A stretch of 64,000 bases of DNA from an uncultured Spirochaetota bacterium (GCA_963734545.1 CAVTHO010000007.1:96001-160000); one strand, 5' to 3'. Counted from the first letter of the stretch, positions 1-64,000 are shown. Numbers and translations: made by a program. Notes: a model not told the origin generated them from the sequence alone.

Positions 1-560
1 AGCAGCAGCGCGCGCTCGATGGCGATGCCGGCATAGAAGGCGAACTGCGTGATGTAGAACTTCTGGTCCTCGGTGAACGGGATCGGGGAGCCGTGGCCGT
101 CGAGACGGTTGATGAGCTCGAGAACCCCCACCATGTCGTTCTTGCTCGTCCGGATGGGAACGATGAGCATGGAGACCGTTCGATAGGAGGAGATCTGGTC
201 GAAGTAGGGGTTGAATGAGAAGGGAAAGGACGAATCGATACGATACGCATCGTCGATGAGCAGGGGCTTGGAAGTGGAGGCGACGTATCCCGCGATGGAG
301 CTCTCGTTGATGTCGATCTGGTTGTTCGTATAGATGTACTTGTTGGAAAGAAAATCCTTTCTGAAGAGCGAATCGTTCTGCACATAGCTGAACTGCAGCT
401 TCTTCTTCTCCACCAGGAAGATGGACCCGGCGTCGGCCTCGGTCAGCGACCGTGTCTCATAGAGCAGGCTGTCCAGCAGGGTGGCGAGGTCCCTGATGTG
501 GTGGAGCTTCTCCTGCTTTTCGAGGATCATGTTCAGTATGGAGGGATCGTCTCTACGCAT
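1..560 (-). CDS. GAF-domain signalling protein, 5' part only (probably a GAF + HD-GYP phosphodiesterase); runs off the window edge
   Basis: Manual translation MRRDDPSILNMILEKQEKLHHIRDLATLLDSLLYETRSLTEADAGSIFLV...SIAGYVA...YRTVSMLIVP...VLELINR...FTEDQKFYITQFAFYAGIAIERA is a typical GAF domain. The C-terminal domain is outside the window. Confidence 0.75.
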   Translation of the reverse strand, partial: MRRDDPSILNMILEKQEKLHHIRDLATLLDSLLYETRSLTEADAGSIFLVEKKKLQFSYVQNDSLFRKDFLSNKYIYTNNQIDINESSIAGYVASTSKPLLIDDAYRIDSSFPFSFNPYFDQISSYRTVSMLIVPIRTSKNDMVGVLELINRLDGHGSPIPFTEDQKFYITQFAFYAGIAIERALL

Positions 561-653
561 GAGGGGAAGCATAGCGTCTCGCCTTCACTCTGTCACGCGG
601 GCAAATGGTGCCCGACGTTGACACGCCCGGGCGGTTCGCCCTATCGTGAGGCG

Positions 654-2715
654 GTGACAGTCCGCTCGCCCCTGCGGGGCGAACCCGCTCCCGCGCGCCT
701 GCGCGCCACATTCATCCTGACCATATCACTGGCGTACCTGGCCATCGGTTCCCTCACCGTGATTGCTTTTCTCCTGAGCGCGCGCGGCCTGGACTCCGCG
801 TTCGCGGGCAGGTTCGCCGTCACGCAGGCGCTGCTGGAGAAGAACAGGGTGCTCTCCCGCATCGACCGGGAAGTCGCCCTCGCCCTCAAGCTCGCGGATG
901 ACCCGATCGTGATGCGCTGGGCAGCCGCGGAGAACGACCCGCGCGTGCGGTTCCTGGCCATGGAGCAGCTGGAAAGCTACCGGCGGGCGTTCACCGATCA
1001 CAGCTACTTCATCGCCCTTGACGGATCGAAGCACTACTATATCCACAATTCCGCCTCCCCGGAGGACCGGGTCGCGCTCACCACCCTGAGCCCGGACAAT
1101 GCCTCGGACAGGTGGTACTTCGACGCAATGCGCTCGGTGGAAAAGTTCGCTTTGAATGTCGACTATAACCGGCTCGATCCGCGCGGCCAAGGTGTGGATC
1201 AACGCCGTCATCCGTGATGCGCGCGGCGTGAAGATCGGATTCTGCGGCACCGGAATCGACATTACCGATTTTCTCAAGAGCGTGCTCCAGCCGGCGGACA
1301 GCAACGCCCTTACCATCCTGGTGGATGGCGGGGGGGTGATCGCGGCGCACCCGAACGTGGAGTACGTCCTTCGCAACGCGAACGCGAAGGACAACGCGGA
1401 AAAGCTCACGATCTATGCGCTCCTGGCGAGCGCCGCGGAGGGTGAGACTCTCCGCTCCGCGCTGCGGAATCTCGCGGCGGGAAGCAATGAGGTCGTCTCG
1501 CTCCCCCTGACCGTGGAAGGCAGGCGGTACCTGGCGGCTGTCTCTTTTCTTGCGAGTATCGACTGGTACAACATCGTGCTGGTCGACACGGCGCGGGTCC
1601 TGCGCTTCAGGGACCTTCTGCCGCTGGCGTTGACGATCATCGCATCCCTCCTCCTGGTACTCCTGGCGGTTGCGCTCATGCTGAGCCGCGCAGTACTGCG
1701 CCCGCTCTCCGCGCTGGCCTCCGCCTCGCGCGAGATTTCCGAGGGACGCTACGGCGTGCAGCTTCCCGTCACGCGGGCGGACGAGATCGGGCAGCTCACG
1801 CGCGCGTTCAATGCAATGAGCGCCACGGTCAAAGACACGACAGCGGGCCTGGAAACGCGCGTCGAGGAACGCACGCGGGAGCTCACGAGGTCCCACCGCG
1901 CGCTCGAGGAGTCGCAGCGTCTCATCATGGAAAGCCTTGCCTATGCGCAGCGCCTCCAGAACGGCATCCTGCCGGGCAATGACGCGCTGGCGCGCGCGCT
2001 GCCCGACCGCCTCGTGCTCTACCTGCCGCGGGATGTCGTGGGCGGGGATTTCTACCTCGTGCGAAGCTTTCCCGGCCGTCTCGTTGCGGCGGTGCTCGAC
2101 TGCATGGGTCACGGCGTGCCGGGCGCCTTCATGACCATGACGGTCCACGCGGTGCTCAACCACATCCTGGACGCTGTCTGCAATGACGATCCTGCCCGCA
2201 TCATTGCCGAGCTGGACAGGCTTCTCCGTGAGACCCTGCATCGGGAGGAGCCGGACGCGCGGCTCGACAGCGGGCTGGACATCGCGCTCTGCGTGTGCGC
2301 CCCGGAGAGGGGAGCCGCCACGTTCGCCGGCGCGGGCCTCCCTCTTTTCGTGTGGAACGGCCGCGAGGTGACGGAGGTGAAAGGGGACACCCGAAAGGTC
2401 GGGTACCGGCTTCCCGGCACCAGGTCCGCGAACGCGCGGCCGGGCGCTGCCTGGACGAATCATCCGGTCGGGCTCGAAGAAAAAACGGCGCTCTACCTGA
2501 CCACTGACGGTTTTCTTGATCAGGCGGGCGGCGACAGGGGGTTCGGATTCGGGCGCCAGAGGTTCATCGGCATGATCGGCGCGCACGCCGCCTTGCCGAT
2601 GGCGGAGCAGGAGGCGGCGTTCCGATCGGCATTGGGCGCCTATCGGGGAGCCCAGAGCCAGCGGGACGACATCACCGTGCTCGGATTCAGCCCGGGGAAG
2701 GGAGGCATTGCATGA
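654..2715 (+). CDS. siaA: SiaA-like membrane sensor phosphatase (Cache/HAMP + SpoIIE PP2C); +1 frameshift near 1177
   Basis: ORFs 498..1217 and 1156..2715 join at AAC CGG CTC (G) ATC CGC. Has TM segments, HAMP (DEIGQLTRAFN) and PP2C motifs VGGDFY, DCMGHGVPGA, TDGFLDQ, RDDIT. Followed by siaB/C/D. Confidence 0.85.
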
Positions 2716-3254
2716 CGCCGGACCAGCTTTCACGCATCAGAGAGGAGATCACCCGGGAGGGGGTGATGATCTGCTTCAACGGGGCGTTCGTGCACAGCAT
2801 CATTGAAGAGATTGGAAGCGCCCTGCGGCGCTACCTCGAGGAGGAAGAGGAGAAAAGGGGAGCCGCGCTGGACGTGTTCTCGGTGTATATCGAGCAGGCC
2901 CAGAACGTGCGCAACTATCTTGCGCGCAAGCGTTTCTCCGACGTTTCCCACACCAATGCCATCATCGTCATCGGGCGCAACAAGGACGACCGGTATGTCG
3001 TGAGCTCGGGCAACATCGTGGAGACGGGAGACGCGAAGGAGCTTGCGGCACGGCTCGAGGCGGTCAGGGCCCTGGACTCCGATGGGCTGCGCAAGCTCTT
3101 CAAGGCGCGCCTGCGCGCGGAAACGCGGGACAGCAACGGCGGCGCCGGAATGGGTCTCATCGAGATTGCGCGCCGCTGTACGGAGCCCCTCCAGTATGCG
3201 TTTCACGCGGTGGATGAAGGCCACAGCTTCTTCTGCCTGACGGCGGTCGTGTGA
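2712..3254 (+). CDS. siaB: SiaB-family protein kinase
   Basis: VFSVYIEQAQNV, SSGN and GAGMGLIEIARR motifs; ATGA overlap with siaA. Confidence 0.85.
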   Translation: MTPDQLSRIREEITREGVMICFNGAFVHSIIEEIGSALRRYLEEEEEKRGAALDVFSVYIEQAQNVRNYLARKRFSDVSHTNAIIVIGRNKDDRYVVSSGNIVETGDAKELAARLEAVRALDSDGLRKLFKARLRAETRDSNGGAGMGLIEIARRCTEPLQYAFHAVDEGHSFFCLTAVV

Positions 3255-3261
3255 GGGGGGA

Positions 3262-3639
3262 ATGATGGAGCTGAATATCGCACGCACGACCTCGACGCCT
3301 GAAATCCGTTTCGATCCTGTCACCGGTACACTGGCCGTGACCGGCGAGTCCTACCCGGAGAACTCGTTCGATTTCTATGCACCGGTACTGGACTGGCTTG
3401 CCGTCAACCTCGCCATGATGAGCGGCTTGAGGCTCGAGGTATCGGTCACCTACATGAACTCCAGCAGCATCAAGTGCATGCTCGATATCCTGGACGCGCT
3501 GGAAGCGGCTCACGCCCAGGGGAAAGGCGTTTCTGTTGTGTGGAACTACGAAAAAGACAATCCCCGGGCGCTCGACCTTGCCGAGGAGTTTCGATCCGAG
3601 GTCACCATCCCCTTTGTGGTGAACGCAATCGAAAGCTGA
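3262..3639 (+). CDS. siaC: SiaC-family phosphoprotein (DUF1987)
   Basis: TPEIRFD, GESYPEN, FYAPVLDWL, YMNSSSIK, W-Y motifs typical of SiaC. Confidence 0.88.
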   Translation: MMELNIARTTSTPEIRFDPVTGTLAVTGESYPENSFDFYAPVLDWLAVNLAMMSGLRLEVSVTYMNSSSIKCMLDILDALEAAHAQGKGVSVVWNYEKDNPRALDLAEEFRSEVTIPFVVNAIES

Positions 3640-3646
3640 GAGAGAA

Positions 3647-4807
3647 ATGACGGGGCGGTTTCGCGGGACGGAGGATCGGGACGCGGCGACACGCCATGCC
3701 GAGCGGGTGCTCGCGGACACCGGCGCCCGCACCACGGTTCCGGCGCCGGAGTACAAATCGCTGCTGGGAAAGTACCGCGCGCTGCTGGGCAAGTTTCACA
3801 AGGTGATGAGCATCAGCGACGGGTACAGCGCCGAGCTGAAGAGGGTAATGGCGCAACTGGACCAGCTGCGTTCCCTCGCCCTGCCCATCTGCATGTTCTG
3901 CAAGAAGATCCGCGTCGACAATGACTACTGGCAGCAGATCGAAGGCTACTTCGTTTCGCACCTCGACGTTGCCTTCAGCCATGGCATCTGCCCCGACTGC
4001 ATGGAGGAACGGTATGGCTCCCTGATCTCCTCCCCGGAGGTCAAGGCACGGATCGCCGGAGACGTACGCGCCCTCGCGCAGCGCGATGAACCCGGGAAAG
4101 TCCCGGAAGTGGATGAAACGGTCCGCGCGGCGGAAGACATCCTTGCGTACGCGGACGCCTCGCCGGCACGGCTGCGCGGCGGTCTGCGGAAGCTGGTGGA
4201 CCGTTATCGCCGACTTCTGCGGCGCATGGGAAAGATCCTTCTGATCAGCGACGGCTACCAGGCGCGCCTCATGGACCTGAACACCCGCCTGAGCCTGCTC
4301 GCGCACACGGACAGCCTCACCGGGCTCGCCAACCGCCACGCCGCCATGGAGAAGCTCGGGGCGGAGAGGAGCCGCGCCGAGCGCCACGGCGGAGTGTTCT
4401 CGGTCGCGATTGCGGACGTCGACGATTTCAAGAGGGTGAACGACGCGCACGGGCACGAGGCGGGAGACCGGCTGCTCGCTGCCCTGGGGCATGTCCTGCG
4501 TTCCACCATCCGCCGGGAGGACACGTGCGCCCGATGGGGCGGGGAGGAGTTCCTCTTCCTGCTGCCGGAAACAGGCCCGGGTGCGGCGGACAGCCTTGTC
4601 AGGAAGCTCGTTGCGGCCGTGCGGGCGCTCGAAGTCCCCTATCGAAACGCCATCCTGCGTTGCACGCTCAGCGCGGGCTGCGTCTCCTCCCGCCTGGACC
4701 GAAGCGTGGACGACCTTCTGCGGGAGGCCGATGCGGCACTCTATGAGGCAAAACGCCTCGGGAAAGACAGGGTGGTCTCAGCAGCAGGGGGCGCCCCCTC
4801 GGGCTGA
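3647..4807 (+). CDS. siaD: SiaD-like diguanylate cyclase with an inserted Cys-rich domain
   Basis: Two ISDGY stalk motifs, DSLTGLANR, RRED I-site, RWGGEEF active site; CMFC...HGICPDC insert. Confidence 0.85.
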   Translation: MTGRFRGTEDRDAATRHAERVLADTGARTTVPAPEYKSLLGKYRALLGKFHKVMSISDGYSAELKRVMAQLDQLRSLALPICMFCKKIRVDNDYWQQIEGYFVSHLDVAFSHGICPDCMEERYGSLISSPEVKARIAGDVRALAQRDEPGKVPEVDETVRAAEDILAYADASPARLRGGLRKLVDRYRRLLRRMGKILLISDGYQARLMDLNTRLSLLAHTDSLTGLANRHAAMEKLGAERSRAERHGGVFSVAIADVDDFKRVNDAHGHEAGDRLLAALGHVLRSTIRREDTCARWGGEEFLFLLPETGPGAADSLVRKLVAAVRALEVPYRNAILRCTLSAGCVSSRLDRSVDDLLREADAALYEAKRLGKDRVVSAAGGAPSG

Positions 4808-4831
4808 TTGAGAATGCCCCGCGCCCCAGGA

Positions 4832-4853
4832 AATCCGCGGCATACCGCGGCGC
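4832..4853 (+). repeat. REP-like hairpin unit
   Basis: AATCCGCGG-CATA-CCGCGGCGC between convergent genes. Confidence 0.8.
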
Positions 4854-5288
4854 TCAGGCTCCCGGCCGGTCCTGCGCCGTCGGCCTTCCCAGGATGAATC
4901 GGACGGACTCGACCACGAACGCGATCAGGGACACGCCAATGCCGATCGTGAGCAGCACCTTCAGCAGCGTGTTCAGCCAGGCCCCGACCAGGTGAGAGAA
5001 GTCCATCGGAAAGACGATGAAGAACACGATGGCCGACAGCAGCCCGGCCGCGGCGAAAAGCGCCCGCATGAGCGTCTGCAGCCTCGGCGGGTGGGAGAAC
5101 GCAAGGACCAGATTTCCGACTATCTGCACACCGAGTGAAATGTTGGCAGCCCAGAGGATGTCCACCCAGCTCTCCAGAATGACCCCCTGCGTCCACTGCC
5201 TCCAGAGCAGCAGCGTGTTCATGAAGACACAGGCGATGATGTTGAAGATGACCGCGGCGACGAAGTCTCCCGTTTTCTTTTCTTTCAT
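4854..5288 (-). CDS. Hypothetical 4-TM membrane protein
   Basis: [18 protein letters not shown]... with four hydrophobic segments; ATG 6 nt after a TACCAT -10 box. Confidence 0.75.
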
Positions 5289-5384
5289 CCGGCCATGGTA
5301 ATTGCGGCGCCTTCCCAGTGACAAGAGGCCCCTGCGGAAGCCGCGACACTGGACGATCGGGCGAAGTGGTGTACAATCACATGC

Positions 5385-5906
5385 ATGAACAAACAACTTA
5401 CGATCCTGTTGGCGCTTCTTGTCCTGGTGCTCGCACCTTTCGGTCTCTTCGCCGAAAGCTTCGACGCGCTGCTTCCCCTGATGGTCGATCTGCCCGGTTG
5501 GGAAGCGGAGAAGGCGGACGGTGCGGACATGAGCGCTTCCGGCGTGCGCGCCATCACGGCATATCGAAGCTACGCGAGCGGGAAGCGCACGTTCGAGGCC
5601 ACGATCCTGATCGGCATGCAGGCGGCCGCGGCCTGGATGCCCAACTACCAGGAGGGCTACAAGATGGAGACCCCGGAAGGGGTGTTGGAGGTCAAGAAGA
5701 TCAATGGCTTCCTCGTGTTCTACATTTTCGAGCAGGAGGGAGGGTCGGGAGGAATAATCGTTCTGCTCCAGGACGCCAAGAGCAAGGCCGACCTCCAGTC
5801 CGTGTTTTCCGTCTCGTTCGCAGGCCTCTCCCGGGAGGAAGCTCTCCAGATGGCCCAACGCTTCAGCTGGCAGAAAATGAAAGAGCAGGTGGCGAGGATC
5901 AAGTAG
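5385..5906 (+). CDS. Hypothetical exported protein
   Basis: N-terminal signal peptide [23 protein letters not shown]; coding-like composition. Confidence 0.8.
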
Positions 5907-6010
5907 GCGGGCTTTCCGCTTCGCGATTCCCGCGTGTCCAATTCCTGTTGGAAACGCTCCGGCAAATTACTATTTTGATGGCAGGAGCGGATAGTGAACA
6001 GGATGCAGAC

Positions 6011-6880
6011 ATGTTGAAGAGCGGGAGTCCCGGCGAGCGATTCCGCCGCGCGCTGGATGAAGAAAGGCCGCTGCAGATTGTGGGCGCTCCCAATGCCCTG
6101 GTGGCGCTCATGGCCGAACGGACCGGCTACCGCGCAATCTACCTCTCCGGCGCGGGGGTGGCAAACCTTTCCTACGGGCTGCCGGACCTCGCGGTCACCA
6201 CGTTGGACAACGTGCTGGAGGATGCCCGGCGTCTCACCGGCGCCGTGAGCCTGCCGCTGCTCGTGGATGTGGACACCGGTTTCGGCGCGGAGCTCATGAT
6301 CGGCCGGACCGTGCGGGAGATGATCCGGGCCGGGGTTGCCGCGATTCACATGGAAGACCAGGTGGCCGACAAGCGCTGCGGCCACCGCCCCGGCAAGGCG
6401 CTCGTGAGTCTGCAGGAGATGGTGGACAGGATCGAGGCTGCCGTCGATGCCCGAAGCGACCCGCGCTTTGTCGTCATGGCGCGCACGGACGCGGTCGCGG
6501 TGGAGGGGACGGAGCAGGCCCTCGAGCGCGCGGTGGCGTATGCCCGGGCAGGGGCCGACATGATTTTCCCGGAAGCGCTCGGTGACCTGGAACAGTACCG
6601 CGCATTCAAGGCGGCGACCGGCCGGCCCGTGCTGGCCAACCTTACCGAGTTCGGTCTCACACCCGCGTTCACCACCGTCGAGCTCGCTTCCGCCGGTGTG
6701 GACATGGCATTGTACCCTCTGTCGGCGAGCCGGGCCATGAACCGGGCCGCGCTTCGGGTGCTGACCGCGATACGGGACCAGGGATCTCAGGCAGAGGTGG
6801 TGCCGGAGATGCAGACCCGCAAAGAGTTGTATGAGCTCCTCGGCTACGAAGAGCTCGAACGGAAGCAAAAACATGGCTGA
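6011..6880 (+). CDS. prpB: 2-methylisocitrate lyase
   Basis: YLSGAG, GLPDL, DVDTGFG, HMEDQ and KRCGH catalytic loop; precedes prpC/prpD. Confidence 0.92.
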
Positions 6881-8028
6881 GGACAGCAAGAATCCGGCGA
6901 CCGAATACGATCGCAAATTCGCGGACGTGAAGAAGGTGGGCGGGCTGGCCGGCATCGTGGCCGCGGACTCGGCCATCTGCACCGTGGGCATCGAGGGCCG
7001 GGGCCTGAGCTACCGGGGCTACTCCATCGAAGACCTTGCCGCTTACGGCAGCTTCGAAGAGGTGGCGTGGCTTCTCCTGCGGGGGGAGCTGCCCACCGTG
7101 GGCGAGCTTGCGGACTACCGCCGCACGCTGCGGACAATGCGCCGGCTCCCCCCGGACCTGGCGCGGCTCCTGGAGCAGATTCCGCCCGGGGACAGCATGA
7201 TGGGCATCCTGCGCACCGCGGTCTCCTTGTTGGGAAACGTGGAGCCGGAGCGCAGGAACGGAGATTCCCTGGCGCTCGCCGACCGGCTGCTGGCCATCCT
7301 GCCGTCCATCGTGCTCGCGCGCGAAGGCAAAGAGCTGCCGGACGGCGAGGAGAGCCTGGCCGGCTATTTCCTGCGCGGCCTGCACGGCCGCTCCGCCCCG
7401 GATGACCTGCGCCGGTGCCTCGATGTCTCTTTGATACTCTACGCGGAGCACGAGTTCAACGCGTCGACCTTCGCCGCGCGCATCATCACCAGCACCCTGT
7501 CCGACGTGCATTCCGCCGTGGCCGGCGCCATCGGCGCCCTGGCCGGACCTCTGCACGGCGGCGCGAACGAAGAGGCAATGAAGCTGATCGAGGCCTACGC
7601 CGATCCCGATGACGCGGAGCGTGGAATCCAGGAACGGCTGGAACGCAAGGAAAAGATCATGGGTTTCGGGCACCGCATCTACACGGTCTCGGATCCCCGC
7701 TCCATCGTCATCAAGAAATGGGCGCTCAGGCTGGCGAGGAGCGAGCGAGCAGAAGAGGCTCTACGCCGTTGCCGAACGGATCGAAAAGGTGATGTGGGAA
7801 GAGAAGAAGCTGTTCCCCAACCTGGACTTCTACAGCGCGCTGGCCTACCGGTTCTGCGGTATCCCGACCGAGCTGTATACGCCGATGTTCGTGCTCGCGC
7901 GCATAAGCGGCTGGATGGCCCACATCATCGAGCAGAGGTCGAACAACAAGCTCATCCGGCCGATCAGCAGGTACACGGGCCCGGATCCCCGGGTGTACGT
8001 CCCACTGGTTGCGGAAGAAAAAGGATGA
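6873..8028 (+). CDS. prpC: 2-methylcitrate synthase; frameshift near 7745
   Basis: [28 protein letters not shown], then FPNLDFY...IRP in the next frame (7609..8028). Confidence 0.9.
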
Positions 8029-9468
8029 GCAGCCCCGACGGGCTGCGGGGAGGCGGGGCCGCAGACATGCTGCTGGCCGATATCGCCGCCTACGTCGTCG
8101 ATTTTCCCATCCTGAGCGAGCCTGCTCTTGACGCCGCCTCCTGGAGCCTGGCGGACAGCCTCGGCTGCGCCATGCTGGCCCTCCAGTTCCCCGAATGCCG
8201 GCGGAGGCTGGGCCCGCTGGTGGAAGGCGCAGACACTGTCACCCGGCTGCCGCGTGCCGGGCACCCGCTTCGAGCTGGACCCTGTGCAGGCCGCGTTCAA
8301 CATCGGCACCATGATCCGATGGCTGGACTACAACGACACCTGGCTTGCGGCGGAGTGGGGTCACCCGTCCGACAACCTCGGCGGCCTGCTTGCCGTCGCG
8401 GACTGGTGGAGCCGAAGGTCCGGGGCAGGGGAGCCGGTCACTCTGCGGCGGCTCCTCGAGGCGCAGATCAAGGCGTACGAGATCCAGGGCATACTGGCCC
8501 TCGAAAACGCCTTCAACCGTGTGGGCCTGGATCACGTCATCCTGGTCAAGGTGGCGACCGCGGCCACGGCGGCGTGGCTGATGGGCGGCGACCGTCAGCG
8601 GATTGTAGATGTCCTTTCCAATGCGTGGATCGACGTCGGTCCGCTGCGCACGTACCGGCACGCGCCGAACACCGGGGCGCGCAAGTCCTGGGCCGCCGGT
8701 GATGCTACCGCCCGCGGGGTGCGCCTTGCCCTCATGGGCATGGCAGGCGAGCCGGGCTACGCCACCGCGCTCTCCGCGCCCCGCTGGGGATTCCAGGAGG
8801 CGGTCTTCGGAGGCCAGCCCCTGCGCGTCGGCAGACCGTTCGGCTCGTACGTGGCGGAGAATATCCTTTTCAAGATCTCGTTCCCTGCCGAGTTCCACGC
8901 CCAGACGGCGGTGGAGGCCGGCCTGGCCCTGCACGGACGGGTGAAGGACAGGCTGGAGCGGATCCGCCGGATACGCATTCGCACGCAGGAGTCGGCAATG
9001 CGGATCATCGACAAGCAGGGTCCCCTGCACAATCCCGCCGACCGCGACCACTGCCTCCAATACGCGGTTGCGGTCGCGCTCATCCACGGTGAGCTGCGCG
9101 CCGAGCACTACGAGGAGGAAGCGTCGCGCGATCCACGAATCGACCGGCTGCGCGCGCGTACGTCAGTGGAGGAGGACCGCCGGTACAGCGCCGACTACCT
9201 GGATCCCGAGAAGCGCTCGATTGCCAACTCTCTCCAGGTCTTTTTCGATGATGGAACCGCGACGGAAGAGGTCGCAGTGGAGTACCCCATCGGCCATCGC
9301 CGGAGACGGGCCGAAGGTCTGCCTCTCCTGTTTTCCAAGCTGCGGGAAAACCTTTCCGGCCAGCTTCCGCCGGATCGAGTCGACGCAATCCTCCGCGTGT
9401 GCGAGGACAGGAAGCGGCTCGAGGAACTGGCTGTGCCCGAGCTGATCGAGCTTTTCCTTCGTGCATGA
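8025..9468 (+). CDS. prpD: 2-methylcitrate dehydratase; +1 frameshift near 8241
   Basis: DSLGCA in the first frame, then [30 protein letters not shown] and [10 protein letters not shown]. Confidence 0.92.
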
Positions 9469-10330
9469 AAAACTGACCGGCCTGATCGAGCTGCTCTCCG
9501 CGCGCGCCGACGAAAGCGGCGACTGGTCCATTTCATCGGAGGAAGTCGCGGATATCCTCGGGATCGATCAGGTCCCCTTCTGGCGGGCCGTCCACGAGAC
9601 CCGGGACCGTATCGCCTTCGCCGATGCGATCGACGGCTGGAGCGCGGACAGCGTGGGCGATCTGGTGACCGTGCTGGAGCGCCTGCTCGGCGCCGGGCCC
9701 GAGGAGACAATGGCCCGGGCCGGCCTTTTCGTGCCGCATCCGCGCGGCATCGAGCTGACGGAAGAGCTCCTGTTCCGCGCGCGGCACCTGTGCGCCGCGC
9801 ACGAGGTGCGCGTGGATGAGCTCGCCGCGATGCTGCGCTACACGGGGACCGTGCGCGGGGCAATCGAGATCTATCTCGATACTCATGTGGATCTCGAGGC
9901 GCTCCTCGACGGCTGCGCCGAGTCTTTCCGGGTTCTGCAGGGGATGCCGGCAGCCGGCCGGGCAACCGCCCGAAGGTACCTTCAGAGAATGTTCGCCCGG
10001 CATGTCCTGGACCGTCGGGCGCTGCTCACCGGCCTCGAGGAAAGACTCAGGCTCGCCGCGGCGCAGCTCGGATTCATCGACGCGGAGGACCGGGCCCGCG
10101 CAGGTGACGAACCTGATTCGGGGGCTCGACAGGGCACCTCCCGGCATGCATGGGCGAGGAAGGTGATGGGTTTCACCGGTCAGGCCGTCACGCCGGACGC
10201 CCTGCGCGCGCGCTATCGCCAGCTGATGATGCGCCACCATCCCGACGTGGATCCCGCAGGCCTGGAACGCTGCAAGGACGTCAACGTCGCATACTCACTT
10301 CTCATCGCCGAGGCCTCTCCGCGGTCTTGA
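9461..10330 (+). CDS. Protein with a C-terminal J (DnaJ) domain
   Basis: C-terminal [18 protein letters not shown]...VNVAYSLL with HPD motif; N-terminal region unrecognised. Confidence 0.75.
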
Positions 10331-10543
10331 AATACGGACCCAGTGTAACAAATGTTAAGCTGATTTGTTTTGGTATTTATAAAAGAAGGTCACATTGCAT
10401 AGAAGTGCGGCTGGCGCGCCTATCTTGAAGGCTCGGACGGGGTCCGCGCCCTGGCAAAGAGAGACACATGTACACCCCGTTCTGACACCCCCTCCGCGTC
10501 GCCCCACTCGCCGAGATTGCTGCGAGCCAAGGATGTGGGGTCC

Positions 10544-11893
10544 ATGAGAAAAATCTTCACGTGCGGAATCGCGGTTCTCGTTCTTCTCCTGGCCGCGGGT
10601 TGCCCTAGTCCGGACGGGACGCCCGGTCCCGGGCCGTCAGAGCACAAAGCCTCCATAAAAGGCACGGTGTTCGATACCGTGACCGGCGAGCCTGTTGCCG
10701 GGGTGACCGTGGGATTTGCCGGCGCACGCGCCGGCACCGATGCCGCGGGAAGATTCGCACTGGACCTGGGCACAGGCACGGGCACGGTCAACGGATCATG
10801 GAGCATGCACAAGGAAGGCTACCAGTTCAGCTATCTCCAGGAAGTGTCCGTTGACGCAAGCCGTGACTGGGAAATAAGTGTCCCGACCCGGCGATGCAAC
10901 CGCTCCGCCTACAGTGATCGCGCATCCGTGTTCGGAAAGGTCTATTCCTCTCCCGGCGTCGAGATCGCCCTGGGCTCGAAGGTCACCGCGTACCTGTTCA
11001 GCGCAAGCGGCGCCTTCAACGCGTACTCAAACCTGCCGTATGACGGTCAATACGCGTTCTCCACCCCGATTTCCTGCGCGGACTGCCTTCTCGTGGCGCT
11101 CGTGGAGCCGGTGGGAGGCGTGGCTTTCGTTGCCATGGTCCAGGGAGTCGACCTGACAGGGCTCGCGCCGGTGAGGCAGGATGTGACAGCTCCCGAGTCG
11201 GGGTACACGGACGTCCTGATCACTCCCTCCCGCGCGGGCAACCTGGCCAGCTGCTCTTTTGTCACGAAGTACGGCCTGGTCCCGGCTTTTTTTTCCGCTC
11301 CTGTGCCGACCATGAGCTGGCGGTTCACCACGGCTGCTCCTGTTTCTGTCGGCATGTTCAATCCTTTTGCCTGGAACAAGGCAGTGTGGACTCAAATTGA
11401 AGAAGATCCCGGCTTTGGCGGCCTGCCCTCCCACGTCAAGGAATTCATCAGCATCTCCGCGCCGGGTGACTTCTCAAGTTCCGTTGTCCTCCCTGCGCCC
11501 GATCATGGTCTGGGTCCGACAGGGTGTGGGGAACCGGAAAGCCTTGCCTACGCAGACGGAGTTCTTTCTCTCAACGCCGTTGCCGGTGCCCGGTTCTACG
11601 CATACACCATGCGGGCGAGCTCGGCGGCAGGGGACATACTGGGCACGGTTGTCACCCGGAACTCCGCCGCGGTGCTGCCGGGCTGGCTCCTGAAGATCAT
11701 GAGTGACCGGACCGTGCACATGTGTTTCGACGTCCTGGACTGCGCCGCAGTACCGCAGGATCCGCTGCACGCCGGCGCCCAGTCATCGACTCCGATTGCC
11801 GTGGGACGGGTGCGGGGGAACGGCACCAGCCTCTCCTACGAGAAGCTGCTCTGCATCCCCGCCGCCGGATCGGCGGTCATTGGACTGGAATGA
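10544..11893 (+). CDS. Lipoprotein with a carboxypeptidase-regulatory-like (transthyretin-fold) domain; C-terminus GSAVIGLE
   Basis: Lipobox LAAG-C; IKGTVFDTVTGEPVAGVTV...TDAAGRF motif; beta-rich. Confidence 0.75.
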   Translation: MRKIFTCGIAVLVLLLAAGCPSPDGTPGPGPSEHKASIKGTVFDTVTGEPVAGVTVGFAGARAGTDAAGRFALDLGTGTGTVNGSWSMHKEGYQFSYLQEVSVDASRDWEISVPTRRCNRSAYSDRASVFGKVYSSPGVEIALGSKVTAYLFSASGAFNAYSNLPYDGQYAFSTPISCADCLLVALVEPVGGVAFVAMVQGVDLTGLAPVRQDVTAPESGYTDVLITPSRAGNLASCSFVTKYGLVPAFFSAPVPTMSWRFTTAAPVSVGMFNPFAWNKAVWTQIEEDPGFGGLPSHVKEFISISAPGDFSSSVVLPAPDHGLGPTGCGEPESLAYADGVLSLNAVAGARFYAYTMRASSAAGDILGTVVTRNSAAVLPGWLLKIMSDRTVHMCFDVLDCAAVPQDPLHAGAQSSTPIAVGRVRGNGTSLSYEKLLCIPAAGSAVIGLE

Positions 11894-11971
11894 TCCAGGG
11901 CAGAGGCCACTTTTCTGGAGATTCGTTGTCGGGCTTCGGCCCGAATTGAAACCTGTTCGAGGAGGTCGTGT

Positions 11972-13280
11972 ATGAAAGTGAAGTTGCTCATTCTCGGGCT
12001 CCTGCTCACGATTGTGCTTCTCGGCTGCCCGACGCCACAGATGGGCACGGGTCCCGGGACGCTGGGCGGAAAGGAGCGGACCGGCACGGTGACGCTGGCC
12101 CTGCCCAGGATCTCATCGTACCTGGCCCAGGCATTTGGCGTCTCACCCTCCCTCGTCTCGGCAGCTCCAAAGGCGCTCTTGATCATCAATCGCGTGGAGC
12201 TGAGTCTCTGGCTGAGCGGGGAAGAGATAGAAACCCTGGAGGTCAGCCCGAACACCGGGCCGAACATGATTCAGCCGATCGAATGGAGCGTCCCTTCCGC
12301 GGCCGGGTACACGGTGACGGCGAAGATCTTCAACACCAGCGTGGACGCCGCCACTCCCCTGCTCTATGGGACTTCCGATCCCTTTGACGTGTCCGCAGGT
12401 GGGACCACGAATGTGACGATCCGCCCCGTGCCCCATCCCCCCATCACGCTGGCGCCCATCACGGTACCTGCCGGTGGAGTTGCCAGCACGACACTGGCGT
12501 CCTGCTACGTCACGGGGCCGGTGGAGGCACCGGAGTATGGATGGCGCGACGAGCGCTGGTTTGCCATCGATACCTCCCTCTATTCCGCCATCCGCGTGAG
12601 CGCCGATCCGGACGCATCGAGCGCGGTGTACATGACGGTTGCGGACCAGACGGGCAAGATCCGGGCCCATGCGCTGAGCGGCGCCATGGGCAATATGGGC
12701 CCTGCCTACTGGAACTATGGCGGGGCGGCCACACTCGGCGTTCTCACGGGCGGGAGTACGTGCTACGTGGGGCTGGTCACTCTGTCGAGCACTGGCTCTT
12801 CGGTGAACAGCAGCGTCGACGTCAGCTTCTCTCCCGATGACGGATGACCCTTACGAGGAGAACGACACGATCGGAACGGCCGTGAATGTGCCCAAGACCA
12901 CGGTGATCAATGGGATCGATCTGGACAGCCCAACGTACACCTGGCCGGGAGGGGGGGGAGACTGGTACAAGTTCACGCTCACCGGAGCGGATGACCCCAA
13001 CGTCACGATTGTGCTCGAGTTCGACATGGACGTGAGCGACTTCGTACTGGGACTGTATTGGTATGTCGGCGCGGATGTGAACAGGTTGGAAGAATCCGAT
13101 ACTTCAGTCCTGTCCGGCCCCACGAACCCGGCAGCCAAGGAAAAGGAACAGATCGCCAGAACACTTGATCCGGGAGTCTATTACCTGTGGGTGCAGGCGC
13201 GCAACCAGTGGGCCAGCGGCAACAGTTATCGGCTCCAGTGGGTGGCGGGCAACGGGACCATCACGATCGGACTGGAATAG
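11972..13280 (+). CDS. Lipoprotein with PPC-like domain(s); +1 frameshift near 12842; C-terminus GTITIGLE
   Basis: GGAGG RBS; lipobox LLG-C; ORFs 11972..12847 and 12837..13280 join at CCC GAT GAC (G) GAT GAC CCT; DDPYEEND...DWYKF...PGVYYLWV PPC-like pattern. Confidence 0.75.
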
Positions 13281-13351
13281 GCGGGGAGGGCACCTCCGGT
13301 TGATTTGACCGCGACGCGCGCCTTGTGCCGGGCAAAGGTCGAGGCGCGCGC

Positions 13352-15106
13352 TCATGTCGCGGCGGTCACGATCCTGTTCTTTCCGCCGCGCTTGGCCTCG
13401 TACAGCAGGGAGTCTGCCGCGCCGATGAGCTCTTCCGGCTGTGAGCCGTTCTCCGGGCCGACCGCGACGCCCATGCTGACTGTCACCTGGACGCAGGGAA
13501 ACGACGAGCCTTGAAGGAACTCACGGGCGGCAATGGCCGCGCGGATGCGCTCCGCCACCACCACCGCGCCTTCCCGACCGGTGTAAGGCAGCACGACGAC
13601 GAACTCCTCCCCCCCGTATCGGGCGGGGAGGTCGATCTCACGGATGCAGCTCCTGATCCTCCCTGCCAGCTCGCCCAGGATGTGGTCTCCTGCCAGGTGT
13701 CCGAGCGAATCGTTCATGGACTTGAAATCATCGATATCCATGAGCACGAGCGAGGTGGGGTGGCTCTGACGGAGTGAGCGTTTCAACTCGAGGATGAGGA
13801 ACCGCTTGAAGTAGCCCTGGTTGAAAAGCCCGGTGAGAGCGTCGTTGGCGGAAGCGCTGAGCGCCGAGCGGTAGCGCGCGCGAAGCGATTCCAGCTCGCC
13901 CTTCTGCTTCAGGAGCCGGCCGACCCGGGCCAGGATCTCCCTCGCGTCCACGGGGGGCATCATGATGTCATCCGCTCCGCTGGACAGGAAGCGGACCCTG
14001 CTTTCGGGATCGTTTTCCGGGTCCAGGACCACGAGCGGAGTGAACCGCGTCTCCTCCCGCTGCTTCAGCTGCCGGGAGATTTCGAGGGCCTCCGCGCCGC
14101 GGCCCTCCGCGTCGAGTATGATCAGTGAAGCCCCCGCCAGGCTCTCGTCGCGGGCCACGTCTTCCACGCGCCCGGCGGCCCGCACATCAAAACCTCTTGC
14201 GGCGAGCAGGGCGCGGAGGCCTTCCAGCCCGCCGTTCGCCGAAGAAAGCAGGATGCGCGGCGCTTGCCCCGAAGCGGCGAAACCCGTCTCCCCTTCCGGG
14301 ACAGTCCTGTCACCGGACATCGATCTGGACCGGAGTTGTTCCCTGTATTGCTTCAGCCGGAGGATCGAGGAAATGCGGACAAGAAGCTCCGCCTGATCCA
14401 CGGGCTTGGAAAGAAACTCGTCGGCTCCCGCCTCCAGACCGACTGCCTTGTCGTGCGCATCGAAGAGAGCAGTCACCAGGACTATCGGGATCTGCAGGGT
14501 ACGGGCGTCGCCTTTCAGTCGGCGCGTCACCTCGTAGCCGTCCAGATCCGGCATCCGCACGTCGAGCAGAACCAGGTCCGGGTATTCCTCGACGGCCTTT
14601 CTGATGGCCTCTTCGCCGCTGAACGCCTTGATGACCTCGTAGCCTTTGCTGCGCAGGCCCAGGGCGAGCGAATCGACGATCATCGGCTCGTCGTCCACCA
14701 CGAGCACGCGCGCGGTCCCCGCGGGCGCGTACGCGGTCGGCGTGTCGACCAGGCGGCCCACCGTCTCAAGGAAGGAGCTGCTGGCGATCGGCCGGGTGAT
14801 GTAGGCGTCGCACCCGGCCCGGATGGCCTCCTGCCGCAGGTCCTTCGTATCCGGGGTCACCGCGATCACCGGCAGCGCGCGCAGGCCGGGGTCTTCCTTG
14901 ATGACCTGGATCGTTCGCAGGCCGCCCATTTCGGGAAGACGCACGTCCACGATCACGCAATCAGGCGCGTACTCGCGCGCGGCACGAACGCCGTCCTCCG
15001 CGTCTGCCGCTTCCACGGTCAGATAGCCTCCCAGCGTGAGCAGTGTGCGCAGGAGCTTTGTGTTCAGCGGCTCATGTTCGATGACGAGCACCGTCCTGTT
15101 GGCCAT
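13352..15106 (-). CDS. PleD-like response-regulator diguanylate cyclase (REC-REC-degenerate REC-GGDEF)
   Basis: VDVRLP and LDVRMP phospho-Asp sites, third degenerate REC, REID I-site, RYGGEEF. Confidence 0.9.
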   Translation of the reverse strand: MANRTVLVIEHEPLNTKLLRTLLTLGGYLTVEAADAEDGVRAAREYAPDCVIVDVRLPEMGGLRTIQVIKEDPGLRALPVIAVTPDTKDLRQEAIRAGCDAYITRPIASSSFLETVGRLVDTPTAYAPAGTARVLVVDDEPMIVDSLALGLRSKGYEVIKAFSGEEAIRKAVEEYPDLVLLDVRMPDLDGYEVTRRLKGDARTLQIPIVLVTALFDAHDKAVGLEAGADEFLSKPVDQAELLVRISSILRLKQYREQLRSRSMSGDRTVPEGETGFAASGQAPRILLSSANGGLEGLRALLAARGFDVRAAGRVEDVARDESLAGASLIILDAEGRGAEALEISRQLKQREETRFTPLVVLDPENDPESRVRFLSSGADDIMMPPVDAREILARVGRLLKQKGELESLRARYRSALSASANDALTGLFNQGYFKRFLILELKRSLRQSHPTSLVLMDIDDFKSMNDSLGHLAGDHILGELAGRIRSCIREIDLPARYGGEEFVVVLPYTGREGAVVVAERIRAAIAAREFLQGSSFPCVQVTVSMGVAVGPENGSQPEELIGAADSLLYEAKRGGKNRIVTAAT

Positions 15107-15200
15107 GGCCACCACTATAGCGCATGCCGGCCCGCAACGGAAGCGCACCGCGGCGTGGAGTACCGCTCTGGCCGCCTGGTGCGGACTCCGTCCGCTGCGG

Positions 15201-15222
15201 GCGCCGCGGTACTCCGCGGATT
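15201..15222 (-). repeat. REP-like hairpin unit
   Basis: GCGCCGCGG-TACT-CCGCGGATT, the reverse complement of the consensus unit. Confidence 0.8.
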
Positions 15223-15237
15223 CGTGGCGCCGCGCTC

Positions 15238-16659
15238 TTACGTGCGCGGCCGCCGGGAGACGGCGTAGGCGGTGAGTGCCTCCCTGCGCGTGAATGCCAT
15301 GCGGCCGCAGCCTTCCGCGACGGCGGCGATCATGCTTCCGGGTAACGCGTCCAGGAAGCCTCGCGGCGTCAGCGCGCCATCGAAAACATGGCGGGCCTCG
15401 TCCAGGTGAGCGCGCACCCCGTCCGTGCCGAGGTGCAGGTAGATGAAGAGGGAAAGGGGGGAGTTCTGCAGGTCGAAGCGGGAGGCGCTTGCCCTGCCGT
15501 TCGCCAGCAGGTCGCGCAGCGTCGGGTCGAGCGGCAGGTCCGCCGAGGGGCGGTATGCGGGCAGATAGTCGTCCAGCTTGCTCCCTTTCTGCCGCGCGTC
15601 GAGGTCCCCCATGAAGAGAGCCACAGGCGCGTCGCCGCCGCTGATCTCCGCGAGCGCCTCGAGAATAGCCGCGGTCAAGAGCTTGATTCCGAGGTACCCG
15701 CGGGCCGTGATCACGTTTCTCTCGCCCCGCTTTTCCATCCGCCTGTATTCCTCCGCGGGCGGCGTGTCCCGATATCGGCCGAAGATCGTGCGGGGGTCCA
15801 GCGTCCGCAGGAAGCCTTCCATTCCCTGGAGGGCGACCCGATAGCTTCTGATGGAATATACACCCTGTGTCCGCAGGGACGGATTGGACTCCGGCAGCAG
15901 TTTCCAGGTATTGTCGAGGAACCGGGTCACCTCTTTCTCACCGAAGTTCGCCACGTCGCGGTTCGCGAAGCTCACGGCCCATCGTACCCCTTGCCGGATC
16001 CTCTCACGCGTGAGCCCTAGGCCGATTGCACGGTTCGCGTCATCGAGGCGCAGCTCGAGATGCTCGGCAGGGGTCACGCCATCCGCGCCGGGCATCCGAA
16101 ACGGGATCGTTGCCTCGATGCACGCGGTGGAAAGGATGAGGTCTTCTTCCCGGACAGCGGCCCCGAGCTTTCTGTTCATGACCAGCGCGCTCAGGAACTC
16201 GTTCATGCCGCCGAACGGCTCCAGTTTCTGACCCGGCTGAAAACCGAACACCGCGAGGGAGAGGGCAAGCTGCCGATCTCCGGCCTCCGTGACCGGCCGA
16301 AGGTACAGCGCGCCATTCCTGATTTCGATGCTCGACTCCACCGCTTCGGCGATCTGGGGGATGAATCCATGGTCGACGTGGTAATAGACGAGGTCATGAA
16401 ACAGGGCGGCCAGCGTCGTGTAAGGATTCCCGGTTTCGACCAGATCGAACACGTGCTCGGGAGTGTGGAAGCTCCGCGCCTGGGCGGTCATCGCCTGGTT
16501 GATGATGATGCCGGTGCGCTCGACCTCCGGGAGGGGCATGCGGGCGCCCAGTTCCTCGAGCGCGGTGCGCAGCAGATGGATGGAGCGGTGAATCGTTCCG
16601 GCGGGCAGCCGCAGAACGGCCCGGGGCTTCCGCTTCGTCTTCGGGGAGTTTGTTTTCAT
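15238..16659 (-). CDS. HD-superfamily metal-dependent hydrolase-like hypothetical protein
   Basis: RSFHTPEH...LAALFHDLVY...RDVANF motifs. Confidence 0.65.
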   Translation of the reverse strand: MKTNSPKTKRKPRAVLRLPAGTIHRSIHLLRTALEELGARMPLPEVERTGIIINQAMTAQARSFHTPEHVFDLVETGNPYTTLAALFHDLVYYHVDHGFIPQIAEAVESSIEIRNGALYLRPVTEAGDRQLALSLAVFGFQPGQKLEPFGGMNEFLSALVMNRKLGAAVREEDLILSTACIEATIPFRMPGADGVTPAEHLELRLDDANRAIGLGLTRERIRQGVRWAVSFANRDVANFGEKEVTRFLDNTWKLLPESNPSLRTQGVYSIRSYRVALQGMEGFLRTLDPRTIFGRYRDTPPAEEYRRMEKRGERNVITARGYLGIKLLTAAILEALAEISGGDAPVALFMGDLDARQKGSKLDDYLPAYRPSADLPLDPTLRDLLANGRASASRFDLQNSPLSLFIYLHLGTDGVRAHLDEARHVFDGALTPRGFLDALPGSMIAAVAEGCGRMAFTRREALTAYAVSRRPRT

Positions 16660-16725
16660 TCGTTTCACATTGTGAAACGTACTCCCCGGAATGACCATCG
16701 AGCAAGCAGGAAATGGGGCGAAGTT

Positions 16726-16799
16726 AATCCGCGGAATACCGCGGCGCACTCAATCCACGGACTACCGTGGCGCACTTAATCCACGGAATACCGTGGCGC
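16726..16799 (+). repeat. Three tandem REP-like hairpin units, 26-bp period
   Basis: AATCCGCGG-AATA-CCGCGGCGC, AATCCACGG-ACTA-CCGTGGCGC, AATCCACGG-AATA-CCGTGGCGC. Confidence 0.85.
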
Positions 16800-16810
16800 T
16801 CGGTCTACGG

Positions 16811-17647
16811 TCAGGCGGGATCTCTCCGCGGCTGCCGCTGCCTGTATGCATCCGGAGGCACACCGACAACAGCCTTGAAATCACGAATGAAGTGGGCCTG
16901 GTCGAAGTATCCCATTTCCAGTGCGAGCTCGCCGCAGGTGAGGCGGGGGTCGCGCGCGAGGCGTTCAGCGGACTCCTGGAGGCGGATGCGGCGAATGACC
17001 TCCTTGGGGCCTATGCCCACCTCCCGTCGGAAGAGCCGCTGCAGCGCCCGTACATCGATGCCCGCCCGCATGGCCGCGTGCGCCACGGTGAGAATGGAGC
17101 GATCGCTCATGATGCGCTCGGCTGCGAGTGTCGACAGGGAGGGGACCTCGGAGAATCGGGAAGCCGAGGCGCGGCGTTGACGGCGCCAGAACGAGTCTGC
17201 AAGAGCCGCCCGATCCTCGTCGCGGGAAGCAGCGGCCATGGCCTGGGCCCATAGCCGTCCGTCGCTCCCGAACACCTCGGAAAAAGGTATTGATCTGCCC
17301 GTCAGGTCGCTGACCGGCCTGCCGAAGTACGGAAAGAATCCCCCCGGCCGGAACTTGATTCCGAAGACTCGTCCCCTGCCTGCGATGGTTTTCACGAAAG
17401 TGCGCGCGGGTACTCCGTACAGGAAAGCGCCTTCCGGCTCTATGGCCACATTGACGCTCGCGTGGGACAGGTTGGTTTGTCGGTGCTCCTGTCCCTCGGG
17501 CAGGTCCCACTCGACGATCCAGTAGCCTTCGATCCACGCCTGCAGGTCGGAAGCAGGCGCATGCCGGTGCAGGATGAACCGGGTGAGCGCCGAAGAGAAA
17601 TCGAGGATACCCTTTGACGGATCACGGGGGGTCACGCGCATAGGCAT
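16811..17647 (-). CDS. AraC-family transcriptional regulator (DUF6597-like N-domain)
   Basis: RALQRLFRREVGIGPK...LALEMGYFDQAHFIRDFKAVVGVPP; N-terminal YWIVEWDL, GIKFRPGG. Confidence 0.9.
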   Translation of the reverse strand: MPMRVTPRDPSKGILDFSSALTRFILHRHAPASDLQAWIEGYWIVEWDLPEGQEHRQTNLSHASVNVAIEPEGAFLYGVPARTFVKTIAGRGRVFGIKFRPGGFFPYFGRPVSDLTGRSIPFSEVFGSDGRLWAQAMAAASRDEDRAALADSFWRRQRRASASRFSEVPSLSTLAAERIMSDRSILTVAHAAMRAGIDVRALQRLFRREVGIGPKEVIRRIRLQESAERLARDPRLTCGELALEMGYFDQAHFIRDFKAVVGVPPDAYRQRQPRRDPA

Positions 17648-17775
17648 GAAAATACAATCGTTTGCGGCGGGTGGGAACTCCGGCAGAGTTTTACGATTCT
17701 TTTACACGTTTTTTTCCCGCAGATGGCAACTGGATGGCAGAGCAGGGATAGGCTCCATTGCGAAAGGAGCCTACC

Positions 17776-18975
17776 ATGAACGAATTTCACATCAGCGTAC
17801 GAGATAATGCCGCGGGGTACCGTGGACGCAACAATTCCGCGGGATACTGTGGACGCAGCAATTCCACGGGATACCGTGGACGCGTGATCCTGGTCGCCCT
17901 CGCCCTGCTTCTCGCGTCCGCCGGTCTTGCGGTCGGAGAAGACCGGATCCAGCTCGCGATTCTCCTGGACACGAGCAATTCCATGGACGGCCTCATCGGG
18001 CAGGCGAAAAGCCAGCTCTGGAAAGTGGTGAATGAGCTGGCGCGCGCCAGGAGGAACGGCAAGGCCCCCGTGCTTGAAGTGGCGCTCTTCGAATACGGGA
18101 ATGACGGGCTCGCGGGGTCTGAAGGGTATCTCCGCATGGTGTCCGACCTGACCACGGACCTCGACAGGATTTCCGAGGAGCTGTTTCAGCTCACCACGGA
18201 TGGGGGAAGCGAATACTGCGGGATGGTCATCGACAGGGCGGCGGAGAAGCTTTCGTGGAGCCGCGCCAGGGATGTCCTGAAAGTTATCTACATCGCCGGC
18301 AACGAGCCATTCACGCAGGGACCGGTTCCCTATGCGGCATCCTGCGCCCGGGCGATCAAGAAGGGCATTGTCGTCAACACGATCTTCTGCGGCAGCTTCG
18401 ACGAAGGGGTCGCGACATTCTGGAAAGACGGCGCTGACCGGGCCGACGGCAGGTACATGAGCATCGACCAGAACGAAGTGGCGGCCGCGATCGATACACC
18501 GTTCGACAAGGACATCGTCAACCTCGGGAACGAGCTCAACCGGACGTACATCGGCTATGGAAGCAGGGGTGCAGCGCTGAAAGGCCGGCAGGAGGTGCAG
18601 GACGCCAACGCCGCTTCAATGGGACAGGAAGCAACCGTGCAGCGATCGGTAGCCAAAGCCCAGGGCGCGTACGCGAACTCCGGCTGGGACCTCGTGGACG
18701 CGGTGACGAGCAGGCACGTCAGCCTCGGAGCGCTGAAGGACGAAGAGCTGCCTCCGGAAATGAAGAAAATGACCCTCGCGCAGAAAGAGCAATACGTGCG
18801 GGACCTGACGAAACGAAGGACGGAGCTCCAATCGAAGATCAACACGGAGAATGAAAAAAGGCGGGCCTGGCTGGCTGCCGCGACAAAGAACACGGCGGAG
18901 AAGAGCACGCTGGACGTGGCGATCCTCGGCTCGGTGCGGGAGCAGGCTGAGAAGATGGGTTTCTCGATCAGGTAG
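17776..18975 (+). CDS. Exported vWA-domain protein
   Basis: AAGGAG RBS; MIDAS LLDTSNSM; AGNEPF; signal peptide after three repeat-derived nonapeptides. Confidence 0.85.
   Translation: MNEFHISVRDNAAGYRGRNNSAGYCGRSNSTGYRGRVILVALALLLASAGLAVGEDRIQLAILLDTSNSMDGLIGQAKSQLWKVVNELARARRNGKAPVLEVALFEYGNDGLAGSEGYLRMVSDLTTDLDRISEELFQLTTDGGSEYCGMVIDRAAEKLSWSRARDVLKVIYIAGNEPFTQGPVPYAASCARAIKKGIVVNTIFCGSFDEGVATFWKDGADRADGRYMSIDQNEVAAAIDTPFDKDIVNLGNELNRTYIGYGSRGAALKGRQEVQDANAASMGQEATVQRSVAKAQGAYANSGWDLVDAVTSRHVSLGALKDEELPPEMKKMTLAQKEQYVRDLTKRRTELQSKINTENEKRRAWLAAATKNTAEKSTLDVAILGSVREQAEKMGFSIR
17806..17883 (+). repeat. Three in-frame hairpin repeat units (27-bp period) inside the vWA gene
   Basis: Encodes NAAGYRGRN/NSAGYCGRS/NSTGYRGRV; stems CCRCGG-GRTA-CYGTGG. 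Confidence 0.8.
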
Positions 18976-18986
18976 AATCGGACCGG

Positions 18987-19013
18987 GGGGCGGCGGCGTT
19001 TGGCCGCCGCCCC
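18987..19013 (+). terminator. GC-rich stem-loop after the vWA gene
   Basis: GGGGCGGCGGC-GTTTG-GCCGCCGCCCC; short T tail only. Confidence 0.55.
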
Positions 19014-19017
19014 TTCA

Positions 19018-19047
19018 TTGACAGCGCTGCCTGCGCTCTGCTAAGAT
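19018..19047 (+). promoter_or_regulatory. Sigma70-type promoter of the hybrid kinase
   Basis: TTGACA-18nt-TAAGAT with extended TG. Confidence 0.6.
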
Positions 19048-19066
19048 TGTTGATCCAGGCTGCGCA

Positions 19067-21767
19067 ATGAAGGAACTCCGCATGGTCCTGCGCCCGCTGC
19101 TGATCGGGGCGCTTCTCCTTACCAGGTACATCGCCGCTGCGGAGGCCCCTGAGCTGATGCCGTCAGTCATCATTGTCAGCTCCTATCACCAGGGGTTCGC
19201 CTGGTCTGACGAAGAGCTGCGTGGCCTGCTCGCCCGGCTGCGGGAAGTCTACCCGGGAATCGATCCCCCCGTCGAACATCTGGATACCAAGCGTTTCTCT
19301 TCGCCCTCCTACATGGCGTTCATGAAGGACAAGTTGAAGCGTAAGTATGACGGCAGTCCCGTGGACCTGGTGGTCGCGCTGGATAATCCTGCGCTGGACA
19401 TGCTGATGCGCTATCGCTCCGAGTTGTTCCCCCGCGCGCCGATAGTCTTCGCGGGAGTGAGCGATTTCTCGCCCGCCATGCTCCCCGCGGGAGCACGCAC
19501 GACCGGAGTCGCGGAGATCTCCGATGTGGCAGGAACTCTCCGGCTGGCTTTGCATCTCTTCCCGCTGGCGCGTCAGGTGCTCCTCGTAAACGACTACAGC
19601 GTGAGCGGCCGCGCCGTCCAGCACGAAGCGGAGGTTGCATCCGTCGAGTTTCGAAAGAGGGTGAGTTTCCGTTCACTCCCTCCCTCCACTTTCGAAGAGG
19701 CGGCAAAAGCCATTGCGGACCTGCCCTCCGATGCCGTCGTCCTGCTGCTTTCGTACTCGACGGACCGCAGCGGCCGGACCTACTCGCTGGCAGAGACCAC
19801 GAGAATTTTCGTGGAAGGAGCCACTGTTCCCGTGTTCGGCGCTCATGAGACCAGGCTCGGCTACGGGATCGTGGGGGGGAGCCTGCTGCAGGGGTCCCGG
19901 CACGGCAGGAGGGCGGGGGACATCGCGCTCCGTGTCCTGGGAGGCGCGGACCCCTCCCGGATCCCCGTGGACTTCACCGGGACCTCCCTGGCCATGTTCG
20001 ACTACAAGCAGCTCGCAAGGTTTCACGTGCCCCTGCGGCTTCTGCCCGGCGGAAGCGTAGTCGTCAACAGGCCGGAAACGGTGTTCAGGAAATACCCGGC
20101 CTTTTCCCTCATCACATCCGGGGCAGTCGCCGTTCTCATCCTGCTTGTCGTGCTGCTGGCCTCGGCGAATCTCCGGCGCAGGCGCGCGGAGGGAGGATTG
20201 CGACGCAGCGAGGCGAACCTGACTGCGCTGATAGAGAATACCGAGGACCTCATCGCCTCCCGGGATGCGCAGGGCAGGCTGGTGGCATTCAACGCGTCGT
20301 TCGCGCGGACAGTCAGGGAGATTGCCGATGTCCAGGTACAGCCGGGAATGACCGGCAGCGAATATCTTCCCGACTCCATGAGAGAACCTCTCGACCGGCT
20401 CGGTGGCCGGAGCGCTCAAGGGGCAGCCGCAGCGCGGGGAAGTCACCGGTCATGTGCACGGAGGGACCCGGATTTTCGAGGTTTCCCTTTACCCCATCCG
20501 CGCCGACTCCGCGGTCATCGGGGCCGCTGAGTTTGTGCGTGACATCACCGAGCGCCGGAAGGCGGAACAGGCGCTGCGGGAGTCCGAAGCCAAGCTCGTT
20601 CAATCTCACAAGATGGAAGCGATCGGCCGCCTGGCCGGCGGGATTGCGCACGATTTCAACAATCTGCTCACCGTCATTACCGGCTATGCGAGTCTCGCCA
20701 TCGACCGGGTGGCAAATCGGGCGGACGTGCCCGAAGAGCTGAGTGAAATTCGCAAGTCGGCGCAGAAGGCCGCGACGCTCACGGGGCAGATGCTCGCGTT
20801 CAGCCGCCGGCAGGTGCTGCAGCCGAAGGTCTTCAACCTGAACGTCCTGATCGTGGACATGACGCGGATGCTGCGGCGTCTCATCGGCGAGGATGTCGAG
20901 CTTTCCGTCGCGCTGCAGGCGGGAGTCGGGAACATCCGCGCCGACCCTGCCCAGATCGAGCAGGTGCTCATGAACATCGTGATCAACGCGCGTGATGCCA
21001 TGCCGGAGGGAGGAACGGTGCGGGTGGAGACCCGCGAAGTGGAATCGCGCGCCGGCCTCCCTCATGCGGAAATACCTGCCGGGCGCTACGTGGTGCTCTC
21101 GATCGCCGATTCCGGCAAAGGCATGGACGGTGATACCCTTTCGCGAATTTTCGAGCCTTTTTTCACGACGAAAGAGAAGGGGAGAGGCACCGGCCTGGGC
21201 CTTTCCACGGCATATGGGATCGTGAAGCAGAGTGGGGGATGGATCTACTGCACGAGCAGACCGGGCGAGGGGGCAACCTTCAGCATCTGGCTGCCCTGTG
21301 TGGCAGAGGAAGTCGAGGAGACGAAGACAGTGACCGCTGCCCCGGCTCCGCTGGGCGGCGCCGAGACGATCCTGCTCGTGGAAGATGACAAATCGGTGCG
21401 CAGGTTTCTCTCCTCGGTTCTGGCGAGTGCGGGCTACACGGTGCGCGAAGCCGGCGACGGGAAGGAGGCCATTCTGGCCCTCCGTGAGGGCCCCGCAGCC
21501 CTCGTGGTGACCGACATGGTCATGCCGCACATGGGGGGCCGGGAATTGACGAACATTGTGCGCCAGGAATTCCCCGGCACAAGGCTTCTCATTACGTCCG
21601 GTTACCTTTCCGACCCTGCGACGTGGCGCTGGATCATGGAGGACAGGCTGCGGCTGTTACAGAAGCCCTTTGGACCGCAGGAGCTCCTGGCCGCGGTCCG
21701 CGAGTCACTTGATGAACCCTCACTTCCGCCCGGACCCGATTCCATAGGAAAAGGACCGCCGTCCTGA
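19067..21767 (+). CDS. Hybrid sensor histidine kinase (periplasmic ABC-binding-like sensor, PAS, HisKA, HATPase, REC); +1 frameshift near 20402
   Basis: AGGIAHDFNNLL, FEPFFTTK, GTGLGL, C-terminal REC VTDMVMP; the two ORFs join at CGG CTC (G) GTG GCC. Confidence 0.88.
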
Positions 21768-24383
21768 ACCCACGATAGCGCGCGCTCCTTCAGCATCCGG
21801 CAGGAAATCAGCTTCTCCCTTCAGTTTCTCCCGCGCTGCGCCGGGGAAGACTACGAGCGCGGTGGTGTTCGGCGGGACGACAACGGTAATACGCATCTCG
21901 GCCGCCTCGCGCCTCCACTCCAGGGAAGCAGGACCGTAAGGGGTCACGAGTTCGGCTCTGGCCCATGTGAGACCGCCGCCCGGCCGCGGTCTCATGAGGA
22001 TTCTCTTGAATCCCGGGGCCCCGGGGTCCGTGTCCAGGCCCGCTACTGTCCGGTAAAGCCAGTCTCCGACGGCGCCGTAGGCATAGTGGTTGAACGAGTT
22101 CATGTTTGCGCTCCACATGGTCCCGTCCGGCTTGAGGCCGTCCCAGTGCTCCCAGATCGTGGTCGCGCCCCGCGTAACCTGATAGAGCCATGAAGGAAAG
22201 TCCTTTTGCAGAAGAAGGGCGTACGCGTCTTCGAGCCTGCCGTTCTCGCTGAGGGCGCGGCAGAAATAGGGGGTGCCGAGGAAACCGGTGGTCAGATGCC
22301 CGCCCGTCTCCTTCAGCAGGGCGAGAAGGGCGGTCACGGTGCGCTCGCGATGCTCATCCGGGACGAGGTCAAAGGCAAGCGCAAGAATGTGCGCTGTCTG
22401 CGTGCGTGATGCGAGCCGGCCGGAAGGCGTAAAGAATTCCCGGCGAAATGCCTCCACGATCCTCTCGTGCAGCCGGCGGTAGCTTTCCGCGTCATCCCGA
22501 AGGTCGAGAGCCGCGGCGGATTCAGCCAGAAGCGCCGTGGAATACGAGTAGAATGCGGTGGCAATGAGATCGTGAGGGGTGGCGCCGGTATAACTGCCTT
22601 CCTTTGCGTCGAGGGCAACCCAGTCCCCCAGGTGAAAACCGCTGTTCCACAGCACGCCGTCTTGCGCGCGGGCGCGCACGTATTCCACCCACCCCTTCAT
22701 GCTTCCATACTGGCGCTCGAGCATCCGCCTGTCTCCATAGCACTGGTAGATGGTCCAGGGACAGATTACCGCGGCATCGGCCCACCCGCTGGATGAATGC
22801 GGCTGTTTCATCATCGTGTCCGCCGCTGGCGCGCCCGAGAGTACGTCGGGGACAACGTATGGCACGCCGCCGTCTGGAAGCTGGTCGGCCGCGAGATCAC
22901 GCAGCCATTTCGTGAAGAAGGAAGCCGTCCCCATGTGGAAACAGGCCGTGCGGATGAATACCTGCGCGTCTCCTGTCCATCCCATCCGCTCGTCCCTCTG
23001 CGGACAATCCGTGGGGATGTCGACGAAATTGCCCTTCAGGCTCCAGAGGATGTTGTGGTGCAGCGCGTTGAGCAGGGGATGCGAGCAGGCAAAATCCCCG
23101 GTCTGCTCCATCTCGGAATGGAGCACGACCGCGGCGAAGTCGCCGATGGACGGCGTGCCCGGGTACTCCTCGATCTTGACGTAGCGGAACCCCTGGTACG
23201 TGAAGTGCGGCTCGAAGGTCTCCTGCTCCCCGCCCTTCAGCACGTACTCGATGCGCGCCTTTGCGCTCCTCAGATTGGCTGTGTAGAAATTGCCCGCCTC
23301 ATCCAGGATCTCCGCGTGTCTGAGCACGACCTTCTCGCCGGCTTTGCCCTTGACCGTGAAACGCACCCAGCCGGCCAGGTTCTGGCCGAAATCGAGGACC
23401 CGCTCCCCGCCGGGGGTGGTGAAGAGCGAGACTGCGGGAACAGTCTCCTGCCGCTTGACGACAGGGCCGTCCTGGGCTGTGAGAATCGAATGATCGTGCG
23501 CGAGAACAGCGGCCGGCTGCCACGCGGTGTCGTCGAATCCCGGCTCGTCCCAGCCGCCTGACTCCCTCCGCGCGTCGTATGTCTCCCCGTGATAGATCTC
23601 CGCGTACGTGATGGGCCCGTCGGAGGTCTTCCACCGTGGATCCGAAGTCACCACCTGCTCGCGACCGTCGGCAAAGCGGATCATCATCTGGAAAAACAGG
23701 GCGGTGCGGCTTCCATAGATGCCGCGGCGTCCGAGCCATCCGACCAGGTCCCCTTTGTACCAGCCGCACCCCAGCGTGGCGCCGACCGCATTTGCGCCGC
23801 GGCGCAGCATCCGGGTGACATCGTAGGTCTGGTAGAGAAGGCGCTTCCGGTAGGCGGTCCAGCCCGGCGTGAAGAGCGCGTCCCCCACGCGCTCGCCATT
23901 GAGGGAAAGCTCATACAGGCCGAGGGCAGTGGCGTATACCCGCCCCCATGCGATCTCGCCGTCGAGCGTGAACTCTGTCCTCAGGCGCATACCGCGCGAG
24001 GAATCGGGCGCATCGTCCACGGGTGAAATGAAGCCCGCCTTCCAGATCGAAGGCTCGAAAATTGCCGTCTCGAAATACGCGGAAGCGCTCAATGGGCTCT
24101 CCTGCCCGTGGTTGTCCGTGATCCTGACCCGCCAATGGTAGCGCGTGCAGGAAAGAAGAGCGGGGCCCGCATACTCCACCAGCACGGAGTCCGGGGATTC
24201 CACTGTGCCGCTGTCCCAGAGTATTTCGTGGAAGTCGTGGTGGAGGCTGACATGGAGACGGTAGCTCGTTTGCACGACGTCCGAGGCGTCCGTTTCCAGG
24301 TTCCATCCGAGCCGCGGTCGAGCTTCAGCGATTCCCAGAGGGTTCTCCTGGTACTCGCATCTCAGCTTAATTGCCTTCAGCAT
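21720..24383 (-). CDS. Alpha-L-rhamnosidase (GH78)
   Basis: LRCEYQENPLG, DFGQNL, FTYQGFRY, PTDCPQRDERMGWTGD, GATTIWEHW, SFNHY. Alternative in-frame start at 24542. Confidence 0.92.
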   Translation of the reverse strand: MLKAIKLRCEYQENPLGIAEARPRLGWNLETDASDVVQTSYRLHVSLHHDFHEILWDSGTVESPDSVLVEYAGPALLSCTRYHWRVRITDNHGQESPLSASAYFETAIFEPSIWKAGFISPVDDAPDSSRGMRLRTEFTLDGEIAWGRVYATALGLYELSLNGERVGDALFTPGWTAYRKRLLYQTYDVTRMLRRGANAVGATLGCGWYKGDLVGWLGRRGIYGSRTALFFQMMIRFADGREQVVTSDPRWKTSDGPITYAEIYHGETYDARRESGGWDEPGFDDTAWQPAAVLAHDHSILTAQDGPVVKRQETVPAVSLFTTPGGERVLDFGQNLAGWVRFTVKGKAGEKVVLRHAEILDEAGNFYTANLRSAKARIEYVLKGGEQETFEPHFTYQGFRYVKIEEYPGTPSIGDFAAVVLHSEMEQTGDFACSHPLLNALHHNILWSLKGNFVDIPTDCPQRDERMGWTGDAQVFIRTACFHMGTASFFTKWLRDLAADQLPDGGVPYVVPDVLSGAPAADTMMKQPHSSSGWADAAVICPWTIYQCYGDRRMLERQYGSMKGWVEYVRARAQDGVLWNSGFHLGDWVALDAKEGSYTGATPHDLIATAFYSYSTALLAESAAALDLRDDAESYRRLHERIVEAFRREFFTPSGRLASRTQTAHILALAFDLVPDEHRERTVTALLALLKETGGHLTTGFLGTPYFCRALSENGRLEDAYALLLQKDFPSWLYQVTRGATTIWEHWDGLKPDGTMWSANMNSFNHYAYGAVGDWLYRTVAGLDTDPGAPGFKRILMRPRPGGGLTWARAELVTPYGPASLEWRREAAEMRITVVVPPNTTALVVFPGAAREKLKGEADFLPDAEGARAIVGSGRRSFSYGIGSGRK

Positions 24384-24395
24384 TGCTCTACGCCC

Positions 24396-24530
24396 GCGCC
24401 GCGGTACTCCGCGGATTCTGCGCCGCGGTACTCCGCGGATTCTGCGCCGCGGTACTCCGCGGATTCTGCGCCGCGGTACGGGTGTACCCGTTCGGCGAGT
24501 ACGCCGTACTCCGCGGATTTTGCGCCGCGG
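24396..24530 (-). repeat. Tandem REP-like array, 24-bp period, with a nested hairpin insert in the fourth unit
   Basis: (GCGCCGCGGTACTCCGCGGATTCT)x3, then a unit interrupted at GTAC. Confidence 0.9.
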
Positions 24531-24538
24531 CTCCGCGC

Positions 24539-25433
24539 TCATGCTTTTACCGCTCCTGCCGTGATTCCCGCGACAATCCTCTTGTTGAAGAATATGAAGA
24601 GGATGAGAGGGGGAATAGAGATCAGCACAACGTCTGCAAAGAGCAGATTCCATTGGCTGACGAACCTGCTCATGAAATTGTACAGCGTGAGCTGCACGGT
24701 CGCGTTTTTTGCGCCGGGCAGGAAATAGAGCGGGATTGACGAAATCGTTGAAGATGGCGACCGCGGAGAGGACGATGATGGTCGAGGTGACGGGCTGGAG
24801 CAGGGGAAACACGATGCGGCCGAAGAGCTGGAAGCCGCCGCAGCCGTCGATGATGGCGGCCTCGTCGATCTCACGCGGCACCGTCACCACGAATCCGCGA
24901 TACAGCAGGGTGGAAAAGGGGAAGCCGAGCGCCACCTCCACCAGGACCAGCCCCGGCAGCGTCTTGAACAATCCTACGCCTCGAAGGACCCAGATGGTGG
25001 GAACAATGGAGGGGGGAATCATGAGCCCGGCGAGAACCAGGAAGTTGATCAGGGAGGTCGCCTTGCCCGCTCTGCGCTGCATGACGAAGCCCGCCATCGA
25101 GCAGACGAGAATCATCACCGCTATCGATAGGACGGTGAGCAGCGTGCTGTTGAAGAAGGCGCGGAGGACGAGCCCGTCCTGGGCCCTGAGAACCGCCAGA
25201 TAGTTCTCGATGATATGTAACGTCTGCGGCAGGTCGATGCTCATATCCGCCGCGTCTGCCGCGCTTTTGAAAGAGTTCAGTATCACGAAGTAGTAAGGGA
25301 CCCCGAACAGGAGAATCGAAAGCACGACGCCGACGCCCTCCGCCAGGAGACGGACGGCGCGCCGTCTCAAAGGGACGGAGGACCGTCTCAACGGGACGGA
25401 GGACCGTCTCAACGGGGCGGTACGCCTCCTCAC
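24539..25433 (-). CDS. Carbohydrate ABC transporter permease (MalG-like); +1 frameshift near 24733
   Basis: FFNS, EIDEAAIIDG EAA loop, FNDF; C-terminus in 24539..24874; GTG start overlaps the upstream stop. Confidence 0.88.
25362..25420 (-). repeat. 21-bp tandem hairpin repeat in the permease 5' end
   Basis: CCGTCTCAAMGGGACGGAGGA x~3, encoding PLRRSSV repeats. Confidence 0.75.
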
Positions 25434-26296
25434 AGGTCGACCTCGTGCCGGGTGAGGTATCGGTAGAGCGGGACGGCCAGGAGGGACACCACGATGAAGA
25501 GAATCACGTTTCCCGCCGTGGCAAGCCCATAAAATCCTCCCGTGTACTGCTTGTAGATGATGGAGGCAATGAGGTCCGTCGTGAACCCTGGTCCCCCTTT
25601 GGTCATCGCCCAGATCAGGTCGAATGTCCGGAGGCCCCCGATGAAGGCAAGGATGATGACGGAGTTCATGGCGGGCCGGCACAGGGGGAGGGTGATGAAC
25701 CGGAACCTGATCCATCCGCCGCCGCCGTCCATGGAGAGCGCCTCATAGTACTGCCGCGGGATGGAATTGATGCCCGCAATGTAGATCACGGTGGCCACGC
25801 CCACGCCCTTCCACACGTCCACCAGCGCAACCGACACGAGCGCGAGGTGGACGTTGCCCAGCCAGTCAGGTCCGGGAATCCCGATCAGCGCGAGGGCCTT
25901 GTTGATCACTCCCCGGGAGGGATGCATGAGGCTGCCGAAGGTGATGCCGACCGCGATGGTGCTCAGCAGGTTGGGGAAGAACACCATTGCGCGCAGGTAT
26001 CCCTTGGTGCCGATATCCGAGCAAAGGAGAACCCCCAGCAGGAGGCCCAGAATGACCTTCAGACCGCAGGTCAGCACTGCATAGACGATCGTGTTTCGAA
26101 ATCCGATGCGGAGCGAGGACTCCGTGAAGAACATGTGGAAGTTGTCCAGGCCGGTGAAGTACCAGTTGGTGAGAGTCCAGCGTGTCATGCTGAAGAAGAA
26201 GGATATGAGGGTCGGCAGGAGGAACAGTCCTCCGTAGATGACCAGGGCGGGGAGGAGAAAGGCATACGAATAGTGCCCGCGGGACTGCGCCGTCAT
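25430..26296 (-). CDS. Carbohydrate ABC transporter permease (MalF-like)
   Basis: FTGLDNF, YYEALSMDG, FRFITLP, MTKGGPG. Confidence 0.9.
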   Translation of the reverse strand: MTAQSRGHYSYAFLLPALVIYGGLFLLPTLISFFFSMTRWTLTNWYFTGLDNFHMFFTESSLRIGFRNTIVYAVLTCGLKVILGLLLGVLLCSDIGTKGYLRAMVFFPNLLSTIAVGITFGSLMHPSRGVINKALALIGIPGPDWLGNVHLALVSVALVDVWKGVGVATVIYIAGINSIPRQYYEALSMDGGGGWIRFRFITLPLCRPAMNSVIILAFIGGLRTFDLIWAMTKGGPGFTTDLIASIIYKQYTGGFYGLATAGNVILFIVVSLLAVPLYRYLTRHEVDL

Positions 26297-26314
26297 TCCG
26301 ATCCTCTGAAAGCG

Positions 26315-26340
26315 TGGTCCCGCCGAGGCCGGCGGGACCA
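26315..26340 (-). other. Intercistronic stem-loop between binding-protein and permease genes
   Basis: TGGTCCCGCCG-AGGC-CGGCGGGACCA perfect 11-bp stem, in the usual position of an mRNA stabiliser or attenuator. Confidence 0.55.
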
Positions 26341-26355
26341 TTACGGGAGGCGATG

Positions 26356-27640
26356 CTACCAGCCGGCCAGCCCGAGCTGCTTTGCCTGCTTCTCCACGTC
26401 CTTGTCGTAGTCCTTTGCCGCGTCCAGAGGCGCGGTGATGCCGCTCCCCACCTCCACGCAGATCTGCGGCAGGTTCGGCCCCTTGATCGGGGACAGGAAC
26501 TCCAGCGCGGGCGCCGTGCGCCCCGAGTCGAAGTACGGGAGCATGTCCTTCACCGCGGGCAGGACGTCGTTGGGAAGGGTGACGCCCCGGATCGCGAAAG
26601 GTCCCCCGGGCTTCTGCTCTTCCATTTGCAGGGAGACTCCTTCCTTGGAGACGAAGTAGGCAACCCACTTCTTGGCGGCGTCGACGTTTTTTCCGTTCTT
26701 GTAGACGTAGATGCCGGCGGGCATCCACACGGTGAGCTCCGTTGCTGCCCGGCGTGTCACCCGGTTGCCCGAAGAACCCGATGTCGTTCGCCTTGTCCGG
26801 CGCAAGCGTCCTGATATTGGCCAGTGCGAAGGTGAGCATCGGGTAGTGCGCGCCGGTGCCGTCGGCGAGCATCTTCAGCGCCTGCTCGAAGGTGGTGGCC
26901 AGAAGGTCCTTGTTCATGTAGCCTTTCTTATTGATTTCCTGGAGCTTCTCGAAGCTCCGCAATGCGATGGGCGTGCCGGCAAAAGTGGCTTTGTGCGCCG
27001 TGTAGTCCGCGGCAAATCTCGGCATCTTTGCCTGGACATTGAAATAGTCGGCCAGCACGATGAGCTGGGATGTCCAGTCGTCCTTGTACGAGCCGATCAC
27101 CGCGGTCTTTCCCGCCGCCTTGATCTTTTCGCAGTTGGCCAGCAATTGCGCCCATGTCGTGGGCACCTTCAGACCGAGCTGGGCATAGACCTTTTTGTTG
27201 TACAGCCATCCTCCGCCCATCGCGGTGTCGGCGGGGACTCCATAGACCCTGCCGTCGACGCTGACGGTCGACTTGAACGAATCGAGCACCGTCGCCATGT
27301 ACGGCTCGTCCGTCAGATCGACGAAGTTCTGCGGCGGGTTCAGCGCCTGGAACAGGGAGCCGGAGTTGTAATAGCTCAGGTCGTCCATGTCTCCCGTTGC
27401 CAGGCGTGTCTTCACGACATTGTCGCCTTCCGCGCCCCCCGGGCGAAGATCGATGGTGAGCGTGATGTTGAGCTTCTTCTCGGCAGCGGCAATGACGGCC
27501 TTGATGCCATTCAGGGCAGACTGATTGTCCACCAGGAACGACAAATTCACCTTCTGTCCCGCGGCCTGCGCGCCGACGCTGGTGGTCGCCACCAGCGCGA
27601 GCAGACCGACGACGAGGACCAGGGAAACAGATTTTCTCAT
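26356..27640 (-). CDS. Sugar ABC transporter substrate-binding protein; +1 frameshift near 26737
   Basis: AGGAGG RBS, signal peptide, KTRLATGDM, YGVP, LYNKKVY, VPTTW; C-terminus in 26356..26805. Confidence 0.88.
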
Positions 27641-27733
27641 GATTCTCCTCCTTGCTGGAAGGCATCGTAGCATCGGCACAGAAGGAGATACATGGATTTT
27701 CCAGCACGACGCGATGCAAAATCCAATACTCAC

Positions 27734-29338
27734 TCAGGATCTTCCCGAGGGCTCGCGGCGCGCGTGCTCGGAAGGCGGCACGCCTGTGACGGACTTGAAC
27801 ACGCGGCTGAAATAGAACTGATCGTGGTAGCCGACAAAGGCGGCGACATCCTTCAGCGGCATGAGGGGATTTTCCTGCATGAGCCGCTTGGCCGCATCGA
27901 TCCGCACGGTCGTGAGAAAGTCGTTGAACGAGGTACCCTCGTACCGCCGAAACAGCTTGCTGAGATATGATTGCGAGATGGCGAACGCGTCGCAGACCGA
28001 CTGCAGCGTAATGGGGTCGGTGTAGTTGGCGCGGAGGTAGCGCTCGATGGCTTGAAGGAGCTCGGGAATATCCGTCCCGTGCCGGGGAGTGCCGGGAGAA
28101 CTGGTGATTCTTGCCACGAGGCTCCATGTCTTTTCGACGAGCTCGCAGTAGGTTGCCGACGCGTGCAGCGCGTCGTCCAGCATGAGCTCGACGTCTTCTA
28201 CCGCGGAGAGGCCGCTCCGGGGGGATTTCTTCACCACGAGGTGAAGCACCTGCCGCAGGTATGCCTCAACCCAGAGCTGCGGCTTGTTTTCCCTTTCCCA
28301 CCCCTGGAGAAGCTTCCTCAGCTCCGCTTCCAGCTCCGCATGCATTGCGTTGGAGACGAGGAAATCGATACGGCTCCCCAGCTCGGGGTCGAGGACCGCC
28401 GGGCTCACCTGCCCTGCGCGGGGGCCAGATCCGCCGGGTACGTCGGCGCCAAATCCGCCGGGTACGGCGGCGCCAAATCCGCCGGGTACGGCGGCGCGGT
28501 CTGCCGAAACGGAAAGGACCTGCGACAGGCCGATCACGAGCGCGGAATCGAGGGCCCGGTAGAGCGCCGCGACATGAGCGGGGATGGAATCGAGGCTGAA
28601 TGCCCCTTGATGAAAAAGAACCGTGTGGAAGATTTCGGAGCGCGCTTCGGCAAGCGCCGCGATCTGCTTCCTGACTATCTCCGCCTTCATGTGCTCGGGC
28701 GTGTATATGAACAGCACCTCTGCCCGGTCGCGGCCCGGGAGACTCCATATGTCTTTTTCCTCGAGGCTCTTCCTTGCCGCGGCGAGCGTTTCGGTCACGT
28801 CATGCTCCCTGAGCGGAGCGAGCGAGCGGGAGGGAAGCCCGCCATTGCGGAGAAGGGCCGCGCAATAGCGATTGAAGGGAAGGTATCTTTCAATCTGCCA
28901 CGGGACGAGGGGAGCTCCGGCCATCGCCGTCTTCAGCAGGTCGGTGCGTTTCGCATGGTAGTCTCCCGCGAGGCGCCGTCCGAGAGAATCGAGCAGTCTC
29001 TTGAGCTGGACCGCGTTCACCGGCTTCAGGAGATAGTCGACCACGCCCGAGTTGAGCGCGCGCCGCGCGTAGTCGAACTCCTGGTAGCCGCTCACGATCA
29101 CCGTGTAGATGAACGGGAGCTCCTGCCCGATCTGCGCCGCGAGCTCTATCCCGTTCATGAGGGGCATCTTGATGTCCGTGATCACGATGTCGGGCAGATC
29201 CTGGCGGATCTTTTCAAGCGCCTCCTTGCCGTTCTCCGCCGTGCCGATCACTTCGAAGCCCGCACATCTGGATTCTATGATCGAGCGCAGATAGCGGACG
29301 GCGGAGGGCTCGTCTTCAACCAGCAGCAATCTCGGCAT
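27734..29338 (-). CDS. YesN-like response regulator (REC + AraC HTH)
   Basis: LLVEDE, ITDIKMP, DYLLKP; SYLSKLF...VGYHDQFYFSRVFK. Confidence 0.92.
   Translation of the reverse strand: MPRLLLVEDEPSAVRYLRSIIESRCAGFEVIGTAENGKEALEKIRQDLPDIVITDIKMPLMNGIELAAQIGQELPFIYTVIVSGYQEFDYARRALNSGVVDYLLKPVNAVQLKRLLDSLGRRLAGDYHAKRTDLLKTAMAGAPLVPWQIERYLPFNRYCAALLRNGGLPSRSLAPLREHDVTETLAAARKSLEEKDIWSLPGRDRAEVLFIYTPEHMKAEIVRKQIAALAEARSEIFHTVLFHQGAFSLDSIPAHVAALYRALDSALVIGLSQVLSVSADRAAVPGGFGAAVPGGFGADVPGGSGPRAGQVSPAVLDPELGSRIDFLVSNAMHAELEAELRKLLQGWERENKPQLWVEAYLRQVLHLVVKKSPRSGLSAVEDVELMLDDALHASATYCELVEKTWSLVARITSSPGTPRHGTDIPELLQAIERYLRANYTDPITLQSVCDAFAISQSYLSKLFRRYEGTSFNDFLTTVRIDAAKRLMQENPLMPLKDVAAFVGYHDQFYFSRVFKSVTGVPPSEHARREPSGRS
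28428..28497 (+). repeat. Three in-frame hairpin units (24-bp period) inside the response regulator
   Basis: RATCCGCCG-GGTA-CGKCGGCGC; encodes AAVPGGFG/AAVPGGFG/ADVPGGSG on the minus strand. Confidence 0.85.
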
Positions 29339-31151
29339 CCTGCTGCTCCCTTGCCCGCCATTCCATCGCGCTGCCAAGCGTGATCCGGGCACCCCCTTCC
29401 TCCCCGTTCTCCAGGGAGAATGTGAAGTCCTGGCCATAAAAGAGCGCAAGCCGGGCGCACGTATTGATGAGGCCCATGCCTCCGATTGCCAGTCCCGCGT
29501 GCGTCCCCTGCACCGTTGCCTCGCGCCTGACGGCCGCCATCTTCTCCCGAAGCGCGTCGAGCGTGGCAGGATCGAAGCCCTGGCCGTTGTCGGTGATGAC
29601 GATCTGCCAGCGATCATCCCGCACGAATCCGCACAGAGAGATGCGCATGACCCTCTGCACGTCCTGGTACCCGTGGTTGATCGAGTTCTCCACGATCTGC
29701 TGGAGTACGATCTTGGGCATCGGCTTCTCGCGCACCGAGGGATCGACATCGATGCTGAACTCCAGCCTGTGCTCGAACCGTCTTTTCATCAGGGAGAGAT
29801 ACGTGTTGACATGCTCGATCTCCGCTCCGATCGAGGCGGTCCGGTTGGTGGTGGCGGTCGAATAGCGGAGCATCGCGGCGATGCCGTCACAGATCTCGCA
29901 GATTTCCTCGTCGCCCGCCTCGAGTCCCCTGTTGGAGATCACGGTAAGGACGTTGTAGATGAAATGAGGATTCACCTGGGCCTGCAGGGAATCGAGCATG
30001 GCCTGCATCTGCAGGGATTGGGAGCGGATCTCCCGCCCCACCGCCGCATTCAGTCTCGCCCGGAGCCGCTGGAAAGACATGTTCAAAGCCTCGATCTCGT
30101 CGTTCGCCTCTTCGAATGTCAGTCTCTCGGGCAGGTTTTCCAATCCAGTTTTCTCCATGGTCTGGGTGAGCTGCCGCAGGGGCCGCGTAAGCTGGCGGGA
30201 GGAAAGGTAGTTGTACAGGAGCGACGCCGCGATGATCAGCAGGGAGATCAGGAATGTCATGTTCCTCGTGAACCGAAGCGGGCTGAGAAGGGAGTTCTTG
30301 TCCTGGGCCAGGAGGACCGTGATGCCGGTGTATGCGGATGAGCTTCCGGTCACGAGTTCATCCTGATTCGTGATCGTGTTCCGCGTGAGAGACACGGAGG
30401 CCTTCAGGGACCGGGTAAGGGAAGCGTAGTATGCCACCAGCGAGGGATCCATTGCACGATTCTCGTAGAACACCTCGCCGGTGGCCATCATCGCCAGGAC
30501 GGAGATATCCTCCTTGACGGGCACCGAGAAAAGGCGCTGGAGGTCCGCATAGGGGTTCTGGACCTCGACGTATCCCATTCCGCCTTTTGGACCCTGCACG
30601 GAGCGCACGAGGCCGAACACCTGCATCTCGCCTGCTTGATTCCATGGATCCACGTAACGGGGAAGAATCAGGGCTCTGCCGTGCGCCTCATCCGCGCGCG
30701 CGATCCATGGATAGCCCGGTATCAGCAGATCGACATTCCGGACAGAAGCGTGACTCTTGAAATTGCTGGAAAGAAAATCCCCCTGCCTGTTGAATACGTT
30801 CACGCTGTAAAAGTTCTTGCCGATCGAATAGCTGAGAAGCGTCCCATTGATGGTCTGCCAGCCCTCGTTGATGTAGAGCAGGTTCCGGGGGTCGCTCCTG
30901 TCCAGATTTGCGAGGCTCGCCATTGAGGACATGAAATCCCCGTTGGACAGCAGATAGGTCGTGATGAAGTCCATGGGCCTGATCATGTTGTCCAGCTGCT
31001 GGGACATTTTCTCCGCGATGACCGAAAGACTCGAATAGGCGGTGTTCTCGAACGCCCGCGCCGTGTACGAATAGAAGCTGATGCCCAGGATGACGACGAG
31101 CAGGATGATGAGAACGGAATAGGTCGAGAGAAGACGGGTCTGGAATCTCAT
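29316..31151 (-). CDS. YesM-like sensor histidine kinase
   Basis: Two TMs, HAMP, LQAQVNPHFIYNVL, LQQIVENSINHG, DNGQGF, GMGLIN. Confidence 0.92.
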   Translation of the reverse strand: MRFQTRLLSTYSVLIILLVVILGISFYSYTARAFENTAYSSLSVIAEKMSQQLDNMIRPMDFITTYLLSNGDFMSSMASLANLDRSDPRNLLYINEGWQTINGTLLSYSIGKNFYSVNVFNRQGDFLSSNFKSHASVRNVDLLIPGYPWIARADEAHGRALILPRYVDPWNQAGEMQVFGLVRSVQGPKGGMGYVEVQNPYADLQRLFSVPVKEDISVLAMMATGEVFYENRAMDPSLVAYYASLTRSLKASVSLTRNTITNQDELVTGSSSAYTGITVLLAQDKNSLLSPLRFTRNMTFLISLLIIAASLLYNYLSSRQLTRPLRQLTQTMEKTGLENLPERLTFEEANDEIEALNMSFQRLRARLNAAVGREIRSQSLQMQAMLDSLQAQVNPHFIYNVLTVISNRGLEAGDEEICEICDGIAAMLRYSTATTNRTASIGAEIEHVNTYLSLMKRRFEHRLEFSIDVDPSVREKPMPKIVLQQIVENSINHGYQDVQRVMRISLCGFVRDDRWQIVITDNGQGFDPATLDALREKMAAVRREATVQGTHAGLAIGGMGLINTCARLALFYGQDFTFSLENGEEGGARITLGSAMEWRAREQQDAEIAAG

Positions 31152-31244
31152 TCCATCCCTGTTCTATCGCATGGCCTTGCGCCGGACAAGGGTAAAGTCG
31201 GTTGCCGGGCTCGCTGCGAGCTCGTTTTTCTTTGCAGATAGTTG

Positions 31245-31283
31245 TTGACAGATTATTATAACTATGTTAAAATAACGTCGTTA
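31245..31283 (+). promoter_or_regulatory. tetR promoter overlapped by a double operator
   Basis: TTGACA-17nt-TAAAAT (extended TG); TAAC-TAT-GTTA-AAA-TAAC-GTC-GTTA at 31259-31283. Confidence 0.75.
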
Positions 31284-31296
31284 AAAAGGACTGATC

Positions 31297-31890
31297 ATGA
31301 CAAGAGCTGCAAACATCGATCTTCCGAAACGCATCCTGGAAGAAGCCGAGAAGGTCGTCGTCACCTCGGGCTACCAGGGAATCAACATGCGCGACCTGGC
31401 CGGCAGGGTGGGTGTGAGCGCGACAGCCATCTATCACTACTTTTCGAGCAAGGCCGAGCTTCTGCGCGCATTGAGACTCAGGGCCGTTGAGCTGCTCAAC
31501 CGGAGAATACGGGCGATCGGTCAAGATCTGCCCGGCCCCGAGGTCCTGAGCGCCCTCGGCCGCGAATACCTGGATTTTGCCGAAAAAAATCCCAATCTCT
31601 ACAGGCTTGTTTTCGAGGCACCCCTGGATGAAAGCGCGGAGAACGGTGCCGACCACCCGGTCTTTTACTATACGTACCGCGCTGCGCGGGACACGCTGCG
31701 AAAAATGGCGGAAGCGGGGGAGCACCCCGTGGACCCGAGATACGGGGCGATGATGGGCTGGATCATGCTTCACGGATTTTCCTCCCTCATGATGTCGGGA
31801 GTGCTCCCGCCTGCTGAAGGGATGAGCAAAGAGACGCTGCGCGAAGTGTTCATGAGCTTTTACGCGCATGGCGAGAGCGGCGAAGGCTGA
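31297..31890 (+). CDS. TetR/AcrR-family transcriptional regulator (WHG-like C-domain)
   Basis: MRDLAGRVGVSATAIYHYFSSKAELL; WIMLHG. Confidence 0.92.
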   Translation: MTRAANIDLPKRILEEAEKVVVTSGYQGINMRDLAGRVGVSATAIYHYFSSKAELLRALRLRAVELLNRRIRAIGQDLPGPEVLSALGREYLDFAEKNPNLYRLVFEAPLDESAENGADHPVFYYTYRAARDTLRKMAEAGEHPVDPRYGAMMGWIMLHGFSSLMMSGVLPPAEGMSKETLREVFMSFYAHGESGEG

Positions 31891-31932
31891 GAAAATGCCT
31901 GCTTGAGCGCAGGCAAATTATTTTATCTTAAT

Positions 31933-31961
31933 TGTAACATAGTTAATATAACTATGTTACA
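31933..31961. promoter_or_regulatory. Palindromic operator upstream of the flavoprotein gene
   Basis: TGTAACATAGTTA-ATA-TAACTATGTTACA, a perfect 13-bp inverted repeat. Confidence 0.8.
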
Positions 31962-31975
31962 GAGGAGGAACCGAA

Positions 31976-33382
31976 ATGAGGATCGTGGTTCTAAATGGAA
32001 GCCCCAAGGGGGAGGTCAGCGTAACCCGGCAGTATGTGGCGTATCTCGAGAGGACATTTCCCGAACACCATTTCGAAGTCCTGCCCGTGGCTCAGAGGAT
32101 CAGGGAGCTGGAGAGGGATGCCGCGGCCTTCGAAAGGGTGGTCGAAGAGGTGCGCGCAGCGGACGGCGTGATCTGGGCGTTTCCATTGTACATCCTGCTG
32201 GTCTGCTCGCAGTACAAGAGATTCATCGAGCTGATCGATGAGCGCGGCGCAGCGGATGCCTTCGTGGGAAAGCATGCATGCACCCTCTCCACCTCGATAA
32301 ACTATTTCGATTCGAGCGCCCATACCTACGTGCGTTCCGTGTGCGAGGACCTGGGACAGAGATTCGTGGGCACGTATTCGGCACAGATGCACGACCTTCT
32401 CAAGCCGGAGGAGCGCCGGCGGCTGGAGCTTTTTGCCGAGGATTTCTTCGCCGCAATTGCGGGGAGAATGGAGTTTCCGCGTCTCTCGACGGCCCTCCCA
32501 CGCACGCCGGCCTTGCGCTACCGGCCGGGAACACCCCTGCAGCGGGTCCGGACCGGTGGCCGGAAGATCGTGATCCTGAGCGATGCGCGGCCGGGACAGG
32601 AGAATCTCCATGGCATGGTGGCGCGGCTTCGCAATGCCTGGGACGGGGACGTCAAGCTGGTGAACCTCCATGACCTGGACATCAAGGGAGGCTGCCAGGG
32701 CTGTCTTCGCTGCGGGGCGGCGTATCGATGCGCCTATACGGGAAAAGACGGTTTCATCGGGTTTTACAATGAAGTCCTGCGGCCGGCTGATATCATCGTG
32801 TTCGCGGGGGCAATAGTGAGCCGCCAGCTCTCCTGGAAATGGCGGGAGTTCTTCGACAGGAGCTTCTTCAATACCCACACGCCGTCCCTGGTCGGCAAGC
32901 AGATGGCGTTTGTCGTTTCAGGGCCCCTGAGCCTGGTCCCCGAGCTTCGGGAGACCTACGAAGGCTGGGTCGAGCTCCAGCGCTCGCACCTGGTGTCCTT
33001 CGTCTCCGACGAGAGGGAAAACAGCGACGTTCTTGACCTCACTTTGCAGGGTCTGGCGGGGCGGCTCGTGCAGTTCGCCGGTTCCGGCTACATCAAGCCG
33101 CGCACGTTCCTCGGCGTTGCGGGGATGAAGATCTTCCGGGACGACATCTGGGCCCAGCTCCGGGTCGTTTTTCGCGCAGACCACAGGGCGTACAAACGGC
33201 TGGGATACTACGATTTCCCCCAGCGCAGGGTGGTCCGCAGGCTCGTCATGGGCCTCGCCTGGATCGCTACGGGGCTGCCCTTCATTCGCCGCCGATTTCC
33301 CTCCATGATCAGAACGCACATGATCATTCCCCTGCGAAAGGCAGCTTTGAGGGCTGTTCCTCAACCGCACGTTTCGGGATAG
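31976..33382 (+). CDS. Tandem flavodoxin-like NAD(P)H-dependent oxidoreductase / iron-sulfur flavoprotein
   Basis: VLNGSPK, ADGVIWAFPLY; second domain GCQGCLRC....C; GAGGAGG RBS. Confidence 0.82.
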   Translation: MRIVVLNGSPKGEVSVTRQYVAYLERTFPEHHFEVLPVAQRIRELERDAAAFERVVEEVRAADGVIWAFPLYILLVCSQYKRFIELIDERGAADAFVGKHACTLSTSINYFDSSAHTYVRSVCEDLGQRFVGTYSAQMHDLLKPEERRRLELFAEDFFAAIAGRMEFPRLSTALPRTPALRYRPGTPLQRVRTGGRKIVILSDARPGQENLHGMVARLRNAWDGDVKLVNLHDLDIKGGCQGCLRCGAAYRCAYTGKDGFIGFYNEVLRPADIIVFAGAIVSRQLSWKWREFFDRSFFNTHTPSLVGKQMAFVVSGPLSLVPELRETYEGWVELQRSHLVSFVSDERENSDVLDLTLQGLAGRLVQFAGSGYIKPRTFLGVAGMKIFRDDIWAQLRVVFRADHRAYKRLGYYDFPQRRVVRRLVMGLAWIATGLPFIRRRFPSMIRTHMIIPLRKAALRAVPQPHVSG

Positions 33383-33418
33383 GATGAGGGGGGCGCCGGA
33401 AGGGCGCCTGATCCGGCC

Positions 33419-34531
33419 ATGGGTGACGAACACATCATCTCAATTGTGCAGGGGTGGGATACCGTCCGATTCGAGCTGCTCAACACGCGGATCTCGGACC
33501 TGCCCCTGCAGATCGAGGGCTCATTCCTTGAGCCCTTTACCCGCCGGCTGCACAAGGAGCTCGACGCAAAGCGGATCGACTTCAAGCCCGATTTCTACCT
33601 CACGGACGGCTGGGGATGCCCGGACAGGGTGCCTGTCATCGGTATTCCATTCTACCTTGCGGACGCGAAATTGCGCCAGCTCGAGAAAGAGCAGACCGGG
33701 GAAATAGAGGACGAGACGGACATCATGAGGCTGCTTCGCCATGAGGCGGGGCACGCGCTCAACTACGCGTATCGTCTCTGGGAGAGGGAGGAATGGCGCA
33801 CGATCTTCGGCGTCTTTACAAAGCCCTATCGCGAAGATTTCCGCCCCGAGCGCTGGAGCAGGCAGTTCGTCAGGCACATCGAAGCATACGGACTCGGGCG
33901 CACCTACGCGCAAAAACACCCGGATGAGGATTTCGCGGAGACATTCGCGGTCTGGCTGACGCCACGGTCGGGATGGAGGAGGCTGTATCGCAACTGGCCT
34001 GCCATCCGCAAGCTCCAGTATGTGGACGTCCTGGCAAAAGAGCTCGGCCGGGTCCCGCCTCCGCGGTATCGCCAACGGCTGGCGCGCCCCGTTGCCTCCA
34101 TGCGCATTCTCCTGGCGGAGCACTACGGCCAGAAAGCCAAACGCCTGCGCGCCGCTGCCCAGGGTTACGTGGACGACAAGCTGCGCGAGGTCTTTCCCCC
34201 GGCGCGCACCAATGCGCCGATTCCCGCCGCAGAGATCTTCCGCCGCCACAAAGCGGGGCTGGTCAAGCGCACGGTGAGGTGGTCCGGGCTCGAGGAAGAA
34301 GAAGTAGAGGCGATTTTCAAGAAACTGGAGACCCGCGCGTCATCTCTGAAGCTCTTCTACCCCCGCAGCCAGGGGGCGGAAAAGACCATGGACACGGTGG
34401 CGCTGTTGATCTCTCTGGCCATCGAATACGCCACGACAGGCAGGCTGACCGGTGAGCGGGCGGGAGGGAGTCTGCCCGTACAGCTCAGGCCGGACTCCAT
34501 TGGGCAGACCTGGCTTTTCGTCCCTGCGTGA
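33419..34531 (+). CDS. Putative zinc-binding metallopeptidase (Peptidase_Mx-like)
   Basis: LRHEAGH zincin motif; YAQKHPDEDFAETFAVWL. Confidence 0.8.
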   Translation: MGDEHIISIVQGWDTVRFELLNTRISDLPLQIEGSFLEPFTRRLHKELDAKRIDFKPDFYLTDGWGCPDRVPVIGIPFYLADAKLRQLEKEQTGEIEDETDIMRLLRHEAGHALNYAYRLWEREEWRTIFGVFTKPYREDFRPERWSRQFVRHIEAYGLGRTYAQKHPDEDFAETFAVWLTPRSGWRRLYRNWPAIRKLQYVDVLAKELGRVPPPRYRQRLARPVASMRILLAEHYGQKAKRLRAAAQGYVDDKLREVFPPARTNAPIPAAEIFRRHKAGLVKRTVRWSGLEEEEVEAIFKKLETRASSLKLFYPRSQGAEKTMDTVALLISLAIEYATTGRLTGERAGGSLPVQLRPDSIGQTWLFVPA

Positions 34532-35567
34532 AATGGATGGGGAGATCGAGATCGAACGGCGGGCCCTCGAAGGACGCCTTGATGATCAGCTGCATCAGCT
34601 CGGGGTAGGGGATGCCTGCTTTTTTCGCGGACCTGGCCAGCCCCACCCCCGCGTCCAGGAGGGGGTTGCAGTTTACCTCCAGCACGCGCGGCACGGACTC
34701 CTCGTCCAGCCGGATGTCCACGCGGCCGTACCCCCAGCCACCCACCGCGCGGAACGCGCGCACGGCTGTATCCGCGATCGATGCGGCCAGGCCGTCTTCC
34801 ACCCGGGCCGGACAGATCACCCGGGTTCTCTGGTATTCGATGGTATCTTCCATCCATTTGGACGCATAGGACATGATCGGGGGGATGTCGGGAGGCAGGC
34901 GGGAGTAGTCGACCTCCGCCAGCGGAAGCACGCGCAGCTTCTTCCCCCCGACGAACCCGACGTTGAATTCGCGCCCCGGCAGGAATTGCTGCGCCAGCGC
35001 GGGCTGGCGATAGGTGGCAAGGATGTCGCGGACCTTCGCGCGCAGCGCGCTCTTGCCTGCCACCACCGAATCGCGGTCCGTCCCTATGCCCGCGTGCTCC
35101 TGGCTGGGCTGGACGATGAGGGGAAACTGCCATTCGTGCTTGTCGATGTCTCCCAGTCTCTCCAGCAGGCGCGTGTACGGAGGGATCGGGATGCCCGCCC
35201 CCTGCAGAAGGCTCGCGCTCATGTACTTGTAGCGGCTCAGGCCCAGGCCCAGCGCGGGACTGCCCGTCATGGGAAATCCCATGATCCGAACGAGGGTGGC
35301 CACCCGCATCTCATAGAGAGCGCCGTGCACCACGTCGTCATACTGATTGAAGACGACATCGGGTTTCAGGCGCATCAGTTTTCTCTGGAATGCGTAAAGA
35401 TCGTTGGCCAGCGGCACCGCGGTGACCGTGTGTCCCAGCGAGCGCAGCGCGCGGGACATGCGGCGGATCATCAGCCGCAGATCGCTGATGCTGCCGCGGT
35501 CGGCGCGGGAATCGGGCACGGAATCCGTATAGGTATTGAAGATCAGGGCGATCCGGTAGCTCTTCAT
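34485..35567 (-). CDS. D-Ala-D-Ala-ligase-like ATP-grasp protein
   Basis: PDVVFN, MTGS, FPLIVQP, FLPGREFNV, YGRVDIRL, LEVNCNP. Confidence 0.85.
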   Translation of the reverse strand: MKSYRIALIFNTYTDSVPDSRADRGSISDLRLMIRRMSRALRSLGHTVTAVPLANDLYAFQRKLMRLKPDVVFNQYDDVVHGALYEMRVATLVRIMGFPMTGSPALGLGLSRYKYMSASLLQGAGIPIPPYTRLLERLGDIDKHEWQFPLIVQPSQEHAGIGTDRDSVVAGKSALRAKVRDILATYRQPALAQQFLPGREFNVGFVGGKKLRVLPLAEVDYSRLPPDIPPIMSYASKWMEDTIEYQRTRVICPARVEDGLAASIADTAVRAFRAVGGWGYGRVDIRLDEESVPRVLEVNCNPLLDAGVGLARSAKKAGIPYPELMQLIIKASFEGPPFDLDLPIHFTQGRKARSAQWSPA

Positions 35568-35754
35568 TCAGGCTCTATGCAGCTCACGGGGACATGGAGC
35601 GATCAGAAGAAGGTCGCGCATCTCGTCATTGTAGGAGCGCGCACGCGCCGCGTCAAGGCGACACGCCGGCTTTGCCTTCCGGCGCCCGTGCTCGCTATTA
35701 TCTATACTGAGTCGCGGACGGCCACCCGGAGCGCCGTGAAGGAGTGTGTCATTC

Positions 35755-37035
35755 ATGATCGGTTCCAGACGCAGGCTTTTCATACCGGCAGCAGCCCTTT
35801 CCCTCCTGGCCATCGCATTTCTGGCGGGCTTTACCGTCGAACGCTCGTTGAACACTCAGGCGCCGTCGGGTTCGTCCCTGCTGGCCCTCGATGTTTCTCT
35901 GATCCGCGAGGCCGGGAACGTGATCGATCAGAACTACGTGGACCGCCCCGCCGTGCAAACCGAGTCACTCACCTATGGGGCCATCCAGGGCATGGTCGAC
36001 GCCCTCGGCGACACCGGCCATTCGAGGTTCCTCACGCCGCGGATGGTGCAGGCCGAGCGTTCCCTGCTGCGCGGCACGTATGTCGGCGTCGGCCTGGAGA
36101 TCGCGATGAGAAACGGGAGGGCGACGATCGTCGCGCCTCTGGACAATTCGCCTGCCTTCGCGGCAGGTCTTCACTCCGGGCAGCAGATCCTCAAGGTGGA
36201 AGGCCGGGACATCTCCACGCTTCCCATTGATCAGCTGGCCGGACGGATCATGGGGCCCGCCGGAAGCACCGTCACGCTCTCCATCTTCGACCCCCGGTCC
36301 GGCGCGACCTCCGAGGTGCTTCTCGTGCGCGCGGAGATAAGGGTGACCAATGTCTCCTGGCAGCCCATCCCCGGCTCCCGTTTCGCGGATCTTCGGGTCG
36401 CCGCGTTCAGCGCGGGGGTGACGGAGGGCGTCAGGACTGCCCTCGAGGAAATCCAGAGGCAGGGGCTGCCCGGCGCCGTCCTGGATTTGCGCAACAACCC
36501 CGGCGGACAGCTCAGCGAGGCCATCGGGGTGGCGAGCCAGTTCCTGGATTCGGGGGAAGTTCTCCTGGAAAAGGATGCCAAGGGCGTTGTCCGTCCTGAC
36601 CACGTGAAGCCGGGCGGGGTTGCGCTTTCCCTCCCGCTGGTGGTGCTGATAGACGGGGGGACGGCAAGCGCGGCGGAGATTGTTGCCGGCGCCCTGCAGA
36701 GCCACGGGCGCGCGTCCCTTGCCGGAGAGACGAGCTTCGGGACCGGAACAGTGCTCCAGATGTTCCGGCTGTCCGACGGCTCCCAGATTCTGCTGGCAGT
36801 CGAGGAATGGCTCACTCCCCAGGGCAGCACGATCTGGCACAAAGGCATCACGCCGGACATGCTGATCGGGCTGAAACCCGACGCGGAAATCATGACCCCT
36901 TCGTCTCTCAGGGACATGACCCGCGAAGCTTTTCTCTCGGGAAGTGATCTTCAGCTCATCAAGGCGGTGGAAATGCTTGCGGGAAAAACGAACCCGACCG
37001 GCCGGAGCACCGCCGGCCCGGGGACCGGGGGCTGA
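35755..37035 (+). CDS. ctpA: Carboxyl-terminal processing protease (S41A, PDZ)
   Basis: GVGLEI, SPAFAAGL, LDLRNNPGG, TASAAEIVAGAL, GETSFG, GITPD. Confidence 0.88.
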   Translation: MIGSRRRLFIPAAALSLLAIAFLAGFTVERSLNTQAPSGSSLLALDVSLIREAGNVIDQNYVDRPAVQTESLTYGAIQGMVDALGDTGHSRFLTPRMVQAERSLLRGTYVGVGLEIAMRNGRATIVAPLDNSPAFAAGLHSGQQILKVEGRDISTLPIDQLAGRIMGPAGSTVTLSIFDPRSGATSEVLLVRAEIRVTNVSWQPIPGSRFADLRVAAFSAGVTEGVRTALEEIQRQGLPGAVLDLRNNPGGQLSEAIGVASQFLDSGEVLLEKDAKGVVRPDHVKPGGVALSLPLVVLIDGGTASAAEIVAGALQSHGRASLAGETSFGTGTVLQMFRLSDGSQILLAVEEWLTPQGSTIWHKGITPDMLIGLKPDAEIMTPSSLRDMTREAFLSGSDLQLIKAVEMLAGKTNPTGRSTAGPGTGG

Positions 37036-37043
37036 TACCGGCG

Positions 37044-38323
37044 CTACCGCGAGATTTTTCCCAGGTCGATCGTCCAGGCGCCCCTCCTCCAGGACCCGAT
37101 ATCCCCGAGGGTTCCCGAGAGGAGAGTCTTCAGATCGTGAAGCTCGACCCTGAGCGTCTCCCGCCCTGTCATGAAGATATCCTTTTCCTGGTATTGAAGG
37201 TGCAAGCCCTTGTTCTCCGCTGCTCCTTCCTTCGGCTCGAAGCTCCACGGGGAGTCGCCGTAAAGTGTCTTGTCGTCGGAGCCGAGGAGCCAGACGTCAA
37301 CGGGGGTATCGGCGGAGTTCCTGACATAGAGCCATCCGCTGCCTGCGCTGAGCTCCGGGACGAGCTCCAGAAGCCACGAGCCGTCAGGCCGCGGCCGGGC
37401 AATGTCCGCGAGCGGCAGTATCCGCAGTGAGCCCCTTGACGCCGTGATCTCCAGACGAGCGTCCCGGCTCACGAGCAGCGGGCCCTTGTTCCGCAATTCC
37501 AGATAGCTTCCCTGGGGATCGCCGGCATGCTCGTAGGCCGCAAAGCTCCAATAGGTGTCCATGACCGGCGCCCCCTTTGCGTCAAGGATGCGTATGGTCA
37601 CGGGCGTGCTTGTCAGATTGCGCACGTAGAGCCGGCCGGTCTTCCCCGGCCCCGCGCCCGCCCCGGATACCGCGGGCTGCGTCCCGCCCTGCCTGACCTC
37701 GAAGAGCCACGCCGCGCCGTCCCATCTCCTTCCGCGAGCCCCAGTCCGTCCGAGACCCGGGCGGCAGCCTCCGGCAGCTCCGCCTGCAGATTCTTCAGCG
37801 TAAAGATCCTCTCTTTCCGGCTCGAGCCATCCAGGATGCCGGGGCCCGCGAGTGCGACGGTGCCCGTTGCGTCCCGCAGCGACATCTCGCTCCAGTAGCT
37901 GTCCACAAGCAGGACCTGCCCGCCGGCCTTGACCATCCCTTCCAGCGGCTCGGCAACCAGGCGGTAGGCCAGCGCTTTTCTTCCTGCGAGGGGGGCTTTC
38001 TTTTCAGGGCCTCCGGTAATGGAGCCGTTCAGGATGACGGAAATCGAGACTTCCTCCAGCATCTCGTCCGAGGCGAGGGCGGATTCGAGGTCCTTCACCT
38101 GGTAAGGCTGATGCTCCTTGTATTCGCTGAGGTCGGAGAGACGACGGCGGTACCCGGTCCTCTTGAAGAGCACCGCTGTTTCGATCAGGAAGTGGAGGCA
38201 GACAGCCGCGAGGAGCACAATCCCGATCCATGCATAATCCTTGTCTTTTGCGATAATAAAAAGGGCGACGACAATCGCTGCCGCCGACCAGTTGATGATC
38301 TTCAGGGTGTGTCTCAGCCGCAT
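37044..38323 (-). CDS. Broken or chimeric hypothetical gene: 2-TM + GIDE-like N-part, internally repeated C-part; frame break near 37700-37740
   Basis: ORFs 37613..38329 and 37044..37625 are in different frames; two LYVRN...WSF repeats in the C-part. Confidence 0.55.
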
Positions 38324-38460
38324 GGACACCTGCCTTGGTGGGCGCGCCTGTCACACGTGTTGACGTGGGCACCACTCAATAATAGTCAGCACGCATCCAA
38401 ATGTCGAATTCTTCCGGCCGCTGTGCGCACCCGGCCGACGGAAGGCCGTGCACGGCGCAG

Positions 38461-38482
38461 AATCCGCGGAGTACCGCGATGC
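38461..38482 (+). repeat. REP-like hairpin unit
   Basis: AATCCGCGG-AGTA-CCGCGATGC. Confidence 0.75.
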
Positions 38483-38506
38483 GCGCCGTGCGCGGCGCTG
38501 GTCATT

Positions 38507-39331
38507 TCAGTAGGAATTGAGCGACGTCGTGACGCCGCTCTCGATCTGCGTCAGCTCGCCCGTCGACGTCTGGTTGTTCTTCTTGCTCGTGTAGATCGAT
38601 TTCACCATGTAGCCGGGCACCTTCTCGTTCACCCAGCTCTCGGCGGTCCCCTTGCTCGATTCATCGGTATAGAGATAGTGGTCGGTCGTGAATTTCCCCG
38701 CTTCCACCTGCACGGTCTGCTTGCCGGTGTAATACTTGGCCATCTCCGCGCGGCTCTTCGGCGCGGAATCGGACCCCGTGCCCGGTTGCGGCTTCATCTG
38801 ATCCTTGCTGGGCACGAACTCGCCGATCGCGCCGGTGTCAGGGTCCTGGTAGCGCACCTTGGTGACGACCGTGTCGGGGCCGACGAGGAACTCGTACACC
38901 ATGTTCACCTTGCCGCTGGTCATCTTGAAGCGCCACCACTGGGAATTGCCGGGCATGACCTTCAGGAGAGCGCGCTCGAATGTGACGGGCTCCTTTGAGC
39001 TTCCGCCCGTGGTCGTGAACTTCCAGATGGTTCCCTGTCCGGCCTTGTAGTTGGCGTCCTTATACCCGAACCAGCCCATGCTCCAGAAGCCGGTGTAGAA
39101 TGCGCTGAACTGATACTGATACACCTGTGCCGGAACGGCGGACCCCTGCGCCTTGCCCTGATCCGTAGGCGGATTGTCCGCCTGCTTCGACTGGGTGGTG
39201 TTCTGCGTTGATCCGCTCCCCATCGCATTGGTCAGGGTGTTCAAGGTCGAGCACCCGGCGAGCAGAAGCGCCGCGATCGTGAGCGCGAGCGGCAGGAGAG
39301 CAACACCCGTGGATCGGTTTTTCTTTGTCAC
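38507..39331 (-). CDS. Hypothetical lipoprotein
   Basis: GGAGG RBS; lipobox LLAG-C; VQVEAGKFTT motif. Confidence 0.8.
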   Translation of the reverse strand: MTKKNRSTGVALLPLALTIAALLLAGCSTLNTLTNAMGSGSTQNTTQSKQADNPPTDQGKAQGSAVPAQVYQYQFSAFYTGFWSMGWFGYKDANYKAGQGTIWKFTTTGGSSKEPVTFERALLKVMPGNSQWWRFKMTSGKVNMVYEFLVGPDTVVTKVRYQDPDTGAIGEFVPSKDQMKPQPGTGSDSAPKSRAEMAKYYTGKQTVQVEAGKFTTDHYLYTDESSKGTAESWVNEKVPGYMVKSIYTSKKNNQTSTGELTQIESGVTTSLNSY

Positions 39332-39514
39332 CTTCAGTCCTCCTTTGTGAAAACGAATCGCTTATTTTGCGTACGTCTAAGTAGCGCATGGGACGGACCA
39401 AAGGCAACATCTTTCTGCACGGGTATCCGGCATCGTCGGCGGCCGGTTCGGCTCCGCTCTGCCGGGGCATCTCCCAACTTGACTATCGCTGCGTCTGTAC
39501 CGAAATTCCAGCAC

Positions 39515-40636
39515 ATGAAACGAACACTACTGGCAGCATTGATTGGTGTGTTTGCGTCCGTCGTCACCGTCCTGTCCGCGGCGCCCCTTCCGTCCGAGAT
39601 CAAGATCGGCGCGGTGGAGACCCTCACGGGTGACAACGCCGCTTATGGGCTCTCGATCCGCAGCGCTCTCGAGCTGGCAGCGGCCGAAGTGAACGGCACG
39701 CGGTTCCTCGGAGGGACACGGATCAGCCTCGTCGTGATGGACGACAAGGCGGACAAGCAGGAAGGCATCAGCGTCTTCACGCGGCTGATCAACGAGGAGA
39801 AGGTCTCCGCCATCATCGGCCCCACGCTCAGCAGCACGGCCTTTGCGGCGGACCCTGTCGCGCAGAAGGCGGGTGTGCCGGTGCTGGGAACGAGCAACAC
39901 GGCGACCGGCATCACGGCCATGGGCAACTTCGTATTCCGGGACAGCCTGCTGCAATCGGGCGTCATCCCGGGCACCCTGGCAGCCGTCAAGGCGAAGTTC
40001 CATCCTCAGAAGGCGGCCCTGCTCTACGAAGCCACTAATGAGTTCAGCAAGAGCGAGGCGGACGTTTTCAAGGCCGCGCTGAACAAGCTCGGCATCCAGC
40101 TCGTCGCTACGGAAAGCTACAGTAAGGGTGATTCCGACTTCCGCACCCAGCTCAGCAAGCTCAATGCGCGCAAGCCCGATATCCTGGTCCTGAGCTCCCT
40201 GGTCGGCGAGGCCATCCCCATCCTCCAGCAGGCGCGGGAGATCGGCATCACCCAGCCCATCGTCGGGGGCAACGGGTTCAACAGCCCCAACGTGCTCAAG
40301 AACGCTGCCGCGGCGGCGGAGGGGCTGATCGTCGGCTCCGCGTGGTTCATCGACAGCACCGCGCCGAAGAGCAGGTCATTCGTCATGGCGTACCGGGAAA
40401 AGTACGGGTCGGACCCGGACCAGTTCGCGGCGCAGGCCTATGACGGCTTTTACATCATGGCCACCGCGATCAAGAGCGCCGGCTCCGCCGACCGCGCCGC
40501 CATTCGGGACGCGCTGGCAGGGATCCGCAATCTCGACGGGGCCCTCGGCACCTTCTCCTTCGACGAGAACCGTGACCCGGTGCATCCGAGCGTCACGCTC
40601 GTGGTCAAGGACGGACATTTCGTCCTGTTCCAGTAG
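39515..40636 (+). CDS. livK: Branched-chain amino acid ABC transporter substrate-binding protein
   Basis: IKIGAVETLTG, IIGP, DFRTQL, AQAYDG, G-FSFD. Confidence 0.85.
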   Translation: MKRTLLAALIGVFASVVTVLSAAPLPSEIKIGAVETLTGDNAAYGLSIRSALELAAAEVNGTRFLGGTRISLVVMDDKADKQEGISVFTRLINEEKVSAIIGPTLSSTAFAADPVAQKAGVPVLGTSNTATGITAMGNFVFRDSLLQSGVIPGTLAAVKAKFHPQKAALLYEATNEFSKSEADVFKAALNKLGIQLVATESYSKGDSDFRTQLSKLNARKPDILVLSSLVGEAIPILQQAREIGITQPIVGGNGFNSPNVLKNAAAAAEGLIVGSAWFIDSTAPKSRSFVMAYREKYGSDPDQFAAQAYDGFYIMATAIKSAGSADRAAIRDALAGIRNLDGALGTFSFDENRDPVHPSVTLVVKDGHFVLFQ

Positions 40637-40648
40637 AGCCGCACCGGC

Positions 40649-41575
40649 GTGGACCTGACGCTCCTCGCCGACCCCGTCTTTTTTGCCCAGAATCTCGTGG
40701 ACGGCGCGTCCCGCGGCGCGCTCTACGCCGTGTACGCCATGGGTTTCACGCTGATCTTCGGGGTCCTGGACATCATCAACCTGGCGCACGCGGCAACCTT
40801 CATGTGGTGCGCCTTCGCGGGGTGGTTCGTCATGGCGCAGCTCGGCCTTCCCCTGCCCATCGGGCTCGCCGCCTCGATGCTGGCCGGCGCGGCCATCGCC
40901 CTCCTGCTCGAGCTCCTGGCCTTCAGACCCCTGCGGCGGACAGGCTCGGACCGGCTGGCCAGCATGATCAGCAGCATCGGCGCGTCCCTCATCATGGTGA
41001 GCATCGCCGAGGCGCTGTTCGGCGTGAGCACCCGCCGGTTCCCCGACCATGTTCTCGATCCCCGCCCGTTTTTCATCGGCGGAGCCGGCGGTCTGCGGGT
41101 GAGCCGCGCGCAGATCCTCATCGTCGTCGCCGCGGTCGTCCTGGCCGCCGCGCTCGGCTTCTTCATCCGGCGGACGCGCATGGGCAAGGCCATCAGGGCA
41201 ATCGCGGCCAACCTGAAGGCGTCGCGCCTCCTGGGGATCAACGTGGATGCGGTCGTTTCGGTCACATTCCTGGTCGCAGGGGCGCTTGCCGGAGCGGCGG
41301 GCATCCTCGTGGGACTCCTCACGAACAACATCGTCCCCGGCATGGGCGCGCAGATCGAGCTTCGCGGGCTTGCCGTCGTCATCCTGGGCGGCATGGGCAA
41401 CATCGAAGGGGCCGTGGCCGGCGGCCTGATCCTGGGCCTCATCGAGACATTCACCATCGCCTATCTCCCGGGGGGAAGCGACATCAAGGATGCCATCGCC
41501 TTTGTCATTCTCTTTCTCATTCTTCTGGTGCGGCCCAACGGCCTCCTGGGCCGCGCCGCGTCCGACCGGGCATGA
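40649..41575 (+). CDS. livH: Branched-chain amino acid ABC permease
   Basis: GFTLIFGVLDIINLAH, TRMGKAIRA, VILGGMGN, LLVRPNGLLG. Confidence 0.9.
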   Translation: MDLTLLADPVFFAQNLVDGASRGALYAVYAMGFTLIFGVLDIINLAHAATFMWCAFAGWFVMAQLGLPLPIGLAASMLAGAAIALLLELLAFRPLRRTGSDRLASMISSIGASLIMVSIAEALFGVSTRRFPDHVLDPRPFFIGGAGGLRVSRAQILIVVAAVVLAAALGFFIRRTRMGKAIRAIAANLKASRLLGINVDAVVSVTFLVAGALAGAAGILVGLLTNNIVPGMGAQIELRGLAVVILGGMGNIEGAVAGGLILGLIETFTIAYLPGGSDIKDAIAFVILFLILLVRPNGLLGRAASDRA

Positions 41576-43368
41576 TGCGCAGGGATTTCGCACGTCTTCT
41601 CCTGCCCTGGTCCATCGGTGCCGCAGTCGTCTGCGTGGATGCGGTGCTCGTCGCGCGCAACCCGGGTGACCTGGACCGGCTCCTGATCAACGCCATCCTC
41701 GCGTTCAGCGCATTCGTCACCCTGCACGCGCGGCTTCTCTCCCTTGCGAACGCCGGCTTCATGGCCATCGGCGCGTACGCCTCGGCCATCCTCGCCGTCA
41801 AGGCGGGCCTGCCTCTCATCCTCTCGATACCCGCGGCCGTCCTCGTCTGCGGTCTCGTTGCCCTTGTCATCGGCCTGCCGGTGCTGCGGCTGACGGACGT
41901 GTACCTCGCCATCTGCACCCTCGGGTTCGGCGAGGTGGTGCGCATCCTCATCGTGCTCCTTCCCGATCTCACGGGCGGCCCCACGGGGGCGAACCTCTCC
42001 ACGGGTTTTCCCTACGAGGTGATGCACCAGACGCAGACCTGGATGATCTTCCTGCTGCTGGCGCTCCTGAGCTATCTCTTCTGGTCGCTGTCTCCGTCAC
42101 GGACGGGCCGGGCCTTCCGCGCCCTGCGCGGGAACCCGCGGGCAGCGTCCTCCCTTGGCATCGACATCGTGGCCTACCGGAATCTGGCCTTCCTCATGAG
42201 CGCCCTGATCGCCGGCGCCGCCGGGGCGTTCTACGCTCACAGCGTGGGATCGCTGGAAAATGGCGACTTCAGGTTCACGCGCGCGGTGGACATCCTCAGC
42301 TTCGCCGTTCTGGGCGGCGCCGGTCAGTGGTTCGGGCCCCTGCTCGGGGCGGGGTTGTTGACCGCGCTGCCCATTCTCCTCCGCGACGCCCTGGGGGCCT
42401 CCATCGGCTTCCTGAAGGGTTTTGCCCAGCTTCCGAACATCCTGTCCGGCGTTGCCATTCTCCTGGTCATCATTTTCCTGCCCGGCGGGCTGGCCGCTGC
42501 TTTCAGTCCGGCATCGGGGCGCCGCCGGTCGAGGCATGCCTTCGTCTCCTTGCCCGAGCCCCGGGGCCGGGCCTTCCCGGGCCTTGCGGCGCAGGGATCG
42601 CCGGCGGTGAACCCCCTCCTGAGTCTTGACGGCGTCACCCGCTCTTTCGGGGGCCTGGAAGCCCTCAGCGGCGTGAGCTTCGATGTCGAGGAAGGGCGGA
42701 TCTACGGGCTCATCGGCCCGAACGGGTCAGGAAAGACGACGCTCGTCAATCTCGTTTCGGGGCTGGACTCACCCAGCGCGGGCCGCATCGTCTGGCAGGG
42801 CAGGGAGATCCAGCGGCGTCCTGCCCACCTGATCGCGCGCGCGGCAATCGGGCGCACCTATCAGAACATCCAGCTCTTTGCGGAGATGACCGTGCGGGAG
42901 AATGTCCATGTCGGGCGCCACGCCCACATCAGCACCGACCTTCTGAGCACCTGGCTCCGTCTTCCCCGTGAAGCCCGGGAGGAGGGGACATCGCTCGCAG
43001 CGTCCATGGAGCTTCTCGACCGGCTCGGCCTGGCCGATCTGGCCGAACGGAGAGCGGGCACATTGTCCTACGGCGACCAGCGCCGGGTCGAGATCGCCCG
43101 GGCCCTGGCCCTTCGCCCGCGTCTCCTTCTGCTGGACGAGCCGGCGGCCGGAATGAACGAGGTGGAGACCGCGGGTCTCGGCAGGCTCGTTCTCGAGCTG
43201 AAAAACGCGGGGCTCACCTTGATCGTGGTCGAGCATCACATGGACCTGATCATGGAGGTCTGCGATCAGATCGTTGTGCTCAATTTCGGCAGGAAGATCG
43301 CTCAGGGGTCTCCCGCCGAGGTCATGAGGGACCCGCTGGTGCTCGAAGCGTACCTGGGGAGGGATTGA
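41572..43368 (+). CDS. livM: Fused branched-chain amino acid permease/ATPase (LivM-LivG)
   Basis: YLAICTLGFGE permease motif; GPNGSGKT, LSYGDQRRVEIARAL, LLLDEP. Confidence 0.88.
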   Translation: MMRRDFARLLLPWSIGAAVVCVDAVLVARNPGDLDRLLINAILAFSAFVTLHARLLSLANAGFMAIGAYASAILAVKAGLPLILSIPAAVLVCGLVALVIGLPVLRLTDVYLAICTLGFGEVVRILIVLLPDLTGGPTGANLSTGFPYEVMHQTQTWMIFLLLALLSYLFWSLSPSRTGRAFRALRGNPRAASSLGIDIVAYRNLAFLMSALIAGAAGAFYAHSVGSLENGDFRFTRAVDILSFAVLGGAGQWFGPLLGAGLLTALPILLRDALGASIGFLKGFAQLPNILSGVAILLVIIFLPGGLAAAFSPASGRRRSRHAFVSLPEPRGRAFPGLAAQGSPAVNPLLSLDGVTRSFGGLEALSGVSFDVEEGRIYGLIGPNGSGKTTLVNLVSGLDSPSAGRIVWQGREIQRRPAHLIARAAIGRTYQNIQLFAEMTVRENVHVGRHAHISTDLLSTWLRLPREAREEGTSLAASMELLDRLGLADLAERRAGTLSYGDQRRVEIARALALRPRLLLLDEPAAGMNEVETAGLGRLVLELKNAGLTLIVVEHHMDLIMEVCDQIVVLNFGRKIAQGSPAEVMRDPLVLEAYLGRD

Positions 43369-44084
43369 GCGTGTCCCTGCTCGAGGTAAGGGACCTGCAG
43401 GTCCTCTATGGCGGCATCCAGGCGGTGCGCGGCTTTTCCTTCACGCTGGAGGAAGGACGGATCGTTGCGCTCATCGGCGCGAACGGCGCCGGCAAGAGCT
43501 CGACGCTTCTCGCGCTGAGCGGCCTGGTGCGCGCATCGGGGGGAAGCGTGCGTTTCCGCGGAGAGGAGCTCCTCGGCCGGCGGCCGGACAGGATCGTGCG
43601 CGCCGGGCTCGTTCAGGTGCCTGAAGGGAGAGCGATCCTCGGTCCCCTGAGCGTGCAGGAAAACCTCGAGCTGGGCGCATGGACCCGGCGCGGGGAGCCT
43701 TCCATCCGCACGGACCTCGAGCGGGTGTACGGGCTTTTCCCCAGCCTCGCCGCGCGCCGACGGCAGGCTGCCGGCAGCCTGAGCGGGGGCGAGCAGCAGA
43801 TGCTGGCAATAGGCCGCGCGCTCATGAGCGGCCCCCGGCTTCTCCTTCTCGATGAGCCGAGCATGGGCCTGGCTCCCCTCCTGGTTGCCTCCCTCTTCGC
43901 CATCATCGAGGAAATCAACAGATCCGGCACCTCCGTTCTGCTCGTCGAGCAGAACGCGCGCCAGGCGTTGCGCATCTCCCACCGCGCCCTCGTCCTCTCC
44001 CATGGCCGGCTGTTCCGGGAAGGGCCCAGCGCGAGCCTGCTGGCTGATCGCGACATCATCGAGGCATTCCTGGGCAAAGAGTAG
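43365..44084 (+). CDS. livF: Branched-chain amino acid ABC ATPase
   Basis: GANGAGKS, VPEGR, LSGGEQQM, LLVEQN. Confidence 0.92.
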   Translation: MSVSLLEVRDLQVLYGGIQAVRGFSFTLEEGRIVALIGANGAGKSSTLLALSGLVRASGGSVRFRGEELLGRRPDRIVRAGLVQVPEGRAILGPLSVQENLELGAWTRRGEPSIRTDLERVYGLFPSLAARRRQAAGSLSGGEQQMLAIGRALMSGPRLLLLDEPSMGLAPLLVASLFAIIEEINRSGTSVLLVEQNARQALRISHRALVLSHGRLFREGPSASLLADRDIIEAFLGKE

Positions 44085-45173
44085 ATGCGCACGCGCTGCC
44101 GGGCGTATCCTTGGATCATGTCCTCCCTCGTTGCCATGGCCGCCGCGAGTGTTCTCTTTCTTTCCGGCTGCGTAACCCAGCTCGGATACCTGGCAAAGCA
44201 GGGGGAGTACCTCTGGCGCTACAGCTCCGGCACGCAGCCCGTGCAGGCGCTGCTGCGGTCTTCCGCCACTGCGCCGGACACGCGGGACTTCCTGCTGCGC
44301 GTGAGCGAGATCAAGAGTTTTGCGGTCCGGGAGGTGGGGCTCAAAAACAATGAGAACTACACGCGGTACAGGGAGATGGACCGGGATCATCTTGTCGACG
44401 TGGTGTCCGCGTGCGACGCGCTCTCCTTCACCCCGTATCTGTGGGGCTACCCTTTCCTCGGCAAGCTCCCCTACAAGGGATTCTACGAGCGGGCCGACGC
44501 GGAGGCGGAAGCGGCGCGCCTGAAGAAAGAAGGGTACGACGTCATCATCCGTCCCGTGGATGCCTTCAGTACCCTCGGTTTCACGAAAGACCCGCTGTAC
44601 TCCTTCATGAAGAAATACCCGCCCTACCAGCTCGCTTCCCTGATCATTCACGAGCAGACTCACGCCACGCTGTTTCTCAACGGCCAGCCGCAGTTCAACG
44701 AGGAGCTCGCCACCTTCGTGGGCGAGGAAGGCGCCTTCGAGTGGCTGCGGGCCAGGTACGGCGAGGACTCCGACGAGTATCGGGCGGCGGTGGCAGAGGA
44801 CGAGGACTCGCAGGTTTTCATTTCCCTTTTACAAGATCTGGCCCGTGAGCTGGAGGGTGTGTACGGCGGATCGGACACGCGGCCGGAAAAGCTCGCGCGC
44901 AAGGTGGAGATCATTGAAGATTTCAAGAAGCGGTTTTCAGAGGACCTGGCCTCCCGTTTTCACTCCCGGGCCTACAAGGGCCTCGGGACCCTGCACGTGA
45001 ACAACGCCTATCTTGCTCTCTACCGGCTCTATTCGGACGACATCCCGCTCCTGCGGGCGTACTGGGCGCTCCGCTGCGGCGGTGACCTGAGCAGGTTCAT
45101 GAAGGCGGCGAAATACCTGGCCGGACGCGGAGACGTGAAGGCCCTGATGCGACAGGGGCTTACCGGCGCGTGA
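44085..45173 (+). CDS. Putative aminopeptidase (zincin), probable lipoprotein
   Basis: LSG-C, PYKGFY, AFSTLG, IIHEQTH...FNEELA, NNAYL. Confidence 0.8.
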   Translation: MRTRCRAYPWIMSSLVAMAAASVLFLSGCVTQLGYLAKQGEYLWRYSSGTQPVQALLRSSATAPDTRDFLLRVSEIKSFAVREVGLKNNENYTRYREMDRDHLVDVVSACDALSFTPYLWGYPFLGKLPYKGFYERADAEAEAARLKKEGYDVIIRPVDAFSTLGFTKDPLYSFMKKYPPYQLASLIIHEQTHATLFLNGQPQFNEELATFVGEEGAFEWLRARYGEDSDEYRAAVAEDEDSQVFISLLQDLARELEGVYGGSDTRPEKLARKVEIIEDFKKRFSEDLASRFHSRAYKGLGTLHVNNAYLALYRLYSDDIPLLRAYWALRCGGDLSRFMKAAKYLAGRGDVKALMRQGLTGA

Positions 45174-46605
45174 CGGGGTCGGCGGACGAGACTTTCTGCG
45201 GCAGCGCGAAGAACTCCTCCGCGTTGTTGAAGCAGATGTCCCGCACCATCCCCCCGAGCAGGCTGAAGTCCGAAGGAATCTCGCCCCGCTGCACGCCAAG
45301 ACCCAGCATTTCGCAGAGGATCCGGCGGAAGTATTCGTGACGGGGGAACGAGAGAAAGCTGCGAGAATCAGTGACCATGCCCACGAACCGGGCGAGCAGC
45401 CCCATGTCGGCAAGGACCTTCATCTGCTCTTCCATCCCGTGGCGCTGGTCGTTGAACCACCACGCGGGGCCGAACTGCATCCTGCCCCGGACGTTCTCCT
45501 TCGGGAATCCGCCGATCATCGCGGCAAGCACCTGATTGTGCGCGGGATTCAGGCAGAAGAGAATCGTCTTGGGTAGCAGCCCTTCGGAATCCAGTCGATC
45601 CAGGTATCGGGCCAGCGGCCGCGCAATGGGAAGATCCCCGATAGTGTCGTATCCCGTGTTGGGCCCCTGCGCGCTGAAGGCGCGCGAATTGATGTCCCGC
45701 AGCGCCCCGATGTGAAGCTGTTGCACCCAGTTCCGTCTTGCATTCATCCGGGCCAGCTCGATCATGAGCGCGGACTTGAATGCGCGCGCTTCCGGAGCGG
45801 CCACCGCTTTGCCGGCCCGCGCGGACTGGAAAATCCGATCCGCCTCCTCGTCCGAGCACTCGTCCGCGTACGGCTCCTCCCACGCGTGGTCGGACGCCCG
45901 GCAGCCGTTTGCGTGAAAGTATTCGTGCCGTTTCCGCAGCGCCTCCAGAAAATCCCGCCACCCGCGTATTTCCACGCCCGCTGCCCCGCCGAGCTTCGCC
46001 ACCCACGCATTGAATGCCGCTGGATTGTCCACCGCCATGGCCGGATCGGGCCGGAACGTAGGCACCACGGTGACGGGAAACGAGGGGTCCTCTCGGAGGG
46101 CCGCGTGGTGCTCCAGAGAGTCGACGGGATCATCAGTCGTGGCAAGGATCTTGACATTCATCATGGTGAGCAGGGGGCGCACACGATACGCTTCACCTGA
46201 AAGAAGCGAGGAACATCTGTCGTAGATTGCCTGGCCCGTGTCGGGGCCCAGCAGCTCACGCGAGACATCGAAGTAGCGCGCCAGCTCCAGATGCGTCCAG
46301 TGATAGAGCGGGTTTCCGATCGTGGAGGGCACAATGGCTGCCCATGCCATGAACTTTTCCCTGTCAGGGGCATCTCCCGTGATCAGCCTCTCCGCCGCGC
46401 CGCTGGCCCGCAGGGCGCGCCACTTGTAGTGGTCTCCCCCCAGCCATGCCTCGGTGAGATTGCGAAAAGGCCTGTTTTCCGCGATGTCCTTCACCGGGAG
46501 GTGGCAGTGGAAATCGTGGATGGGCATTCGGGCCGCGTGGTCGTGATACAGACGTCGCGCGGTCCGGGTGGTGAGCAGGAAATTCTCGTGAATGAATTTT
46601 GACAT
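45160..46605 (-). CDS. uxaC: Glucuronate (uronate) isomerase
   Basis: IHDFHCHL, GDHYKWRA, GNPLYHWTHLEL, AWWFND, TDSRSFLSFPRHEYFRRILC. Confidence 0.95.
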   Translation of the reverse strand: MSKFIHENFLLTTRTARRLYHDHAARMPIHDFHCHLPVKDIAENRPFRNLTEAWLGGDHYKWRALRASGAAERLITGDAPDREKFMAWAAIVPSTIGNPLYHWTHLELARYFDVSRELLGPDTGQAIYDRCSSLLSGEAYRVRPLLTMMNVKILATTDDPVDSLEHHAALREDPSFPVTVVPTFRPDPAMAVDNPAAFNAWVAKLGGAAGVEIRGWRDFLEALRKRHEYFHANGCRASDHAWEEPYADECSDEEADRIFQSARAGKAVAAPEARAFKSALMIELARMNARRNWVQQLHIGALRDINSRAFSAQGPNTGYDTIGDLPIARPLARYLDRLDSEGLLPKTILFCLNPAHNQVLAAMIGGFPKENVRGRMQFGPAWWFNDQRHGMEEQMKVLADMGLLARFVGMVTDSRSFLSFPRHEYFRRILCEMLGLGVQRGEIPSDFSLLGGMVRDICFNNAEEFFALPQKVSSADPVTRR

Positions 46606-46644
46606 CACTGTTCCTTTCGGACGCCGGTCGCTCCCGGCGACATT

Positions 46645-47616
46645 TCAATATCCCGCTTTGGCGATGTTCTCCGCAACGAAACGCGCCGAGGCGAGGAGGC
46701 TCTCCTCTTCTCCAGGGGGAAGCCTGTAGTCCAGCACCTGGGACGCTCCGTCCCTTCCGACGATCGTGGGGAAGCTGAACGCGGTCTTCTTGATGCCCCT
46801 GAAGTCGACGTGCACGGTGGACACGGGAAGGATGCGTCTCTCGTCGCGCACGATGGATTCCACGATCAGCGACGCGGCCTGGGCGATTGCATAACAGGTG
46901 GAGCCCTTGGCCTCGATGATCTTGTAGGCTGTCTTGCGGATCTCTTCGGCCGCGTTGCGCTTGAAGTCGGGCAGGTCCTCGCACGCCCCGCAGACGGGGC
47001 AGAACTCGTCGAGGTGGATTCCGCCGATGGTGAGAAGCGACCACGCGGGAAACGAGGTGTCCCCGTGCTCGCCCAGCACGTACCCGTGGATATTCTTTGG
47101 ATTCACGCGGCAGCGGCGGGCGACGAACTCCCTCAGCCGCGCGGAGTCCAGCGTGGTGCCGCTGCCGATCACGCGCGAGGCGGGGAATCCGCTCTCCTTG
47201 AAGGTGACCCAGGTGAGGACGTCCACCGGATTGGTGATGAGAAGGAAGATGCCCTGGAAACCCGCCTCGGTCACCGAATGCACGATGCTTTTCACGATCC
47301 CCGCGTTGCGCTCCAGGAGATCCACGCGCGTCTCCCCCGGTCGCTGCCGGGCTCCCGCCGTGATGATGGTGATGCCGCAGTCGCGGCAGGCCGCGTACTC
47401 GGTGGACTCGATCTTTACCGGTCTTCCCAGGGACGCGCCTTGCTTGATGTCGAGGATCTCCGCCTCGGCCTTCTCCCGGTTGGAGTCTATGAGCGCGATC
47501 TCGGTCACCGCGCCCTTGAGAGCGAGGTTGTAGGCCAGCGTGGCGCCGACCGATCCGGCGCCGATGATCGCCACTTTGCTGCTTTTCAGTTCCATCTTCT
47601 CTGCCTTTTCCTTCAT
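46645..47616 (-). CDS. ldh: L-lactate dehydrogenase
   Basis: GAGSVG, ITAGARQRPGETR, NPVD, GTTLDSARLR, GEHGD, KGSTCYAI. Confidence 0.9.
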   Translation of the reverse strand: MKEKAEKMELKSSKVAIIGAGSVGATLAYNLALKGAVTEIALIDSNREKAEAEILDIKQGASLGRPVKIESTEYAACRDCGITIITAGARQRPGETRVDLLERNAGIVKSIVHSVTEAGFQGIFLLITNPVDVLTWVTFKESGFPASRVIGSGTTLDSARLREFVARRCRVNPKNIHGYVLGEHGDTSFPAWSLLTIGGIHLDEFCPVCGACEDLPDFKRNAAEEIRKTAYKIIEAKGSTCYAIAQAASLIVESIVRDERRILPVSTVHVDFRGIKKTAFSFPTIVGRDGASQVLDYRLPPGEEESLLASARFVAENIAKAGY

Positions 47617-47617
47617 C

Positions 47618-48616
47618 CTACCACGCGTACGCCTTGGGCGCCTCTCCGCCGGGCCCGGGCCATATCTCGTCGAGCTTTGCGCGTGCCTGCGCGTCGAGGA
47701 CGAGGTCGGTTGCGCGCACGGCACTCTCGAGCTGTTCCACTGTACGGGGCCCTATGATGGGTGCCGTGACCGCGGGATTTGAAAGAAGCCAGGCAAGAGC
47801 CACCTCGGATGGAGCCGCGCCCAGCTCCCGGCAGAATGCCTCATATGCGGTGAGCGCCTTCCGATGCTTCTCCACCTGCTTTGCCAGGCTCTCTTCCGCC
47901 CTGCGTCCCGCTTTCGCCTTTTCCAGGGCTCCCCCCAGGAGTCCGCCCGCGAGCGGGCTCCAGGGGATGAGGCCCAGACCATAGTGCCGGCACGCGGGAA
48001 TGACTTCAAGCTCGAGCAGCCTGTTGCTCAGATTGTAGATGCTCTGCTCGCTCGCCAATCCCTGCATGTTCCTGCGAGAGGCCTCCTGGCATGCCGTCGC
48101 GATGTCCCACCCGGCGAAGTTGCTGGAGCCCACGTATGCGATTTTCCCCTGCTTCACCAGCGCGTCGAAGGCGCTCCAGATCTCATCCCACGGGCATTCG
48201 CGGTCGATGTGGTGCATCTGGTAGAGGTCGAGGCAGTCTGTCTGCAGTCTCTTCAGGCTCCCCTCACAGTGCCGCCGGATTTTCACCGCGGACAGATTGC
48301 GGCCATCCCTGTTCGGCTCAGGGGGGGCTCCCGGATTGTCGACCGGATTGAATACCTTGGTGGCAAGAACGATGCTCTCCCGCCTCGCGCCTCCCTGCGC
48401 AAGCCAGCGGCCGATTATTTCCTCGGTGTGCCCCCTGCGCACGGTCCACCCGTAGGTGTCCGCCGTATCGAAGAAATTGATGCCCAGCTCCAGCGCCCTG
48501 TCCATGATCGCGAAGCTGTCCTTCTCGCTGGTCTGCCAGCCGAGATTCATCGTGCCAAGGCAGATATTGCTCACGAGAGCGCCGTGTTTTCCGAGCCTGC
48601 GATGAGAAATAGCCAT
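47618..48616 (-). CDS. Aldo/keto reductase
   Basis: CLGTM, FFDTADTY, LATK, DLYQMH, WSPLAGGLL, IIGPRT. Confidence 0.92.
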   Translation of the reverse strand: MAISHRRLGKHGALVSNICLGTMNLGWQTSEKDSFAIMDRALELGINFFDTADTYGWTVRRGHTEEIIGRWLAQGGARRESIVLATKVFNPVDNPGAPPEPNRDGRNLSAVKIRRHCEGSLKRLQTDCLDLYQMHHIDRECPWDEIWSAFDALVKQGKIAYVGSSNFAGWDIATACQEASRRNMQGLASEQSIYNLSNRLLELEVIPACRHYGLGLIPWSPLAGGLLGGALEKAKAGRRAEESLAKQVEKHRKALTAYEAFCRELGAAPSEVALAWLLSNPAVTAPIIGPRTVEQLESAVRATDLVLDAQARAKLDEIWPGPGGEAPKAYAW

Positions 48617-48642
48617 GCGTCCTCCTGTTGTTCGACGCTAAT

Positions 48643-48745
48643 ATACTGACAAATGCGGATCTCAGCCTCTCCAATCAGGGAAGCCCGGCCCTTGACCTGT
48701 TTGTCAGTATTGGACATGATCGCTGCGTTGTCCAGGTTTGAGACC
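48643..48745. promoter_or_regulatory. Divergent promoter region with an inverted repeat and 9-bp-periodic direct repeats
   Basis: ATACTGACAAA (48643-53) / TTTGTCAGTAT (48700-10); TTGACC-17nt-CATGAT; TTGACC-TGT-TTGTCA-GTA-TTGGAC. Confidence 0.5.
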
Positions 48746-48762
48746 CTGGCGACACTCCATCT

Positions 48763-49503
48763 ATGCAGATCGACGTCAAGGAAGCAGCCCGTCTCCTCGG
48801 TGTTTCTGAAAAGACCATCTATCGATGGATCAAGCAGGGAGACCTGCCGACCTACAGGATCAATGACCTCTATCGATTCAATCGCGCGGAGCTCCTCGAA
48901 TGGGCCACTGCCCGGCGGGTGGGGGTATCACCCGACATATTCGATGACGGCGGCTCCGCATCGGACGCGCTGCCGGGGCTCGAGGAGGCCATAAAGGCCG
49001 GTGGAATCCACTACCGCGTGGCGGGCACAGCCAAGGAAGAAGTGCTTGCCGCCATCGTGGACCTCATGCATCTGCCGGAAGAGGTGGATCGCAAGTTCCT
49101 CCTCAGCGTCATCCTGGCCAGGGAATCACTCGGATCCACCGGCTTCGGCGGAGGAATCGCGATCCCTCACGTGCGCAATCCCATCGTGCTGCACATTCAG
49201 AGACCGATGATCACCCTTTGTTTCCTGGAGACTCCCGTCGAGTTTGGCGCCATCGATGGAAAGCCGGTGCACACCCTGTTCACCATGGTGAGCCCCACGG
49301 TCAGGGCGCATCTCCACCTGCTCTCCCGGCTCACCTACGGCCTTCGTCTCGGCGAGTTCCGCGGACCGGTGACTGAGCAGGCTTCGCGGGACGCGCTGCT
49401 GGCCGGCGCGCGTTTCGTCGACATTGCCGCCCGGCCCGCGCCGCCGAAGGCGGATTCCGCGCCGCGGTACCCCGCGGATTCCGCATCGCCGAAAGAGGTA
49501 TAG
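48763..49503 (+). CDS. HTH_17 (Xis/BldC-like) DNA-binding domain fused to a PTS EIIA (Ntr/Fru-type) domain
   Basis: VKEAARLLGVSEKTIYRWI...YRFNRAEL; RESLGSTGFGGGIAIPH, FGAIDGKPV, HLHLLSRL. Confidence 0.88.
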   Translation: MQIDVKEAARLLGVSEKTIYRWIKQGDLPTYRINDLYRFNRAELLEWATARRVGVSPDIFDDGGSASDALPGLEEAIKAGGIHYRVAGTAKEEVLAAIVDLMHLPEEVDRKFLLSVILARESLGSTGFGGGIAIPHVRNPIVLHIQRPMITLCFLETPVEFGAIDGKPVHTLFTMVSPTVRAHLHLLSRLTYGLRLGEFRGPVTEQASRDALLAGARFVDIAARPAPPKADSAPRYPADSASPKEV

Positions 49504-49508
49504 ACGAG

Positions 49509-51542
49509 ATGCTGCTGGTGGTGATGCCTCCCGCCCTGCTGGTCGCGTTCGGCCTCCTCTCCCTCCTCACCGGCCGGCTGCCACGTGTCTCTCACATGGT
49601 GGGTGCCATGGGCGCGGTTGCGGCGAGCATCATGGGCCTGGTCCTGTCCATCGCCGCCCTGGCCCAGGGGCAGACCTACACTATCGCGCTGCAATGGAAC
49701 GCGGCGATCGGCGCTTCCTTCACCGTGGGGTTCGATCCGCTCACGGGGCTCTTTCTCCTTCCGATCTACGGGCTCTCCGCCATCTGCGCGCTGTTCGGCG
49801 CCGGATATCTCGCTCATTTCCGCGGCCACCGCGGCCTGGGGAGCCAGTGGCTCTTTTACGGCCTGCTGGTGGCGAGCATGGCCCTGGTGGTCATGGCAAG
49901 GAACGCGGTCCTTTTCCTGACGGCCTGGGAGCTCATGTCCCTGTCCTCGTGGCTGCTCGTCACCTTCGAAAGCGAACGGGAGGAAGCGCGGCAGGCGGGC
50001 ATCACGTACCTCGTGGCCACGCAGATCGGCACGGCCTTCCTTCTCGTCATGTTCCTTGTCCTCGGCGCTGCCCCTGCTTCCGCCGGATACGGGAGTACCG
50101 GTGCGGGGAATACCCCGTACGCAGGCGCCGCCCTCGATTTCGCCGGGTTCACGCAGCTGCCGGGGCCTGCAGCGGGCGTCGTGTTTCTGCTCGCGCTGGC
50201 GGGTTTCGGCACCAAGGCAGGCATCGTGCCGCTGCACACCTGGCTCCCGGAGGCGCACCCGGCGGCGCCGTCGCACGTGAGCGCCCTGATGAGCGGCGTC
50301 ATGATCAAGACCGGAATCTACGGCATCCTGCGTACGCTCTCCTTTCTCGGCGCGCCTCCCGCGTGGTGGGGATGGACGCTCGCGTGCGTCGGCGCCGTGT
50401 CCGGCATCGTCGGCGTGCTCTTCGCCCTGGCACAGCATGATATCAAGCGGCTGCTGGCCTACCACAGCGTGGAGAACATCGGCATCATCTGCCTCGGCCT
50501 CGGCGTCGGACTTCTCGGCGTGAGCTATGGCGCCCCGCTCGTCGCCGTTCTCGGCTTTGCCGGCGGCCTCCTGCACGTCGTCAACCACGCCTTGTTCAAG
50601 GGACTGCTCTTTCTCGGCGCAGGGGCGGTTGCGCAGGCCGCCGGTACGCGCGAGATGGACAGGCTCGGCGGGCTGTTGAAGAAGATGCCGCTGACGGGCG
50701 CGGCGTTTCTGATCGGCGCCGCAGCCATCTGCGGCCTGCCGCCTCTCAACGGGTTCGTGAGCGAGCTCCTCGTATTCACGGGCGCGTTCAAGGCGGTGAG
50801 CCTGCAGTCCCTGCCGCACGCGGCCGCCGCGGCCGTCGTGGTGGCAGCTCTTGCCCTGGTGGGGGGGCTGGCAGCCGCCTGCTTTACCAAGGCATTTGGA
50901 ATCGTCTTTCTCGGTGAGCCGCGGTCTGCCGCGGCCGCAGACGGGAGAGAGCCAGGGCCTTCCCTGCTCGTGCCGATGCTTCTCCTTGCCGCCGGTTGCG
51001 CGGCGGTCGGTCTCCTCGGCTCCCTTGCGGTCTGGGCCATCGCGCCCCTGGCGGCGCAGCTGGCCGGCCTCCCTTCGTCCGCCGGCACGGGACTGCTCGA
51101 GCCGATGAGAGCGGGTCTGCGCACGGTGCTCGGGATTGCAGGCGTCTTCGCCGGGCTGGTCGCCGCGCTGGCGCTCCTGCGCGCGGTCCTGCTGCGTGGA
51201 CGGAAAGTGACGCGCGAACCGACCTGGGACTGCGGCTACATCAAGCCGGATGCCCGCATGCAGTACACCTCTTCGTCCTTTGCCCAGCCTCTCACGGAGA
51301 TGTTCCGTGGTCTTCTCTCGACGCACAAGCGGGGAGCCCCGATCGGCCGTCTCTTCCCGGTGGAATCGAGCTTCTCCACCGAGACGCCGGATGTTTTTTC
51401 CGTGCGTTTCCTCAGGCCGGGAATCAGGGGCGTGGGCGCGCTTCTCTCCAGCCTGCGCTGGCTGCAGCACGGCAGGCTCCAGCTGTACGTGCTCTATATC
51501 GCTGTTGCCCTCGTTGCGCTCCTCGTGTGGAGGCTTGCCTGA
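49509..51542 (+). CDS. hyfB: Hydrogenase-4/Ehr membrane subunit B (antiporter-like)
   Basis: FLTAWELMSL, TKAGIVPLHTWLPEAHPAAPSHVSALMSG, LLAYHSVENIG, TWDCGY. Confidence 0.9.
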   Translation: MLLVVMPPALLVAFGLLSLLTGRLPRVSHMVGAMGAVAASIMGLVLSIAALAQGQTYTIALQWNAAIGASFTVGFDPLTGLFLLPIYGLSAICALFGAGYLAHFRGHRGLGSQWLFYGLLVASMALVVMARNAVLFLTAWELMSLSSWLLVTFESEREEARQAGITYLVATQIGTAFLLVMFLVLGAAPASAGYGSTGAGNTPYAGAALDFAGFTQLPGPAAGVVFLLALAGFGTKAGIVPLHTWLPEAHPAAPSHVSALMSGVMIKTGIYGILRTLSFLGAPPAWWGWTLACVGAVSGIVGVLFALAQHDIKRLLAYHSVENIGIICLGLGVGLLGVSYGAPLVAVLGFAGGLLHVVNHALFKGLLFLGAGAVAQAAGTREMDRLGGLLKKMPLTGAAFLIGAAAICGLPPLNGFVSELLVFTGAFKAVSLQSLPHAAAAAVVVAALALVGGLAAACFTKAFGIVFLGEPRSAAAADGREPGPSLLVPMLLLAAGCAAVGLLGSLAVWAIAPLAAQLAGLPSSAGTGLLEPMRAGLRTVLGIAGVFAGLVAALALLRAVLLRGRKVTREPTWDCGYIKPDARMQYTSSSFAQPLTEMFRGLLSTHKRGAPIGRLFPVESSFSTETPDVFSVRFLRPGIRGVGALLSSLRWLQHGRLQLYVLYIAVALVALLVWRLA

Positions 51543-51544
51543 CA

Positions 51545-52456
51545 ATGACCGGCCCCGGGTTCGCCGCACTGCAGCTTTTCATCGGTCTCCTCCTCGCTCC
51601 GCTTTTGCCGGCTGTGATCAATCGCACGAAGGCGAAATTCGCGGGCCGCAAGGGGCCGCCTCTCGTGCAGGGGTATGTGGACCTGGCCAAGCTGCTGTCC
51701 AAGGCCGCCGTGTACAGCCGCACAACGACCTGGATCTTTCGTGCCGGGCCGACCGCGGGGCTCGCCGCCGTGGTGATTGCACTTGCCATGCTCCCCTGGG
51801 CAGGGGGAGAAGCGCTGGTGTCATTCGCGGGGGATATGATCCTGTTTGCGACTCTCTTCGGGCTGGCGAGATTTCTCACGATCCTTGCCGCCCTCGACAC
51901 CGGGTCCGCCTTCGAGGGCATGGGCGCGAGCCGGGAGGCTTGGTTCTCCGCCCTCACGGAGCCGGCGCTCCTTCTGGCGCTCGCAGCGCTCGCCCGGCTT
52001 TCCGGCAGCCTTTCCCTTTCCGGCATACTGGGCGGGCCGGGCGTGGGCGGAGGGGCGGGGGCCGCGCTGCTGCTCGCCGCGGGGGCCGCCCTGGTGGTCT
52101 TTCTGGCTGAGAACGCGCGGATACCGGTGGACGACCCGGAGACACACCTCGAGCTCACGATGATCCACGAGGTAATGGTTCTCGATCACTGCGGAGTCGA
52201 TCTTGCCTACATCCAGTACGGCTCGGCCGTAAAGCTGTGGGCGCTCGGAGGGGTGGTGGTGTCGATGCTTGCGCCGAGGACCGGTTTCTGGCTGGCAGAT
52301 GCGGGCATCGGCCTTGCGGGGATGGCGTGCGTCGCGGTGGCCACGGGTGTTCTGGAATCGGTGACAGCCCGCCTGCGTCTCGCGCGGGTGCCGCAGCTCC
52401 TGGTCGCGGCAATCGCCATGGCGGCCCTGGCGATGGCGCTCGCCCTGGTGAGGTGA
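51545..52456 (+). CDS. hyfC: Hydrogenase-4/Ehr NuoH-like membrane subunit
   Basis: GRKGPPLVQ, DTGSAFEGMGASRE, ENARIPVDDPETHLELTMIHE. Confidence 0.88.
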   Translation: MTGPGFAALQLFIGLLLAPLLPAVINRTKAKFAGRKGPPLVQGYVDLAKLLSKAAVYSRTTTWIFRAGPTAGLAAVVIALAMLPWAGGEALVSFAGDMILFATLFGLARFLTILAALDTGSAFEGMGASREAWFSALTEPALLLALAALARLSGSLSLSGILGGPGVGGGAGAALLLAAGAALVVFLAENARIPVDDPETHLELTMIHEVMVLDHCGVDLAYIQYGSAVKLWALGGVVVSMLAPRTGFWLADAGIGLAGMACVAVATGVLESVTARLRLARVPQLLVAAIAMAALAMALALVR

Positions 52457-52460
52457 AGCT

Positions 52461-53115
52461 GTGACGACCTCCGTCGAAGGCTTTCTCGTCATTCTCATGC
52501 TCACCAATCTCTGGCTCCTCGGGTCGAGCCGGTCTGCTTTCCTGCATTGCGGCGGTGTCGGTCCAGGGGGTTCTCCTGGGCCTGCTTCCCCTGGTCATCG
52601 GCATCGACGCCCCGCTGTGGCGCCTGATTCTCCAGGCAGCCATCAGCATAGGTTTCAAGGGCATCGCCCTCCCGCTCCTGCTTCTGCGCGCCGCGCGCTC
52701 CGTCGATGTGCGACGAGAGGTCGAGCCCTTCGTCGGCTACTCGGCTTCCCTCCTGATCGGGGTCGTGGTTCTCGCCGTCTCCCTTTTCATCGGGCTTCGT
52801 CTGCCCATCCACGGCTGGAATGCGCCGCTTCTGCTCGTGCCTGCGGCCCTGTTCACCGCGCTCACGGGCCTTTTCATCATCGTCAGCAGGAGATCCGCGA
52901 TTGTCCAGGCCCTGGGATACCTCGCAATGGAAAGCGGCATTGCCGCTTTCGGTCTTGCGCTTGCCGAGCAGGAGCCGCTCCTGATAGAGATGGGCACATT
53001 CCTGGACGCGTTCGTTGCGATCTTTGTGATGGGGATCACGATTTATCACATCAGCCGCGAGTTCGACCACATTGACGCGGACCGGCTTTCGAGCCTGAAG
53101 GACTCGCCCCAATGA
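52461..53115 (+). CDS. hyfE: Hydrogenase-4/Ehr membrane subunit E; +1 frameshift near 52533
   Basis: GSSR(T)LLSCI..VQG, REVEP, GYLAMESG, IEMG. Confidence 0.85.
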
Positions 53116-54716
53116 TACTCGCCCTCATCGCCCTGCCGGGCTTCGCTGCCATTGCCGCATTTTTCATTCGCTCTCATTCCCTGCGTCGATCTCTCCTCGT
53201 GACGGTCGCCGTTCTGCAGGCAGGCCTTGTCAGCTGGCTGTGGATCGACCCGGCCCGGTTTCCGCCGCTGGGGAGCTGGCTTGCCGCGGATGCGCTGGGC
53301 AGGCTCTTCCTTGCGATTGCCAGCCTGCTGTTTCTGGCGGTCTCCGTGTCCGCCGTCGGGTTCCTTCAGAAGGAGAGCGGCGCGACACGGGCGGACACGG
53401 AGGAGGGATTTCTTTTCGGCAACGCCCCCGAGGCGGTCTTCACCGCCTGTCTGCTCGGGTTTCTCTCCACCATGACGCTCGTGACCGTGAGCCAGCACTT
53501 CGGGCTCCTCTGGGTTTCCATCGAGGCGACCACGCTCGTCAGCGCTCCCCTCATCCACTACCACCGGCACCACAGGTCGCTGGAAGCCACCTGGAAGTAC
53601 CTCCTGGTCTGCTCGGTGGGGATTGCCGTGGCCCTGCTCGGCACCTATTTTCTCGCGGCCTCCGTGCCTTCGGGTATCGGCGCCAAATCCGCCGAATACG
53701 TCGGCGGTTCCGCCGTTTCACTTACGTTCTCCGGGCTCGCACGAAATGCCGCGCGCCTGGACACAGGCTGGCTGAAGGCAGCGTTCCTGCTGCTCCTGGT
53801 GGGGTATGGAACCAAGATGGGGCTGGCGCCCATGCACACGTGGCTTCCCGACGCCCACAGCGAAGCCCCTTCGGTCGTTTCCGCACTGCTCTCCGGTGCG
53901 CTGCTGAACTGCGCCTTCCTGGCCGTGCTCCGCATCCTGTCGGTATGCGCGGCGGCCGGTCTCGGCGGGTTCGGCAGGCAGACCATCCTGGTCCTCGGCC
54001 TGGTCTCGATGGCGGTGGCGGCAGGGCTGATCATCGGCCAACCGGACTACAAGCGGATGCTCGCGTACTCGAGCGTGGAGCACATGGGGATCCTCTGCGT
54101 GGGAATCGGGCTCGGCGGGCTCGGAGACTGGGGCGCCCTCTTCCAGGCGGTCAATCATTCGCTCACAAAGGCCGCGCTCTTTCTCCTGGCCGGCAATTTC
54201 CTCGCTGCGTACGGAACCAAGAAGTCATCCGACGTCGACGGGGCGGTCCGCACCCTGCCGGTCACGGCGGCCTTGTGGATTGCGGGACTCTTTGCCATCA
54301 CCGGTGCACCGCCATTCGGCCTGTTCTCGAGCGAGCTCACGATCCTGCGGGCCGGTGTGAACGCGGGCGCCTGGGCCGTCGTTGCCGTCTACTCCTTTCT
54401 CCTTGCCGCCGTGTTCGTCGGGATGATCACCATGCTCCTGCGAATGGGGAGGAATGCCGCCCTTCCACGGTACGGGAGTGCGCGAGTACGCGCTCGGCCC
54501 GAAGGCCGTACCGGTTCGGCGAATGCGCCGTACACCGCGGCAGGAGGCCTCGGAATCGCGCGCGCCGCCGCCGCGCCGCCCTTGCGCGCCGGTGAGTCGG
54601 TGCTCAGCGTCGCGGCACCGCTCGTCCTCCTGGTCCTCACCGGCGTGCTCGGCCTGTTCATTCCGGGGTTTCTCGACACGGTGTTGAAGCAGGCCGCTCT
54701 TCTGCTGGGGGTATAG
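53112..54716 (+). CDS. hyfF: Hydrogenase-4/Ehr membrane subunit F
   Basis: IEATTL, SLEATWKY, GYGTKMGLAPMHTWLPDAHSEAP, KRMLAYSSVEH. Confidence 0.9.
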   Translation: MILALIALPGFAAIAAFFIRSHSLRRSLLVTVAVLQAGLVSWLWIDPARFPPLGSWLAADALGRLFLAIASLLFLAVSVSAVGFLQKESGATRADTEEGFLFGNAPEAVFTACLLGFLSTMTLVTVSQHFGLLWVSIEATTLVSAPLIHYHRHHRSLEATWKYLLVCSVGIAVALLGTYFLAASVPSGIGAKSAEYVGGSAVSLTFSGLARNAARLDTGWLKAAFLLLLVGYGTKMGLAPMHTWLPDAHSEAPSVVSALLSGALLNCAFLAVLRILSVCAAAGLGGFGRQTILVLGLVSMAVAAGLIIGQPDYKRMLAYSSVEHMGILCVGIGLGGLGDWGALFQAVNHSLTKAALFLLAGNFLAAYGTKKSSDVDGAVRTLPVTAALWIAGLFAITGAPPFGLFSSELTILRAGVNAGAWAVVAVYSFLLAAVFVGMITMLLRMGRNAALPRYGSARVRARPEGRTGSANAPYTAAGGLGIARAAAAPPLRAGESVLSVAAPLVLLVLTGVLGLFIPGFLDTVLKQAALLLGV

Positions 54717-54717
54717 G

Positions 54718-56241
54718 ATGGCGAAACAGAGCCATCTCGAGCTTCACAACGGCGCCGCCTCCGATGCGGCGCGGGTGCCCGTGCTCTCCACCGATGCGTG
54801 GCGCGACTTCGTGAAGAGTCGGGTGCAGGACGGCGCTGAAATCACGGCGCTTTTCGGCATGCCGGAACATTCAGGCGCAGGCAGGGGCGCGCGCTTTCTG
54901 CTCTACGCGGTGCTCGCCGAGCACGCAACCGGCGCGCTTCGCGTCGCCCGCACGCGTGTGACGGGCTCGTGGCCCTCCCTGACAATTGATTGTCCCGCCG
55001 CACACTGGTTCGAGCGGGAGATCGCGGAGCAGTGGAACCTCGTGCCGGAGGGGCACCCCTGGCTGAAGCCGATCCGCTTCCAGCCGGCCATGCGGGGCGC
55101 CCTGCCCGGCAGGGAGTCGCCGCCCATAGGGGATGCGCAGTTCTTCCGGGTGGAGGGGGAGGAAGTGCACGAGGTGGCCGTGGGCCCGGTGCATGCGGGA
55201 GTGATCGAGCCGGGGCACTTTCGGTTCCAGTGCCACGGGGAAACGGTCCTGCACCTGGAAATCTCGCTCGGGTACCAGCACCGCGGCATCGAGCGCGCGC
55301 TCCTGGGCGGTCCGGACGTACGCTCGATCCACTATGCCGAAACGCTCGCCGGGGATACGACGGTGGGGCACGCCACCGCATACTGCGAAGCGTTGGAGGC
55401 CCTTGCGGGGCGCGAGGCGCCCCCCCGGGCGCAGGCAATCCGCGCCATTGCGCTCGAGCTGGAGCGTGCCGCCAGCCACGTGGGAGACCTCGGCGCGCTG
55501 GCAGGGGACATCGGATTTCTCCCCACGGCGTCGTGGTGCGGCCGTCTCAGGGGCGACCTTCTGAACATGACGGCGCTCATCTCCGGGAGCAGGTTCGGCC
55601 GTGGCCTCGTGAGGCCCGGCGGCGTCGTGTTCGACCTTGACGAAGAGATGGCGGGCGAGCTGCGCCGCCGGCTTCGGTCCTGTGCGCGTGACGCGGCCGG
55701 CGCGTGCGAGCTCCTCTGGCGGTCCCCGTCCGTCGTTGCCCGGTTCGAGGGCACAGGGATGCTTTCCGAGCGGACGGCGCGGGAGATCGGCCTCACCGGT
55801 CCTGCCGCGCGCGCGTGCGGAGTGGACCGTGACGCGCGGCGCGACCTGCCCTCCGGCATCTGGCGGTTTTCGCAGGTGCCGGTTTCCACGTGGCGCACGG
55901 GCGACGTTTTCGCCCGCGCGTATGTGCGGTGGCTCGAAGCGCAGAGGTCCTTCGCGTTCATCGAGGACCAGCTCGGGGCGCTCCCCGCGGGAGACATACG
56001 GGTTTCCCTTCCCCCGCTCGCGCGCGGCGCGGTGGCGGTGAGCGTGGTGGAGGGCTGGCGGGGGAGCATCTGCCACGTCGTCCTCACGGACAGCCGTGGA
56101 AAGTTTGCGCGCTACAAGGTCGTGGACCCTTCATTCCGCAACTGGTTCGGGCTCGGCCTGGCGATGCGCGGCCAGCAGGTGTCGGACTTTCCGTTGTGCA
56201 ACAAGAGCTTCAACCTGTCCTACAGCGGACACGATCTGTGA
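54718..56241 (+). CDS. hyfG: Ehr large subunit (HycE/HyfG-like, NuoC+NuoD) lacking Ni-binding CxxC motifs
   Basis: FEREIAE, GPVHAGVIEPGHFRF, ETLAGDTTVGH, VEGWRG, DFPLCNKSFNLSYSGHDL. Confidence 0.88.
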   Translation: MAKQSHLELHNGAASDAARVPVLSTDAWRDFVKSRVQDGAEITALFGMPEHSGAGRGARFLLYAVLAEHATGALRVARTRVTGSWPSLTIDCPAAHWFEREIAEQWNLVPEGHPWLKPIRFQPAMRGALPGRESPPIGDAQFFRVEGEEVHEVAVGPVHAGVIEPGHFRFQCHGETVLHLEISLGYQHRGIERALLGGPDVRSIHYAETLAGDTTVGHATAYCEALEALAGREAPPRAQAIRAIALELERAASHVGDLGALAGDIGFLPTASWCGRLRGDLLNMTALISGSRFGRGLVRPGGVVFDLDEEMAGELRRRLRSCARDAAGACELLWRSPSVVARFEGTGMLSERTAREIGLTGPAARACGVDRDARRDLPSGIWRFSQVPVSTWRTGDVFARAYVRWLEAQRSFAFIEDQLGALPAGDIRVSLPPLARGAVAVSVVEGWRGSICHVVLTDSRGKFARYKVVDPSFRNWFGLGLAMRGQQVSDFPLCNKSFNLSYSGHDL

Positions 56242-56250
56242 GGGTGTGAC

Positions 56251-57016
56251 ATGCTGCGAATTCTCACGAGAAAGACTGCGGCAGGGACGCCGCACCATGC
56301 GCTTTCCGCGCGGGGAACCGCCTGCCCTCCCGGCGCGGTTCCGCGGGCTTCCCGTCATCGACCAGTCGCGGTGCAAAGGCGGCTGCGACGCCTGCATGGA
56401 TGCGTGTCCCACCGGGGCCCTGTCACGGGGCTCCGACCGCATGCTGAAGATAGACCTGGGCAAATGCCTGTTCTGCGGCGACTGCACGGCTGCCTGCCCG
56501 ACAGGCGCCATCTCGTTCAGCAACGACTATCGGCTGGCCGCCCGCAACCGCGAGGACCTCGTGATCGGCGTGAAGCGGCTGCGCCTCGCCGAAGCCCTCG
56601 GCAGGGATCTGCGGAGACTGCTGGGCAGATCTCTCCGACTGCGCCAGGTAAGCGCCGGCGGCTGCAGCGCCTGCGAAGCCGACGCGAATGTTCTCACGAC
56701 CGTCGGATGGGACATGGGGAGATTCGGCATACAGTTCGTGGCGTCTCCGCGACACGCGGACGGTCTCCTGGTGACGGGCCCTGTCACGCTGAACATGCGC
56801 CACGCCCTGGAGAAGACGTACGCGGCCGTGCCGGAGCCGAAGATAGTGATCGCCTCCGGCGCCTGCGCCATATCGGGAGGTCCCTATGCCGGTGCGCCGG
56901 AGGCGAGCGACGGGGTGGCGGGAATACTGAAAGTGGATCTCTTCGTGCCCGGCTGTCCTCCGCATCCTCTCACCCTGCTCGACGGCCTCCTGCGGCTGCT
57001 CGGCAGGATCCGCTGA
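56251..57016 (+). CDS. hyfI: Fused 2x[4Fe-4S] ferredoxin + NuoB/HycG-like small subunit; +1 frameshift near 56269
   Basis: CDACMDACP, CLFCGDCTAACP, GGCSACE, ASPRHAD, GACA, VPGCPP. Confidence 0.85.
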
Positions 57017-57022
57017 GGGACC

Positions 57023-57961
57023 GTGCGCGCACACCTTGCGGGGGTCCGCGGGCAGGCAGCCCCCTATCCCGTGCTCGCCATCGGCGTGGCCGCCGTCTCC
57101 TCCGCCGCCCTCCTGATCTCCCTGGCGCGCGCGCAGGGCGTTCCCGCACTCGCAATAGCCGCCCTCAGGATGAGCATCGCCGGGCTCGTGATGGGGCCGA
57201 TCGCCGTCCTGCGCTGTCGGCAGGAGATCCGCGGCCTCGCGGTTGTCGAGACTCTGACCGCCGCGGCCGCGGGGGTCTTCCTTGCGCTTCACTTCGCGTT
57301 CTGGATCAGCTCACTTGACGATACGTCGGTCATGAGCTCGGTTGTCTTTGTCAGCACCAGTCCGATATTCGTCGGCCTGGCATCCGTATTCCTGTTGAGA
57401 GAGCGGATGGGGACGCCGACGATCATCGGAATAGCGGTCGCGATCGTCGGCGCGGCGTTCGTCGGTCTCTCGGATCTCGGCCAGCCCGGGAGGCATCTGC
57501 TGAGGGGCGATCTGTTCGCGCTGCTGGGCGCCGTCTCCGCCTCCGGCTACCTTCTCATCGGCAGACGCGTGAGGAAGAAGATGTCCCTCACGCTTTACGT
57601 CGGGATCGCCTATCTGAGCGCCGCGCTCATCCTCCTCGGCGTCGTCGGCGTGACGGGCACCGGGCTCGCAGGCTATCCGCGCGAAGGGTATCTCTGGGTT
57701 GCGCTCCTCGCCGCAGGGCCGCAGCTCCTCGGCCATACCGCGTACAACTGGGCATTGAGATACGTGTCGGCCACCTTCGTCACGGTGACCCTCCTTGCCG
57801 AGCCGATCGGCGCGACCCTGCTCGCAATTGTCTTTCTTTCACAGGTGCCTTCCGCGCTCAGGATTGCCGGCGGCGTCTGCATACTTGCGGGAATCCTTCT
57901 CGCCGCGCGCGGAGAATCGCGCGGGAAAGAATCACCGGAGAAACTGCCCCATGCCGTGTAA
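57023..57961 (+). CDS. DMT/EamA-family transporter
   Basis: About ten TM segments; LALHFAFWISSL, QLLGH, LAEPIGA. Confidence 0.9.
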   Translation: MRAHLAGVRGQAAPYPVLAIGVAAVSSAALLISLARAQGVPALAIAALRMSIAGLVMGPIAVLRCRQEIRGLAVVETLTAAAAGVFLALHFAFWISSLDDTSVMSSVVFVSTSPIFVGLASVFLLRERMGTPTIIGIAVAIVGAAFVGLSDLGQPGRHLLRGDLFALLGAVSASGYLLIGRRVRKKMSLTLYVGIAYLSAALILLGVVGVTGTGLAGYPREGYLWVALLAAGPQLLGHTAYNWALRYVSATFVTVTLLAEPIGATLLAIVFLSQVPSALRIAGGVCILAGILLAARGESRGKESPEKLPHAV

Positions 57962-57991
57962 CCAAATCGTCCGAAGGGTGTTTACATTTTT

Positions 57992-58092
57992 GAGACAAGA
58001 CGGAGTCCAAATTCGTAAGGGGCAAGTTTCACCTCCTTTCCTTGTCCCTGTGTCTCGCCCGGGGGATAGGTGTTACCTATCCCCACATTTTT
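57992..58092 (+). ncRNA. Candidate structured small RNA or leader with an anti-SD loop and terminator-like hairpin
   Basis: GAGACA/TGTCTC closing stem, ACGGA/TTCGT hairpin, GGGGCAAG/CTTGTCCC stem with TTTCACCTCCTTTC loop, then GGGGATAGGT-GTT-ACCTATCCCC-ACATTTTT. Confidence 0.5.
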
Positions 58093-58117
58093 CCGCGCGA
58101 CGTAAACGGAGGCTCTC

Positions 58118-58897
58118 CTGCGCATTCTGCTGATCTGCCCCATACCTCTGGAATACACCGTGTGCCGGACTACTCTTGTCCTGCGCGACGCGCAGGAAGT
58201 CCTGGGCTGCAAGACCGCCCGCGGGTCCGTGGGAAACATCGATATCATGGCGATGGAGACCGGCCCTGCAAAAGCGAGGGTCGCCACCGCGACCATCGGA
58301 GGCATCGATCACTTCCAGCCGGATCTCGTCGTCGACACCGGTACCTGCGGCGCCATTGACGGACAGCTCATTGTCAGGGCGGTTGTTCTCGGTCTGTCCT
58401 GCCTCGAGTACGATATCTCCGGCAATGGTCTGCCTCACCGGATAATTCAGGAAATGAAGCTGCCGTCAGCCTTCGATTTTCTCCCCCGCCGCGAGGCGCA
58501 GAAGCTCGTGCGGAGTCTGACGGAGCTCGGCAAGGATCGGGGGCTGCACCTGCGGGCCGGCGTGCAGGCATGCGGCGAATTCTTCATCCAGTCCGCCGAG
58601 GTCCGGGAGTCCCTGTTCGCCCTGAGCGGGGCCACGGCGTGCAACTGGGAGACGGCGGGCGTGTTTGTAGGTTCCCTGCGCGCGTGCATTCCCCCGCTCA
58701 GCCTCCGTGTCGTGTCCGATCTCGGCGACGAGAATTCGCTGCGCGACTTCCGCCGCAATGCACGAAAATGCTCACAGGACCTCTACCGATTCCTTCGGGA
58801 CGGGTTGGAGTCGGGATGGTTCGCCGCGTTTTACGAGCAGTGGAAAACTGTTCCACGGGGCCTGGTGGACAAGATGCCCCAGAGGGTGTTGCCGTAG
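58118..58897 (+). CDS. MTA/SAH nucleosidase-like protein (PNP_UDP_1 family), apparent CTG start
   Basis: RILLICPIPLE, TGPAK, DTGTCGAI, CGEFFI, NWETAG, LRVVSD; GGAGG 5 nt before the CTG. Confidence 0.78.
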   Translation: MRILLICPIPLEYTVCRTTLVLRDAQEVLGCKTARGSVGNIDIMAMETGPAKARVATATIGGIDHFQPDLVVDTGTCGAIDGQLIVRAVVLGLSCLEYDISGNGLPHRIIQEMKLPSAFDFLPRREAQKLVRSLTELGKDRGLHLRAGVQACGEFFIQSAEVRESLFALSGATACNWETAGVFVGSLRACIPPLSLRVVSDLGDENSLRDFRRNARKCSQDLYRFLRDGLESGWFAAFYEQWKTVPRGLVDKMPQRVLP

Positions 58898-59131
58898 GCA
58901 CGGATGCCGAGCGGCGCCGAGTACATGGATGCGTAGGGCGGCAGGCGGCTGCGTAGCAGACGCCGAGAGCCTACGGAAGGCGCCGCGTAGACAGGATGTC
59001 GAGGTCGAGCGAGTACAGGGATGTGCGGAAGGAGGCCGTAGACTCCGCGGTATTCCGCGGAGTTGGATGCCGAGCGGCGCCGAGTACACGAGGTCGGAAG
59101 GCGCCGCTAGACACGGATGTCGAGCGGCCGA
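58897..59131. repeat. Composite (BIME-like) intergenic mosaic of short hairpins
   Basis: Repeated CA(N)GGATG hairpins; GTAG-ACTCCGCGG-TATT-CCGCGGAGT; a 41-bp block shared with 62249-62289. Confidence 0.75.
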
Positions 59132-59246
59132 TCTGAAGCTTGATTTCGCCGGCGGGCCGGGGTAGTATCGCCCCAGCACGCGAGAGCAATTAATCCGCGA
59201 AACTGCACGGAGGACCGTGCAAGGTACCGCGGCGGGAGGGATTGCA

Positions 59247-59456
59247 GTGTCGAAAACCTACGTGGAAACCTCGACCGAGCTGCTCGAGGGGCTGGACGAA
59301 ATGGTCCGGGAAGGCTACTACGCCAATCGGACCGAGGGGATCAATGATGCGATCCGCCTCCTGCTGAAGCAGTACAAGCTGTCCAAGCTCCATGCAAAAG
59401 ACTCCACCCTGCTGGGCAAATCGGCTGTCGCGGGCGGGGAGAAACGAACGGAGTGA
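59247..59456 (+). CDS. Ribbon-helix-helix (CopG/NikR-like) small regulator
   Basis: ELLEGLDEMVREGYYANRTEGINDAIRLLL; GGGAGG RBS. Confidence 0.78.
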   Translation: MSKTYVETSTELLEGLDEMVREGYYANRTEGINDAIRLLLKQYKLSKLHAKDSTLLGKSAVAGGEKRTE

Positions 59457-60313
59457 TCGGACAGATCGTCGCGGGCATCGACGGATCGCTCAACTCCCTG
59501 ACGGCGTTCCAGTACGCGCTTGACCTGGCGCGCCGGGTCAAGGCGGAAGTCAAAGTCGTATTCGTGGTGGATGCCCGCAAGACCGATCTCCCCATTATCT
59601 ATACGGCCAGCCATTTCGACTACGGATTCGAGCGCGTTTACATTCCCCCCGAGCCCGGCCTGAAGGGCTTCTACGACCGGGTCAGACAGGACATCAAGGC
59701 ATTCGGCGATAATTGCCTCTCGCTCTGCAAGAAGGACGCGGAGGCGGGCCAGGTCCACGTGACCCCCGTGCTGCGGGAAGGGCTTCCGTCGGGGATTCTC
59801 ACGGAAGAAGCCCGGTCCGGCGACCTTCTGGTCATCGGCCAGAAGGGGGAGAATGCCCATATCGAAAGGGCGATCGTGGGCTCCACAACGGAGGACGTGG
59901 TGCGCTCCACCCCGCGGCCGGTCCTCGTCTGCCCGGCCAGGTTTCAGAGTCCCACGCGCGTGCTCTTTGCCTACGACGGCAGCCCCGTCGCGGAAGGGGC
60001 GCTGCAGTTCTTCGTCAACGCGTTCGGCAGCATCTGGGAAGAGATGGCGGTGCTCACCGTCACGGAAAAGATGGAAGAGAGCTTTCCCTTCGACACGGAG
60101 CTGAGCTACCTGGGCACGCACGGTATTCCGTACCGGCTGCTGATGGAGGCGGGCAAGCCTGTTGATACGATTCCCCGCGTGGCCAAACGGGAAAGCTCCG
60201 AGCTCATCCTTATCGGCGCGCACGGCCGGCACAAGATACGCGACTACCTGCTGGGCTCCACGGCTTCCCACCTGATCCGCCGCAGCGAGCTGCCGGTCCT
60301 CGTGGCATTCTGA
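59453..60313 (+). CDS. Tandem universal stress protein
   Basis: IVAGIDGS, GSTTEDVVR, FAYDGS, IGAHG, LLGSTA. Confidence 0.9.
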   Translation: MIGQIVAGIDGSLNSLTAFQYALDLARRVKAEVKVVFVVDARKTDLPIIYTASHFDYGFERVYIPPEPGLKGFYDRVRQDIKAFGDNCLSLCKKDAEAGQVHVTPVLREGLPSGILTEEARSGDLLVIGQKGENAHIERAIVGSTTEDVVRSTPRPVLVCPARFQSPTRVLFAYDGSPVAEGALQFFVNAFGSIWEEMAVLTVTEKMEESFPFDTELSYLGTHGIPYRLLMEAGKPVDTIPRVAKRESSELILIGAHGRHKIRDYLLGSTASHLIRRSELPVLVAF

Positions 60314-60330
60314 GAGCGGGGCTTGCCGCC

Positions 60331-60987
60331 GTGCCGGCCGCCAATGAGCAGAACGCCGCGGCCGAGCGGATGGTGAAGCTGCAGCTCGAAAAAAGGGACA
60401 TCAGGGACGCACGTGTGCTGGACGCGATGCGCAGGGTGCCGCGGCATCTCTTCGTCCCTCCCGGAAGCCGGTCGCTCGCCTACGAGGACCACCCCATACC
60501 GATCGGACAAGGCCAGACCATATCCCAGCCGTACATGGTGGCATTCATGACTCAGGCGCTGGAGCTCCGCGGCGGGGAGCGGGTGCTGGAGATCGGCACC
60601 GGAAGCGGCTACCAGACCGCCATCCTGGCGGAGATCTGTCGCGAGGTGTTCTCCATCGAGCGCATCCACGAGCTTGCCGCGGCGGCAGAGAGCGCGCTGA
60701 CGGCACTCGGGTACAGGAACATCAGGCTTCTCGTCGGCGACGGCAGCGAAGGCTGGCCCGCGCAAGCCCCGTTCGACGGCATCCTCGTTGCTGCCGCGGC
60801 CCCTTCCATTCCGCAGAAGCTCCGCGACCAGCTCGCGGACAACGGAGTCATGGTGATCCCCGTGGGAGACTGGCGGCGCACGCAGGAAATCCTTGTGGCA
60901 CGCAGGACAGGGGGCACGGTGACGGTCGAGCGGAGCATCGGGTGCCGTTTCGTGCCCCTGATCGGCGCGGGAGGGTTTCCCGAGTAG
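60331..60987 (+). CDS. pcm: Protein-L-isoaspartate O-methyltransferase
   Basis: VPRHLFVP, GQTISQPYMVA, VLEIGTGSGYQ, APFDGI, RFVPL. Confidence 0.95.
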   Translation: MPAANEQNAAAERMVKLQLEKRDIRDARVLDAMRRVPRHLFVPPGSRSLAYEDHPIPIGQGQTISQPYMVAFMTQALELRGGERVLEIGTGSGYQTAILAEICREVFSIERIHELAAAAESALTALGYRNIRLLVGDGSEGWPAQAPFDGILVAAAAPSIPQKLRDQLADNGVMVIPVGDWRRTQEILVARRTGGTVTVERSIGCRFVPLIGAGGFPE

Positions 60988-61064
60988 GAGAGAGCGCCTG
61001 TGTCGGCTCACCGCTCAGGTGGGGCGTTGACAAAGGGGGCGCTCCGGCGCCCAATACCTCAACC

Positions 61065-62117
61065 ATGGCATTACCAGTTTTCCGTCCGACCGTGAAGAGG
61101 AAGGACATGGGCAGCGTCCTGTCCTGCATCGTATCCGACAAGATCGGCCCCGGCGAAATATCCCGGGAGCTTGTTGCACGCGCGTGCCACCTGCTGGGAC
61201 ATGCCGGAGGTGTCACGCTCCGCAATTCCTACCTCGCCCTTTCTGTGGCGCTTGAAGCCCTTGGGCTGGGCCCGTCGGACCCGGTCATCCTGCCCGCCCT
61301 TTCTCCCTCCCTCTGGCTGCGCGTGCTCCTGGACAAGGGAATGGTGCCGCTCGTGGCCGATGTCGAGCTCGAATCCGGAACCATCGATCCTCAGCAAGTC
61401 GCTGCTCTGGCGCAGAAGGGGGCAAAGGCCATACTCGTGCCCCACACCCTCGGCATCATCGCCGACATCGAGAGTCTGCGGGCGCACGGGATTCCCCTGC
61501 TGGAAGATGCGTCGCAGGGACTGGGCGGCAGGATCGGGGAGCTTCCCTGCGGCGGCGCGGCGGACATCTGTCTCATCTCCCTGGACCCCGAGGACATCGT
61601 GACCTGCGGCGGCGGCGCGCTCGTCCTGGCCCGGCAGAAACCAGTGGCAGCGGCGCTGCGGAAGACGCAGGAGGGATCGCCGCTGCACTCTCCGCTCATG
61701 GACATGAACGCGGCCCTGGGAATATCGCAGCTCGCGGCGCTGGAGAGCTTTGTCGGCGCCCGTCGGGAAATCGCGCTTGTCTACGGTCAGTCGCTGCTGA
61801 GGTCGCGGCATGCGTCCCTGGTCCAGAAGACACAGAATTCGCCGGGTACGGCGATGCTCGACGCGGAGAGCGTCCTGTCGTCCTTTCCCGTCGCATTGGC
61901 GGACGGCATGAAGGAAGTGCGCCAGTACGCGCTCAAGAAGAACGTCGACACGGCGCCCGCCTTCGCGGACACCATTGCCGCCCTGGAGGAATCTCCGGCA
62001 GCCCACTGCGCCAACGCCCGGTCACTCGTGCTGCGCTGCCTGCTTTTCCCGCTGTACCCCATGCTGGGAAAGCGCGACGTGGAGGCGGTTTGCAAGGTCC
62101 TGGCCACCCTGCCGTAG
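61065..62117 (+). CDS. DegT/DnrJ/EryC1/StrS-like protein lacking the PLP lysine
   Basis: PVILPA, PHTLG, EDASQGLG, ISLDPEDIVTCGGG, AALGISQL, FPLYP. Confidence 0.8.
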   Translation: MALPVFRPTVKRKDMGSVLSCIVSDKIGPGEISRELVARACHLLGHAGGVTLRNSYLALSVALEALGLGPSDPVILPALSPSLWLRVLLDKGMVPLVADVELESGTIDPQQVAALAQKGAKAILVPHTLGIIADIESLRAHGIPLLEDASQGLGGRIGELPCGGAADICLISLDPEDIVTCGGGALVLARQKPVAAALRKTQEGSPLHSPLMDMNAALGISQLAALESFVGARREIALVYGQSLLRSRHASLVQKTQNSPGTAMLDAESVLSSFPVALADGMKEVRQYALKKNVDTAPAFADTIAALEESPAAHCANARSLVLRCLLFPLYPMLGKRDVEAVCKVLATLP

Positions 62118-62340
62118 GCAGGGATGCCGAGGGCGAGCGAGGTCAGGGATGGCCTTGAGCGAGCCCGTAGCCCTTCCGCGGTACTCCGCGGAGTTGGATG
62201 GCGAGGGCCGACGAGCACAGGGATGCGCAGCACGCCGAAGGCGTGGGGAGGGCGGCAGGCGGCTGCGGAGCAGACGCCGAGAGCCTGCGAAAGGAGGCCC
62301 GTAGCCCTTCCGCGGTACTCCGCGGAGTGGGATGTCTATC
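62117..62340. repeat. Composite (BIME-like) intergenic mosaic of short hairpins
   Basis: Two identical GCCCGTAGCCCTTCCGCGGTACTCCGCGGAGT copies (62163, 62297) plus CAGGGATG hairpins. Confidence 0.8.
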
Positions 62341-62434
62341 GCGCCAGATGACGCGCAACTCCGCCAGGAGCGGAAGGCGCGTCGGGCGCGATCAGGCTTG
62401 CCAACGCCACGCCCCGCAACTATAGTATGCGCAC

Positions 62435-63298
62435 ATGGCCGTCAAGCGGCGAGAAATCCGTAAGGTACTGACAGTCATCAACTCGCGTAAAGACGACGTG
62501 CAGAGCGTCGTGCGCTCCATAGAGGAGTTCGCGCGGGCGCGGAACATCGACACGGTGTCCCTGGATTTCGCCAACCACGCCAGCGCCAAGAACTTTGCGG
62601 ATGTGGATCTCGCCATCACCCTGGGGGGAGACGGTACGCTCCTTTCCTGCGCGCGCATGCTGGCCGAGCGTGACGTTCCCATCCTCGCGGTCAACATGGG
62701 AGACTTCGGCTTCATCACGGAGGTGTCGAAGAGCGAGCTGATCGACACCTGGGAGAAATTTCTGGACGGACGGCTGCGCGTGAGCGAGCGGCTGATGCTC
62801 TCCGTGGCCGTGTACAGGGACGGCGCGGAGGTCGCGGCGTTTGTCGGCCTCAATGAGGCGGTGATCGGCATCAAGGGAATCTCCCGCATGATCCGGCTGA
62901 AGGTCTACCTCTCGGATACCTACATGGGCCGCTACCGCGCGGACGGAGTCATCGTGGCCACGCCGACCGGCTCAACGGCGTATTCCATGGCCGCCGGCGG
63001 GCCGATCCTGCACCCGGAGATGGAAGCCTTCATCCTCACGCCCATCTGCCCCTTCACGCTCTCCAACAGGCCTACGGTCGTCCCCGCCACGGAAATCCTC
63101 CGCATCGAGGTGGAGGAGCCGCAGAAAGTGGAGACGGTGCTGACCATGGACGGCCAGGAGTCACTGCCCCTCCTGCCCCGGGACAGTCTCCTCGTCCGCC
63201 GGGCGCCGCACAAGGCACGCATCGTGCATACGGACAAGCGAACGTTCTACGAGGTCCTCCGGAGGAAGCTCAACTGGACGGGGGAGCCCAATGCTTGA
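62435..63298 (+). CDS. nadK: NAD kinase
   Basis: GGDGT, LNE, DGVIVATPTGSTAYSMAAGGP, PICP. Confidence 0.95.
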   Translation: MAVKRREIRKVLTVINSRKDDVQSVVRSIEEFARARNIDTVSLDFANHASAKNFADVDLAITLGGDGTLLSCARMLAERDVPILAVNMGDFGFITEVSKSELIDTWEKFLDGRLRVSERLMLSVAVYRDGAEVAAFVGLNEAVIGIKGISRMIRLKVYLSDTYMGRYRADGVIVATPTGSTAYSMAAGGPILHPEMEAFILTPICPFTLSNRPTVVPATEILRIEVEEPQKVETVLTMDGQESLPLLPRDSLLVRRAPHKARIVHTDKRTFYEVLRRKLNWTGEPNA

Positions 63299-64000
63299 AG
63301 AGCTGCACGTCCACAACTACGCCATCATCGACAAGCTGCAGGTGCGCTTCACCAATGGTCTGAACATCCTGAGCGGGGAAACAGGCGCGGGCAAGTCCAT
63401 CCTTGTCGGGGCGCTCGGTCTTCTGCTGGGGGACAAGACCGACACGTCCATCATCCGCTCAGGCGCGGAGGAGACCACCGTGTCCGGCATCGTGTCCGTG
63501 TCGGGGAACACGGAGGCGGCCCAATGGCTTGCCGCGCACGGCATCGAGGCGGAGGAGGGCGGCGTCATCCTGCGCCGGATGCTGAAGTCCAACGGCAGGG
63601 GTTCGCTCTTCATTCAGTCCACGCCGGTCACGCGCGCGGACCTTCACGAGTTCTCCACGCTTCTGTTCGACCTTCACGGCCAGCACGAGCACCAGTCGCT
63701 GCTGGACCTGGAAAACCACCGCAGGCTTGTGGACCGCTGGTCCGGCACCGAGCAGCTCGCGGAGCGCTTTCACGCGCTCTACGCGTCTCTGGCGTCACTG
63801 CGCGAGCGCCTTTCCAAGCTCGTGAGCGACGAGCGCGAGCGGCTGCGGCGGATCGACCTTCTCTCCTACGCGGTCACCGAGATCAAGGCACTTGACCCGA
63901 AGCCCGGTGAAGAGGAAGAGCTGGAGAAGGAGCTCGCCATCCTCGTCCATCACGAGAAGCTTTTCACGCTGCTGGAGGAGGTGCACTCCCAGACTGCGGA
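63291..64000 (+). CDS. recN: DNA repair protein RecN, partial (runs off the window edge)
   Basis: MLEELHVHNYAIID...GLNILSGETGAGKSILVGAL...DLHGQHEHQSLL. Confidence 0.95.
   Translation, partial: MLEELHVHNYAIIDKLQVRFTNGLNILSGETGAGKSILVGALGLLLGDKTDTSIIRSGAEETTVSGIVSVSGNTEAAQWLAAHGIEAEEGGVILRRMLKSNGRGSLFIQSTPVTRADLHEFSTLLFDLHGQHEHQSLLDLENHRRLVDRWSGTEQLAERFHALYASLASLRERLSKLVSDERERLRRIDLLSYAVTEIKALDPKPGEEEELEKELAILVHHEKLFTLLEEVHSQTA

Follow-up and report, generated by a model that had tools for sequence, protein, structure and literature searches.

A candidate two-gene module for donor-strand lipoprotein assembly in a wetland spirochaete

Introduction

Why should two neighbouring lipoproteins with little else in common end in almost the same strand? 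The question is raised by two adjacent lipoprotein genes, here gene 1 and gene 2, of a wetland spirochaete (Spirochaetota), whose products finish in GSAVIGLE and GTITIGLE, respectively, and are dissimilar elsewhere. Both genes lie in the window, the whole stretch of 64,000 nucleotides of DNA that was analysed. To our knowledge, the organisation of surface lipoproteins by spirochaetes is poorly understood. A literature search found no donor-strand lipoprotein assembly in spirochaetes; among the matches listed, Spirochaetes appeared only in a telomere-resolvase paper and in a general review.

The preliminary description of the locus had compared the pair with type V pilins. According to the excerpted text of PMC13655056, type V pili occur solely in the class Bacteroidia. 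As described in the same excerpt, sheet 1 of the N-terminal domain (NTD) of Mfa1 consists of the anchor strand beta1 together with beta4 and beta7, and a donor strand takes the place of beta1; FimA is cut at R46|A47 and Mfa1 at R49|A50, in the beta1-beta2 loop; and in the FimA monomer the tail is self-complemented in the second transthyretin-like domain (PMC13655056). The reading reached here, which we regard as evenly poised between right and wrong, is that genes 1 and 2 of this Spirochaetota member form a self-contained two-gene module whose lipoproteins associate non-covalently through donor-strand complementation resembling that of type V pili.

Results

Layout of gene 1

Gene 1 starts with an ATG at 10544 and stops at 11891-11893. 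Its product begins MRKIFTCGIAVLVLLLAAGC and ends with PAAGSAVIGLE before the stop. The following features were assigned.

10544..11893, + strand: gene 1, a 449-aa lipoprotein, proposed donor-only lipid-held base or anchor (ORF and translation)
10544..10603, + strand: signal peptide and lipobox LLAAGC with Cys20, which is invariant in alignment A5 (6/6)
10652..10792, + strand: N-terminal CarboxypepD_reg-like domain, a weak match (Pfam, below cut-off)
11858..11890, + strand: tail PAAGSAVIGLE, residues 439-449, proposed donor strand (alignment, complex model)

The first domain scored 25.7 bits with PF13620 and 25.3 bits with PF13715, reaching neither cut-off (32.3 and 32.2); these are the families given in the database for the gene 1 relatives P0006 (92% identity) and P0007 (79%). 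Further relatives were found at L007 (6533-7951), L010 (20-1375) and L011 (2046-3419). The search of gene 1 against NCBIfam gave a single stray match, far under its cut-off. Within the tail P439, G442, G447 and E449 are invariant (6/6 relatives, in an alignment of six rows only), and the gene 1 alignment holds no segment of the beta1/K-A type.

Layout of gene 2

Gene 2 is read in two pieces in this assembly. The first begins MKVKLLILGLLLTIVLLGC and the second ends with NGTITIGLE before the stop.

11972..12847, + strand: gene 2 piece 1, 291 aa, with lipoprotein signal, acceptor N-domain and middle jelly-roll (ORF, frameshift stop at its end)
11972..12028, + strand: signal peptide and lipobox VLLGC with Cys19, the Cys being invariant in 33/33 aligned relatives
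12080..12106, + strand: beta1 strand TGTVTLALP, residues 37-45, proposed anchor strand (AlphaFold model of P0003, E38-45)
12080..12445, + strand: acceptor N-domain, a transthyretin-like sandwich (structural matches, model residues 36-164)
12104..12139, + strand: conserved motif P-x-I-S-x-x-L-x-x-A-L, a short helix after beta1 (alignment consensus; helix H50-55 in the model)
12170..12175, + strand: K67-A68, proposed cleavage site in the beta1-beta2 loop (alignment of 33 relatives)
12449..12835, + strand: middle beta-jelly-roll domain (VIA-align, model residues 167-290)
12836..12847, + strand: frameshift, one extra base at about 12836 (cccGatgacggatga) and a stop at 12845-12847 (translation, relatives)
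12837..13280, + strand: gene 2 piece 2, 147 aa, with PPC/collagen-binding-like domain and tail (VIA-align)
13251..13277, + strand: tail NGTITIGLE, proposed donor strand (models, beta1 matrix)

The resemblance of TGTVTLALP, near the N-terminus, to the protein's own C-terminal GTITIGL had already been pointed out, and the strand is indeed present at residues 37-45. Intact gene 2 relatives of 436-459 aa run uninterrupted over the break point (SPFADDPYE), and a metagenome contig about 94% alike has one base fewer at 12836; the frameshift is probably an assembly error. The sequencing runs listed for the stretch each cover a share of 0.13 or less, and no RNA run is among them. In this assembly it separates the acceptor part of gene 2 from its donor part.

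Conservation of the shared ends

Apart from the tail, BLASTP detected no similarity between the gene 1 and gene 2 products (best E 3.1). The pair of adjacent, dissimilar lipoproteins with a common terminal strand stands as first described. An [IVL]G[LIV]E end was present in 8 of the 32,507 stop-to-stop ORFs of at least 80 aa in the host genome, and among these eight only gene 1 and gene 2 combine a lipoprotein with a G-x-phi-x-IGLE end. All relatives of both genes that were found retain their tails. Four loci (the window, L007, L010 and L011) combine a gene 2 relative of full length with DNA upstream of it, and in all four the gene immediately upstream is a relative of gene 1, both genes being tailed. 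For P0007 and for P0002 the source is in each case one contig, 3374 bases long, and the two contigs are probably identical. The tail codons of L007 and L010 differ at synonymous sites, which suggests that selection acts on the tail peptide; across relatives 28-43% identical the tails persist while synonymous sites drift.

Fold and family matches of the gene 2 domains

In the model, the N-domain of gene 2 is a seven-strand sandwich with beta1 between beta4 and beta7. VIA-align placed pilins among its structural neighbours (Mfa3 5nf4, Z 7.4; BACOVA_04078 3up6, 7.3; Mfa2 5nfi, 7.1), at scores below 8 that the tool rates as common, and scored non-pilin sandwiches higher (ExsB 2yjl, Z 8.3; BT_0210 4ecn, 8.1; DUF4876 4q1z, 7.8). 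The expected transthyretin-like fold was borne out in silico, with pilins at Z 7.1-7.4 and non-pilin sandwiches at Z 7.8-8.3. In the Foldseek comparison that had been suggested, no pilin was among the matches listed against the PDB, which comprised collagen-binding domains, HA70, SIDT and Cry proteins. Searching the PDB by sequence, with the N-domain profile as query, brought chance-level matches only (best E 0.037), and the ESM Atlas held nothing at 0.9 or above and no names.

Searches with the FimA, Mfa and Mfa-like Pfam families gave no match for the window proteins (E<=1) or for the 33 relatives (E<=0.1), and Pfam and NCBIfam together returned nothing usable for gene 2. The two proteins fall outside the FimA/Mfa family: there is neither a pilin Pfam match nor a second transthyretin-like domain. 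The N-domain of 9/33 relatives aligns to positions 1-109 of the 226 of DUF4493 (PF14900). The 27-bit cut-off was exceeded in three relatives (P0121, 41.7 bits; P0058, 31.0; P0021, 27.7), over the first half of the DUF4493 model only. DUF4493 gave no match at E<=0.1 in the window copy and none elsewhere in the host genome, and among 14 control genomes it produced a signal, below the cut-off, in Bacteroides thetaiotaomicron only. The literature search returned no paper naming DUF4493 or PF14900 from which a published function could be taken.

The middle domain was matched by VIA-align to the Tk-SP C-terminal domain (Z 11.3-11.4) and to GOLD domains (Z 9.2-9.7). For the last domain (model residues 292-427) the best matches were the collagen-binding domains (CBD) of ColH (3jqw, Z 14.2, rmsd 1.9 A, 110 residues aligned) and ColG (1nqd, Z 14.1), followed by the PPC domain of a Bacillus collagenase (Z 11.7). 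Pfam PPC (PF04151) matched 6/33 relatives and, at E<=1, not the window copy. Of the several PPC-like domains first ascribed to gene 2, the last holds up; it is the only one, the middle domain being a jelly-roll in the VIA-align comparison.

Modelling of the tail and the beta1 slot

For the intact relative P0003, AlphaFold gave a model with pLDDT 86.9 and pTM 0.82. No strand is formed in it by the tail (427-436); pLDDT is 50 in the last block and lower than that at residues 434-436. After removal of residues 1-68, and with them beta1, the model reached pLDDT 90.5, and beta4 (102-109) and beta7 (146-148) were no longer strands. In both models the gene 2 tail NGTITIGLE lies past the final PPC strand SYRLQWV with low pLDDT and forms no strand. 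Packing of the C-terminal strand in its own domain, which would have spoken against the original proposal, was thus not seen; the tail is free in both AlphaFold models. Docking in cis of gene 2's own tail was considered and rejected, as the gap was left unfilled in the model without beta1.

The complex of gene 2 residues 68-291 with gene 1 residues 21-449, modelled with a built-in bias since beta1 had been deleted by hand beforehand, gave an ipSAE of 0.83 (runs 0.84, 0.82 and 0.83). Controls with unrelated partners gave 0.00 as the best of three. The ipSAE mark is reached by 116/157 solved complexes and 2/215 mismatched pairs, counts that are only a rough guide here because own alignments were used. 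The runs agreed in at least 99% of contacts, with a partner pLDDT of at least 86. The gene 1 tail (439-449) was placed against gene 2 residues 100-113 and 140-152, and the lowest-error pairs joined tail residues 442-448 with gene 2 residues 103-105 and 144-151. In this dimer, from which the residues through APK had been removed as the preliminary description had envisaged, the gene 1 tail is predicted to fill the vacated beta1 slot at beta4/beta7, as anticipated there (ipSAE 0.83). The modelled complex agrees with the proposed roles, in which gene 1 only donates, as an anchor, and gene 2 both accepts and donates. An artificially opened groove may also simply accept the most beta1-like free strand that it is offered.

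Occurrence of tail and N-domain

The beta1 pattern G-T-phi-x-phi-x-phi fits both tails. When the C-termini of 24,757 ORFs of the host genome were ranked with a matrix built from the beta1 strands of 33 relatives and nothing else, the gene 2 tail came 1st and the gene 1 tail 108th. The tail pattern ends 22/42 N-domain proteins. Of these 42, 29 are not gene 2 orthologues and have C-terminal parts unlike those of gene 2; the tail is present in 11 and absent from 18. The background at host ORF ends is 77/24,757, or 15/24,757 when the leading G is required (0.3% and 0.06%). Among relatives the tail follows unrelated C-terminal domains, and the last residue of both tails is conserved as E/Q/D.

With the N-domain HMM, gene 2 was the sole match in the host genome. 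A second pair of adjacent lipoproteins (G000:C7:803013-806229) was considered and rejected: its GTFSIMVSE end belongs to a PPC-like domain as the final strand, and neither protein is hit by the HMM. At L003 an upstream donor-only lipoprotein ending in GSLTITVD accompanies a tailless acceptor-only protein. Profile searches gave 475 matches at E<=0.001, many of which cover the PPC-like domain only. Among the 92 genomes of the order, strong matches were found only in G000, G019 and G027, along with five weak ones. In a phylum sample of 300 other genomes the N-domain positions of the profile were matched in none, and 4 genomes matched at positions 174-365 only.

The putative cleavage site

The proposed cut residue is R/K in 26/33 relatives and Q in 7/33, and the following residue is A in 29/33. 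The K/R-A site that had been proposed is present as K67-A68 and kept in most relatives, but not in the seven with Q. Tails are present in 5/7 of the Q-site relatives and likewise in the L007 pair. Few parts of the family are conserved as well as the helix motif IPxISxxLxxAL, and such strong conservation would be odd for a discarded propeptide. No protease gene linked to the pair was found.

Discussion

Donor-strand exchange and the other readings of the tail

The free tail, the beta1/beta4/beta7 topology, the tail-in-slot complex and the domain-tail link come from in silico analysis; proteolysis, polymer formation, surface exposure and function are steps that we infer. In the proposed mechanism, beta1 of gene 2 (TGTVTLAL), tethered to the lipid anchor, would fill the beta4/beta7 slot at first. 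The donor would be the free C-terminal strand G-[ST]-phi-x-phi-G-[LI]-[EQ] that both proteins carry and that copies beta1. The gene 1 tail would displace gene 2 beta1, lying parallel to beta7 and antiparallel to beta4, once beta1 has been released, for which cleavage at the conserved [RKQ]-A of the beta1-beta2 loop is the likeliest means. The gene 2 tail could then enter the slot of the next gene 2 molecule, giving a short head-to-tail chain with the lipid-held, donor-only gene 1 at its base and with the PPC-like and jelly-roll domains presumably exposed as the working (binding) surface.

The tail could also be a signal for sorting, retention or docking that a third component, such as an outer-membrane export or anchoring factor, recognises, with the N-domain as a mere spacer of the sort common among surface lipoproteins and the complex as an artefact of the beta1 deletion. 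Its position at the extreme C-terminus, free in monomer models and with a conserved E/Q/D end, as is often so in recognition peptides, would suit this, as would the existence of donor-only proteins (gene 1; the L003 upstream lipoprotein with GSLTITVD) and the fact that beta1 was absent whenever the complex was modelled. A general sorting signal should be common, but in a regex scan of 159 candidate lipoprotein ORFs of the host genome the tail was found on gene 1 only, the gene 2 tail lying on the post-frameshift piece; confinement to two neighbours makes a sorting signal unlikely, including a genome-wide one and the shared export or sorting role of IGLE that had been offered as the original alternative. 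The tail is, moreover, bound to one domain family (22/42 against a background of at most 0.3%) and mimics that domain's own beta1, and controls with unrelated partners gave 0.00. We consider this explanation decidedly improbable. A further reading, highly improbable, takes the tail for an ordinary element of structure (the closing edge strand of each protein's own fold, or a remnant) and its likeness between the two genes for shared ancestry or chance. PPC-type domains do commonly finish in a Y-x-L-x-V strand, and another host lipoprotein ends in GTFSIMVSE within a PPC-like domain. Here, however, the tail lies past the final PPC strand, forms no strand in either model, is found behind unrelated C-terminal domains, is shared by two proteins without other similarity, and is kept in relatives 28-43% identical despite synonymous drift.

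A third possibility accepts binding of the tail to the gene 2 N-domain and dispenses with the fibre: a 1:1 or capped heterocomplex would form, possibly without proteolysis (for example during gene 2 folding), and the gene 2 tail would be redundant or regulatory. The modelled contact is indeed from gene 1 to gene 2 only, a heterocomplex is the sole option for the donor-only lipoprotein and tailless acceptor-only protein at L003, the proposed cut site is Q in 7/33 relatives, and 18/29 distant N-domain proteins are tailless. Yet the gene 2 tail at least equals that of gene 1 in conservation and in likeness to beta1 (rank 1 of 24,757), gene 2 itself is the sole acceptor of the genome, and the tail is undocked in cis in the model. 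If no cleavage took place, a foreign strand should lose the competition with the protein's own beta1. A heterocomplex of this sort appears improbable to us.

Relation to known systems

The analogy with the type V pili of Porphyromonas gingivalis (FimA/FimB, Mfa1/Mfa2) stands in predicted topology, lipoprotein form and the modelled tail-in-slot arrangement, and fails in membership of the FimA/Mfa family and in the second transthyretin-like domain. In both systems the subunits are made as lipoproteins, with lipidation predicted here from a lipobox Cys in 33/33 gene 2 and 6/6 gene 1 relatives. As far as the excerpt of PMC13655056 describes them, type V pilins share with the pair a transthyretin-like NTD whose lipid-tethered beta1 lies with beta4 and beta7 (here in models only), a basic residue followed by Ala in the beta1-beta2 loop (here K67-A68), and a C-terminal donor strand replacing a neighbour's beta1 (here modelled for gene 1 into gene 2 only). 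They also share, within the same excerpt, a donor-only uncleaved anchor, the role proposed for gene 1; acceptor-only relatives could serve as tips. The pair has no sequence-family membership among type V pilins, and whereas these have two transthyretin-like domains, gene 2 has one, plus a jelly-roll and a PPC-like domain. The donor tail is here a single strand of about 8 residues, free in the monomer, in contrast to the pinning in a second domain described in that excerpt. With 48 residues after the Cys, the prosegment exceeds theirs in length, and a conserved helix lies within it; 7/33 relatives have Q at the basic site, and the host is a spirochaete.

The N-domain is like the uncharacterised DUF4493 in aligning to its first half, and unlike it in that the window copy is unmatched and the second half uncovered. 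The last domain of gene 2 has the fold of the CBD of ColG/ColH collagenase (Z 14.1-14.2) and of PPC, matched by Pfam in 6/33 relatives; in contrast to the collagenases, it carries an extra C-terminal tail and no attached protease domain. Chaperone-usher assembly requires a chaperone and an usher, and neither chaperone nor usher genes were found flanking the pair. As in chaperone-usher pili, the incomplete sandwich of a subunit would be completed by a neighbour's strand. The chaperone-usher donor is, in the excerpt at hand, an N-terminal extension inserted antiparallel (PMC13655056), whereas the donor here is C-terminal and the subunits are lipoproteins.

Implications

A wider proposal, which we regard as somewhat unlikely, is that the module belongs to an independent second lineage of protease-triggered strand-exchange lipoprotein pili outside Bacteroidia. 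Gene 2 subunits, cut at [RK]-A in the beta1-beta2 loop, would lose the lipid-tethered beta1 and polymerise head to tail by way of their C-terminal strands; the resulting surface fibre would display PPC-like domains and be terminated and fixed to the membrane by gene 1, and the wider family would be a modular plug-and-socket kit for surface lipoprotein assemblies. Within the family there are some donor-only members, and the acceptor-only ones bear LRR, CBM, BNR or solute-binding domains.

If the donor-strand reading is true, the type V principle, in which a lipid-tethered first strand is replaced by the C-terminal strand of a neighbour, would exist in Spirochaetota on a different scaffold, and the question would arise whether it originated more than once or is very old. 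The two-gene module would offer a simple experimental system. For an unannotated family of metagenomic lipoproteins it would supply a testable rule, with the tail as donor and the N-domain as acceptor.

The two lipoprotein genes

The two adjacent genes, termed gene 1 and gene 2, are separated by 78 bases, with gene 2 starting at 11972. The following features were located in the window:

10544-11893 (ATG at 10544, stop 11891-11893), + strand: gene 1, 449 aa, start MRKIFTCGIAVLVLLLAAGC, end PAAGSAVIGLE
11972-12847 (stop 12845-12847), + strand: gene 2, first frame, 291 aa, start MKVKLLILGLLLTIVLLGC; TGTVTLALP forms residues 37-45 of the translation
12170-12175, + strand: K67-A68 of the gene 2 translation, the proposed cleavage site
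12837-13280, + strand: gene 2, second frame, 147 aa, end NGTITIGLE
13352-15148, - strand: 598-aa protein carrying GGDEF and three receiver-domain stretches, converging on the end of gene 2

Translation and BLASTP confirmed every detail of the sequence observations in the preliminary description, i.e. two lipoproteins with a common C-terminal strand (the tail), TGTVTLALP and the K-A site; no similarity between the two proteins was detected by BLASTP (best E 3.1).

The sequence at the break between the two frames of gene 2 is cccGatgacggatga. This break is a probable assembly error, because intact relatives (436-459 aa) cross it in frame (...SFSPFADDPYE...), a metagenome contig about 94% alike and covering 12803-12988 has one base fewer at 12836, and the same kind of breakage affects other conserved genes of the assembly, namely citrate synthase and PrpD, which both lie just upstream in the window, and the two FlaA loci. 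Removal of base 12836 joins the two frames and gives a product of the relatives' length. In the citrate synthase and PrpD region (6831-9468), which is broken by frame changes, the Citrate_synt match is limited to model positions 1-283 of 357, and the first 55 positions of MmgE_PrpD_N lie in the frame of the citrate-synthase ORF with the remainder in ORF 8128-9468; these changes are consistent with assembly indel errors. The FlaA (spirochaete flagellar sheath) loci of G000, the genome containing the window, consist of adjacent pieces in different frames (G000:C7:717611-718355 and G000:C7:923544-924129; L032-L036), which suggests assembly indels. FlaA was found in G000 and in 0 of 14 control genomes, and marks G000 as a spirochaete, in agreement with the guess of the preliminary description. 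One gene 2 relative, from a metagenome contig of 1157 bases (L009, 3-1085), is interrupted by an in-frame stop after ...YILVADE and before GIVRAQALSG...

Conservation of the gene pair

The window and the loci L007, L010 and L011 each have a gene 1 relative directly preceding a gene 2 relative, and this order was found in 4/4 loci having a full-length gene 2 relative and upstream DNA. The relatives P0007 and P0002 each stem from one 3374-base contig, probably the same. No conservation of the flanking genes was observed between loci, and the receiver/GGDEF gene showed no association with the pair elsewhere.

C-terminal tails of gene 1 and gene 2 relatives
Locus: gene 1; gene 2
Window: GSAVIGLE; GTITIGLE
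P0007 / P0002: GSAVIGLE; GTIVIGLQ
L007: GTVTIGLE; GTISIGLE
L010: GGIAIGIE; GTIIIGIE
L011: GAVVVGLE; GTITIGLE

P439, G442, G447 and E449 are invariant in the gene 1 family despite identity down to 28%. The tail codons of L007 and L010 differ at synonymous sites, and therefore the constraint acts on the peptide.

Domain structure of gene 2

An AlphaFold model was built for the intact relative P0003 (alignment of 25 rows; 70% identity to the first piece of gene 2 in the window; pLDDT 86.9, pTM 0.82) and compared with 48,161 solved chains using VIA-align. Residues 36-164, the N-domain, form a transthyretin-like sandwich. The middle part (167-290) resembled jelly-roll and GOLD-type domains (Z 9.2-11.4), and the C-terminal part (292-427) collagen-binding / PPC domains, with Z values of 14.2 for ColH, 14.1 for ColG and 11.7 for the Bacillus PPC domain. 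The neighbours of the N-domain were both non-pilin proteins (ExsB 8.3, BT_0210 8.1, DUF4876 7.8) and pilins (Mfa3, a tip, 7.4; BACOVA_04078 7.3; Mfa2, an anchor, 7.1), the pilin values being in a range that the tool calls common. The modelled fold supports the transthyretin-like class expected in the preliminary description, and not homology to pilins. In Pfam, the N-domain of 9 of the 33 relatives is linked to DUF4493, of which it covers the first half, with three relatives above the cut-off; none of the papers in the library searched mentions this family.

Association of the tail with the N-domain

Searched with a profile, 1.84 billion representative proteins yielded 475 matches at E<=0.001; many of these involve the PPC-like domain only, in giant repeat proteins. 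An N-domain HMM matched 42 of 156 retrieved proteins, and the lipobox Cys was kept in 33/33 aligned N-domain relatives. The tail pattern was present at the end of 22 of the 42 proteins, including an apparent chance match (P0014), and three of the 20 tail-less entries are either fragments or the broken gene 2 piece of the window. As the query profile contained the tailed C-terminal domain, the set is enriched in close relatives of gene 2. Among the 29 N-domain proteins other than gene 2 orthologues, 11 carry the tail on several C-terminal architectures, e.g. a 760-aa protein with CBM_4_9 and a group of about 500 aa without PPC; tail-less members have LRR, BNR, solute-binding or PPC domains. The background tail rate in G000 was 77/24,757 ORF ends, or 15/24,757 if the leading G was demanded.

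The preliminary description had offered a shared C-terminal export or sorting signal as an alternative explanation of the tail. A general signal of this kind is argued against by the rarity of the tail, which among 159 candidate lipoprotein ORFs of G000 was found on gene 1 only, that of gene 2 being located on the separate post-frameshift piece. The N-domain HMM matches gene 2 alone in G000. The tail resembles the first strand of the N-domain (beta1): the family-wide patterns are G-T-phi-x-phi-x-phi-P for beta1 and G-T-phi-x-phi-x-phi-[EQD] for the tail. With a matrix built from the beta1 segments of the 33 relatives alone, tails scored mostly 2 to 16 and background ORF ends -14.1 on average (sd 5.7; 99th percentile 0.7), the gene 2 tail ranking 1st and the gene 1 tail 108th among the 24,757 ORF ends.

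Modelling of strand replacement

The full-length P0003 model shows no strand for the tail (427-436); pLDDT is 50 in the last block and below 50 at residues 434-436. A second model with residues 1-68 removed (pLDDT 90.5, pTM 0.86) retained beta2, beta3, beta5 and beta6, and beta4 (102-109) and beta7 (146-148) were no longer strands; beta1 is therefore predicted to bridge beta4 and beta7. Since the protein's own tail remained non-strand, no cis filling is predicted, and packing of the tail inside its own domain, an outcome that the preliminary description had set against its own reading, was seen in neither model.

For the complex, gene 2 residues 68-291 and gene 1 residues 21-449 of the window were modelled together, with beta1 taken out by hand beforehand. 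The ipSAE was 0.83 (runs 0.84, 0.82 and 0.83), compared with 0.00 for the best of three controls; the ipSAE mark is reached by 116/157 solved complexes vs 2/215 mismatched pairs, figures that are approximate here, as own alignments were used. At least 99% of contacts agreed between the runs, with partner pLDDT of at least 86. The predicted interface comprises the tail (439-449), 338-340 and 377-388 of gene 1 and residues 68-87, 100-113, 115-119, 135-152 and 228-230 of gene 2. The lowest-error pairs run antiparallel along gene 2 103-105 and parallel along 144-151, so that in the model the gene 1 tail replaces beta1 between beta4 and beta7, i.e. in the vacated groove where the preliminary description had sought it. 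The model supports binding of gene 1 to beta1-less gene 2 without showing it, and the removal of beta1 by hand is the main weakness of the strand-replacement reading.

Comparison with type V pili

According to PMC13655056, the subunits of type V pili are lipoproteins that contain two transthyretin-like domains, and their lipid-tethered anchor strand beta1 packs with NTD beta4 and beta7. Gingipain cleaves the beta1-beta2 loop (FimA R46|A47, Mfa1 R49|A50), after which the C-terminal donor strand of a neighbour takes the place of beta1; anchors have a donor strand and no cleavage site, and tips have no donor strand. In the same paper, these pili are stated to be unique to the class Bacteroidia.

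The preliminary description had interpreted the pair as type V-like, with gene 2 as cleavable stalk and gene 1 as anchor. In the models, the assembly logic and NTD topology match; membership of the family fails on four counts. The proteins match no pilin family, they contain no second transthyretin-like domain, their tail is free in the models rather than self-complemented, and the expected K/R-A site has R or K in 26 of 33 relatives and Q in the other 7. The tail is kept in 5/7 Q-site relatives and in the L007 pair. A helix motif in the segment that would be discarded with beta1 upon cleavage is unusually strongly conserved.

The best-supported reading, to which we give roughly even chances, is donor-strand complementation of the gene 2 acceptor domain by the tails, in which gene 1 acts as a partner that is held by its lipid and serves as donor only. 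By analogy, gene 2 would be cleaved at [RKQ]-A. As G000 has one acceptor and two donors, gene 2 would be expected to polymerise.

Distribution and related loci

The N-domain family is rare: a search of 92 genomes of the order gave strong matches in three (G000, G019 and G027), together with five weak ones, and a phylum-wide sample of 300 other genomes gave no N-domain match.

Several further loci were recorded. L002 (G027, of the same order; 70-1272 and 1381-2574) encodes tandem paralogous N-domain lipoproteins with the site SRA, a non-PPC C-terminal part and the ends GTGTIIITIQ and ETGSTGISVQ. A recurrent three-gene arrangement was observed in 3/3 loci of one family of that order (L026, L027, L029), consisting of a barrel-like protein with F as last residue, a second protein (about 225 aa) with the end GGIVIHLK, GSIIVQIPLN or GGILIHLSEAE, and a lipoprotein that matches the N-domain weakly (E 1e-6 to 3e-4). 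At L030 (G023), a secreted 253-aa protein ending in TGTFSVTVN (464-1225) is followed by a lipoprotein (1132-2721) in which the N-domain match is weak (E 3.3e-4). G000 itself has another adjacent lipoprotein pair of about 353 and 576 aa (G000:C7:803013-806229), neither of which is matched by the N-domain HMM; the end of the first, GTFSIMVSE, was rejected as a tail, since it forms the final strand within a PPC-like domain.

In G019, a genome of the same genus, L003 encodes a 455-aa repeat-built lipoprotein ending in GSLTITVD (29-1396) and, directly downstream, a 285-aa N-domain relative with an R-A site and without tail (1435-2292), possibly a donor-only and acceptor-only pair. Because this locus combines a donor-only lipoprotein with a tail-less acceptor, it suggests that the family serves generally as a plug-and-socket kit, of which fibres would be one possible outcome.
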